Source of the DNA: a virus
Taxonomy: Duplodnaviria > Heunggongvirae > Uroviricota > Caudoviricetes
Length of the DNA stretch: 33,559 nt
Virus record (IMG/VR): IMGVR_UViG_2711768071_000021
Reading direction: 5' to 3' (one strand)
Shown: positions 1 through 33,559 of the stretch, piece after piece
How positions within the stretch are numbered: the first letter of the stretch is position 1
How the letters are laid out: each line of letters starts with the position of its first letter
The notes under the pieces: generated by a model
Database searches by the model: none
What the model was told of the DNA's origin: nothing
The model's input: only the letters and a program-made list of their open reading frames with translations
Position numbers and translations under genes: made by a program

Positions 1-1209
1 TTACAGACTTCTGGACGGTTGCGCAGCTCTTACAACATGTGGTTGATCTTCTGCGGCGTCTTCCAGCGCACTTAAATCACGGTCTTTCACTTCTGGCATT
101 TTCAGCGCAGAGATTAAACCAATCACAGAATATGCCATGATCATAATGGCGATCGGATACCAGGATTCCGTCATGGTGCAGAAAATCCCCGCCAGGATAG
201 GACCAAAACCGGAAGCGATAAGACCACCAATTTCTTTAGAAATAGCCATCCGGGTAAAGCGGTTTTTACAGCCGAACATTTCTGCCATGGTAATGTTTTC
301 CAGAGCAAATAATCCCAGCACCGCACAGTTATGAATCACAATCAGTGCAACCATAATGGTGCTCGGGGCATAGCTTTTATCTACGATGATAGAAAGCATT
401 GGCCACGCCAGCACAATCGCAGAGGTATTCATAATAATATACGGGATCCGGCGACCTATTTTATCGGATAACCAACCAAGGAACGGAATGGTCATAAAGC
501 CGAGAATCGAACTGATCATCAATGCATCTGTTGGAATTGCTTTGTTAAACAATAACGTCTGCACTAAATAGCCTGCAAGAAAAGTCTGAATTAAACCTGA
601 GTTACCAGCCTGACCAAAACGCAGCCCTGTTGCCAGCCAGAAGGATTTGCTCTGGAACATGCTACCAGCAGGTGCAGGTTTTGCTGTCGGTTGGTTGCTG
701 TCGTTAACCTTCTCAAAGACCGGGCTTTCTTTCAGATTCATACGCAACCAGATAGCAAAGACCATCACGACAACGCTCGCCAGGAAAGGTATACGCCATC
801 CCCACGCCAGCAGTTCCTCTTTACTGAGAATGAAGAACATAAAGGCCCAGATTGCCGTTGCGCTCAAGGTTCCGCAGTTAGTCCCCATAGCAACAAATGA
901 GGAGATAATTCCGCGCTTACCTTTTGGCGCATATTCCGCCAGCATCGTACCGGCACCGGAAATTTCCGCACCTGCACCCAACCCCTGAATAATACGCAGC
1001 GTCACCAGCAAGATGGGGGCAAAAACACCAATCTGTGCATAGGTCGGTAACACACCAATTAAGGTGGTACAGATCCCCATCATGGTGATGGTAATAAAGA
1101 GCACTTTTTTACGCCCTATTCTGTCGCCCATTTTGCCGAAAATAAATGCTCCGACAATACGTGCCACATAACCTGCACCATAGGTTCCCATTGCCAGAAT
1201 TAACGCCAT
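1..1209 (-). pseudogene. ydfJ: MFS transporter (metabolite:H+ symporter family), 5'-truncated fragment; ydfJ-like host gene interrupted by the prophage
   Basis: 402-aa ORF with multiple hydrophobic helices and the MFS motif GKMGDRIGRKKV only ~30 residues from the N-terminus, so roughly the first transmembrane helix is missing. An in-frame stop lies 5 codons upstream of the first ATG. Phage genes begin immediately beyond. Confidence 0.75.
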
Positions 1210-1886
1210 TGCCGTTGATGATTCAGGAAAAATATTTCATGAAACACTAACGCTGCGCCGAGCGAATATAACTGGAAATCCATAATTCACAGGTGTTTTT
1301 TCCCATCCTGTGGTTTCCTTGGCGTTTTCTAGGTTTTTTCAGATAGTTGCATTTTTTAAAAAGCATCCTAAGTTCGATCTCAGTGTCTATCTGGGGCCTA
1401 TTTCTGTCCCATATATGCCCCAAAAAAACTCCCCAACAGATAAGTAGTTTTTTCATGGATTTATGCGTAAAATCAAGAACGGCTGGAAATCATTCAATAC
1501 TCACACTATCGAAAAATTTACCAGCCAACCGCAGCACGTTCTTGCATAAGGCGTGTCTGCGGTTTTTCAACTATTCAGATACATCACTCCCATCACATTC
1601 ATTCCTCCGCATCAAAGGCATATAGGCTATATCACCTTGATATTTTTCTTCTTCAGATAAAAACTGTTATCTATGTATACTTTTAAACCCAATCCGTGTA
1701 GAGTCTCTGCATAAGATAGTTTGCAGTTGCCGCTTCAGCTTGCGCCATAAACCGCCTGATTTTTGCTGCCACCTGTTAGCATTCCTGTATACCTGAAACG
1801 ACAATGTTTATCTACGAACTTTAAGAACACCCAAGATAAAAATTGTCAACTATATCATATATAACACATTACTAATTCGAGGCTAT

Positions 1887-2000
1887 ATGAACAGCATACT
1901 GATAATCACTTCTCTCCTTATCATATTCAGCATTTTTAGTCATGCCCTAATAAAATTAGGGATTGGCATATCCAATAACCCAGACAAAACCGATGTATAA
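1887..2000 (+). CDS. Hypothetical small hydrophobic protein (37 aa, [37 protein letters not shown])
   Basis: ATG preceded by GAGG about 5 nt upstream; single predicted transmembrane segment; lies in the AT-rich leader region upstream of ydfK. Below the ORF-track size cutoff; speculative. Confidence 0.25.
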
Positions 2001-2068
2001 GCCAACATATCCTGAATCAGACATACAATATCGCAATGAAAATCAATAATATTTTAAGGAATATCTTC

Positions 2069-2302
2069 ATGAAATCAAAAGACACCCTAAAGTGGTTCCC
2101 TGCGCAGCTTCCTGAAGTAAGAATTATCCTAGGGGATGCTGTAGTGGAAGTAGCAAAACAGGGAAGACCTATCAATACCAGAACATTGCTTGATTACATT
2201 GAAGGAAACATAAAGAAAAAATCATGGCTGGATAACAAAGAATTATTACAAACAGCGATATCAGTTCTTAAAGACAACCAAAATTTAAATGGTAAAATGT
2301 AA
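2069..2302 (+). CDS. ydfK: YdfK/YnaE-family small protein (prophage-borne, cold-shock associated)
   Basis: Translation MKSKDTLKWFPAQLPEVRIILGDAVVEVAKQGRPINTRTLLDYIEGNIKKKSWLDNKELLQTAISVLKDNQNLNGKM matches my memory of YdfK; internal ATG at 2069 has AAGGA about 9 nt upstream (track ORF starts at 2036). Confidence 0.8.
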   Translation: MKSKDTLKWFPAQLPEVRIILGDAVVEVAKQGRPINTRTLLDYIEGNIKKKSWLDNKELLQTAISVLKDNQNLNGKM

Positions 2303-2618
2303 TATAATAAACTTACTTTTTTATCATTTTTCCACTTTAACAACATTTTGCTCCACTTTTCCACGACCAAACAACTTGAAATCTGGTTAAAATAACACGC
2401 AACACTATTCTTCTTCCTTGAGTCCGCCCGGAACTCGAAAAACAAACCGAGTTAAAGCCATTTTTCACAAAATCGATTTTGGGTCTCACCAAAATTACGG
2501 GGTTGCATACGCATTCGTTTATTTTCGAACGTGTACATACAAATATGTACAAAAATAATCAAAATTATTTTCTGAGATGCATTATGATATGAACACCGAT
2601 TTCGTATAGAATCTCACT

Positions 2619-3209
2619 ATGTCTCGAATTTTTGCTTACTGTCGGATATCAACGCTGGATCAGACCACCGAAAATCAACGCCGGGAAATCGAAAGTGCAG
2701 GTTTTAAAATCAAACCTCAGCAAATAATCGAAGAACACATTAGCGGCTCAGCAGCAACCAGTGAGCGTCCTGGTTTTAACCGGTTGCTTGCTCGCCTGAA
2801 ATGTGGTGATCAATTGATTGTGACAAAACTGGATCGCCTTGGTTGTAATGCAATGGATATCAGGAAAACAGTGGAACAACTGACCGAAACAGGTATCAGA
2901 GTGCATTGCTTAGCATTGGGGGGCATTGACCTGACCAGTCCAACAGGAAAAATGATGATGCAAGTAATTTCAGCAGTCGCTGAATTTGAACGAGACCTTT
3001 TACTTGAACGCACTCATTCCGGGATAGTAAGAGCCCGCGGCGCAGGGAAACGTTTTGGTCGACCACCTGTGTTAAATGAAGAACAGAAACAGGTGGTATT
3101 CGAACGAATTAAGTCAGGTGTAAGTATAAGTGCCATTGCCCGGGAATTCAAAACCTCGCGGCAAACCATTTTAAGAGCCAAAGCAAAACTTCAGACACCT
3201 GACATATAA
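2619..3209 (+). CDS. pin: Serine recombinase, DNA invertase Pin (Hin/Gin/Cin family)
   Basis: 196 aa; N-terminal resolvase catalytic motif (YCRISTLDQ), C-terminal helix-turn-helix; convergent with tfa as in Rac/Qin/e14 tail-fiber inversion modules. Confidence 0.92.
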
Positions 3210-3306
3210 AAAATAATCTCGGTGTGAGATGCTTTACGTCTTCCAAGCCCCCTTCCTTGCCGTAAATGGAAAGATACATCTAATTATAGAATTTATATGT
3301 TTTACC

Positions 3307-3882
3307 CTACGGCAGTGCTGGCCATTCAATATCCTGTGCAGTTGACGTATCAACACGGTTCAGCAATACCCGATACTTTTTCCATGCTTCCAGCAACGAG
3401 ATTTCTTCCTCCGTTGCAATTTCCAGATCTGCAGCATCCTGAAGCGGCGCAATATGCTCACTGGCTACCTGCATCAGGTTGTTTTTTGTTTCTTCCGCCT
3501 CCCGGATCCGGAACAGTTTTTCTGCTTCCGTATCCTTCACCCAGGCTGTGCCGTTCCACTTCTGAAACTCCCCTTCCGGGGATAACCAGGTGACATTTTC
3601 CGGTAATGGGCCAAGTTCAGAAATAAATAACGCGTCGCCGGAAGCCACGTCATAGACGGTTTTACCCCGATGATCTTCAACGAGATGCCACGATGCCTCA
3701 TCACTGTTGAAAACAGCCACGAAGCCAGCCGGAATATCTGGCGGTGCAATATAGGAACTGTTTGCTGGCAGACCTGTATGAGGCGGAATATATGCGTCAC
3801 CTTCACCAATAAATTCATTAGTTCCTGCCAGCAGATTATAAATTTTTATGGTCCGTGGTTGTTCACTCATTCTGAATGCCAT
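3307..3882 (-). CDS. tfa: Tail fiber assembly protein Tfa
   Basis: 191 aa beginning [24 protein letters not shown], lambda Tfa-like; start overlaps the stf stop by 1 nt. Confidence 0.9.
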
Positions 3883-6797
3883 TATGCAAGCCTCACAATG
3901 TAGTTAAATGCGATGTTTTTGACAGTGTTTTCCGCGTTACCAGCAGCGTTAACGGTGATGGTGTGTCCATGTGAGCCAATCGCAACAGAGTGCGTATGAG
4001 CACCAATACCGACAGTATGTGCGTGAGCACCTGCAGATGCAGCTGTGCCGCTGACACTATGAGTGTGCGCTCCTGCAGCACTTGTATTCACACTGGCCGC
4101 AGACACTACCTTATGTACTGACCCATTTTGTGACCACTGGCTGACTGCTGATGCGCCTGTGACACTATGAGTATGGTTTCCGGCACTTGCGGCTGTACCG
4201 CTCACACTGTGCGTATGCGCCCCGGTGTTATTCGTGGATTTAGTGCCGTAATCAAACGACGATGTGGTTTTCGTCCCCAAATCCGTACTGGATGCACTGG
4301 CGCTGTGGGTGTGCGATTTAATGCCGTCCTGTTCCTGAGATAATACGGCCCGACCACTGGCAGGTTTGCCCTTAATCGTCCAGCCACGCATATCAGGGAT
4401 CACGCCTGACGGATAAGCGGTTGCAAGTTTCGGGTAAGCGGATTTGTCAAAAGTCTGCCCCTGCATCAGGGCATAACCAGACGGAACGGTATCTGATGGC
4501 CACGGGATTGGTGCGCCAGGCGGATAAAACTGCTCTGATGGCGTATAGAGTGAATAAACTGTACCGTCCGTTAACCCTTCCGGCTTATTAGCAGAATATG
4601 CTGGTGACGTATGAATAGTCACGCTGGCATTACTGGTATAATCCCATTGAATATTTACACCAGTCGCATAATTTCCGATTGCAACGTAAATATCGTAAGT
4701 ATCACCAGATGTATTGACCCAGGCAAAATTTGTAAACCCTGTCGATGTGCGCTGCCATAAAGCACCAGTAATCCCCTTCGGATTACCATTACCTGCACGC
4801 AAAACAAGTTCAGATATACCTGCCTGTTGAGGTGACCCCACGTTAAATCCCGCGCCACCAATCAACGTAATTGAAACAACAGAACTCGCCTGTGGCATGG
4901 TTACCGTTGCTAATTTGAACCAACCAGCACCACCGCTGAAGGACATTGTTGTTGAGTTAAGCGTACCAATATCTTTCGGCGTCAGTGTTATATCCGCTGA
5001 AAGCGCCTTACCATTCACCTTACGGGCAGAAGGTACCCGACCATTCGCATTATCATTAGCTGCTTTCACTGCTTTCGGTGTCGCGGCAAGCGTTTCAGAT
5101 GCGCTGTTGGTTGCACTACTGAGCTGGACAATTCCTTTTTGTGCTGTCGTAGCGTCCTGAGCAGTATATTTCCCGTTAGCAAGGTCATAGGCTGCCTTTA
5201 CCGACTTTGGCGTTGCTGCCAGCATTTCAGATGTGCTGTTGGTCGCGCTGCTGAGCTGAACTATCCCTTTCTGTGCTGTCGTTGCATCCTGTGCGGTGTA
5301 TTTCCCGTTAGCCAGCTCATACGCGGCCTTAACGGCTTTTGGCGTTGCCGCCAGTGACTCGGAAGTGCTGTTAGTCGCACTGCTGAGCTGTACTATCCCC
5401 TTTTTCGTCGTGCTCGCATCCTCAAGCGCCACGGCGGATGCAATATCCTCTGCCCGTTTTGCCGCTGTCTCGGCGCGCGTTGCCGCGGATTCCGCCGTAC
5501 TTTTGCTCTGAGCTGCCGCCGTCGCACTGCCAGCTGCCTCTGTCGCCTTCGTGGATGCCGTCGTGGCGCTGCCCTTTGCTGCTGACGCCTGTCTGGTCGC
5601 CTCATCTTTTGAAGCAGACGCAGATGATGCCGATGACGCCGCCGAACTGGCGGACGATGCGGCAGCCGTTTTTGAGGATTCTGCGCTGGTTTCCGACGCT
5701 TTCGCGTTCGTCTCGGATGTCTTCGCTGCGGAAGCAGACCTCGCTGCTGCGCTGGCCTGTTCAGTGGCTTCGCCAGCCTTCGTTGTGGCTGTTGAAGCGG
5801 ACGATGCGGCGCTTTCTGCCGATTTTCCGGCAGCGGTGGCACTGGCTGAGGCCTGCCCGGCACTTGTTGACGCGGCACTGGCAGACGACGCAGCCGCTGT
5901 TTTTGAGCCTGCCGCAGCTGAGGCGCTCTGTCCCGCTGCCGTCTCAGAAGACCTGGCGTTCGTCTCGGACGTTTTTGCCGCCTTCGCGGAATTTGCTGCC
6001 GCCGTTGCCGAGGAAGCTGCGCTACTGGCGCTCGAGGATGCGTTCGTTTCTGATGATTTTGCCGCCTCTTTTGAAGCCGACGCATCCCGGGCTGAGGTGG
6101 CAGCTTCTGACGCTTTCGTGGTCGCGGTGGATGCAGAAGTGGCGGCTGATTGTTGTGACGCTGCAGCATTCGTTTCTGACGTTTTCGCGGCAGCGGCACT
6201 GGTAGCTGCCGCGCTTTTTGAGGACTCTGCAGCGGCAGCACTTTTTTCCGCTTCAGTGGCCTTTGTTGATGCCGTTCCTGCGCTGGAAGACGCTGACTGA
6301 GCCGACGAAGCGGCCTGTCCGGCTGACGTGCTGGCTGCGCGTGCTGAGCCTGCAGCATCAGTCGCACGGGTTGCCGCCTCACTGGCAGATGTGCCGGCAT
6401 CACTGGCTGACTTCTTTGCGGCTGCCGTGTTCTGTGCCACCACGGACGCGTTACGCGCCACCTCTTCCACCATCAGTTCAAAACGACGCAGTGCCTCCGG
6501 ACGGGCATCATCCTCCGTCATGGCACCGAGAAAATCATTCAGCGTACCGGGTTGAGAATCTTCATACACGGTGATGGTCCCGGCATGTGACGGCGGGAAT
6601 CCTTCCACCAACAGAATAACGCTGTACTGCCCGTACTCAACGTCCATGCTGTAACGCCCGGCTTCATCCGGATTTTCTGAGGCCAGCGTGTTCACCACCA
6701 CCGTGGTGCTGTTACGTTTTGCTTTCAGCTGGATTGTGCAGTTCTGTACCGGTTTTCCTGTGCCGTCTTTCAGTACACCTGAAATCTTTACTGCCAT
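3882..6797 (-). CDS. stf: Side tail fiber protein Stf
   Basis: Begins [26 protein letters not shown] (lambda Stf-like) at the ATG at 6797 with GGGGTG upstream; the track ORF starts 2 codons earlier at a GTG. Contains a long Ala/Ser/Thr-rich segment, three 44-aa repeats, and a C-terminal His-x-His repeat region. Confidence 0.9.
5010..5406 (-). repeat. Three tandem 132-bp coding repeats inside stf (44-aa units [43 protein letters not shown])
   Basis: Repeat units seen directly in DNA, starting near 5103, 5235 and 5367 on the plus strand (period 132 nt), and in the translation. Confidence 0.85.
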
Positions 6798-6807
6798 ATT
6801 CACCCCA

Positions 6808-6835
6808 CAAAAAAGCCCGCCTGAACCGGCGGGCT
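6808..6835 (-). terminator. Intrinsic terminator downstream of lom, abutting the stf ribosome-binding site
   Basis: 8-bp GC stem AGCCCGCC / GGCGGGCT with a 6-nt loop, followed on the minus strand by a T-run. Confidence 0.6.
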
Positions 6836-6861
6836 GTCATAACACTGTGTTACCTGGCTAA

Positions 6862-7461
6862 TCAGAACTTATAACCGACACCCACGATGAAACCGTCAGT
6901 GCGCCAGTCGCCACTGCCGGAGCCTTCATAAGCAATATCAATGGCCACGGATTCGGTCGGGTTAAACTGCACGCCAGCTCCCCACGCCAGAGACGTGTTG
7001 CTGTGGCGACCGTCATCACTTCCGGTCAGCACGTCGTGCGTTTTCCCCTTGTTGTCAGTTACGCGGAGATAATCCCCGGAGAAAGTCGACACACGGCTGT
7101 AAGCCATACCCGCCATCGCATACGCGCTGAACCATTCATTCACGCGCACAGACGGCCCCACCATCACGCTGAACCAGCGGTTACGCACGGAATCTTCATG
7201 CCAGCGGGTATCGCTGTAACGGGTAAGCTGGCGATTCTTGTCTCCTGCATAGCTGAATGACGTCACCAGCCCCAGTGTGTCCGTAAACTCATAACGGTAT
7301 TTCACGTTAATCCCGTTCAGATCATCACTGCCGGGAACGTTCGTCCGGGCATGAAGATACCCCGCGCTCAGCGTGGACTGATGTTCAGACGCCCATGCAG
7401 GCGCACCGGATACGGCCAGACAAATGGCTGCGGACAAAATGGCGGCATAAAGTTTACGCAT
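6862..7461 (-). CDS. lom: Outer membrane protein Lom (Ail/Lom/PagC family beta-barrel)
   Basis: 199 aa with signal peptide ([24 protein letters not shown]) and C-terminal ...GVGYKF beta-barrel signature; sits between J and stf as in lambda. Confidence 0.9.
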
Positions 7462-7483
7462 AATTACCTCTCGCTTTTCTGCA

Positions 7484-7509
7484 ATAAAAAAGGCGTCATT
7501 TCTGACGCC
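7484..7509 (-). terminator. Intrinsic terminator downstream of J
   Basis: Hairpin GGCGTCA-tttc-TGACGCC followed by a T-run on the minus strand, immediately before the lom RBS (GAGAGG). Confidence 0.6.
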
Positions 7510-7527
7510 CGTTCTGGGTTATAAAAT

Positions 7528-10929
<3,402 letters not shown>

Positions 10930-10986
10930 TCACGCTCCATAAACGATAAAACCGCCCGGAGGCGGTTTCACATAAAACATTTTGCA

Positions 10987-11634
10987 TCAGCGACCAATCA
11001 CCACAACCTGACCACCATCCCCTTCGTCTGCCGTGCTGATCTCCTGAGAAACCACACGTGACCCCACGCGCATTTCACCGTACAGAACAGGCAGAACATT
11101 GCCCTGGGCAACCATGTTATCCAGTGAGGAGAAATAGGTGTTCTGTTTGCCGTTATCTGTACTGGCTGCCGTGGGCGTCCTGGCTTTCGGTGCCAGCATC
11201 TGCGCCACTCCGCCCAGGATCATACTGGCCCCTGCCGCATACATGCCCGATACAGCCGCGGCCCCCAGCCAGCCCACAGGGTTCCACCATGCCACCGCAA
11301 TCAGCGCCGCCCCAAGCACCACCTGAAACACACCGCCACTTTTAGCTCCCGCCAGACGCGGCACGATGTGGATCACGGCACCATTTGCCAGCGGCTCATT
11401 AAGACGGGCAGATAATTCATTTTCGCCTGCATCACGCCCGGCAATGCGCACCTGATACCAGCCCTCATTCAGTTTCTGACGAAACACCGGGAGCTGTGTG
11501 GCCAGTGCCCGGATGGCTTCAGCCCCCGTTTTCACACGAAGGTCGATACGGCGACCAAATCGTTGCAAATCCCCGTAAAGGCAGATGCGTGCCATGCCCG
11601 GTGACGCCAGAGGGAGTGTGTGCGTCGCTGCCAT
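10987..11634 (-). CDS. I: Tail assembly protein I
   Basis: 215 aa beginning MAATHTLPLASPGMARICLYGDLQRFGRRIDLRVKTGAEAIRALATQLP, lambda I-like; overlaps the 3' end of K by 103 nt. Confidence 0.9.
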   Translation of the reverse strand: MAATHTLPLASPGMARICLYGDLQRFGRRIDLRVKTGAEAIRALATQLPVFRQKLNEGWYQVRIAGRDAGENELSARLNEPLANGAVIHIVPRLAGAKSGGVFQVVLGAALIAVAWWNPVGWLGAAAVSGMYAAGASMILGGVAQMLAPKARTPTAASTDNGKQNTYFSSLDNMVAQGNVLPVLYGEMRVGSRVVSQEISTADEGDGGQVVVIGR

Positions 11635-12131
11635 TTGTCGGTGTACCTCTCTCGTTTACTCAGTTGTTCAGGAATATGGTGCAGCAGCTCGCCGTCGCCA
11701 CAGTAAATGGCGGCATGATTCGGCACCGATGAACCAAAACAGCACAGCAGCACATCGCCCGGCTGGGCCGCTGACAACGGCACCTGATACAACCCCGTTG
11801 CCTCCATATTATCCAGATAGAGATTCTGGCCGTGACGCCACCAGTCATCCCCGCGATGAAAATCCGGCATCTCAATTCCCGCCAGATGGTAAGCGTCCCG
11901 GAACAGCGTGTAACAGTCCGTCACCCCGTGCTCAAAGCGCCGCCCGGTGAGATGCGGCACACAGCGGAATTTATGAATCGCCCCCCGGCAGACCAGCCAC
12001 CACGGCAAATCACTCTGCACCTGCAGCCGCCGGTCGGCCTCACTCAGCCAGGGCAGACCACCGGGGTGGCTGTGGACCAGCGCCACAATCTCTCCCTGCA
12101 TTTCTGCACTCAGCCAGTCCTCCGGCGACAT
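11532..12131 (-). CDS. K: Tail tip assembly protein K (MPN/JAB plus NlpC/P60-like domains)
   Basis: HSHPGG (JAMM-like) motif and a C-terminal Cys/His region. Start placed at the internal ATG (199 aa) preceded by GGAGGAG; the open frame extends in-frame to 12275 (247 aa), so the start is ambiguous. Confidence 0.8.
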   Translation of the reverse strand: MSPEDWLSAEMQGEIVALVHSHPGGLPWLSEADRRLQVQSDLPWWLVCRGAIHKFRCVPHLTGRRFEHGVTDCYTLFRDAYHLAGIEMPDFHRGDDWWRHGQNLYLDNMEATGLYQVPLSAAQPGDVLLCCFGSSVPNHAAIYCGDGELLHHIPEQLSKRERYTDKWQRRTHSLWRHRAWHASAFTGICNDLVAVSTFV

Positions 12132-12280
12132 CCGGAAATACTCCTCCGGCTCACCAGAGATATTCACGCAGGGAAAATATCTTTCCCCTTCCGGCGTTCT
12201 CACCACGAAGCCGCACGACTCCGCTGGCGCACATCGCCGGGCGTGCGCCAGAATCGCTGATTCTGTCTCTGTCATGGGAT

Positions 12281-12979
12281 TTACTGCGAAAGTTTGTTAA
12301 TGGAAAGGTAGCCGCCAAAATTGCCGACGTTATTGCGGAACTTGCAACCACTCAGGCATTTGCTGCACTTATCCTTCGTGATATCGGACGTTGGCTGGTC
12401 ATATTCATCCGCGACAGCCGGGCCATCATAACCGCACTCATCGCCGCGGTAGATCCAGGTGCAGGTGTTGGCCAGCATGATGCGCCCCGGAAAAACGGCA
12501 CCATCCGTTTCCGTCGGTGTGGACAACACAAAGGAGGCACTGACCGCGCTCAGTTCGCTGCACTGCTCGATGCGCCAGCGGCTGATCACCTCCTGCTCCG
12601 GATCGGCGTCACTGTTTCCGTTGACGAAGTTCACCGCATCCAGAAAACGGGCGTAAACCTTACGCCTGACCACCGTTCCGCCGACCAGACTCTGCAGGTC
12701 TTCCGCCATCCCGGTGACCATGCCGTGCAGGTTAGAGACTTTCAGCGTTGGTCTTGCACTGGCTCCTTTGCCGTTCATCTCAAAGCCGCTTCCCTGAATA
12801 GGGTACGCCTGATACTGTCGCCCCTGCCAGGTGACCGACTCACCTTTTTCGTTCTGCTCATTACAGAAAAAATAACGTTCTCCGCCGACCTCTGTCAGAT
12901 CGACTTCCCAGAGCACGATCAGCGCGGATTGCTCCGTTTTAGTGCACTCATTGAGTGTTTCCTGCTGTATATCCTGCAT
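12281..12979 (-). CDS. L: Minor tail protein L
   Basis: 232 aa, lambda L-like, including the C-terminal Cys cluster (CSKCLSGCKFRNN); start overlaps the M stop by 1 nt. Confidence 0.9.
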   Translation of the reverse strand: MQDIQQETLNECTKTEQSALIVLWEVDLTEVGGERYFFCNEQNEKGESVTWQGRQYQAYPIQGSGFEMNGKGASARPTLKVSNLHGMVTGMAEDLQSLVGGTVVRRKVYARFLDAVNFVNGNSDADPEQEVISRWRIEQCSELSAVSASFVLSTPTETDGAVFPGRIMLANTCTWIYRGDECGYDGPAVADEYDQPTSDITKDKCSKCLSGCKFRNNVGNFGGYLSINKLSQ

Positions 12980-13320
12980 CAGTGAGTGACCTCTTCAAAG
13001 GTACAGTTAAAATCGGTATACATGGCATTATCCGAAATGCTCCACTCCCTGCAGACAACCCGGACAGTCCTGTTGTGTTTTGGCGGACGCCACAAAAAAG
13101 CACGAATCCCGGCATGACGGGATAAAAAACTGTCCAGCGCGGCACGGGAATATTCATCTGTGACACGAAATACCGGTTTAAACGTTTTCAGATCCGCATT
13201 CAGACCACCAGCCCGTCGCTGTTCATATCCGTCACCAAACTTTACCGTAATAACTGATGGCTTTCGTGTCGTCTCCATCCCCTCACGGGGGATCCAGTTA
13301 AAAACTTCAGGCTCAGGCAC
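12979..13320 (-). CDS. M: Minor tail protein M
   Basis: Contains the lambda M-like segment VKFGDGYEQRRAGGLNADLKT. Proposed GTG start at 13320 with GGAGGA 7 nt upstream, overlapping the end of the tape measure gene; the track ORF begins at a TTG at 13365, so the start is uncertain. Confidence 0.75.
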   Translation of the reverse strand: MPEPEVFNWIPREGMETTRKPSVITVKFGDGYEQRRAGGLNADLKTFKPVFRVTDEYSRAALDSFLSRHAGIRAFLWRPPKHNRTVRVVCREWSISDNAMYTDFNCTFEEVTH

Positions 13321-16300
13321 TGTACAATCCTCCATCCCGACGCGATGACTGCATAATTGACACAACCCTGCTGTCGATCAGATCCACCAATCCCCTGGCT
13401 GAGCGCGCATCTATCTCGCCATTGCTCCCTTGATTCTGAATGCTGATGTGATACACGGGAGAATAAACAACCCCCCCGCCACTATTCACATTGCCAATGG
13501 CTCTGACCCCAAGAGAGCCGTCCGCTGCCCGTGTCAGTGGCATGATAGCTTCAGGCCCGGCCTCGCCCATCAGCCCGGCACCTTTCGCAAAAGCAAAATA
13601 CGTCGGTGTATCCACAATAGTGTTACTGTAAGCACTCAGATTTGCCGATGTGTAAACACCACCTTTTGCGTTTGCCACCGCCCCCGAAATCCATCCGCCG
13701 ACCGTACCAAGCCACCCTCCGGCACCGGAGAGTGACTTCAGTCCGTTAACAATGGCCGCATTCATCAGAATTTTTGAAACTTCCCGGAGAACTGAACTCC
13801 CCCAGTTTCTCCAGTCCACAACATTTCCGGCCAGTGCATCGGAAATATTTGATACCAGTCCGTCCATAGTGGAAACGACAGCATCTGCCGCCTGCGAAGC
13901 ATAATCGGTGGCACTGTCTGCCCAGTTGGTCAGCCCCTCCTGGAGTCCTGCATTCCAGTTATTACGTAAAGCATCGGCCTTTGCATAATAATCCTGCTGA
14001 TCGCTGAGACGCTCTTCCAGATATTTTTTATTCAGTTCTTTCTCCTGTTTCCACAGGGCTTCTTCAATTTCTCCGGCCTGATACTGTCTCAGAAGCTCGT
14101 TATTTTTCTGCTCAAACTCATGCCGGATACTCCACATTTCCTGGAGTCGTTCACGCATCCGTGAGCCTTCACCATATCCCAGTAACTGCGCGTCGTCAGA
14201 TGCCCGGGCACTGGCATTACTGTCCGCCAGGCTGCTTTCATACGCAGCAAGCTGCTCACGAATCTTTTTCTGGTCGATGAGTGCTGCATTCTGCAAAAGC
14301 GTTTTTTTCTGCGCTTCTGACAGGGTTGATAATTCGCCCTGACTGACCTGATATTTCATCTTAGCCAGTTCAGTATTCTGCCCTGCCAGTGCTATTTGTT
14401 CTTTTTGCTGTTTAATCAGCCGTTTATAAATATCTTCTGTTTTTTCCGCTTCGGTCTTTTTATGCGCTTTGGGTTTATTTGCCTGGTTATTTCGCCAGGC
14501 ATCCAGTGAGTTATTGATATAATTCTGTCTGGCTGTCTGATACGCCTCTCCCACAAAGCCGAGATCATCCGCAGCATAACCCAGGCGGGCACGCTCACGG
14601 GCTTCCCCCTTCAGGCGGGACAGAGCCAGTTCGCGCTCGCTGTTATTCAGTGCAGTCTGCTGTTTATCATCCAGGGTTGCCTGTGGTAGCCGTAACGGTA
14701 CATTCACCAGCCCCTGTCGCTGCTGAAGTAATTCATTACCGAGCCCGAGAAGGCGATTAAACTCGGTATGCTGCCCATTCATGATCAACAGGGACTGATA
14801 CGCTTTGTTTTGTTCCGCGGCCTGTTGACGGATCAACGCCACCCGTCGCTCCTCCAGCCCGGCAAGCACATCCTGAATGGATTGCGCTTTGCCCTGCATT
14901 TGTGTGAGACGGGACTGTTCAACTGCCAGTTGATTTGTTGCTTCTGCAAGCCCTTCTGTGACAGTTTTTACCGACGTCATGTGGTTAATCATAAAACCGT
15001 TATCGGTTGTCCAGCCCGGGTTTGCCAGCACATACTGATAGCCAGCAATTTTTTCCTGTAAGGATTTAATCTTACTTTTCTGCTCGTCAATTAACCTGTT
15101 TTGCTCATCAAGTGCCTGCCGCGTCTTTTCCTCATTATCTGACGCTTCAGGAAGCGACATTGCCGACGTTTTCTGGCGAATTTCGTCGATTGTTGCGGCA
15201 TACTGGCGTGCAGATTCTCTGGCCTGCTCCTGATTCTGATACATCGTGTACCAGGCCGTCGCCCCCAGCATGACGAGTCCCGGCACACCACCAACCAACC
15301 CCAGCGCACCACTTAACAGACGACTCCCCACTGACGTGACAGTATTCAGCGTTGTCTGTGCCGCTGTTCTGGCCGCAATATTACGGGTAAGTGACGCCTG
15401 AGCAGCTGTCAGCTTCGCTTCTGCTGCGGCCTGCCTTTCGGTACCGCGAGCAGCAACAACCGCCTGTTGCGCACGATAAACCGCCGCACGCGCCCTGGCG
15501 GTTGCTATCTGTGTCCCCCGAAGTTGCGCTTCAGCAAGAGCCACTTCGTTTCTGGCTGCAGTAATTAATCCGGCAGTTGCAGATCCAGCAGAAGACGCCA
15601 TATTGCCAAAATATCGGGCTACCCCGACGGCAACCAGAGCACCGGCAGCGGTTGCCACGGTATCAATATTGCCTGCAAGACCATTCAGCACCCCGGAGAG
15701 CGTCTTCGTCACTCCGCTTGCCTCGTTCGCACCACCAACCCAGGCCATAAAGGCGTTTTCAACTTTGGTTGCAGAGGATGAAACCGTATCAGGCATTGCT
15801 GCATATTCATCACGCAACGCCCCAAGCTGACTAATCAGTGCAGGAACAACCTTATCGGCGGTTAGTTTTCCGTTATCCGCCATGGCCTTCAGATCCTTAC
15901 GGGCAACGCCCATTCCCGCAGCCAGCGCACGAATAACACGATCACCGCTCTCATTCACCGAGTTAAACTCTTCACCGCGCAGCACTCCCTGCGCCAGTGC
16001 CTGACTGAACTGCGTGATCACCGAACTGGCTTCTGCTGTACTGGCACCGGATAATTTCAGGCCCGTGGAGATCGCCTCGGTGACTTTCAGTACCTCCTCA
16101 GAACTGTAACCATACTCCCGCATGGAAGCTGCAGAACGGGCAAAAAGGCTGGCGTTATCAGAAAACGCCGTCCCCGTTCTCTGGCTGATCGCCATTAATT
16201 CACGTTGTGATACCTGAAAATCATCACTGGACTGTGAGGCCTGCTTCAGACGGGCATTTACTGAATTCCACTCATCGGCGAGAGAAATAAGATGACCGGT

Positions 16301-16570
16301 AGCAAAAGCCCCGGCAAATGCCCCCGCCATATTCAGTGCCGAAGATTTAGCTGTATTTATCTGATCCGTCACTTCTGCCAGTGCACGCCGCATTTCACGG
16401 GATGCAGCAGCGGACTGCCGGCCTCCGTTCTGCATGGTACGGTAGTAATCCTGCCCCATACGCGAAGCCCGGGAGATCTCTGACTGGAATGACCGGGAAT
16501 TTGCCGAGATTTTAATAATCAGTTCACGTAATGTCGCCACACTCATTCTCCCACTGAAGAAGCGCATCAT
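13313..16570 (-). CDS. Tail tape measure protein
   Basis: 1085 aa, strongly alpha-helical/coiled-coil with Ala/Gln-rich repeats and a C-terminal Gly-rich region; located between the G/GT chaperone and M. Confidence 0.9.
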   Translation of the reverse strand: MMRFFSGRMSVATLRELIIKISANSRSFQSEISRASRMGQDYYRTMQNGGRQSAAASREMRRALAEVTDQINTAKSSALNMAGAFAGAFATGHLISLADEWNSVNARLKQASQSSDDFQVSQRELMAISQRTGTAFSDNASLFARSAASMREYGYSSEEVLKVTEAISTGLKLSGASTAEASSVITQFSQALAQGVLRGEEFNSVNESGDRVIRALAAGMGVARKDLKAMADNGKLTADKVVPALISQLGALRDEYAAMPDTVSSSATKVENAFMAWVGGANEASGVTKTLSGVLNGLAGNIDTVATAAGALVAVGVARYFGNMASSAGSATAGLITAARNEVALAEAQLRGTQIATARARAAVYRAQQAVVAARGTERQAAAEAKLTAAQASLTRNIAARTAAQTTLNTVTSVGSRLLSGALGLVGGVPGLVMLGATAWYTMYQNQEQARESARQYAATIDEIRQKTSAMSLPEASDNEEKTRQALDEQNRLIDEQKSKIKSLQEKIAGYQYVLANPGWTTDNGFMINHMTSVKTVTEGLAEATNQLAVEQSRLTQMQGKAQSIQDVLAGLEERRVALIRQQAAEQNKAYQSLLIMNGQHTEFNRLLGLGNELLQQRQGLVNVPLRLPQATLDDKQQTALNNSERELALSRLKGEARERARLGYAADDLGFVGEAYQTARQNYINNSLDAWRNNQANKPKAHKKTEAEKTEDIYKRLIKQQKEQIALAGQNTELAKMKYQVSQGELSTLSEAQKKTLLQNAALIDQKKIREQLAAYESSLADSNASARASDDAQLLGYGEGSRMRERLQEMWSIRHEFEQKNNELLRQYQAGEIEEALWKQEKELNKKYLEERLSDQQDYYAKADALRNNWNAGLQEGLTNWADSATDYASQAADAVVSTMDGLVSNISDALAGNVVDWRNWGSSVLREVSKILMNAAIVNGLKSLSGAGGWLGTVGGWISGAVANAKGGVYTSANLSAYSNTIVDTPTYFAFAKGAGLMGEAGPEAIMPLTRAADGSLGVRAIGNVNSGGGVVYSPVYHISIQNQGSNGEIDARSARGLVDLIDSRVVSIMQSSRRDGGLYSA

Positions 16571-17164
16571 TCAGTGACACTTTGACCCCCTGCGCACCGT
16601 AAACAGCTGAAACAATCTGGGCAGCCCGGAAATCAGCCCGTTCGTCCCCCAGCGGGCTGAACCTGTCAAATTCTGCCCACATCATGATTTCTGATGCGGA
16701 CATTTCCCGGCGTAACTCTGACAATGTGCGCCCCATCCTGAGCGCCAGCATCATCAGAAAACGCATCCCCGGAAGCGCTACTTTTTTTTAACCTCGCCGG
16801 CATCACTGATCAGTTCCAGAGACTGCCGAAGAAGCCGCGCATGCACCGGGCCATACACGGCAATCACCTGTTCACGATCATCCTCTGAAAATACGGGTTG
16901 CAGTCCGGTATCACACAGAACATCAATGAACAGTTCAACATCTGCCTCCAGATTTCGGCGGGCGCGCTCCGCAACGGATAACGGTGTCTCATCATCTTTT
17001 GCTTTAACGATCTCCTGCCAGCGCAACCAGGCTTCTGCAGAAGGTTCCCGTAACACAACCGTTGCTCCCTCCCATTCAGGCACATCAACGGTTTTATGGC
17101 GAAACCCCGACATCGTTGCCAGTGCCAGATTACGGATATTTTTAGTCATCACATCCATCCTCAT
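16524..17164 (-). CDS. Tail assembly chaperone, GT-like fusion made by programmed -1 ribosomal frameshift
   Basis: Slippery heptamer A AAA AAG at about 16783-16789 (minus strand). The ORF 16524..16766 is in the -1 frame relative to G (checked by coordinate modulus) and has no independent RBS. Confidence 0.75.
16778..17164 (-). CDS. Tail assembly chaperone (G-like)
   Basis: 128 aa ending GEVKKK, with the stop immediately after an A8G run; position between major tail and tape measure genes. Confidence 0.85.
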   Translation of the reverse strand: MRMDVMTKNIRNLALATMSGFRHKTVDVPEWEGATVVLREPSAEAWLRWQEIVKAKDDETPLSVAERARRNLEADVELFIDVLCDTGLQPVFSEDDREQVIAVYGPVHARLLRQSLELISDAGEVKKK

Positions 17165-17868
17165 TAACTGACGGTTACAGTGCAGGAAGTGGAGGTCACT
17201 TTGTTAACCGGGCTCGCTGAATCAGAAATCTCGCAGGTATACGCACCGGCATCACCGGATGCTGCTGATGCCTTACTGAACGTTGCCGCCGTCTGTCCGG
17301 AAACAGGAGAACCACCTTTTTTCCAGGCATAAGAATAAGGCGGCACACCACCCACAGCCTCAACCGCCATTTCAAGTTTCGCTCCGGAAGCAACCCGCAG
17401 CGTGCTTTTTAAATCGACCTTCACTTTCAGCGGCTCTGTCGTCAGCACAGGCTTACCTTTCAGGCGCAGAGAAAACGTTGCAGCCACAACACCATTGGTT
17501 CCTGCAGACCAGGTATGCTGACGCACCTCTGCCATAAAGGTAAATCCGTTGCCTGACGGAAAAATAACTTTAAAGCCATACGTGGTGTCATTGTCATAGG
17601 CACTGCGCAACGCGTTCTGGGCAGCATTCAGATAAAAGTTGCCTGACATGGAAATCTCTGAAGCAGCCCCAAGACCGTTAATATTTTCCTGCTCAACAGA
17701 ACACAGCGTGGTGACATCAATATCCTGCTTTTGTCCTGCGGTAAACTGCACCTCTTTGATTGTACAGCTCAGGCCAAGATAGCTGGCAGAATCCAGGGTT
17801 TCTGCTGTTACCGGTGCAGACGAAATCATAATTTTCGTCAGTTGCGAACGCTCAAAATTAGAGGACAT
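17164..17868 (-). CDS. Major tail protein with C-terminal Ig-like (Big_2-type) domain
   Basis: 234 aa; AGGAG 7 nt upstream of the ATG; C-terminal ~90 residues resemble the Ig-like decoration domain found on lambda-V-type tail tube proteins. Confidence 0.85.
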   Translation of the reverse strand: MSSNFERSQLTKIMISSAPVTAETLDSASYLGLSCTIKEVQFTAGQKQDIDVTTLCSVEQENINGLGAASEISMSGNFYLNAAQNALRSAYDNDTTYGFKVIFPSGNGFTFMAEVRQHTWSAGTNGVVAATFSLRLKGKPVLTTEPLKVKVDLKSTLRVASGAKLEMAVEAVGGVPPYSYAWKKGGSPVSGQTAATFSKASAASGDAGAYTCEISDSASPVNKVTSTSCTVTVS

Positions 17869-17883
17869 ACTCGTCTCCTGAAA

Positions 17884-17910
17884 ATAAAAAAACCCGCCAG
17901 CGGCGGGGGG
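17884..17910 (-). terminator. Terminator-like hairpin between the tail terminator gene and the major tail gene
   Basis: Stem CCCGCC / GGCGGG with a 3-nt loop, followed by a T7 run on the minus strand, directly upstream of the major tail RBS. Confidence 0.5.
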
Positions 17911-17928
17911 GGAAAATCATTAATGACC

Positions 17929-18273
17929 TCAGGCTATTACCTGGAATTCAAGCGTGGCTCTGCTCAGACGGGAGTCAGGATCATAACCCTGCGTTTTAGA
18001 AATAACGGAGGGTGCCAGTTTTCTTACCGCATCAAGCGCCTGCTCACGAATATTATCTGCGTCATCAGGTACTGTCGCCCAGACATCGATCTGCACGGTA
18101 ATTCTGGATTCAGCCTGCCCATCAAGCACATCAGATACCGTGTCAGACACCACAGAAAACACCAGCCACGGCGGAGATACCGCAGGCTTTCCCTCCGTCA
18201 GCGGGACCACATAAGGATAAACCTGTCCTCCGGCCAGCTGAGACAACAGGGAATACAGTGTGGCCTCCCTCAT
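17929..18273 (-). CDS. Tail completion / tail terminator protein (gpU-position analogue)
   Basis: 114 aa; start overlaps the upstream stop (ATGA); assignment by position and size only. Confidence 0.6.
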   Translation of the reverse strand: MREATLYSLLSQLAGGQVYPYVVPLTEGKPAVSPPWLVFSVVSDTVSDVLDGQAESRITVQIDVWATVPDDADNIREQALDAVRKLAPSVISKTQGYDPDSRLSRATLEFQVIA

Positions 18274-18719
18274 TTACTTAAGACCTCATCAATAGCCTGA
18301 TTCATTCGCTGTATGGCAACCTGCGCCGCCAGCTCCTCTGTCGTATCGAAAGCCGGGCGAATGAATGGATGCGCGGGCATGTTTATCGTTCCCAGCTCCA
18401 CAAAGCGCCAGTAAAATGCATTTCGGGGATCGCTGGCTTTCATGCTGTTATCACTGTTTCCGGTTCGCAGGTTCCGTCCGCGAATGTGGACACCCGAGAT
18501 AATTTCCCCCCGACGCTTTGAACGCTGAGTGAGAACAACCACATTTTTCTTCAGTTTCCCGGTTCGCTCTGGCGCACGTTCAACAACTGCATCCCGCATA
18601 ACTTCAGCACCGGCACGGGTGGCATCGCGCAGAACCTTATTGTTTTCTGCCCTGCTGAGCGTCTCCAAATCCCGTGCAATATCCGCCAGGCCAGAAAAAT
18701 CAAGACTGAAATCCATCAC
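18270..18719 (-). CDS. HK97 gp10-family tail component protein
   Basis: 149 aa with the HPFIRPAFD motif I associate with the HK97 gp10 family; track start is a GTG, ATG is the next codon; overlaps neighbours by ATGA. Confidence 0.7.
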   Translation of the reverse strand: MMDFSLDFSGLADIARDLETLSRAENNKVLRDATRAGAEVMRDAVVERAPERTGKLKKNVVVLTQRSKRRGEIISGVHIRGRNLRTGNSDNSMKASDPRNAFYWRFVELGTINMPAHPFIRPAFDTTEELAAQVAIQRMNQAIDEVLSK

Positions 18720-19054
18720 ACATTCCCCTTCAGGCTGCAGAGTATTTCAAGCCGGGTAGCGCGTGCATCCGGTATTGGTGGACCTTCTATACCCAGAATG
18801 GCCCCTTTAAATGCACCGGTCAGCACTTTTAGACATGAAGTTGCTGTTACATCTCGCCGGAATCTCATCCAGACTCTGACCGTAGCCTGAGCGGTTTCTG
18901 CTCCGCCTGAGATTATCTCCCTCCCGCTGATACCCTTAACTTCTGCCCATACGGTAGCTCCCTCCGTCACCGTCTCCACCGGATGCCCTGACGGAGAGCG
19001 GGCGGTGGTGACATTCAGAATAATTACGCGATCACGTAATCTGCCCGCCTGCAT
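18716..19054 (-). CDS. Head-tail adaptor / head closure protein
   Basis: 112 aa between the connector and gp10-like genes, with translational-coupling overlaps; family assignment by position and size. Confidence 0.65.
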   Translation of the reverse strand: MQAGRLRDRVIILNVTTARSPSGHPVETVTEGATVWAEVKGISGREIISGGAETAQATVRVWMRFRRDVTATSCLKVLTGAFKGAILGIEGPPIPDARATRLEILCSLKGNV

Positions 19055-19062
19055 GCCTCCTC

Positions 19063-19380
19063 CTACAAAGGAATAAAACGATAAGGCTCCAGCAGAGAAG
19101 AAAAACCAAACGGGACTGGTGCCTTGCTGACATCTGAGGAATTTTCCCGGTTTTCGTACCAGTGCCCGACCAGCAACATGAGCGCCAGCAAAACATCATC
19201 AGCTATAAGCACCCCTTCAGGATCACCTTCCGGCACCGTCTCCTCATAAAGCTTACGGTTGATAAAATTTTCTGCCTTGCGGCAGGCAGCCCGGAAATAC
19301 AGCATCAGTAACTCATCATCAGTTGCATCATCTGTATCAATACGGCACTGCGCCCTGAGTTTTTCCACTATTGCTGCCAT
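19063..19380 (-). CDS. Head-tail connector protein (gp6-like)
   Basis: Start placed at the internal ATG (MAAIVEKLRAQ..., 106 aa) preceded by AGGAG; the track ORF extends upstream from a TTG across the capsid terminator, which is unlikely to be coding. Confidence 0.7.
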   Translation of the reverse strand: MAAIVEKLRAQCRIDTDDATDDELLMLYFRAACRKAENFINRKLYEETVPEGDPEGVLIADDVLLALMLLVGHWYENRENSSDVSKAPVPFGFSSLLEPYRFIPL

Positions 19381-19411
19381 CAGAAACTCCTGCCCGCAAC
19401 ACTGTGCGGGC

Positions 19412-19436
19412 ATAAAAAAACCGCGTCGGCGCGGTC
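19412..19436 (-). terminator. Intrinsic terminator downstream of the major capsid gene
   Basis: Hairpin ACCGCG-ccga-CGCGGT followed by TTTTTTTAT on the minus strand; a second hairpin (CCCGCA...TGCGGG, about 19393-19410) lies just upstream of the connector RBS. Confidence 0.7.
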
Positions 19437-19456
19437 TGTAACTGAACAACGAGTGG

Positions 19457-20674
19457 TTATTTGCCAGTGAGCGCCTTGATGGCTGCCACATCTTCCAGCA
19501 CACAGTCAAAACGATGGAAAGCCAGAAATGCCACCTGATCAAACTCAGCATAACGCTCAACCAGACGTTTCAGTTCCATATAAGTAACGCGGCGAATGAT
19601 AAAGCGGTTGAAATCCCCCAGGAAAATGAATTTTTTTCCGGTACCAATCCCGTCAATAGCCTGATCAATAACATAAGGGATCCCCAGCACAGTAGCCGGC
19701 GTACCGCCTGCAATATCCGGCAGCCATAACGGGCGTTTCTGTCCATCCTCCATCTCTTCAATAGTCTGCAATGTGGCATCATTGAATGCCCAGCGGTATT
19801 TCGGCCCACCACGATATGCCGGATCAATGGCATGTTTCAGGGCATTCATTTCTTTCCAGGTGAAAGCGGCAGAGGCTGCAGTCTGGATGGTTCCCGTCAC
19901 CGACGCTGCCAGCCCTTTTGGCTGTAACGGTGATCCCGTTCCGGTCCCCTGAACCAGATATTTTGCCTCTCCACGACCAATACGCTGGGCAATACGGTTT
20001 GCCAGATAAGATTCAATATCCACCCCACTGTCCTGGAGCAGCTCATTGGACACACGAATTATTTTTGATGACAGCTTTTTAGCCCCCAGAATAGCGGTCC
20101 CGAACGTCACATCCTGTTCCGTTGCGGCTGTATTTTCCGCCAGCAGTTCGCCCTCTTCAGTCGTGCCATCAGACGTTGACCAGGTGATATCCTGCCCGGT
20201 TGATGTGGTCAGAAGTTGCGCCACACTGGCAATCCCGCCATAAGCCTTCATGGTGTCAATGATTTTGTTACGCATCTGCGTGGGCACCGTATATCCGCCC
20301 TGAGAATCCGTTGTTACACTCTGAGCCCGCAGTTCACGCATCAGATTACGCTCTTCAGCATTCAGTTCTGCAAATCCGGCACGCAGAAAACGGTTAAATG
20401 CCGCAGCACGCTTCTCTTCCACCGCCTTTTTCCCGTTCTCCGCCTCATTATTCTGGCGCTCTTCCGGCCCGGACTCATCCACATATGCCTGATCCTGACG
20501 GCGCAACTCTTCTTCACGGGCGATTTGCTCATCCAGCGCATCCAGCTCAGCTTTCGCCCTGTTCCACTCTGCCCGTTGCTCATCAGTCCATGCGTTATCA
20601 CCAATTTTTTCATGCAGTGCACGCATATCCTTTGCAATGGTGTTTCGTTTTTGCTTCATCTCATGAAGTTTCAT
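19457..20674 (-). CDS. Major capsid protein, HK97 family (with N-terminal delta/scaffold-like domain)
   Basis: 405 aa; coiled-coil, charged N-terminal ~100 residues, then an HK97-fold-like body; follows the prohead protease. Confidence 0.92.
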   Translation of the reverse strand: MKLHEMKQKRNTIAKDMRALHEKIGDNAWTDEQRAEWNRAKAELDALDEQIAREEELRRQDQAYVDESGPEERQNNEAENGKKAVEEKRAAAFNRFLRAGFAELNAEERNLMRELRAQSVTTDSQGGYTVPTQMRNKIIDTMKAYGGIASVAQLLTTSTGQDITWSTSDGTTEEGELLAENTAATEQDVTFGTAILGAKKLSSKIIRVSNELLQDSGVDIESYLANRIAQRIGRGEAKYLVQGTGTGSPLQPKGLAASVTGTIQTAASAAFTWKEMNALKHAIDPAYRGGPKYRWAFNDATLQTIEEMEDGQKRPLWLPDIAGGTPATVLGIPYVIDQAIDGIGTGKKFIFLGDFNRFIIRRVTYMELKRLVERYAEFDQVAFLAFHRFDCVLEDVAAIKALTGK

Positions 20675-20688
20675 CGTCAGTAGTATCC

Positions 20689-21288
20689 TTATGCATTAAG
20701 AAGGGTCAAAAGACGCTCACGCGCCATTCGTTCGTTAACAGCTTTCTTCAGCGCACCACTCGCCCGCGCTTCCTGCCAGGCTTTCATTGAGCGGACACCA
20801 GAGTCTGCGTCCTGATAGGCCGGATATGTCACCGGGCTGACGTCATACAGACGAGAAATGCGCGTGATTTCCCGGATAACAATCCCCTCGTCGTCTTCAT
20901 ACCAGCTCTCTCCGTCACGGGCGACACGAAACGCGAACGAGGACTGATTAATGTCACCACGCAACATTGGAGACAGCACCAGGTCACAAATAGTCGGAGT
21001 ATCCGGTGCAACAATGTCATAACGTAAACCGCGTTCATCCACCGACAATGACAACGTGCCGGCAGAACTTCGTCCGAGAATGAAATTAGGATCATGATTA
21101 AACAAGCCACGTACATCATCATTCAGTACATCATCAAAAGCCCCCGGCTTGATGATTTCACGAAATCCCCACAGAGGTTCTGAACGACTGTTAAATACCG
21201 AGCCATACCCCAGAATGTGGGTCGGGGCATTATCATATTGTTCCGCCCGCACCTCCCCGCTGTAACAGCGCGTTTCACGGTCATTCAT
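20689..21288 (-). CDS. Prohead maturation protease (HK97 family)
   Basis: 199 aa between portal and major capsid genes; start overlaps the portal 3' end. Confidence 0.88.
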   Translation of the reverse strand: MNDRETRCYSGEVRAEQYDNAPTHILGYGSVFNSRSEPLWGFREIIKPGAFDDVLNDDVRGLFNHDPNFILGRSSAGTLSLSVDERGLRYDIVAPDTPTICDLVLSPMLRGDINQSSFAFRVARDGESWYEDDEGIVIREITRISRLYDVSPVTYPAYQDADSGVRSMKAWQEARASGALKKAVNERMARERLLTLLNA

Positions 21289-22507
21289 CGTTCTTTTCCT
21301 CTTTGCCTTTCGTATCTTTAAAGTTATTCAACGGATTTGCTGCATTTACGCTGACCAGCATTTCATCCAGACCGTCAACCGGGTTCATATCCTCAAATGC
21401 CCTGGCTTCATTCCGACTCATCCAGCCATCTGTAATGGCAAAGTGATAGAACTGCGCACGCTCCTGTGGGGTCCCACGGAGCAACCCCGTGAGGTTGAAA
21501 CGAACGTAATACCCGGCAGCCCGTTCTGTACGGGTAAACAGGCGACGGTTAAGCTCCTGCTCCCAGTTCGCAACCCAGGGCATCATCGTGTAGCGAACAA
21601 ACTGAATCGCCTGCTGCGTAATATTCGAAAATGTGGCTTTTTCCAGGTCATTAATCATGTGCGCCGGGACATTAAAAATCCCGGCAATCATCGACCGGTT
21701 CAGCTTGGTCATATCAATGATCTGAGCATCCACCGGAGAAACTGTCAGAGCGCGGTAATCCAGTTGCGCAGGCAGCAACATGGTTTTATTTTCCTGGCTG
21801 CGAAGCGCTGTCACCGCCCGCTGCCACATATTTTTAAGCCTGCCCCAGCTTTGTTCGTTCAGTTCATTTTTCACAGAAATAATACCGGCAGGACGGGCAT
21901 TACCGTTAAAAAAGGCGCTGGTATACTGCTGGCCACTCATTCCCATACCAATGGTTTCAGCATGCTGCATGATCGGGCTCAGTCCCATTTTCTGATTGTT
22001 TCCCAGCGCCCTGATATGGATCATGTCGTCCGGACTTACCGCAAATGCACCCTCTTCGTTATACACCCCGTAAGTATGACGCCCACCGGTGTTAAGTAAC
22101 GTAGTTTCCCATGGCATACAGCATTCAAGGCTGGTAACCTCTCCACGACGATTACGTTTTACCCACGTATAACCATTGCCCCACCCCAGCACATGACGCT
22201 GCTTCAGTTCCCGCCACTTATAGCTGGTCTGCCAGGCATTCGGTTCATCATGAACGAGCCAGAACAACGGATGATCGCGTGCAGGCTGAACATGCTCATT
22301 CGTTTTTCGCATCACATGCAGGGGCATCTGAGCCACACTGGATGAAATAACATAAATACAGGCATAGACAGCAGCCAGCTTCATGGATGTTTCCGGACTG
22401 ACATACACATCCCGGGCAAAAATATTATCCGTCTCAGCAGCCTCTCCGGTTACCGGAACCGAGGGATTTTCCAGAGGCTCACTGCGAAACAGAGCATCAA
22501 GAAGCAT
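21281..22507 (-). CDS. Portal protein (HK97 family)
   Basis: 408 aa; GAGGAG 6 nt upstream of the ATG; immediately downstream of the large terminase. Confidence 0.92.
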   Translation of the reverse strand: MLLDALFRSEPLENPSVPVTGEAAETDNIFARDVYVSPETSMKLAAVYACIYVISSSVAQMPLHVMRKTNEHVQPARDHPLFWLVHDEPNAWQTSYKWRELKQRHVLGWGNGYTWVKRNRRGEVTSLECCMPWETTLLNTGGRHTYGVYNEEGAFAVSPDDMIHIRALGNNQKMGLSPIMQHAETIGMGMSGQQYTSAFFNGNARPAGIISVKNELNEQSWGRLKNMWQRAVTALRSQENKTMLLPAQLDYRALTVSPVDAQIIDMTKLNRSMIAGIFNVPAHMINDLEKATFSNITQQAIQFVRYTMMPWVANWEQELNRRLFTRTERAAGYYVRFNLTGLLRGTPQERAQFYHFAITDGWMSRNEARAFEDMNPVDGLDEMLVSVNAANPLNNFKDTKGKEEKNDE

Positions 22508-22637
22508 GTTTTCTCCTCATGGACACCACCAGTGCATAAAGCAGCAACAAACAGCCAGACAGCATCAGAGACGCTGGCAGACCTGCATACAGATAAACGC
22601 CAGCAGTGAGCAGACCGAAACCGATCAGCCCGGTCAT
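22497..22637 (-). CDS. Hypothetical small membrane protein (46 aa, MTGLIGFGLLTAGVYLYAGLPASLMLSGCLLLLYALVVSMRRKHAS)
   Basis: ORF read directly from the sequence between the large terminase stop and the portal start; hydrophobic; no clear RBS; its stop overlaps the portal start codon. Speculative. Confidence 0.25.
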   Translation of the reverse strand: MTGLIGFGLLTAGVYLYAGLPASLMLSGCLLLLYALVVSMRRKHAS

Positions 22638-22654
22638 ATCAGTAATAAGCTGTT

Positions 22655-24412
22655 TCACAGAATTAACAGGTCCTCATCAGGATCAAGCGTGGACAGAAAG
22701 TCATTCACGCCCCCGCCATTTACCAGAAAGCGGCTCATGGCTGTAAAAAGCGCAACAGGGCCGTCGATTTTGGCTTCCGGCGTGGATTTATTCGGGAAGA
22801 TGTTGTCGTTTTTGTCCGGTTTTACAGTAACGTTAGACATCATCCAGTTCATGACCGGATGATTGCTGTGATGGAAACGCCCGGCATAAACCAGTGATTC
22901 CGTTTCCTTCATGGCCTCTGACAGATTGCGGACCGTCTGCGGAACCTCCACCAGCGGTATCCCTTCTTCAGCCAGTGCCAGGCTGAACTGCATTGCGCTC
23001 CACGGGTCAAACCCCAGTTCCCTGAGGTTTTCACCGCCAATCCATTCCAGTAAGTCACTTTTTATCTGAGCATGATCGATAACATCACCATCCGTCAGGA
23101 TGAGCTTATCCATCTCCGCCCACTTCCGGTAAAGTTCTGCCTGCTGCCGCGAGCATCGTTCCAGCCGTCCTTCCGGAAGCCAGAATTTAAAATCAGCATG
23201 AACATGTCCGTTATCGGTTCGCCAGAGTTTTGCCGCCGCACAGATATCAATCTTATGAGCAAGGTCGACGCCGACCCACATGGGATATGTTTTCAGCTCA
23301 TGTTGTGGAGCAATGTATTCGCACTTCTCCCACTTAATCATATCCATCCAGGCAGATTCGGCAGTGACCCACACATTCATGTGTTTGGTAAAAAAATTCA
23401 CCCGCGCAGAGACCTGCTCCTTCGCTTTTTTCGCCAGACGACGCAGATCATCCCAGCGTTTACAGATGCCCAGGCCAGGATTCGCTTTCTGCCAGACCGT
23501 TTCATCAAACGGATCATCTCCCTCATCGAGCGTGTAAATGATCGCAAAGTAGGAGTCGTCTTTTACCGCGCCCTCCACGTCGCTGTTATAGCCTCGCAAT
23601 ACCTTAATGGCGTAATCGCGCTGCTCGTAGCAAATCCCTTCCTTGTTAAAGCCAGCCGTGGTGATGCCAAATAACAGAGACTGCAGACGGGCACCGGTTG
23701 CCGTTTCCAGAACGTCCCACACGTCACGGGTTTTATGAGCATGCAGCTCATCAATAATGGCGCAGTGGATGTTCAGACCGTCCAGGTTGTTTGCATCCGA
23801 GGAAAGCGGTTCAAATTTTGATGCGCTCTGCTCCTGGTAAATCGCCAGCTTGTTGAAATCAAACAACCGCCCGAGTGTCGACCGGGCTTTTCTGACCATA
23901 TTTTTGGCGTCTTCAAACACAATTCTGGCCTGGTCACGCGTGGTTGCGGCTGAATACACCTCAGCCCCGCCTTCACCATCTGCCCCCGTCATATACAGAC
24001 CGATACCCGATGACAGGGTTGATTTTGCGTTTTTACGGGCAACTTCGTTGTATGCTGTCCGGAACCGGCGCACCATCACCGGGCGTCCACTGCCATCGCT
24101 GCGCATGACAACTTCCCCGGTTTCTTCATTCACCAGCGGAATGACAAAACCAAAAATATTAATGAGGATAAACACATGCCAGTCCATCAACTCAATGGGC
24201 TGACCTGCCAGCGCCCCTTTCACATGGGGTACAAATTTGTAGAAATTAAGGATGTGCTGTGCACGGGGTTCACTGAAATAAATCCCCCGCTCTTCGCCGT
24301 ACTTCAGATCATCAAGAAAACGCTGGCAGGCCAGACGGACAAATTCGCCAGCAACAATTTCTCCTGCAACAACACGTTCGGCGTAGCGGATCCCGTCAGC
24401 CACTTTTGCCAT
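22655..24412 (-). CDS. Terminase large subunit
   Basis: 585 aa with an N-terminal ATPase and C-terminal nuclease layout; overlaps the small terminase stop (ATGA). Confidence 0.95.
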   Translation of the reverse strand: MAKVADGIRYAERVVAGEIVAGEFVRLACQRFLDDLKYGEERGIYFSEPRAQHILNFYKFVPHVKGALAGQPIELMDWHVFILINIFGFVIPLVNEETGEVVMRSDGSGRPVMVRRFRTAYNEVARKNAKSTLSSGIGLYMTGADGEGGAEVYSAATTRDQARIVFEDAKNMVRKARSTLGRLFDFNKLAIYQEQSASKFEPLSSDANNLDGLNIHCAIIDELHAHKTRDVWDVLETATGARLQSLLFGITTAGFNKEGICYEQRDYAIKVLRGYNSDVEGAVKDDSYFAIIYTLDEGDDPFDETVWQKANPGLGICKRWDDLRRLAKKAKEQVSARVNFFTKHMNVWVTAESAWMDMIKWEKCEYIAPQHELKTYPMWVGVDLAHKIDICAAAKLWRTDNGHVHADFKFWLPEGRLERCSRQQAELYRKWAEMDKLILTDGDVIDHAQIKSDLLEWIGGENLRELGFDPWSAMQFSLALAEEGIPLVEVPQTVRNLSEAMKETESLVYAGRFHHSNHPVMNWMMSNVTVKPDKNDNIFPNKSTPEAKIDGPVALFTAMSRFLVNGGGVNDFLSTLDPDEDLLIL

Positions 24413-24894
24413 CAGTCTCTCGCTTTTAAAAGCTCTGCCAGCGGATCAACATCATCCGGTCCGGCGGTATTTACTTTCGCCCGGCTTGCCGGTGACATAC
24501 CAAACTCTGCAAGCATCGCCCGAATCCGCTTCCAGGCATCAGCCTTCATCGCAGCAGCCGGGTGTGCCTTGATCAGCACATCGCCATTCTGCGTTTCCGT
24601 GCGGTAGGTATAACCCTCAACATCGAGTATTTCGCAGTGATGCCGGTATTCGGTGTAGGCTTCCACCAGTAACTCGAGCGCACGTGCATCGAGCTGAGAA
24701 ATGATCCCTTCCGCATTCAGCTCTTCCGCCATTCGCCTGAACCAGTACTTCCCCTGCGCCCCTAAATGTTGCGGAATTTTAGGGAGACCTTTTTCATCCT
24801 TTTTAGCGGTTTTTTTGGAGTCTTTAACTGGCCGCTTTGAGGGGTTACCTCGTATCAAATGCAGGCGTGGCGGGGTTTTCGGGGGTCCAGACAT
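24412..24894 (-). CDS. Terminase small subunit (P27 family)
   Basis: 160 aa with a basic N-terminus (MSGPPKTPPRLHLIRGNPSKRP), typical of P27-family small terminases in HK97-like phages. Confidence 0.88.
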   Translation of the reverse strand: MSGPPKTPPRLHLIRGNPSKRPVKDSKKTAKKDEKGLPKIPQHLGAQGKYWFRRMAEELNAEGIISQLDARALELLVEAYTEYRHHCEILDVEGYTYRTETQNGDVLIKAHPAAAMKADAWKRIRAMLAEFGMSPASRAKVNTAGPDDVDPLAELLKARD

Positions 24895-25041
24895 AATCGG
24901 TTTTACCTATCAATCATTTAATCACATTCCAAAAAAAAGTTTTCGAACCTGCGGCGATGCGAGGAAAGGTCAGGCGGCGGTACTGAGCAGCCAGGGTTGC
25001 AGAGATTTGACCTGCCCCTCCCCTACAGATGGGAACTGTTA

Positions 25042-25392
25042 TCAATTGATGCGTTCGCGCGCTGTTTTTGCTTTATGACAGGGCCAGCACAGACTCTGCA
25101 GGTTACTGTCTGCATCCGTGCCACCATGAGCTTTCGGAATGATGTGGTCCACAGTTCTGGCTTCAACGGCTCTCCCATTGCGCAGGCAGTTCTGACACAG
25201 ATGATTATCACGCTTCAGTATGCGCGCACGTATGGCATCCCATTTCGAGCCATAGCCACGCTGGTGGCGGCTCAGTCCGCGTTGATGCTGTACCCATCCT
25301 TCGCCACGATGTTTATCGCAGTAACCAGAACTGTCTGTGGTTGTACCTGCACATCCACGCTTACGGCAGGCGCGTGGGATTCGTGGGGGCAT
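25042..25392 (-). CDS. HNH endonuclease (terminase-associated)
   Basis: Cys-x2-Cys ... His ... Cys-x2-His zinc/HNH motif (DHIIPKAHGGTD...CWPCH); start placed at the internal ATG with GGAG 5 nt upstream (track ORF begins at 25491). Confidence 0.85.
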   Translation of the reverse strand: MPPRIPRACRKRGCAGTTTDSSGYCDKHRGEGWVQHQRGLSRHQRGYGSKWDAIRARILKRDNHLCQNCLRNGRAVEARTVDHIIPKAHGGTDADSNLQSLCWPCHKAKTARERIN

Positions 25393-25614
25393 ATGTACTC
25401 CAATGAAGAAGCCACCGACATAGCCTCCTCCATTCATAGTGAAACTATTTTCATCTACCCAGTAATGAATTCTTTGTAGAGTTGTGATCAATACAACTCA
25501 CTAATGGAGAGGCTTGTCCAACACGTTGGACAAGTTTCCTGTTTGATTTACTGGACACTATAGAAGGACAGAATGCCTTCATCACTCGAATAACATCAAT
25601 TAAGGAGGTTCAAC

Positions 25615-25737
25615 ATGTTTCATTCCACAAATCATCAGGCTGTAATTATGGCTGCATCAGCTTGTGCCACAGACCTTTTCCGCTTCACTTTGAGCCTGAT
25701 TCATTTCTACCTGACCGGCTCGCCTCTATCTTTTTAA
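25615..25737 (+). CDS. Hypothetical small protein (40 aa, MFHSTNHQAVIMAASACATDLFRFTLSLIHFYLTGSPLSF)
   Basis: Near-consensus SD TAAGGAGGT 5 nt upstream of the ATG; lies in the 525-bp gap between HNH and bor. Not in the ORF track because of size. Confidence 0.35.
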   Translation: MFHSTNHQAVIMAASACATDLFRFTLSLIHFYLTGSPLSF

Positions 25738-25917
25738 TCCCCGCTTTATCCAAATTGCATTGCCAGAATGCTGACAACAGACTGACATTCAAATCCTGAC
25801 TACCTCCAATAGGCTGAGCATCCACCTATATAGTTTTAATTTTCATCAATCCATTTAACTATCGTTTAATTGTTGTCACATAGGATTCTGCCGTTTTTAA
25901 CAATGCAGGATAATAAG

Positions 25918-26211
25918 ATGAAAAAAATGTTGTTTTCTGCCGCTCTGGCAATGCTTATTACAGGATGTGCTCAACAGACGTTTACTGTTGGAAACAAACC
26001 GACAGCAGTAACACCAAAGGAAACCATCACCCATCATTTCTTCGTTTCGGGAATTGGACAGGAGAAAACTGTTGATGCAGCCAAAATTTGTGGCGGCGCA
26101 GAAAATGTTGTTAAAACAGAAACCCAGCAAACATTCGTAAATGGATTTCTCGGTTTTATTACTTTAGGCATTTATACTCCACTGGAAGCGCGTGTGTATT
26201 GCTCACAATAA
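25918..26211 (+). CDS. bor: Bor lipoprotein (serum-resistance lipoprotein, Iss homologue)
   Basis: MKKMLFSAALAMLITGCAQQTFTV... with lipobox LITGC; AGGA upstream of the ATG at 25918; on the opposite strand to the late operon, between Rz and the terminase region as in lambda. Confidence 0.92.
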   Translation: MKKMLFSAALAMLITGCAQQTFTVGNKPTAVTPKETITHHFFVSGIGQEKTVDAAKICGGAENVVKTETQQTFVNGFLGFITLGIYTPLEARVYCSQ

Positions 26212-26242
26212 TTGCATGAGTTGCCCATCGATATGGGCAGCT

Positions 26243-26719
26243 CTATCTGCACTGCTCATTAATATACTTCTGGGTTCCTTCCAGTTGTTTTTGCATAGTG
26301 ATCACCCTCTCTCTGAGGGTGAAATAATCCCGTTCAGCGGTGTCTGCCAGTCGGGGGCTGGTTGCATTATCCACGCCGGAGGCGGTGGTGGCTTCACGCA
26401 CTGACTGACAGACTGCTTTGATGTGCAACCGACGACGACCAGCGGCAACATCAGCGCGCAGAGTTTCATTTTCAGCTTTCGCATTGGCTAATTCTCTCGA
26501 GTACTTTGCATCGAGTGCAGCAACATCACGCTGACGCTGCTGCATGTCAGCGATGGTGGCGATCGCCTGCTTCAGCTCACTGACTTTTTTATCACGCTGT
26601 TCTTTGTAGGCGATGGCGTTATCACGGTAATGATTGACCGCCCACGACAGGCAGACGATGATGCAGATAACCAAAGCATAAATAATCGCGGCGACTCTGC
26701 TCACTGCTCTATCCCCCAA
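26243..26719 (-). CDS. Rz: Spanin, inner-membrane subunit Rz
   Basis: 158 aa with N-terminal transmembrane helix and coiled-coil periplasmic domain; overlaps the endolysin 3' end; contains the embedded Rz1 frame. Confidence 0.88.
26302..26484 (-). CDS. Rz1: Spanin, outer-membrane lipoprotein subunit Rz1 (embedded in Rz, +1 frame)
   Basis: 60 aa with lipobox LVVVGC and a proline-rich mature region (PPPPPAW), entirely inside Rz. Confidence 0.85.
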
Positions 26720-27234
26720 CAGGCTAATGCGCTTTCCTGGTCACGACGAATAACCTGTCCATAGCAGTTATTTGAACGTATGCGGCAATCGCGCCCACCA
26801 TCTTTTATCCACCAGCGAATCGCCTCGCATGCGCCCTTACGATCACCGGCATTCAGCCGCTTATAAAACGTCGACGGGAAACACTTACCGGGGCCAATGT
26901 TATAGGGACAGAATGACGCTATACCCGCTTTTTGTGGTTCGGTCAGTGGTACTTTAATATTGCGCTCCACCCATGCCAGCGCCTTATCACGCTCAATGGC
27001 GTTGACCTGGTCGCATTTTTCCTTCGACAGTTTCATACCGGGAAAAACGGGTTTTCCATCCACCATCGTGGCACCCCGACAGATGGTCCAGATGCCGGAC
27101 CCATCGCGGTATGCCGTTGTGTGGTTACCTTCTTTTTCATCCAGAAACTGGTCGAGAATATCAGGCGCGGGCGCACCGACGGCAATCAGTGCCAGAACGG
27201 CAGCCGACAGGCCGTATCTGATTTTTGCGTTCAT
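26701..27234 (-). CDS. R: SAR endolysin (glycoside hydrolase family 24 lysozyme with N-terminal signal-anchor-release domain)
   Basis: 177 aa; weakly hydrophobic Gly/Ala-rich N-terminus ([18 protein letters not shown]) followed by a T4-lysozyme-like catalytic region (E...D...T). Confidence 0.88.
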
Positions 27235-27297
27235 GGATATTTATCAGGATTTATCGGTTTCTGCCCACGGACAGGTTTATCTGTTCCGGTCAGTGAC

Positions 27298-27648
27298 TTA
27301 AGGTTGTGATTCCGGAGGAGTCTTCAGAGAACCAGTAATTCTTCCCGGTAGCTTTCCTTTGTAGGTTATCCATACATTCTGCGCCTCTAAAATTACGGGG
27401 CGCTTTTCCGGCGACTGCTCATCCCCTTCACATAACCCGGCAGCAACATCCAGGAAGACCTGTCTGATGCTCATTCTGGCTGCTGCCTCATAAAACTCCA
27501 GCGCGGCACCTTCAACACGGTCCAGCGAGATGTCCAGGTCAAAAATTTCACCGTCAAAGCGTTTTTTGTCCCGTAACGCTAAAGTTACCGTAACTTTATT
27601 CTCAAAATTGCGGATCCCTTTCACAATCAGTTCATAGTTTTGAGTCAT
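27298..27648 (-). CDS. Hypothetical protein between holin and endolysin (possibly YdfR-like)
   Basis: 116-aa ORF tightly packed between S and R (5-nt gap to the holin stop); name is a guess from position in Qin. Confidence 0.6.
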   Translation of the reverse strand: MTQNYELIVKGIRNFENKVTVTLALRDKKRFDGEIFDLDISLDRVEGAALEFYEAAARMSIRQVFLDVAAGLCEGDEQSPEKRPVILEAQNVWITYKGKLPGRITGSLKTPPESQP

Positions 27649-27652
27649 TGAA

Positions 27653-27868
27653 TTACTCTCCCCGTGCAGCCTTACGACGGTCCTCTCTGATTTTGAAATA
27701 CAGGTTAGTCAGATATGTCAGCAGCCCAAACAGCAGACTCCCCAGCACGCCTATTGCCGCCCACTGAGACGGGGAAACCCTGTCCAGCAACTGCAGGAAC
27801 CAGTAGCCCGTTCCCACCGCTGACGTGGTGTATGACACACCTGTTGTGATTTTTTCCATCTGGTCCAT
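27653..27868 (-). CDS. S: Pinholin (phage 21 S-like, class II holin) with dual-start motif
   Basis: From the internal start [71 protein letters not shown] (71 aa); two Met codons three residues apart; two predicted transmembrane segments. The track ORF extends to 27973. Confidence 0.88.
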
Positions 27869-28175
27869 ACCCCGTCTCCCGTTATCCGGAAGCTGACAAC
27901 AATAAAAAAGCCACCAGTTAACTACTGATGGCTCTGATAACTCATGCAAGCGTCTCAGACGACCCACTGACACTACCGGTGAGTTTAACGATACCTTCCA
28001 TTTGACTGGCTCACTTTTTATGATGATGCCGGTGCATTTATCTCCAGCACCAGACTTTCTATCTCAACGCCATACGTTGCATTTTTGGTAATATCCGTCA
28101 GCGTCAGTGCATTTAGTCCCACTGCCAGACTGTCTTTTATGGCCTGGAATGCCGGGCCAGTACGATGACGTAGTA

Positions 28176-28364
28176 TCACTCCGGCTCAGTTGCACCACTG
28201 ACCACCACATCACCTTCTGCTGCAATCGCCTGCATCAGGGTATAAGGGGTTATGGCCACCGGACTACCAAACGGCTGCCAGCCCTCTTTCAGTTTATGTG
28301 TCAGCTTTTCCGCAAGATCTGACGGCGGCGCCGCCCTGACAACATCATAGTATTTAAATGCCAT
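28176..28364 (-). CDS. Small hypothetical protein (possibly DUF1737-like)
   Basis: MAFKYYDVVRAAPPSDLAEKLTHKLKEGWQPFGSPVAITPYTLMQAIAAEGDVVVSGATEPE; the alternative start 5 codons upstream (28379) is also possible. Confidence 0.55.
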   Translation of the reverse strand: MAFKYYDVVRAAPPSDLAEKLTHKLKEGWQPFGSPVAITPYTLMQAIAAEGDVVVSGATEPE

Positions 28365-28623
28365 GGTTCTTTCCACCATCTGAAAAATAATTCTTTAAAA
28401 TACCTGACATGTAATACAGAAAAAACACAAAACCATACCTTAAATAAAAACCTGATTATCAAGCAGATATGCATGGATAAACTACAAGACGAGATATAAA
28501 CCACCCTGTATTTAAATAAACAATAAACAACATCAGAAAAATAATTCTGCTCTATGGTTTAATTCAAAAATATCATTTATACTTTTCAGAACATCACCAG
28601 CAAGGCATAAACAAGGAAAGTAA

Positions 28624-28959
28624 ATGAAGTGGATTGTGATTGATACAGTTATCCAGCCATCATGCGGAATATCTTTTTCAGTCATATGGAGTAAAATAAA
28701 ATTAATAATCTGGTATCAATCGGATGCTTTCTTACCTCCTGAAAGTATATTTACACTGACTCACACAGGCATCATGCTCAATAACAAAGTGCTACCTGTA
28801 ACCATTTACAACGTAGTACCATTCAATAAAACATTCTGGAATTTAATCAAAAACAACCAGGAATGCCCTACAAATACAGATAACGTAATGAATGAATGCT
28901 TTAATAACCGTTGCACTCTGCAAATATGTCCTTATGGACTAAAACAACAAAGTCCATAA
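28624..28959 (+). CDS. Hypothetical protein (111 aa, Cys-containing) in AT-rich cargo region
   Basis: ATG preceded by AAGGAAAG; embedded in a markedly AT-rich stretch; opposite strand to the late operon; followed by a GC-rich hairpin. No family recognised. Confidence 0.55.
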
Positions 28960-28994
28960 GGAGTTTACTCACATCTGACAAAATCAATATAAAC

Positions 28995-29014
28995 AGCCCC
29001 TCCGGAGAGGGGCT
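28995..29014. terminator. GC-rich perfect hairpin (AGCCCCTC-cgga-GAGGGGCT), probable terminator
   Basis: 8-bp perfect stem with a 4-nt loop; a T-rich tract follows on the minus strand (TTTATATTGATTTT); 35 nt downstream of the plus-strand 111-aa gene. Confidence 0.5.
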
Positions 29015-29406
29015 GGAGAGTGGCGCTATGTGCCATTGCATGGTGCCGGGTGCCTCCCGGTGAATTCAGTACCAGCACCTGAATCCGCGATTATCCCATA
29101 TACCTACTCGCTGATTGCCCCTCCGCACAGGGGGATTCACCATGCCAGTTTCTTTTAACAAACTCCCCGCAAACCAGACAACAGTCAACCGCCTGAATTG
29201 TGAAGTATTTAAAAATTTCTCCCGCTAACTGATACCCGGCTAACAGTCTGGCGTTTTCTTTTTCAGCAACGGGAAAGCAACAACCACCACACCCGCCACC
29301 AGCACACCGTCAGCCAGCACTGACATTATCCGGCTGCTGCAATGCCACTCACAAAAACAGTAAGCAATCACTTTTTACCGTAACAAGTGATAATCCAGAT
29401 ATGTAT

Positions 29407-29760
29407 CTACCCCAGATGAGTAATCCGAAGTTCATCCATACCACAGGTACTGGCTATTCTGTTGTACTCCTGAACAAGAGCAAATAATTCTGAATTAGCA
29501 ACCATGAACTCATCGCAAACCCTCTGTATAGCATCACTATTCAGAATAATAACGTCTCTTCCCGAAAGACGATCAGGAGTACAGAACAAAACTGTCAAAC
29601 GGCTGAAGGCCTTTGCTCGTCCTGCATTGACTATATCAATACGCTGCCTAAGGATGAAACACCCCGACGCCTCATCAATATTCACTCTACCCACACCATA
29701 TGAATGATAAATATTTAATGCTGAAAAAACCATTAGACCGTATAACAAACACTCAATCAA
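29407..29760 (-). CDS. Hypothetical protein (117 aa from a TTG, or 108 aa from the first ATG)
   Basis: Track ORF begins with TTG; no convincing SD for either start; AT-rich; downstream of the tRNAs on the late-operon strand. Confidence 0.4.
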   Translation of the reverse strand: MIECLLYGLMVFSALNIYHSYGVGRVNIDEASGCFILRQRIDIVNAGRAKAFSRLTVLFCTPDRLSGRDVIILNSDAIQRVCDEFMVANSELFALVQEYNRIASTCGMDELRITHLG

Positions 29761-29873
29761 TACTTAACAGAACTTTTATTTTTGACAAACATAAAATATT
29801 TTCAACAATATCCTGAGCCAGGTATATTTCAGTATAAGGCTCTGCCGGAAGGAATCTGGAAGAATGAATATAG

Positions 29874-29947
29874 CGCGCTGTACTGGATTCGAACCAGTGA
29901 CCGATTGCTTAGAAGGCAATTGCTCTGTCCGGCTGAGCTAACAACGC
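29874..29947 (-). tRNA. tRNA-Arg (anticodon UCU, reads AGA); CCA not encoded
   Basis: Cloverleaf built by hand: acceptor GCGTTGT/ACAGCGC (one G-U pair), D-stem GCTC/GAGC, anticodon stem ATTGC/GCAAT with loop CTTCTAA, T-arm ACTGG-TTCGAAT-CCAGT. Confidence 0.8.
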
Positions 29948-30047
29948 TGAATACCGATAATGGACCGCCATCGGGGACCCGCCCCCGCACCAACAACCCT
30001 GTTATCGTGTCGTCTGCTCTTCCTGATAAGCTAATGGCGGTTTGTGA

Positions 30048-30123
30048 TGGTGGCCCTTGCTGGATTTGAACCAGCGACCTGGCGATTATGAGTCGCTCGC
30101 TCTCACCACTGAGCTAAAGGGCC
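30048..30123 (-). tRNA. tRNA-Ile2 type (anticodon CAU, ileX/ileZ-like; would read AUA if lysidine-modified, otherwise Met)
   Basis: 76 nt: GGCCCTTTAGCTCAGTGGTGAGAGCGAGCGACTCATAATCGCCAGGTCGCTGGTTCAAATCCAGCAAGGGCCACCA; perfect 7-bp acceptor stem, encoded CCA, close to my memory of E. coli ileX. Confidence 0.85.
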
Positions 30124-30159
30124 GGGAGCAGAATAATAACGGTCCGTAATTAATTCCGC

Positions 30160-30186
30160 AATAAAAAACCCGCTCGGCGGCGGGTT
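30160..30186 (-). terminator. tR'-like intrinsic terminator downstream of the late promoter (the site Q must override)
   Basis: Stem ACCCGC / GCGGGT with loop CGCCGA, followed by TTTTTTATT on the minus strand, about 45 nt downstream of the predicted start site. Confidence 0.7.
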
Positions 30187-30233
30187 GTAGAAACTCTTCT
30201 AACGTCAGGCATAAAAAGCCCATTATTATGACG

Positions 30234-30261
30234 AATTTACCACAGATTCCGGAAAAATCAA
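30234..30261 (-). promoter_or_regulatory. Late promoter PR'-like (-35 TTGATT, 16-bp spacer, -10 TAAATT), immediately downstream of Q
   Basis: Near-consensus sigma70 hexamers read on the minus strand; position and orientation match lambda PR'; the Q-binding (qut) region is expected to overlap. Confidence 0.6.
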
Positions 30262-30266
30262 CCTTG

Positions 30267-31088
30267 TTACCTAGTTACCTTTTTTAACTGCCGCTCAGCC
30301 CATGCTTCTTCAATATCAAACCGGGTCACCAGCGCATCATAGAATTTCTTAACTGTTTTTTCCCATGACGCGCGTGTTATCTGGTTTGTCACCTCGCATA
30401 TAGCATTAAATGCCTCCGTTGATGGTAGTCTTTCATAGCCACGACCACCACAACGCTGGCAGTCTCTGATAACAGGCATACCACGTTTTACCGACTCTTC
30501 ACGATGAATGGCGACACCACGCCCACGGCAATCCTTACAGGCAGTGGAAACCTCACCCTTTCCGCCACACTCCGGACAGGCAACTTTTACCACCTCCCTG
30601 ACTTTTTTCCATTCTTCCCAGTAAGACGAATACACACCTTTCGTACACTTTGCCCATACCGGCGGCTTACCATCCGGATACTGGACCTTGTTTGTAAAAA
30701 CTACGCTTTCAATAAATTTTTCCCCATAGCAACAAGGGCACTGCTTTTTACTCGCTGCGCTACGGGCATAATCCTCAAAAGCGTACGAAGCCATAATGCG
30801 CATCACTACCGGTTTTATTTCTGCCGGAAGTTTTCTCAACGCCGCCACACGATCGCACCGACTGAGTGCATAATCTGCCAGTAATTCTGTTGCCCGCGCC
30901 CTGTCATTCATACTGATGCCCATTTTCCCCAGGAACGCAGAAAAACCCATCTCAGCCCGATTCTGTGTCATGCCCTGCGCGGCCATCACATCAGTGATAC
31001 TCAGCGCATCTTTTGACGTTGAGGCCGATGCATCGGTCAGGCCAGGGGATTTTGGGGAGTAGTATTTCGGTAAATCTTCCAGTTTCAT
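30267..31088 (-). CDS. Q: Late-gene antiterminator Q
   Basis: 273 aa with several Cys-x2-Cys pairs (zinc-binding); located immediately upstream of the PR'-like promoter, tR'-like terminator and tRNAs. Confidence 0.85.
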   Translation of the reverse strand: MKLEDLPKYYSPKSPGLTDASASTSKDALSITDVMAAQGMTQNRAEMGFSAFLGKMGISMNDRARATELLADYALSRCDRVAALRKLPAEIKPVVMRIMASYAFEDYARSAASKKQCPCCYGEKFIESVVFTNKVQYPDGKPPVWAKCTKGVYSSYWEEWKKVREVVKVACPECGGKGEVSTACKDCRGRGVAIHREESVKRGMPVIRDCQRCGGRGYERLPSTEAFNAICEVTNQITRASWEKTVKKFYDALVTRFDIEEAWAERQLKKVTR

Positions 31089-31102
31089 TTTTTGACCTGC
31101 TC

Positions 31103-31465
31103 TTAATGCATTATGGGGTAAATCTTCACCCCCAGACGTCCACCAGATACTGGCTGACCACGAACGATATTGATTTCATCAAACTGCTCATCGTCCATTA
31201 ACACTCCCGCATGCGTCAGCGCATCCAGCGGTGCTTTCAGGATATTGTCCAGGTCGCGACGACGCTTATCCGGTGGCTCTGCAATCACCTTTATCGCCAG
31301 CCTTCCGGACAGGTTTAATTTCAGCCGCTGCTGGCGAACAATTAGCGCCACATCACGGCGATAACGCTTTCCGGCCTCCGAGATGAAATACGTATTGCCA
31401 TGACGTCGCCAGTAGGTATTCACCGTCGGCGGGTAAGGCAAAACAAATTCTATGCGTTCAGTCAT
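31103..31465 (-). CDS. rusA: Holliday junction resolvase RusA
   Basis: 120 aa, MTERIEFVLPYPPTVNTYWRRHGNTYFISEAGKRYRRDV..., RusA family; start overlaps the upstream stop. Confidence 0.9.
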   Translation of the reverse strand: MTERIEFVLPYPPTVNTYWRRHGNTYFISEAGKRYRRDVALIVRQQRLKLNLSGRLAIKVIAEPPDKRRRDLDNILKAPLDALTHAGVLMDDEQFDEINIVRGQPVSGGRLGVKIYPIMH

Positions 31466-32524
31466 TCATGCTTTCCACTTCAGGACACCCGAATTTCTCG
31501 CGTGCATTAAAAAACGAATCAGCAACAACAGCTGGCTGCCGTGTTTTTCTTCAAAATCTTTTACCCCGGCGTGCAGTTCGTTATGACATTTACGGCACAG
31601 CGGAATAACAAACAAATCATCAGCCTTTGTTCCCATACCTCCCAGGCCATGACCAATGATGTGATGCGGATCATCTGCCTGATTACCGCACGTCATGCAT
31701 TTCTGCGTTTTTACCCAGCGCGTGTATACAGGCATCTCTTCCCGTTGTGGTTTCTGGCGCTGGAGATACTGAGCCGGAGACTCCGGATCAACGGCGATGC
31801 TTACTAACGTCTTTTCCTGGAGTGGGGGCTGTTGCTGGTGGACGTGAAGTGGCAGCGCAATATTTTTTGTGCGCTGCTTCAGTATGCTGGTGGCAGTCTG
31901 TTCTCCCGGTACGATGTCACTCTCACGGTATACGGAGCGGATTTTTTCCACCGGTAATCCCAGTGAACGACACAATACAGACTCCGGAAGCGCATCAGCC
32001 ACCTGATTGCAGACCGCCCACCAGGATAATTCGGCCAGCGATAACTCCCTCTCCTGCGTACCGCTGATTGCGTGACGGATGACGTCAATCATCCATGCTG
32101 ACAAGTTTTGGTGAGCAAGTTGCTCAAGTGATTCTGAGGTCTGGTCACACAACTGGTTGTCGCAGTGCCAGCACAACACCATTGCGCCGGTACCATAACG
32201 GTGAATGACGGTTTCACTGTGGTGATAATCACCGTGTGGCCACTGGCAGGATTTAATATGGCGCAACAGCCAGTCAGACAGTGCACCAGCGCCGCCAGCA
32301 GCACGAATCACACGCTCATTGCTGAAAAATGGCAGTAATGATTTATCCTCCGCCAGCGGCTGGCGAACGGCAGGGACGACTCCGGATGGCAGGCCGCACA
32401 TGCTTTTCGGTTCCGGCTCCACCAGCACTCGAGGATTATGAAATATCTGTATGGATTCACGGCCCGGCTTAAGGACCACCAGCCCAAGCTCAGGCACCAG
32501 AACAGGTCTAAGTAATACCCGCAC
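31466..32524 (-). CDS. ydfU: DUF968-family protein (YdfU-like) with C-terminal HNH-like Cys/His motif
   Basis: 352 aa; GTG start with GGAGG 5 nt upstream; C-terminal CMTCGN...HHIIGHG...CRKCHNELH; same position (upstream of Q) as ydfU in Qin. Family name from memory. Confidence 0.7.
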   Translation of the reverse strand: MRVLLRPVLVPELGLVVLKPGRESIQIFHNPRVLVEPEPKSMCGLPSGVVPAVRQPLAEDKSLLPFFSNERVIRAAGGAGALSDWLLRHIKSCQWPHGDYHHSETVIHRYGTGAMVLCWHCDNQLCDQTSESLEQLAHQNLSAWMIDVIRHAISGTQERELSLAELSWWAVCNQVADALPESVLCRSLGLPVEKIRSVYRESDIVPGEQTATSILKQRTKNIALPLHVHQQQPPLQEKTLVSIAVDPESPAQYLQRQKPQREEMPVYTRWVKTQKCMTCGNQADDPHHIIGHGLGGMGTKADDLFVIPLCRKCHNELHAGVKDFEEKHGSQLLLLIRFLMHARNSGVLKWKA

Positions 32525-32525
32525 G

Positions 32526-32798
32526 TTACCTCCAGATCCGTTGCTGGAAAGTGCGGGACGGACGTGGTGGGCGTTCGGAATAAGGCAGCCTGACAGAGAT
32601 TATCCAGTGCCGATAGTCGAGACTGAGAGCTTTCTTAACCTCGAACCCGCGCCTGCGGTAAGAATGAATCAGCCATTCGGCCTGTTCTTCAGTACATGGT
32701 GGGTGTTGGTACCAGTCGGTTTTAAATGCGTGTGAACGCCGCTCATGCCGGATGGCAAGGTCGGTATCAGAATTGTGAAATTTGGTTTTGTGCGCCAT
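32526..32798 (-). CDS. Hypothetical protein (Rem-like by position)
   Basis: 90-aa ORF with ATG start, tightly coupled to the ydfU-like gene (1-nt gap). Confidence 0.55.
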   Translation of the reverse strand: MAHKTKFHNSDTDLAIRHERRSHAFKTDWYQHPPCTEEQAEWLIHSYRRRGFEVKKALSLDYRHWIISVRLPYSERPPRPSRTFQQRIWR

Positions 32799-32868
32799 CT
32801 GTTTTCTCTGCTGGCGCAGCAGGTGTCAGGTGTTCAGGCTGACGTGCGAATTGTAAACCAGAATGCCA

Positions 32869-32897
32869 GGAAAAAACAAAACCCGCCGAAGCGGGTT
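32869..32897 (-). terminator. Intrinsic terminator downstream of the hok gene
   Basis: Hairpin ACCCGC-ttcg-GCGGGT followed by TTTGTTTTTT on the minus strand. Confidence 0.65.
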
Positions 32898-32965
32898 AAG
32901 TGCGGGTGCGTTGAGGATGCCTGACACATCAGCGGTGGCGAGGGATTTCTCCCCCGCCTGGTCTC

Positions 32966-33121
32966 TTACTCCTCAGGTTCGTAAGCTGTGAAGACAGCGA
33001 CCTCCGTCTGGCCGGTTCGGATTCGTACCTCGCAGAGGTCTTTCCTCGTTACCAGTGCCGTCACTATGACGGTTAAACAGATGACGATCAGGGCGATTAA
33101 CATCGCCTTTTGCTGCTTCAT
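32966..33121 (-). CDS. hokD: Hok-family type I toxin (HokD/RelF-like)
   Basis: Hand translation MKQQKAMLIALIVICLTVIVTALVTRKDLCEVRIRTGQTEVAVFTAYEPEE (51 aa), matching my memory of HokD; below the ORF-track cutoff. Confidence 0.85.
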   Translation of the reverse strand: MKQQKAMLIALIVICLTVIVTALVTRKDLCEVRIRTGQTEVAVFTAYEPEE

Positions 33122-33177
33122 AGCCTGCTTCTCCTTGACCTTTCGGTCCGTAAGAGGCTAATCTCTATGTGTCGCAT
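33118..33177 (-). CDS. Short leader ORF translationally coupled to hok (mok-like)
   Basis: 19 codons (MRHIEISLLRTERSRRSRL); GAGG 6 nt upstream; its TGA overlaps the hok ATG (ATGA). Confidence 0.4.
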   Translation of the reverse strand: MRHIEISLLRTERSRRSRL

Positions 33178-33379
33178 AGATATGGCCTCAGATTAATGTT
33201 AAGCGTCTTGCAGGACGCGTAATGTTAACTGGGGCTTTTCTCTATCTGCCTTTTGGTGTTCATGCCTGAGACAGATAGCCTCAAGCACCCGCAGTCATTC
33301 TACTTAACTAAGATTTCCCCGCAAACCGTTTTTGTCCGGCACAGTAAATATCCAACTAAACCAATGGCGTTCGCTGTAT

Positions 33380-33559
33380 TTACCGCCAGTATTCAATGCA
33401 CATGACCGCCATGAACACCCCTAAAAAAAGGGCATTTATATATCCAAATATTAATATCAAAACATCAACTTTTTCCATATACCTTGCTGTGAAGATGATG
33501 GGCATACATGATACGAACAACCAGAACGCAACAAACAAAAACTGCAATGCGTTTTTCAT
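33380..33559 (-). CDS. Hypothetical small hydrophobic protein (59 aa), start at the window edge
   Basis: MKNALQFLFVAFWLFVSCMPIIFTARYMEKVDVLILIFGYINALFLGVFMAVMCIEYWR; the ATG is the last three bases of the window, so the true start may lie beyond it. Confidence 0.3.
   Translation of the reverse strand: MKNALQFLFVAFWLFVSCMPIIFTARYMEKVDVLILIFGYINALFLGVFMAVMCIEYWR

Follow-up and report, generated by a model that had tools for sequence, protein, structure and literature searches.

In Stx2 phages, the toxin genes stx2AB lie just upstream of an STnc100-family small RNA (PMC12370729, PMC12711010), which these reports place 75 nt downstream of stx2B and describe as overlapping EcOnc27/sRNA103, a species reported in turn, in work cited in PMC12711010, as a discrete Hfq-binding RNA in EHEC. 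STnc100 has also been related to PasD (bioRxiv 10.64898/2026.05.13.724894). A second point of comparison is iraL, which in strain CFT073 is carried on the potB island (Hryckowian et al., 2014; PMC4045071). [quoted passage not shown] Its K-12 paralogue, IraM, is likewise encoded by an AT-rich gene adjoining prophage DNA (e14), yet differs in being induced by Mg2+ starvation and in binding both RssB domains (bioRxiv 10.1101/2023.01.07.523045), whereas IraL is described as acting in log phase and as contacting the N-terminal domain only (PMC4045071).

The window analyzed here, a 33,559-nt (33.5-kb) stretch of DNA, comes from a prophage that is integrated at ydfJ and that otherwise looks complete, from the immunity region through to the tail fibres. 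Its Q gene (30267-31088), late tRNAs, holin, lysozyme and Rz are all encoded on the minus strand. A late-region tRNA with a CAT anticodon (30048..30123, minus), called Met by ARAGORN and tRNA-Ile (ileZ-like) by RefSeq, contributes to the upstream limit of the slot that concerns us, a tRNA-Arg (TCT; 29873..29947, minus) is the last conserved element ahead of the cargo, and a class II holin gene (27653..27868, minus) marks the downstream boundary. Two further Rfam matches beside the tRNAs, Trp_leader and Plastid-ycf2, are weak, fall under their gathering scores, and were set aside as terminator and tRNA look-alikes. Taken together, the comparisons described below make it very probable that the region is a slot for accessory genes (morons) in an E. 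coli lambdoid prophage, reaching from Q and the late tRNAs to the lysis cassette, and that it is a mosaic. Five elements would follow one another after Q and the tRNAs: a small uncharacterized gene that we refer to as ORF92, a truncated DUF3927 gene, an STnc100 sRNA, an inverted iraL cassette, and a remnant of nanS-p.

An earlier, sequence-only reading of this DNA had proposed that the region is where Stx phages carry their toxin, and the comparison with stx loci bears this out. Stx-negative relatives show the order Q, tRNAs, STnc100, nanS-p, with stx2AB entering upstream of STnc100 where it is present; the stx2AB locus as a whole (Q, tRNAs, cargo, STnc100, nanS-p, holin) has the same order as our slot. 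The window differs in that it carries no stxA or stxB between the late tRNAs and STnc100, where ORF92 and the DUF3927 gene are the only ORFs, and in that its cargo is unrelated to the toxin genes in both sequence and function. The shift in base composition noted in the same reading is likewise real, and extreme: the iraL cassette (28380..28985, plus) has a GC content of 0.318 against a mean of 0.509 (sd 0.063) across the 33.5 kb, and the 300-bp window beginning at 28351 (GC 0.29) is the lowest of the entire stretch, such that composition is anything but uniform. An opposite-strand gene does exist, as had been claimed. With Q, the tRNAs and the genes for holin and lysozyme all lying on the minus strand, the 117-codon minus-strand ORF is co-directional with late transcription, and it is the plus-strand gene that is inverted.

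That plus-strand gene (28624..28959) encodes a protein of 111 amino acids and, as had been described, is well provided with a ribosome-binding site, AAGGAAAG standing directly ahead of its ATG start codon. No family had been recognized for it, a point that does not survive comparison with family profiles and with the PDB, which place it in a known one: over residues 1-110 the product matches the NCBIfam model for IraM (NF007393), whose cut-off of 121 bits it exceeds with 162.3, and it matches PDB entry 8twd (IraM) with E=1.4e-31. Alignment with K-12 IraM shows 61% identity over 107 residues, and 109 of 111 residues are identical to CFT073 IraL, the two substitutions (S78N and L89M, from CFT073 to the window) both being conservative. 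In a 100%-identical record from strain EC32, RefSeq names the gene 'anti-adapter protein IraM'. Judged by its sequence, the gene is iraL, an anti-adaptor already published and characterized in CFT073. The proposal of an undescribed function, such as defence, thus fails for the main gene of the slot, and no part of the region matches a PADLOC model; as iraL accounts for the odd, AT-rich, inverted gene, the region need not be pursued as a new system.

Inspection of the residues through which IraM contacts RssB, as listed from the IraM-RssB crystal structure (bioRxiv 10.1101/2023.01.07.523045), shows that 11 of 14 are identical in the window's IraL when it is aligned to K-12 IraM (I4, I6, C14, F18, W22, K26, W30, I42, I61, Y62 and P66), and that three are altered (T13S, H63N and I64V). 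[quoted passage not shown] By analogy with the CFT073 protein, IraL would bind the RssB receiver domain and stop RssB from delivering sigma-S to ClpXP; sigma-S spared in this way would be expected to accumulate during exponential growth and to raise the general stress response of the lysogen. Prophage-borne iraL elevates sigma-S in growing cells and has been associated with uropathogenic lineages. The cassette is missing at the same position in phages JLK-2012 and phi296. It is horizontally acquired cargo, and its action would be on the host.

The arrangement in CFT073 is the closest known counterpart of the slot. The prophage at potB in that strain shows the same succession of Q, tRNAs, DUF3927, a pseudogene fragment, an inverted IraM-family gene, a DUF1737 fragment and a class II holin, with 98% DNA identity over 1.65 kb, STnc100 included, and with iraL inverted in the same manner. 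The two prophages differ in their location (potB as opposed to ydfJ) and in their head-tail modules, the window encoding an HK97/P27-type terminase and CFT073 a lambda-like one. Absence of transcription, which the sequence-only reading had named as an outcome that would speak against acquired cargo, is not what has been reported for the CFT073 gene, for which log-phase transcription and a start site mapped by 5' RACE are described (PMC4045071).

Whether the window's own copy is expressed to the same degree is uncertain, since its probable sigma-70 promoter carries a lesion. Alignment with CFT073, JJ1887 and phage 640R1 places the putative promoter at 28556..28591 (plus), with a likely -10 element, TATACT, at 28578-28583, a likely -35 region, GGTTTA/ATT, at 28556-28564, and a start site near 28591, the last taken from the '-100 to +33' construct described in PMC4045071. 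Relative to CFT073, which reads TTTACA here, the window lacks a single base between 28561 and 28562: the aligned sequences are GGTTTA-ATTC in the window, GGTTTACATTC in CFT073 and GGTTTATATTC in vB_EcoS-640R1. The loss falls in or next to the probable -35 and so shortens the -35/-10 spacing by one, and this iraL copy may consequently be weakly expressed or silenced. The -10, the length of the 5' UTR, the Shine-Dalgarno sequence and the remainder of the promoter are conserved with respect to CFT073; two bases just ahead of the start codon differ. The promoter of JJ1887 is identical to that of the window and bears the same 1-nt lesion, and the allele is most likely the mutated JJ1886 iraL2 allele, shared between the window and the ST131-lineage strain JJ1887. 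The upstream region bears no relation to that of K-12 iraM, and examination by eye revealed no canonical direct repeat of the PhoP box that is present there. Given that iraL is convergent with late transcription, any read-through that depends on Q upon induction would run antisense through the gene and should oppose its expression.

Between iraL and the 117-codon ORF, the sequence-only reading had noted some 450 bp free of any long ORF. No ORF of more than 50 amino acids is indeed found in 28960-29406, but the interval is not empty, as it holds a 43-residue DUF3927 protein and a full-length STnc100 sRNA. The former (29240..29371, minus) matches PF13064 with 95.6 bits against a gathering score of 25 and belongs to phrog_1470, a family labelled 'TciB-like' in PHROGs. 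The C-terminal half of this small membrane protein, SSRIMSVLADGVLVAGVVVVAFPLLKKK, is identical to that of TciB, encoded in JLK-2012 by the tciA-tciB pair, a cassette that other lambdoid prophages carry as well. Measured against the 54-residue TciB of JLK-2012 and a 50-residue Citrobacter homologue, the copy in the window departs from the full-length architecture of two hydrophobic helices: its C-terminal transmembrane helix is kept, and the first helix (MRLAVVALLLFLVVMV in JLK-2012) has been replaced by IAYCFCEWHC through indels of 5, 4 and 11 nt. Also unlike JLK-2012, the window has no tciA and instead carries ORF92 in the upstream place; the peptide is probably a relic left by loss of the TerB-like tciA and of the 5' end of tciB. 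A literature search for TciA and TciB returned nothing relevant, only unrelated Trypanosoma papers.

The STnc100 gene (RF02076; 28985..29174, minus) was located with a covariance model, which it matches end to end (model positions 1-206 of 206) with a score of 132.4 bits (gathering score 47); downstream of tciB, JLK-2012 carries an STnc100 that is 94% identical in DNA. The predicted folding energy is -74.6 kcal/mol, with a z-score of only -2.26. At the 3' end of the sRNA lies an intrinsic terminator hairpin (28994..29015, minus) of 9 bp, seven of them G-C, followed by TTTATATTGA; the T-rich tail is on the minus strand, and the plus strand has no U-tract. This match assigns the predicted RNA to the STnc100 family, and Hfq binding would be a property carried over from its relatives only. 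As with the EcOnc27/sRNA103-type RNAs, which sit right before nanS-p and after toxin-site cargo, the window's STnc100 follows cargo at the toxin site; it differs in that the cargo is the ORF92-DUF3927 pair rather than stx2B, and in that the iraL cassette parts it from nanS-p. The sRNA could be made either as the 3' end of an ORF92-DUF3927 transcript or from a start of its own, and with its own terminator it would close off the position held by stx2AB in Stx2 phages.

On the far side of the iraL cassette, two fragments on the minus strand represent the ends of nanS-p. An N-terminal remnant (28176..28379), which matches DUF1737 (PF08410) and the N-terminus of phrog_143, corresponds to residues 1-62 of the 617-residue esterase, is 94% identical to that stretch of YjhS, and is marked as a pseudogene in RefSeq; a C-terminal remnant (28018..28179), matching the C-terminus of phrog_143, corresponds to residues 572-617, with 89% identity to YjhS. 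The catalytic middle, some 510 amino acids, has been deleted. A NanS-p 9-O-acetyl sialic acid esterase combines DUF1737 with a catalytic domain, and of this combination the two ends alone remain.

Comparison across related prophages, which the sequence-only reading had asked for, shows that the slot is a variable cargo hotspot whose contents differ from phage to phage. In the Stx-negative phages phi296 and PPwrbA_EH2201 (the layout of the latter as read from ORFs and Rfam matches), the slot is empty: Q and three tRNAs are followed about 100 bp on by STnc100 and then by a 645-residue NanS. The interval between the tRNAs and STnc100 is occupied by tciA-tciB in JLK-2012, and by ORF92 and the truncated DUF3927 gene in the window and in CFT073. 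A second insertion point lies between the STnc100 terminator and the start of nanS-p; the window carries the iraL cassette here, and JLK-2012 and phi296 have non-coding sequence only. Two further loci (L002 and L006) hold other cargo in the slot, and there are loci at which two copies of STnc100 flank additional cargo. This pattern describes an exchange of cargo around a fixed STnc100 landmark at the Shiga-toxin position. The genes in the slot are not phage housekeeping genes, and the inverted AT-rich gene is of acquired origin; the hotspot is real, and its contents are largely already known. Among 5426 complete E. coli genomes, the iraL cassette is found in 1446, the ORF92 region in 1187, and the full 1.5-kb arrangement, counted from 80% coverage upward, in 863, across which identity is 95-100%. 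The corresponding 1.5 kb of EC958 is a 99.9% match.

The part of the slot that lacks a published counterpart is the minus-strand ORF at 29407..29760, which is present as described earlier, with 117 codons and a non-ATG (TTG) start, and for which the earlier failure to recognize a characterized family stands. The ORF matches the profile of phrog_2873, a PHROG with no assigned function, over its entire length (E=6.6e-70, positions 1-108 of 108). Homologues are mostly 91-99 amino acids long and align from the sequence MNIDE onward, with Xenorhabdus-type relatives reaching 106-110 residues; as the lengths and the alignments begin there, the conserved protein is a 92-residue core (29407-29685) that starts at a GTG codon at 29685, hence ORF92. 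This start has no convincing Shine-Dalgarno sequence. The homologues fall into a set that is 95-99% identical, a second E. coli set at 54-64% identity, and more remote members, whose identity drops to 21-44%, from Citrobacter, Salmonella, Serratia, Morganella and Xenorhabdus. Comparison with a 67%-identical E. coli variant gives a dN/dS of 0.28 in frame and of 0.8-1.2 in the other two frames, and the differences number 25, 23 and 43 at first, second and third codon positions, respectively. The low in-frame ratio and the concentration of changes at third positions indicate that ORF92 is a real gene, and this pattern of substitution is that of a protein under purifying selection. An AlphaFold2 model shows a two-helix hairpin (pLDDT 88). 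Searches of Pfam, NCBIfam and PADLOC gave no match to ORF92, a sequence search of the PDB gave only a chance thioredoxin match (E=0.55), and Foldseek against the PDB and BFVD gave nothing under E=0.28.

In Morganella the homologue of ORF92 lies between Q and the holin; in Serratia it comes after Q and two tRNAs and ahead of the lysozyme; in Salmonella it follows two tRNAs and precedes Rha and the holin; and in Citrobacter it stands ahead of TerB, DUF3927, the holin and the endolysin. The position between Q and the lysis genes thus recurs in Escherichia, Citrobacter, Salmonella, Serratia and Morganella, the exceptions being plasmid-like surroundings in E. coli and a Mu-like setting in Xenorhabdus. 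As the first ORF after the tRNAs, ORF92 would be read as part of the late transcript. It may act in the lytic programme.

The features of ORF92 also bear on a different proposal, namely that the slot encodes an undescribed system for anti-phage defence, exclusion or toxicity, of which ORF92 and the DUF3927 membrane peptide would be the candidate components. A small membrane peptide beside a small soluble protein is a common layout of toxin and abortive-infection systems; ORF92 has neither a recognizable family nor an informative fold, is under purifying selection, and sits within a known moron hotspot, and its Citrobacter homologue precedes a TerB-DUF3927 pair. We nevertheless regard this proposal as very improbable. 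PADLOC at E<=0.1 matches none of ORF92, DUF3927, IraL or the Citrobacter TerB and DUF3927 proteins, and the only match among seven proteins is a marginal one to the TciA of JLK-2012 (PDC-S48, E=0.0031). The window's DUF3927 protein is truncated and its TerB missing, and the Morganella, Serratia and Salmonella homologues of ORF92 occur with neither DUF3927 nor TerB, which indicates that ORF92 has no conserved partner. In addition, ORF92 runs in the direction of the late operon, and no promoter of its own rises above chance (six promoter-like matches in the region, as compared with 5.0 expected from shuffled sequence), which suits a protein of the lytic cycle better than a defence protein expressed in the lysogen.

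Decay is the other explanation to be considered. A region consisting mostly of debris, with no current function in the lysogen and an ORF surviving by linkage only, would account for the nucleotide lost at the probable -35 of iraL, for the missing first helix of DUF3927, for the roughly 510 residues missing from nanS-p, and for the three pseudogene fragments that RefSeq marks in the region, and the iraL report (PMC4045071) leaves open whether the mutated JJ1886 iraL2 copy is expressed. Decay on this scale is nonetheless hard to reconcile with an intact iraL frame two conservative changes away from a characterized protein, with a -10 element, Shine-Dalgarno sequence and remaining promoter that are preserved, or with an STnc100 that matches its model from end to end. 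The 863 genomes moreover retain the arrangement at 95-100% identity, 1446 of 5426 carry the iraL cassette, the ORF92 family bears the mark of purifying selection, and the prophage otherwise looks complete. We therefore judge general decay to be unlikely, if somewhat less so than a defence system.

The reading that we prefer, a moron slot of mosaic and largely known content, leaves the ORF92 family as its sole unexplored part. The slot in this respect holds a small, conserved late-operon gene that is systematically unannotated: among the matches listed, RefSeq/PGAP carries no annotation of ORF92. We suggest, tentatively and with rather low confidence, that phrog_2873 and its distant relatives constitute a conserved accessory component of lambdoid late operons that has gone unrecognized and is left unannotated in RefSeq for more than 1100 complete E. 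coli genomes (among the matches listed). Such a protein could serve a specific purpose in the lytic programme or in conflict between phage and host, such as lysis timing, host takeover or counter-defence. Three scans of viral contigs with the distant ORF92 homologues returned no matches, and a tblastn search with the same proteins against sequenced phages recovered a single one, mEp460_ev081.

In some related prophages, a single Q-to-lysis interval holds two copies of STnc100, the small RNA (RF02076) with a terminator that adjoins the cassette of the inverted, IraM-family anti-adaptor gene iraL in the window. The copies lie at 2344-2556 and 5650-5839 in one such locus (L006) and at 3607-3795 and 4071-4264 in another (L002), and each copy in these two-copy prophages closes a separate cargo block; the blocks of L006 include a TolA-like gene, an AraC-like gene with an IS3-family element, and ORF92. 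The STnc100 sRNA/terminator element seems to recur as a boundary of cassettes or as a landmark for recombination. Inspection of the 3' end of iraL revealed a perfect 10-bp inverted repeat, CCTTATGGAC ... GTCCATAAGG (28929-28960), that spans the last codons and stop of the gene and encodes the QQSP extension of IraL relative to K-12 IraM. Because no plus-strand U-tract terminator was found after this repeat, the iraL transcript may read through into STnc100 as an antisense RNA.

The ORF92 gene itself (29407-29685, minus strand) lacks annotation in the RefSeq (PGAP) records inspected. Under all 12 matches sampled from the 1187 complete E. coli genomes with an ORF92 match, the RefSeq features were either 'none' or only tRNA-Arg, and the records of EC32, the strain that matches at 100%, and of uropathogenic CFT073 show no CDS at this position; unlike RefSeq, GenBank submitters' annotations and PHROGs do contain the gene. 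A 91-aa homologue with 35% identity to ORF92, P0094, is encoded at 5001-5276 in two plasmid-like E. coli contigs (L012 and L013), a non-prophage context. There, a PapB-regulated chaperone-usher fimbrial operon stands on one side of P0094, and a tyrosine recombinase and a Rep3 replication gene lie a few kilobases off on the other.

By RefSeq annotation and composition, the prophage in the window carries a second inverted moron besides iraL, a lipoprotein gene of the iss/bor type ('increased serum survival'; 25918-26211, plus strand). A composition scan of the window places it in an AT-rich patch with a GC content of about 0.39-0.41; the gene lies a short way downstream of Rz/Rz1, the lysis genes, and on the strand opposite to them. 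Among the AT-rich islands of the window, the one at 1600-2750 (GC 0.32-0.37) ranks second; it corresponds to ydfK (cold-shock-like) and ynfT, neighbours of pinQ, at the end of the prophage that adjoins the truncated ydfJ attachment site.

In the interval from Q to the first tRNA (30124-30266), a strong minus-strand terminator, AACCCGCCGCCGAGCGGGTT followed by a T run (30186-30167), is the tR' that is expected to follow the late promoter pR'; it would yield a short transcript resembling lambda 6S or StxS. Trp_leader gives a weak Rfam match in this interval (25.7 bits, where the gathering score is 41), which most probably reflects the terminator itself. Upstream of the DUF968-RusA-Q block lies the type I toxin gene hokD (32966-33121, minus strand), an arrangement common to the window, CFT073 and a Salmonella relative, and in the last of these an Rfam match identifies a sok antitoxin RNA beside hokD.

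Follow-up and report, generated by a model that had tools for sequence, protein, structure and literature searches.

The stretch of DNA analysed here, hereafter the window, has a length of 33,559 nucleotides and carries the late operon of a lambdoid prophage from an ExPEC ST131-type chromosome. According to the ORF listing of the stretch, the interval 28960-29406 holds no ORF of at least 60 aa, and on this point the initial annotation was right. Its label of "non-coding" needs correcting, since about 132 bp belong to an annotated small CDS and about 215 bp to an sRNA gene, so that little of the interval is left over. The suggestion of a small RNA or small-protein locus holds on both counts, through a curated Rfam sRNA and a Pfam DUF3927 ORF. 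The interval very probably consists of two small genes of the minus strand, an STnc100/EcOnc05-type sRNA and a DUF3927 (TciB-like) membrane-peptide ORF. The features of the interval and its borders are the following:

28624..28959, plus strand: prophage iraM-like anti-adapter gene (NCBIfam NF007393, 162 bits against a cutoff of 121; PGAP annotation)
28985..29205, minus strand: whole STnc100/EcOnc05-type sRNA gene, about 215-220 nt (Rfam match; 3' end from the terminator, predicted 5' end)
28985..29015, minus strand: Rho-independent terminator, CAGCCCCUCUCCGGAGGGGCUG then UUUAUAUUG (terminator scan; aligns to the Rfam terminal hairpin)
29016..29037, minus strand: variable 3' tail (AAUGGCACAUAGCGCCACUCUC) with a small hairpin (module exchange between copies)
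29038..29145, minus strand: conserved 108-nt structured core (minimum-free-energy fold and homologue comparison)
29146..29205, minus strand: 5' leader (CACAAUUCAGGCGGUUGACUGUUGUCUGG...UUGUUAAAAGAAACUG), conserved in lambdoid-type copies, with a predicted hairpin
29207..29212, minus strand: candidate -10 hexamer TTAAAT of the sRNA promoter, with a weak -35
29240..29371, minus strand: 43-aa DUF3927/TciB-like small membrane peptide ORF with a GTG start (Pfam, PGAP, PHROG)
29407..29733, minus strand: conserved phage ORF phrog_2873, 108 aa (PHROG E = 6.6e-70)
29030..29158, plus strand: 42-codon ORF opposite the sRNA core, entered by PGAP as a partial 'hypothetical protein' pseudogene
29142..29228 including the stop, plus strand: 28-codon ORF (MPVSFNK...), not a gene but a by-product of the opposite-strand RNA

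The late operon is encoded on the minus strand, where the sRNA is flanked on one side by the Q antiterminator and its tRNA genes and on the other by the lysis cassette (holin/endolysin); between Q and the sRNA, the window has the tRNA genes and two ORFs. The same Q-to-lysis position of the element was observed in four divergent phage loci. The initial annotation took so much free space to be unusual for a phage, but this is the "moron"/sRNA site downstream of Q, which has already been described and where such sRNAs sit (PMC4104026). Upstream of the DUF3927 ORF, the phrog_2873 match spans residues 10-117 of a 117-aa ORF, and no CDS is listed at 29407..29733 in the EC958 annotation. On the opposite side, the iraM-like gene is convergent with the sRNA and occupies the place of the convergent anti-sRNA in the EHEC prophages compared (Sakai Sp4 and VT2-Sakai). 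Elsewhere in the window there is also a genuine hok/sok-type locus.

The Rfam model of STnc100 (RF02076) matches positions 28985-29174 of the minus strand with 132.4 bits (gathering score 47, E = 1.5e-30), and the match covers the full model (positions 1-206 of 206). The closing helix GCAUGGUG/CACCAUGC, the hairpin CCCCU/AGGGG, the one that precedes CCGGGAGGCACCCGG and the terminal terminator hairpin all align to the structure line of the model, and the same consensus helices are present in the minimum-free-energy fold. The prophage location, the multicopy occurrence and the Q-to-lysis interval are likewise those of STnc100, matches being present in 2859 of 5426 complete E. coli genomes and at up to 12 places per genome. 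The fold of the whole RNA is only modestly better than that of shuffled sequences (z = -2.06). In the search for homologues, scanning the genome contigs with the 15-mer GCATGGTGAATCCCC gave almost exclusively chance matches in unrelated phyla, and the useful homologues came from the viral sequence collection.

From 29203 (TCACAATTCAGG...) to 28996 (...GGAGGGGCT) the sequence is 100% identical to the EcOnc05 locus in prophage Sp4 of O157 Sakai, which itself scores 138 bits against the STnc100 model, and the EcOnc05 Northern probe is an exact match at 29082-29116. EcOnc05 has been reported as an Hfq-CRAC peak, and its Northern band measures about 222 nt (Tree et al. 2014, Table S2; PMC4104026), and STnc100 copies in EDL933 are transcribed, one of them being Northern-verified (PMC5331693). 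Judging by this literature on identical and related copies, the copy in the window is most likely expressed as a discrete Hfq-bound RNA. The two loci share the strand relative to the Q and lysis genes and the same moron site, whereas they differ upstream (the DUF3927 ORF here, the argO tRNA and a terminator in Sp4), downstream (the convergent iraM-like gene here, the convergent sRNA EcOnc08 in Sp4) and in the host (ExPEC ST131-type against EHEC). Beyond the sRNA terminator, the sequence differs from that of Sakai Sp4.

The conserved core of the RNA is composed of the following elements:

29145-29138 paired with 29045-29038, minus strand: closing helix H1, 8 bp
29133-29118, minus strand: helix H2
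29115-29109, minus strand: 5' strand of the pseudoknot, AUCAGCG
minus strand: helix H3, variable
29086-29079 paired with 29069-29062, minus strand: helix H4
29077-29071, minus strand: 3' strand of the pseudoknot, UGCUGGU, in the H4 loop
29060-29046, minus strand: helix H5 (CCGGGAGGCACCCGG)

The hairpins pointed out in the initial annotation are real, namely CCGGGTGCCTCCCGG at 29046-29060, CCCCTCCGCACAGGGGG at 29118-29134 and a perfect 8-bp GC hairpin at 28995..29014, which extends to 9 bp at 28994-29015. They are not, however, separate elements, but H5, H2 and the terminator of one minus-strand RNA. The covariation analysis that had been suggested as a check bears them out: the helices coincide with those of RF02076 and carry compensatory changes in diverged homologues. 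Among 51 representatives with less than 90% identity, H1 is 92.4% paired and presents compensatory changes at 6 of its 8 pairs. When pairs are counted by the columns of a MAFFT alignment, the method serves for H1, H2 and H5 only; for H4 and the pseudoknot it gives 51% and 40% of paired cells, and it fails there because loop and stem lengths vary among copies. These two elements were evaluated instead by detection in each sequence and by a permutation test of cognate against non-cognate partners. H4 covaries across homologues, and hairpins of unrelated sequence occupy the same position. For the pseudoknot, the complementarity between linker and loop has a mean of 6.27 nt in cognate pairs against 4.40 +/- 0.15 nt with partners permuted, the observed value being reached in none of 5000 permutations; at least 6 bp can form in 35 of 49 cognate pairs, compared with 19.7% of the non-cognate ones, and 21 distinct 6-mers are involved.

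Across about 50 diverged phage copies, the core is a closed multi-helix junction with a covarying pseudoknot. Neither the Rfam structure line nor the 2026 preprint on the STnc100 family includes the pseudoknot, which is the one addition to an otherwise known and ordinary locus. With its closing helix, a 4-bp arm and a 5-bp arm abutting the 3' strand, the core could be likened to a tRNA; ARAGORN called no tRNA at this position.

Regarding the ends of the RNA, the published Northern size of about 222 nt would place the 5' end near 29200-29207. A start about 7 nt downstream of the candidate -10 hexamer fits that size, and the homology with Sakai Sp4 and with other contexts begins at TTTTTAAAT; the consensus promoter scan made no call at 29207..29212. 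The leader sequence is kept across otherwise unrelated upstream contexts, and the equivalent leader of the related EcOnc13 is transcribed, since the Northern probe for that RNA was placed within it. The start had first been placed at H1, by means of the extended -10 TGTTAAAAG (29160-29152). This site was dropped as the main start because of the size of EcOnc05 and the position of the EcOnc13 probe within the leader; it is consistent with PasD1, whose RNA-seq 5' end is exactly the first G of H1, and with stand-alone copies, and could be a second start.

At the other end, the terminator hairpin has 9 pairs, 7 of them G-C, and a T-rich tail on the minus strand only; in the 1.4 kb scanned, 3 terminator-like sites were called where 0.9 would be expected. 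Between core and terminator, the 3' tails are swapped as modules among copies. In the related PasD1/2, RIL-seq chimeras and a predicted seed, UGUGAG, have been reported between the core and the terminator (PMC8550237). By analogy, the tail at 29016..29037 is a candidate target-pairing (seed) region.

The comparison with known systems places the sRNA among several relatives. PasD1 and PasD2 of EPEC E2348/69 associate with Hfq, have been confirmed by Northern blot and have targets identified by RIL-seq (Pearl Mizrahi et al. 2021, PMC8550237), and their common ancestry with STnc100 has already been proposed (Zhu, Shabalina and Storz 2026 preprint). They share with the locus studied here the order Q, cargo, DUF3927 ORF, sRNA and holin, as well as homologous H1, H2 and H4, the terminator and the association with Hfq. 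In contrast, PasD reaches 37.7 bits on the STnc100 model, below the gathering score, has a degenerate H5 and a degenerate 3' half of H1, and is devoid of the leader of about 60 nt, while its different tail bears the UGUGAG seed. EcOnc27/sRNA103, found after stx2B in Stx2 phages, also belongs to the STnc100 family (207.7 bits in VT2-Sakai), lies in sense position after a moron gene and, as EcOnc27, binds Hfq; effects on fimZ and espA have been reported for sRNA103, without a shown mechanism. Its identity with the sRNA of the window is about 71%, with a different H3, tail and terminator, and EcOnc27 has a convergent anti-sRNA partner, AsxR, that the window does not contain. In terms of the convergent AgvB/AsxR dyads of the PR' moron site, the sRNA corresponds to the sense member, and its partner would be expected as an anti-sRNA gene of 50-60 nt on the opposite strand, adjoining the terminator. 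However, neither AgvB nor AsxR (RF02702, RF02703) gave a match at E <= 1 in 28500-29900, and the place of the dyad partner is taken here by iraM.

Lambda 6S RNA and StxS, the leader RNAs of PR'-tR', are similar in being small terminated RNAs between Q and the lysis genes, with a terminator that needs read-through by Q-modified polymerase. We considered the sRNA as an equivalent of these late leaders and rejected the idea from the layout of a further phage locus (L251), in which a separate promoter-terminator pair adjoins Q, about 500 nt before the STnc100-type genes, which have promoters of their own.

As a working model, we propose that the sRNA would be transcribed leftwards from about 29200-29205 and would end at the intrinsic terminator 29015-28994. 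The RNA comprises a 5' leader hairpin, the 108-nt core with its 8-bp closing helix, four hairpins and the pseudoknot, a short exchangeable 3' tail and the terminator with a U-rich end. In the lysogen it would most likely act as an Hfq-bound, trans-acting base-pairing regulator, whose target specificity would come from the exchangeable single-stranded arms, that is, the 3' tail and possibly the 5' leader, with the constant core as a scaffold for stability or recognition. The terminator would also help to keep the lysis genes insulated until it is read through by Q-modified RNA polymerase.

Strongly conserved core loops together with a pseudoknot are unusual for a plain base-pairing sRNA, and the core may have another activity. 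We put forward, only tentatively, that the pseudoknotted five-helix fold is common to many enterobacterial phage lineages and works either as a scaffold with an exchangeable seed or as a shape-acting RNA that binds a host or phage factor. Taken further, the conserved core could itself be the functional part, binding a protein or ligand or acting by its shape (as a decoy, a sponge, or an RNA polymerase- or nuclease-binding element), with pairing through the arms secondary or absent. We hold this possibility to be rather unlikely. In its favour are the closed junction, the covarying pseudoknot and the near-invariant loops and junctions (GUGAAU, the GCGG loop of H2 and CCGGGAGGCACCCGG), all kept across phage lineages with wholly different leaders, tails and H3. 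Many copies, furthermore, are preceded by a near-consensus promoter of their own from which transcription would start at H1, some occur as tandem arrays of 3-5 copies, and STnc100 has no established function or target in the literature. On the other hand, related copies are bound by Hfq, and their 3' tail is the part that joins mRNAs in RIL-seq chimeras; a gene for a partner protein is not a regular neighbour (DUF3927 is directly upstream in 18 of 46 lambdoid-type copies and in none of 75 others), and the core has no similarity to the riboswitch or ribozyme families of Rfam.

It could also be argued that the element is not an independent gene but belongs to the upstream moron mRNA (DUF3927 here, stxB in Stx phages) as its structured 3' UTR and terminator, a cis-acting stabiliser and terminator/insulator from which the small RNA would be released as a processing by-product. 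The element is indeed always in sense and directly downstream of a cargo gene, at 94 nt (measured to H1) from the DUF3927 stop here, at 33 nt in the PasD type and at 75 nt after stx2B; in the PasD type a separate promoter would hardly fit into the space available, and the promoter of the present copy is weak. In Sp4, however, where a tRNA gene and a terminator precede it, the identical RNA is nonetheless seen as a discrete Northern band of about 222 nt, and the Sp4 homology begins at the candidate -10 hexamer. Moreover, stand-alone copies have TTGACA-17/18-TAAATT promoters, and the RNAs are abundant in uninduced cultures. On this evidence we judge a 3' UTR origin to be quite improbable.

The second gene of the locus is annotated by PGAP in EC958 as 'DUF3927 family protein' (WP_000562553.1) at 29240..29371. 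It matches Pfam PF13064 with E = 1.7e-27 (95.6 bits against a cutoff of 25) and PHROG 1470, 'TciB-like', with E = 7.8e-13 over residues 12-40 only. The hydrophobic 28-codon ORF of the initial annotation (MSVLADG...TPDC) does exist as a sequence; as a stand-alone peptide it does not hold, being the C-terminal part of the 43-codon ORF read from an internal ATG at 29326. Full-length relatives have about 52 aa and two hydrophobic segments; that architecture of about 50 aa with two segments is not found here, where there is a single hydropathy peak at residues 18-36 and one predicted membrane helix, and the N-terminal IAYCFCEWHCS stands where the 52-aa relatives have their first hydrophobic segment. 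The restriction of the PHROG alignment to the C-terminal membrane helix likewise indicates that the first helix is missing in the 43-aa copy. Over the shared C-terminal 24 codons, pN is 0.20 and pS is 0.52 (110 pairs), which is evolution of the coding type. A few copies of the family are frameshifted. By its sequence, the present copy looks N-terminally degenerate, and it may be a remnant in view of its poor translation signals and the absence of the first membrane helix. The nearest named relative, TciB of phage P1, is also a small hydrophobic peptide with a basic C-terminus that adjoins phage tRNA genes, but the 43-aa copy differs from it and from PHROG 1470 in being without the first helix. 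The name tciB derives from the TerB-like neighbour TciA, and the literature on tciB/DUF3927 offers name-level annotation from P1 only and no functional test.

The likeness of this peptide to type I toxins (Hok, Ldr, TisB, Ibs, ShoB), which had been noted initially, concerns its size and composition: it has one strongly hydrophobic segment and a KKK tail, a composition typical of such toxins. A type I toxin-antitoxin system, with the peptide, if made, as a membrane toxin repressed by a small antisense RNA, could be imagined from this likeness, from the sRNA gene that adjoins the ORF, from the PHROG label, which mentions cell-division inhibition in name only, and from the presence of a real hok/sok-type locus in the same window. 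Nevertheless, the sRNA is on the same strand and downstream of the peptide ORF, not antisense to it; the duplex energy of the sRNA with the DUF3927 mRNA is not more favourable than that obtained with shuffled sequences (157 of 300 reach the observed value), and neither an antisense promoter-like site nor an antitoxin RNA family was detected at 29240-29400. Unlike the known systems, the peptide thus comes without a cognate antisense RNA, family match or complementarity. Most sRNA copies, in turn, are without DUF3927, and tciB of P1 is non-essential and was named from the homology of its neighbours. This makes a toxin-antitoxin system highly improbable.

On the plus strand, the 28-codon ORF preceded by GGGGGA that the initial annotation had listed is present but does not qualify as a gene. 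Its ATG at 29142-29144 is the complement of a CAT in H1, and the GGGGGA upstream is the complement of H2; among 47 variants, the ORF that starts at this ATG ranges from 2 to more than 41 codons and encodes unrelated peptides. Neither 29142..29228 nor 29030..29158 gave a Pfam match. The former is a by-product of the sRNA helices, and the PGAP pseudogene at 29030..29158 is probably an annotation artefact; both would stem from the RNA having been left unannotated. Phage records contain comparable ORF calls on top of the sRNA, such as ORF b70 of the Stx1 phage. That the region is the decayed remnant of a larger protein gene (the plus-strand pseudogene or a longer DUF3927 gene) with hairpins due to chance, as the initial annotation had contemplated, is scarcely credible: the partial PGAP call at 29030-29155, the ORFs over the same sequence in phage records and the degenerate look of the DUF3927 N-terminus could be read in that sense, but the variation tracks both sides of the RNA pairs and not codons, the lengths of the antisense ORFs are not conserved, the plus-strand translation belongs to no Pfam family, the RNA covariance model is matched in full and with a high score, and the identical copy is expressed as RNA.

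The locus as such was already known, as a catalogued prophage sRNA gene and a catalogued small ORF, and the main outcome of the analysis is to remove the false lead of a "non-coding gap". In addition, an ExPEC ST131-type prophage is seen to carry an exact copy of an EHEC Hfq-bound sRNA, paired with a prophage iraM gene, and a single folded core, fitted with different arms, recurs in the separately named EcOnc04, EcOnc05, EcOnc06, EcOnc13, EcOnc27, sRNA103, PasD and STnc100. Few sRNAs are annotated as often in bacterial genomes as STnc100, which has no known function (PMC9029176); for this reason, a structural model that includes the pseudoknot and correct 5' ends would aid the design of mutants and the search for targets. 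If it is true that the core is a modular scaffold or a shape-acting RNA, the real function of the family would have been missed so far.

The stretch at 28960-29406, which the initial annotation regarded as non-coding in appearance, contains an sRNA gene and a short ORF, and its proposal of a small RNA or small-protein locus was partly borne out. The element is already known: STnc100/EcOnc05 plus DUF3927. The Rfam scan of the window gave a full-length match to STnc100 (RF02076) at 28985-29174 on the minus strand (132.4 bits, with 47 as the gathering score), and no further Rfam family was found in 28500-29900, even at E <= 1. The window is lambdoid prophage DNA, namely the late region in reversed orientation. 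The genes are listed below in minus-strand order.

Features of the locus and its neighbours
Upstream of the Q-like gene, minus: DUF968 gene, then rusA
30267-31088, minus: Q-like antiterminator, 273 aa (phrog_127)
30048-30123, minus: tRNA(CAT)
29873-29947, minus: tRNA-Arg(TCT)
29407-29733, minus: conserved phage ORF, 108 aa (phrog_2873, E = 6.6e-70)
29371-29240, minus: 43-aa ORF, GTG start (Pfam DUF3927, 95.6 bits against a cutoff of 25; PHROG 1470, "TciB-like")
29212-29207, minus: candidate -10 hexamer TTAAAT
~29205-29146, minus: 5' leader of the sRNA, predicted 5' end
29145-29038, minus: core
29118-29134: helix H2, CCCCU/AGGGG, CCCCTCCGCACAGGGGG
29115-29109 with 29077-29071, minus: predicted pseudoknot
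29046-29060: helix H5, CCGGG-AGGCA-CCCGG, CCGGGTGCCTCCCGG
29037-29016, minus: tail
29015-28994, minus: Rho-independent terminator (the GC hairpin), U-rich end to ~28985, T-rich tail on the minus strand only
28624-28959, plus: iraM-like gene, convergent with the sRNA (NCBIfam NF007393, 162 bits)
Beyond the iraM-like gene, after the sRNA in minus-strand order: holin, endolysin and Rz genes

All three hairpins of this stretch are helices of the single STnc100 RNA. The GC hairpin, described before as 8 bp long (28995-29014), is present and really has 9 bp, and the two further stems are those of H5 and H2. The minimum-free-energy fold agrees with the Rfam structure, with a modest folding z-score of -2.06. 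Chromosome alignment showed that the window is identical to the EcOnc05 locus of E. coli O157 Sakai prophage Sp4 from TCACAATTCAGG (29203) to GGAGGGGCT (28996); the Sakai locus scores 138 bits with the STnc100 model, and the EcOnc05 Northern probe (Tree et al. 2014) is an exact match to 29082-29116. EcOnc05 presented an Hfq-CRAC peak and a Northern band of ~222 nt (Tree et al. 2014 Table S2, PMC4104026). For the window RNA, the present analysis establishes identity, fold, terminator and position only, while expression and Hfq binding would be as in the literature on the identical copy. In EDL933, 11 STnc100 copies are transcribed, one of them Northern-confirmed (PMC5331693); the copy after stx2B is EcOnc27/sRNA103 (PMC12711010, PMC7873438); the EPEC sRNAs PasD1/2 were related to STnc100 in a 2026 preprint (Zhu, Shabalina and Storz); and STnc100 RNA was detected in outer membrane vesicles (PMC12370729), with primers that also match the window sequence.

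Homology among otherwise unrelated contexts starts at TTTTTAAAT. The 5' end of the sRNA would lie about 7 nt past TTAAAT, giving an RNA of ~215 nt, near the size of EcOnc05, and the Northern probe of the related EcOnc13 falls within the equivalent leader (Tree et al. 2014, PMC4104026). By RNA-seq, PasD1 begins (NC_011601 position 1060260) exactly at the first G of H1, the closing helix of the core, and many stand-alone relatives carry TTGACA-17/18-TAAATT promoters that would likewise put the start at H1, so by analogy a shorter second form starting at 29145 is possible. Paganini et al. (2025) reported two HUS-predictive changes downstream of stx2B, T/C at +90 and loss of a T at +103. When VT2-Sakai (L006, 1650-1680) was compared with an Stx2c phage (L005; alignment columns 107-125), these seemed to match positions at which the Stx2a and Stx2c copies differ, in ...CAUUUGUUAAAAAAAUUUC just 5' of H1; they thus appear to fall outside the folded core, either in the leader or in what may be an internal promoter.

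Homologues were collected by two scans of a viral contig collection with the keys GCATGGTGAATCCCC and ACCGGGAGGCACCCGGCA, which gave 125 unique cores, 121 of them passing the H1/junction filter; most of the diverged ones are still STnc100 by Rfam (52-88 bits). Among 51 representatives with less than 90% identity, H1 was 92.4% paired, with both-side changes at six of eight pairs and compensatory combinations such as GCAUGGUG/CACCAUGC, GCAUGAUG/CAUCAUGC, UUGUGGUG/CACCACAA, CUACGGUG/CACCGUAG and AUGCAGUG/CACUGCAU. H2 was 82% paired, and H5 was invariant only because it had served as search key. H4 is a hairpin of unrelated sequence among copies at a fixed position adjoining H5, and with its loop it was analysed per sequence, as MAFFT columns were unable to register them. 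In nearly all copies, the H4 loop is complementary to the 6-9 nt directly after H2, through many different sequences (AUCAGC/GCUGAU, CUGGUG/CACCAG, AAUGAC/GUCAUU, AAGGUUG/CAACCUU, ACUGGAUA/UAUCCAGU, AGACUGACAAA/UUUGUCAGUCU). The longest complement averaged 6.27 nt in cognate pairs against 4.40 +/- 0.15 with loops permuted, a value reached in none of 5000 permutations; complements of at least 6 bp occurred in 35/49 cognate pairs, with 21 distinct 6-mers, against 19.7% of non-cognate ones. Comparative sequence evidence thus indicates that the STnc100 core (29038-29145) has a covarying pseudoknot between the linker after H2 and the H4 loop. This pairing is absent from the Rfam structure line printed by cmscan, and the 2026 preprint nowhere uses the words pseudoknot, kissing or tertiary. 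The strong conservation of the core is compatible with a function based on its shape, a reading that we consider rather unlikely.

The reading that we prefer is an sRNA that would pair with target mRNAs. The family is modular: the core is constant, and leaders, H3, tails and terminators are swapped among copies like cassettes; judged by the probe sequences of Tree et al., EcOnc04, 05, 06, 13 and 27 are all such combinations. In PasD1/2, the tail between core and terminator contains the predicted seed, UGUGAG, and is also where the RIL-seq chimeras lie. By analogy, 29016-29037 would be the best candidate pairing region, and the conserved leader a second candidate.

The same core fold was observed in many phage contigs (L248-L323) that BLAST would not connect with the window. 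Some metagenomic phages carry tandem arrays of 3-5 STnc100-type genes ~253 nt apart between Q and the holin gene (L260 342-1038, L270 1812-2335, L295 4349-5513), each gene with promoter-like sequence and terminator; an isrI-like RNA lies among those of L295. A subfamily with H2 of the type GUGAAUGCGGCU...CGCGG retains H1, H5 and the pseudoknot (L248, L250, L263, L292, L323 and others), and gave no Rfam match at gathering score in the scanned loci L250, L263 and L323. From N-terminal sequence only, its members adjoin HTH repressor-like ORFs in L248 and L263, rather than lying in the Q-to-lysis interval, and an integrase-like ORF is near in L248 and L250. Its closing helix has 16 bp in L263, L266, L292 and L323. 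In L263, L266 and L292, an ATG with Shine-Dalgarno-like GAGGG/AAGGAG follows the RNA with no obvious terminator between, which suggests a cis-acting leader.

The hydrophobic 28-codon minus-strand ORF of the initial annotation does exist (ATG 29326), as the C-terminal part of the 43-aa DUF3927 ORF. The PHROG 1470 match is limited to residues 12-40. Two hydrophobic segments are present in full-length relatives, for example in the 52-aa protein encoded directly upstream of PasD1; the window copy has IAYCFCEWHCS in place of the first one and a single hydropathy peak. The common C-terminal half (pN 0.20 against pS 0.52, some copies frameshifted) evolves as coding sequence; direct reading revealed no convincing ribosome-binding site at GTG 29371 or ATG 29326. 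The ORF is directly upstream of the RNA in 18/46 unique lambdoid-type copies and in 0/75 others; therefore, DUF3927 is one among several alternative cargo genes and not an obligate partner of the RNA. The TciB name originated with phage P1; the gene is non-essential there, and its function was guessed from a TerB-like neighbour. The suggested likeness to a type I toxin is not supported beyond the peptide composition, which is compatible; nothing else fits. The sRNA is on the same strand and downstream of the peptide ORF, its duplex with the DUF3927 mRNA has the same energy as duplexes of shuffled sequences, and the locus has no antisense promoter-like site and no antitoxin RNA family. A genuine sok RNA of a real hok/sok-type type I locus is found elsewhere in the window (33119-33290, minus, 106.7 bits, Rfam).

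The 28-codon plus-strand ORF is present at 29142-29228. Its ATG (29142-29144) and the upstream "GGGGGA" are the complements of CAT in H1 and of H2, respectively, and among 47 unique lambdoid-type variants its length goes from 2 to >41 codons, encoding unrelated peptides. The 42-codon ORF of a PGAP pseudogene (29030-29155, plus) is antisense to the sRNA core and has no family match. For both plus-strand ORFs, the best reading is an artefact. In public annotations, also those of other phages (L003 1394-1717, plus; L002, phage vB_EcoS-813R8, 1076-1288, plus, and 1466-1699, minus), CDSs of hypothetical proteins or pseudogenes overlap the sRNA on one strand or the other; this looks like a recurrent artefact of annotation with the RNA not modelled.

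Many ExPEC chromosomes, among them that of the ST131 strain EC958, contain the 561 bp around the locus with 100% identity, and 2859 of 5426 complete E. coli genomes have matches, at up to 12 places per genome. Under the locus, the EC958 PGAP annotation has "anti-adapter protein IraM", a partial plus-strand "hypothetical protein" pseudogene and a minus-strand "DUF3927 family protein". The phrog_2873 ORF, between the tRNA genes and the DUF3927 ORF, is unannotated there and is probably a missed gene. The CAT-anticodon tRNA is Met by ARAGORN, and the equivalent gene is tRNA-Ile (ileZ) by PGAP and the Sakai annotation; presumably it is read as Ile after lysidine modification. Rfam also placed an IS009 RNA at 3341-3539 (minus, 220.9 bits).

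Tree et al. (2014, PMC4104026) described the moron insertion site downstream of the Q-dependent PR' as a conserved location for sRNA genes, so used in at least eight Sakai prophages. The RNA genes of four divergent loci are in sense orientation, with a Q-like antiterminator on one side and holin/endolysin genes on the other. They do not represent the PR' leader itself, as the phage locus L251 has a separate promoter and terminator adjoining Q. In EHEC the sense sRNA has a convergent anti-sRNA (AsxR in VT2-Sakai, EcOnc08 in Sp4), whereas in the window this partner is absent and iraM is in its place. This prophage gene belongs to a family that carries the annotation anti-adapter protein IraM. 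Phage vB_EcoS-813R8 has an annotated copy as well, and in one Stx2a phage record the match falls on an iraM annotation. No intrinsic terminator is obvious for the window gene itself, because the common hairpin lacks a T-run on the plus strand. In vB_EcoS-813R8, two STnc100 copies in series (1031-1219 and 1495-1688) lie between a tciB-annotated ORF and iraM, and the window arrangement looks like this one with one copy deleted or recombined away.

In a lysogen, transcription of the RNA would start at a weak promoter of its own, or in part come from upstream read-through, and end at its own terminator. It would bind Hfq via the terminator U-tail and A/U-rich stretches and pair with target mRNAs via the exchangeable arm, while the pseudoknotted core may stabilise the RNA or offer a surface for recognition. 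In the lytic cycle, polymerase modified by Q would pass the terminator of the RNA towards the lysis genes. STnc100 is among the commonest annotated sRNAs of bacterial genomes, without an assigned function (PMC9029176), and the small value added here is a pseudoknot in its core and the unification of several named sRNAs.
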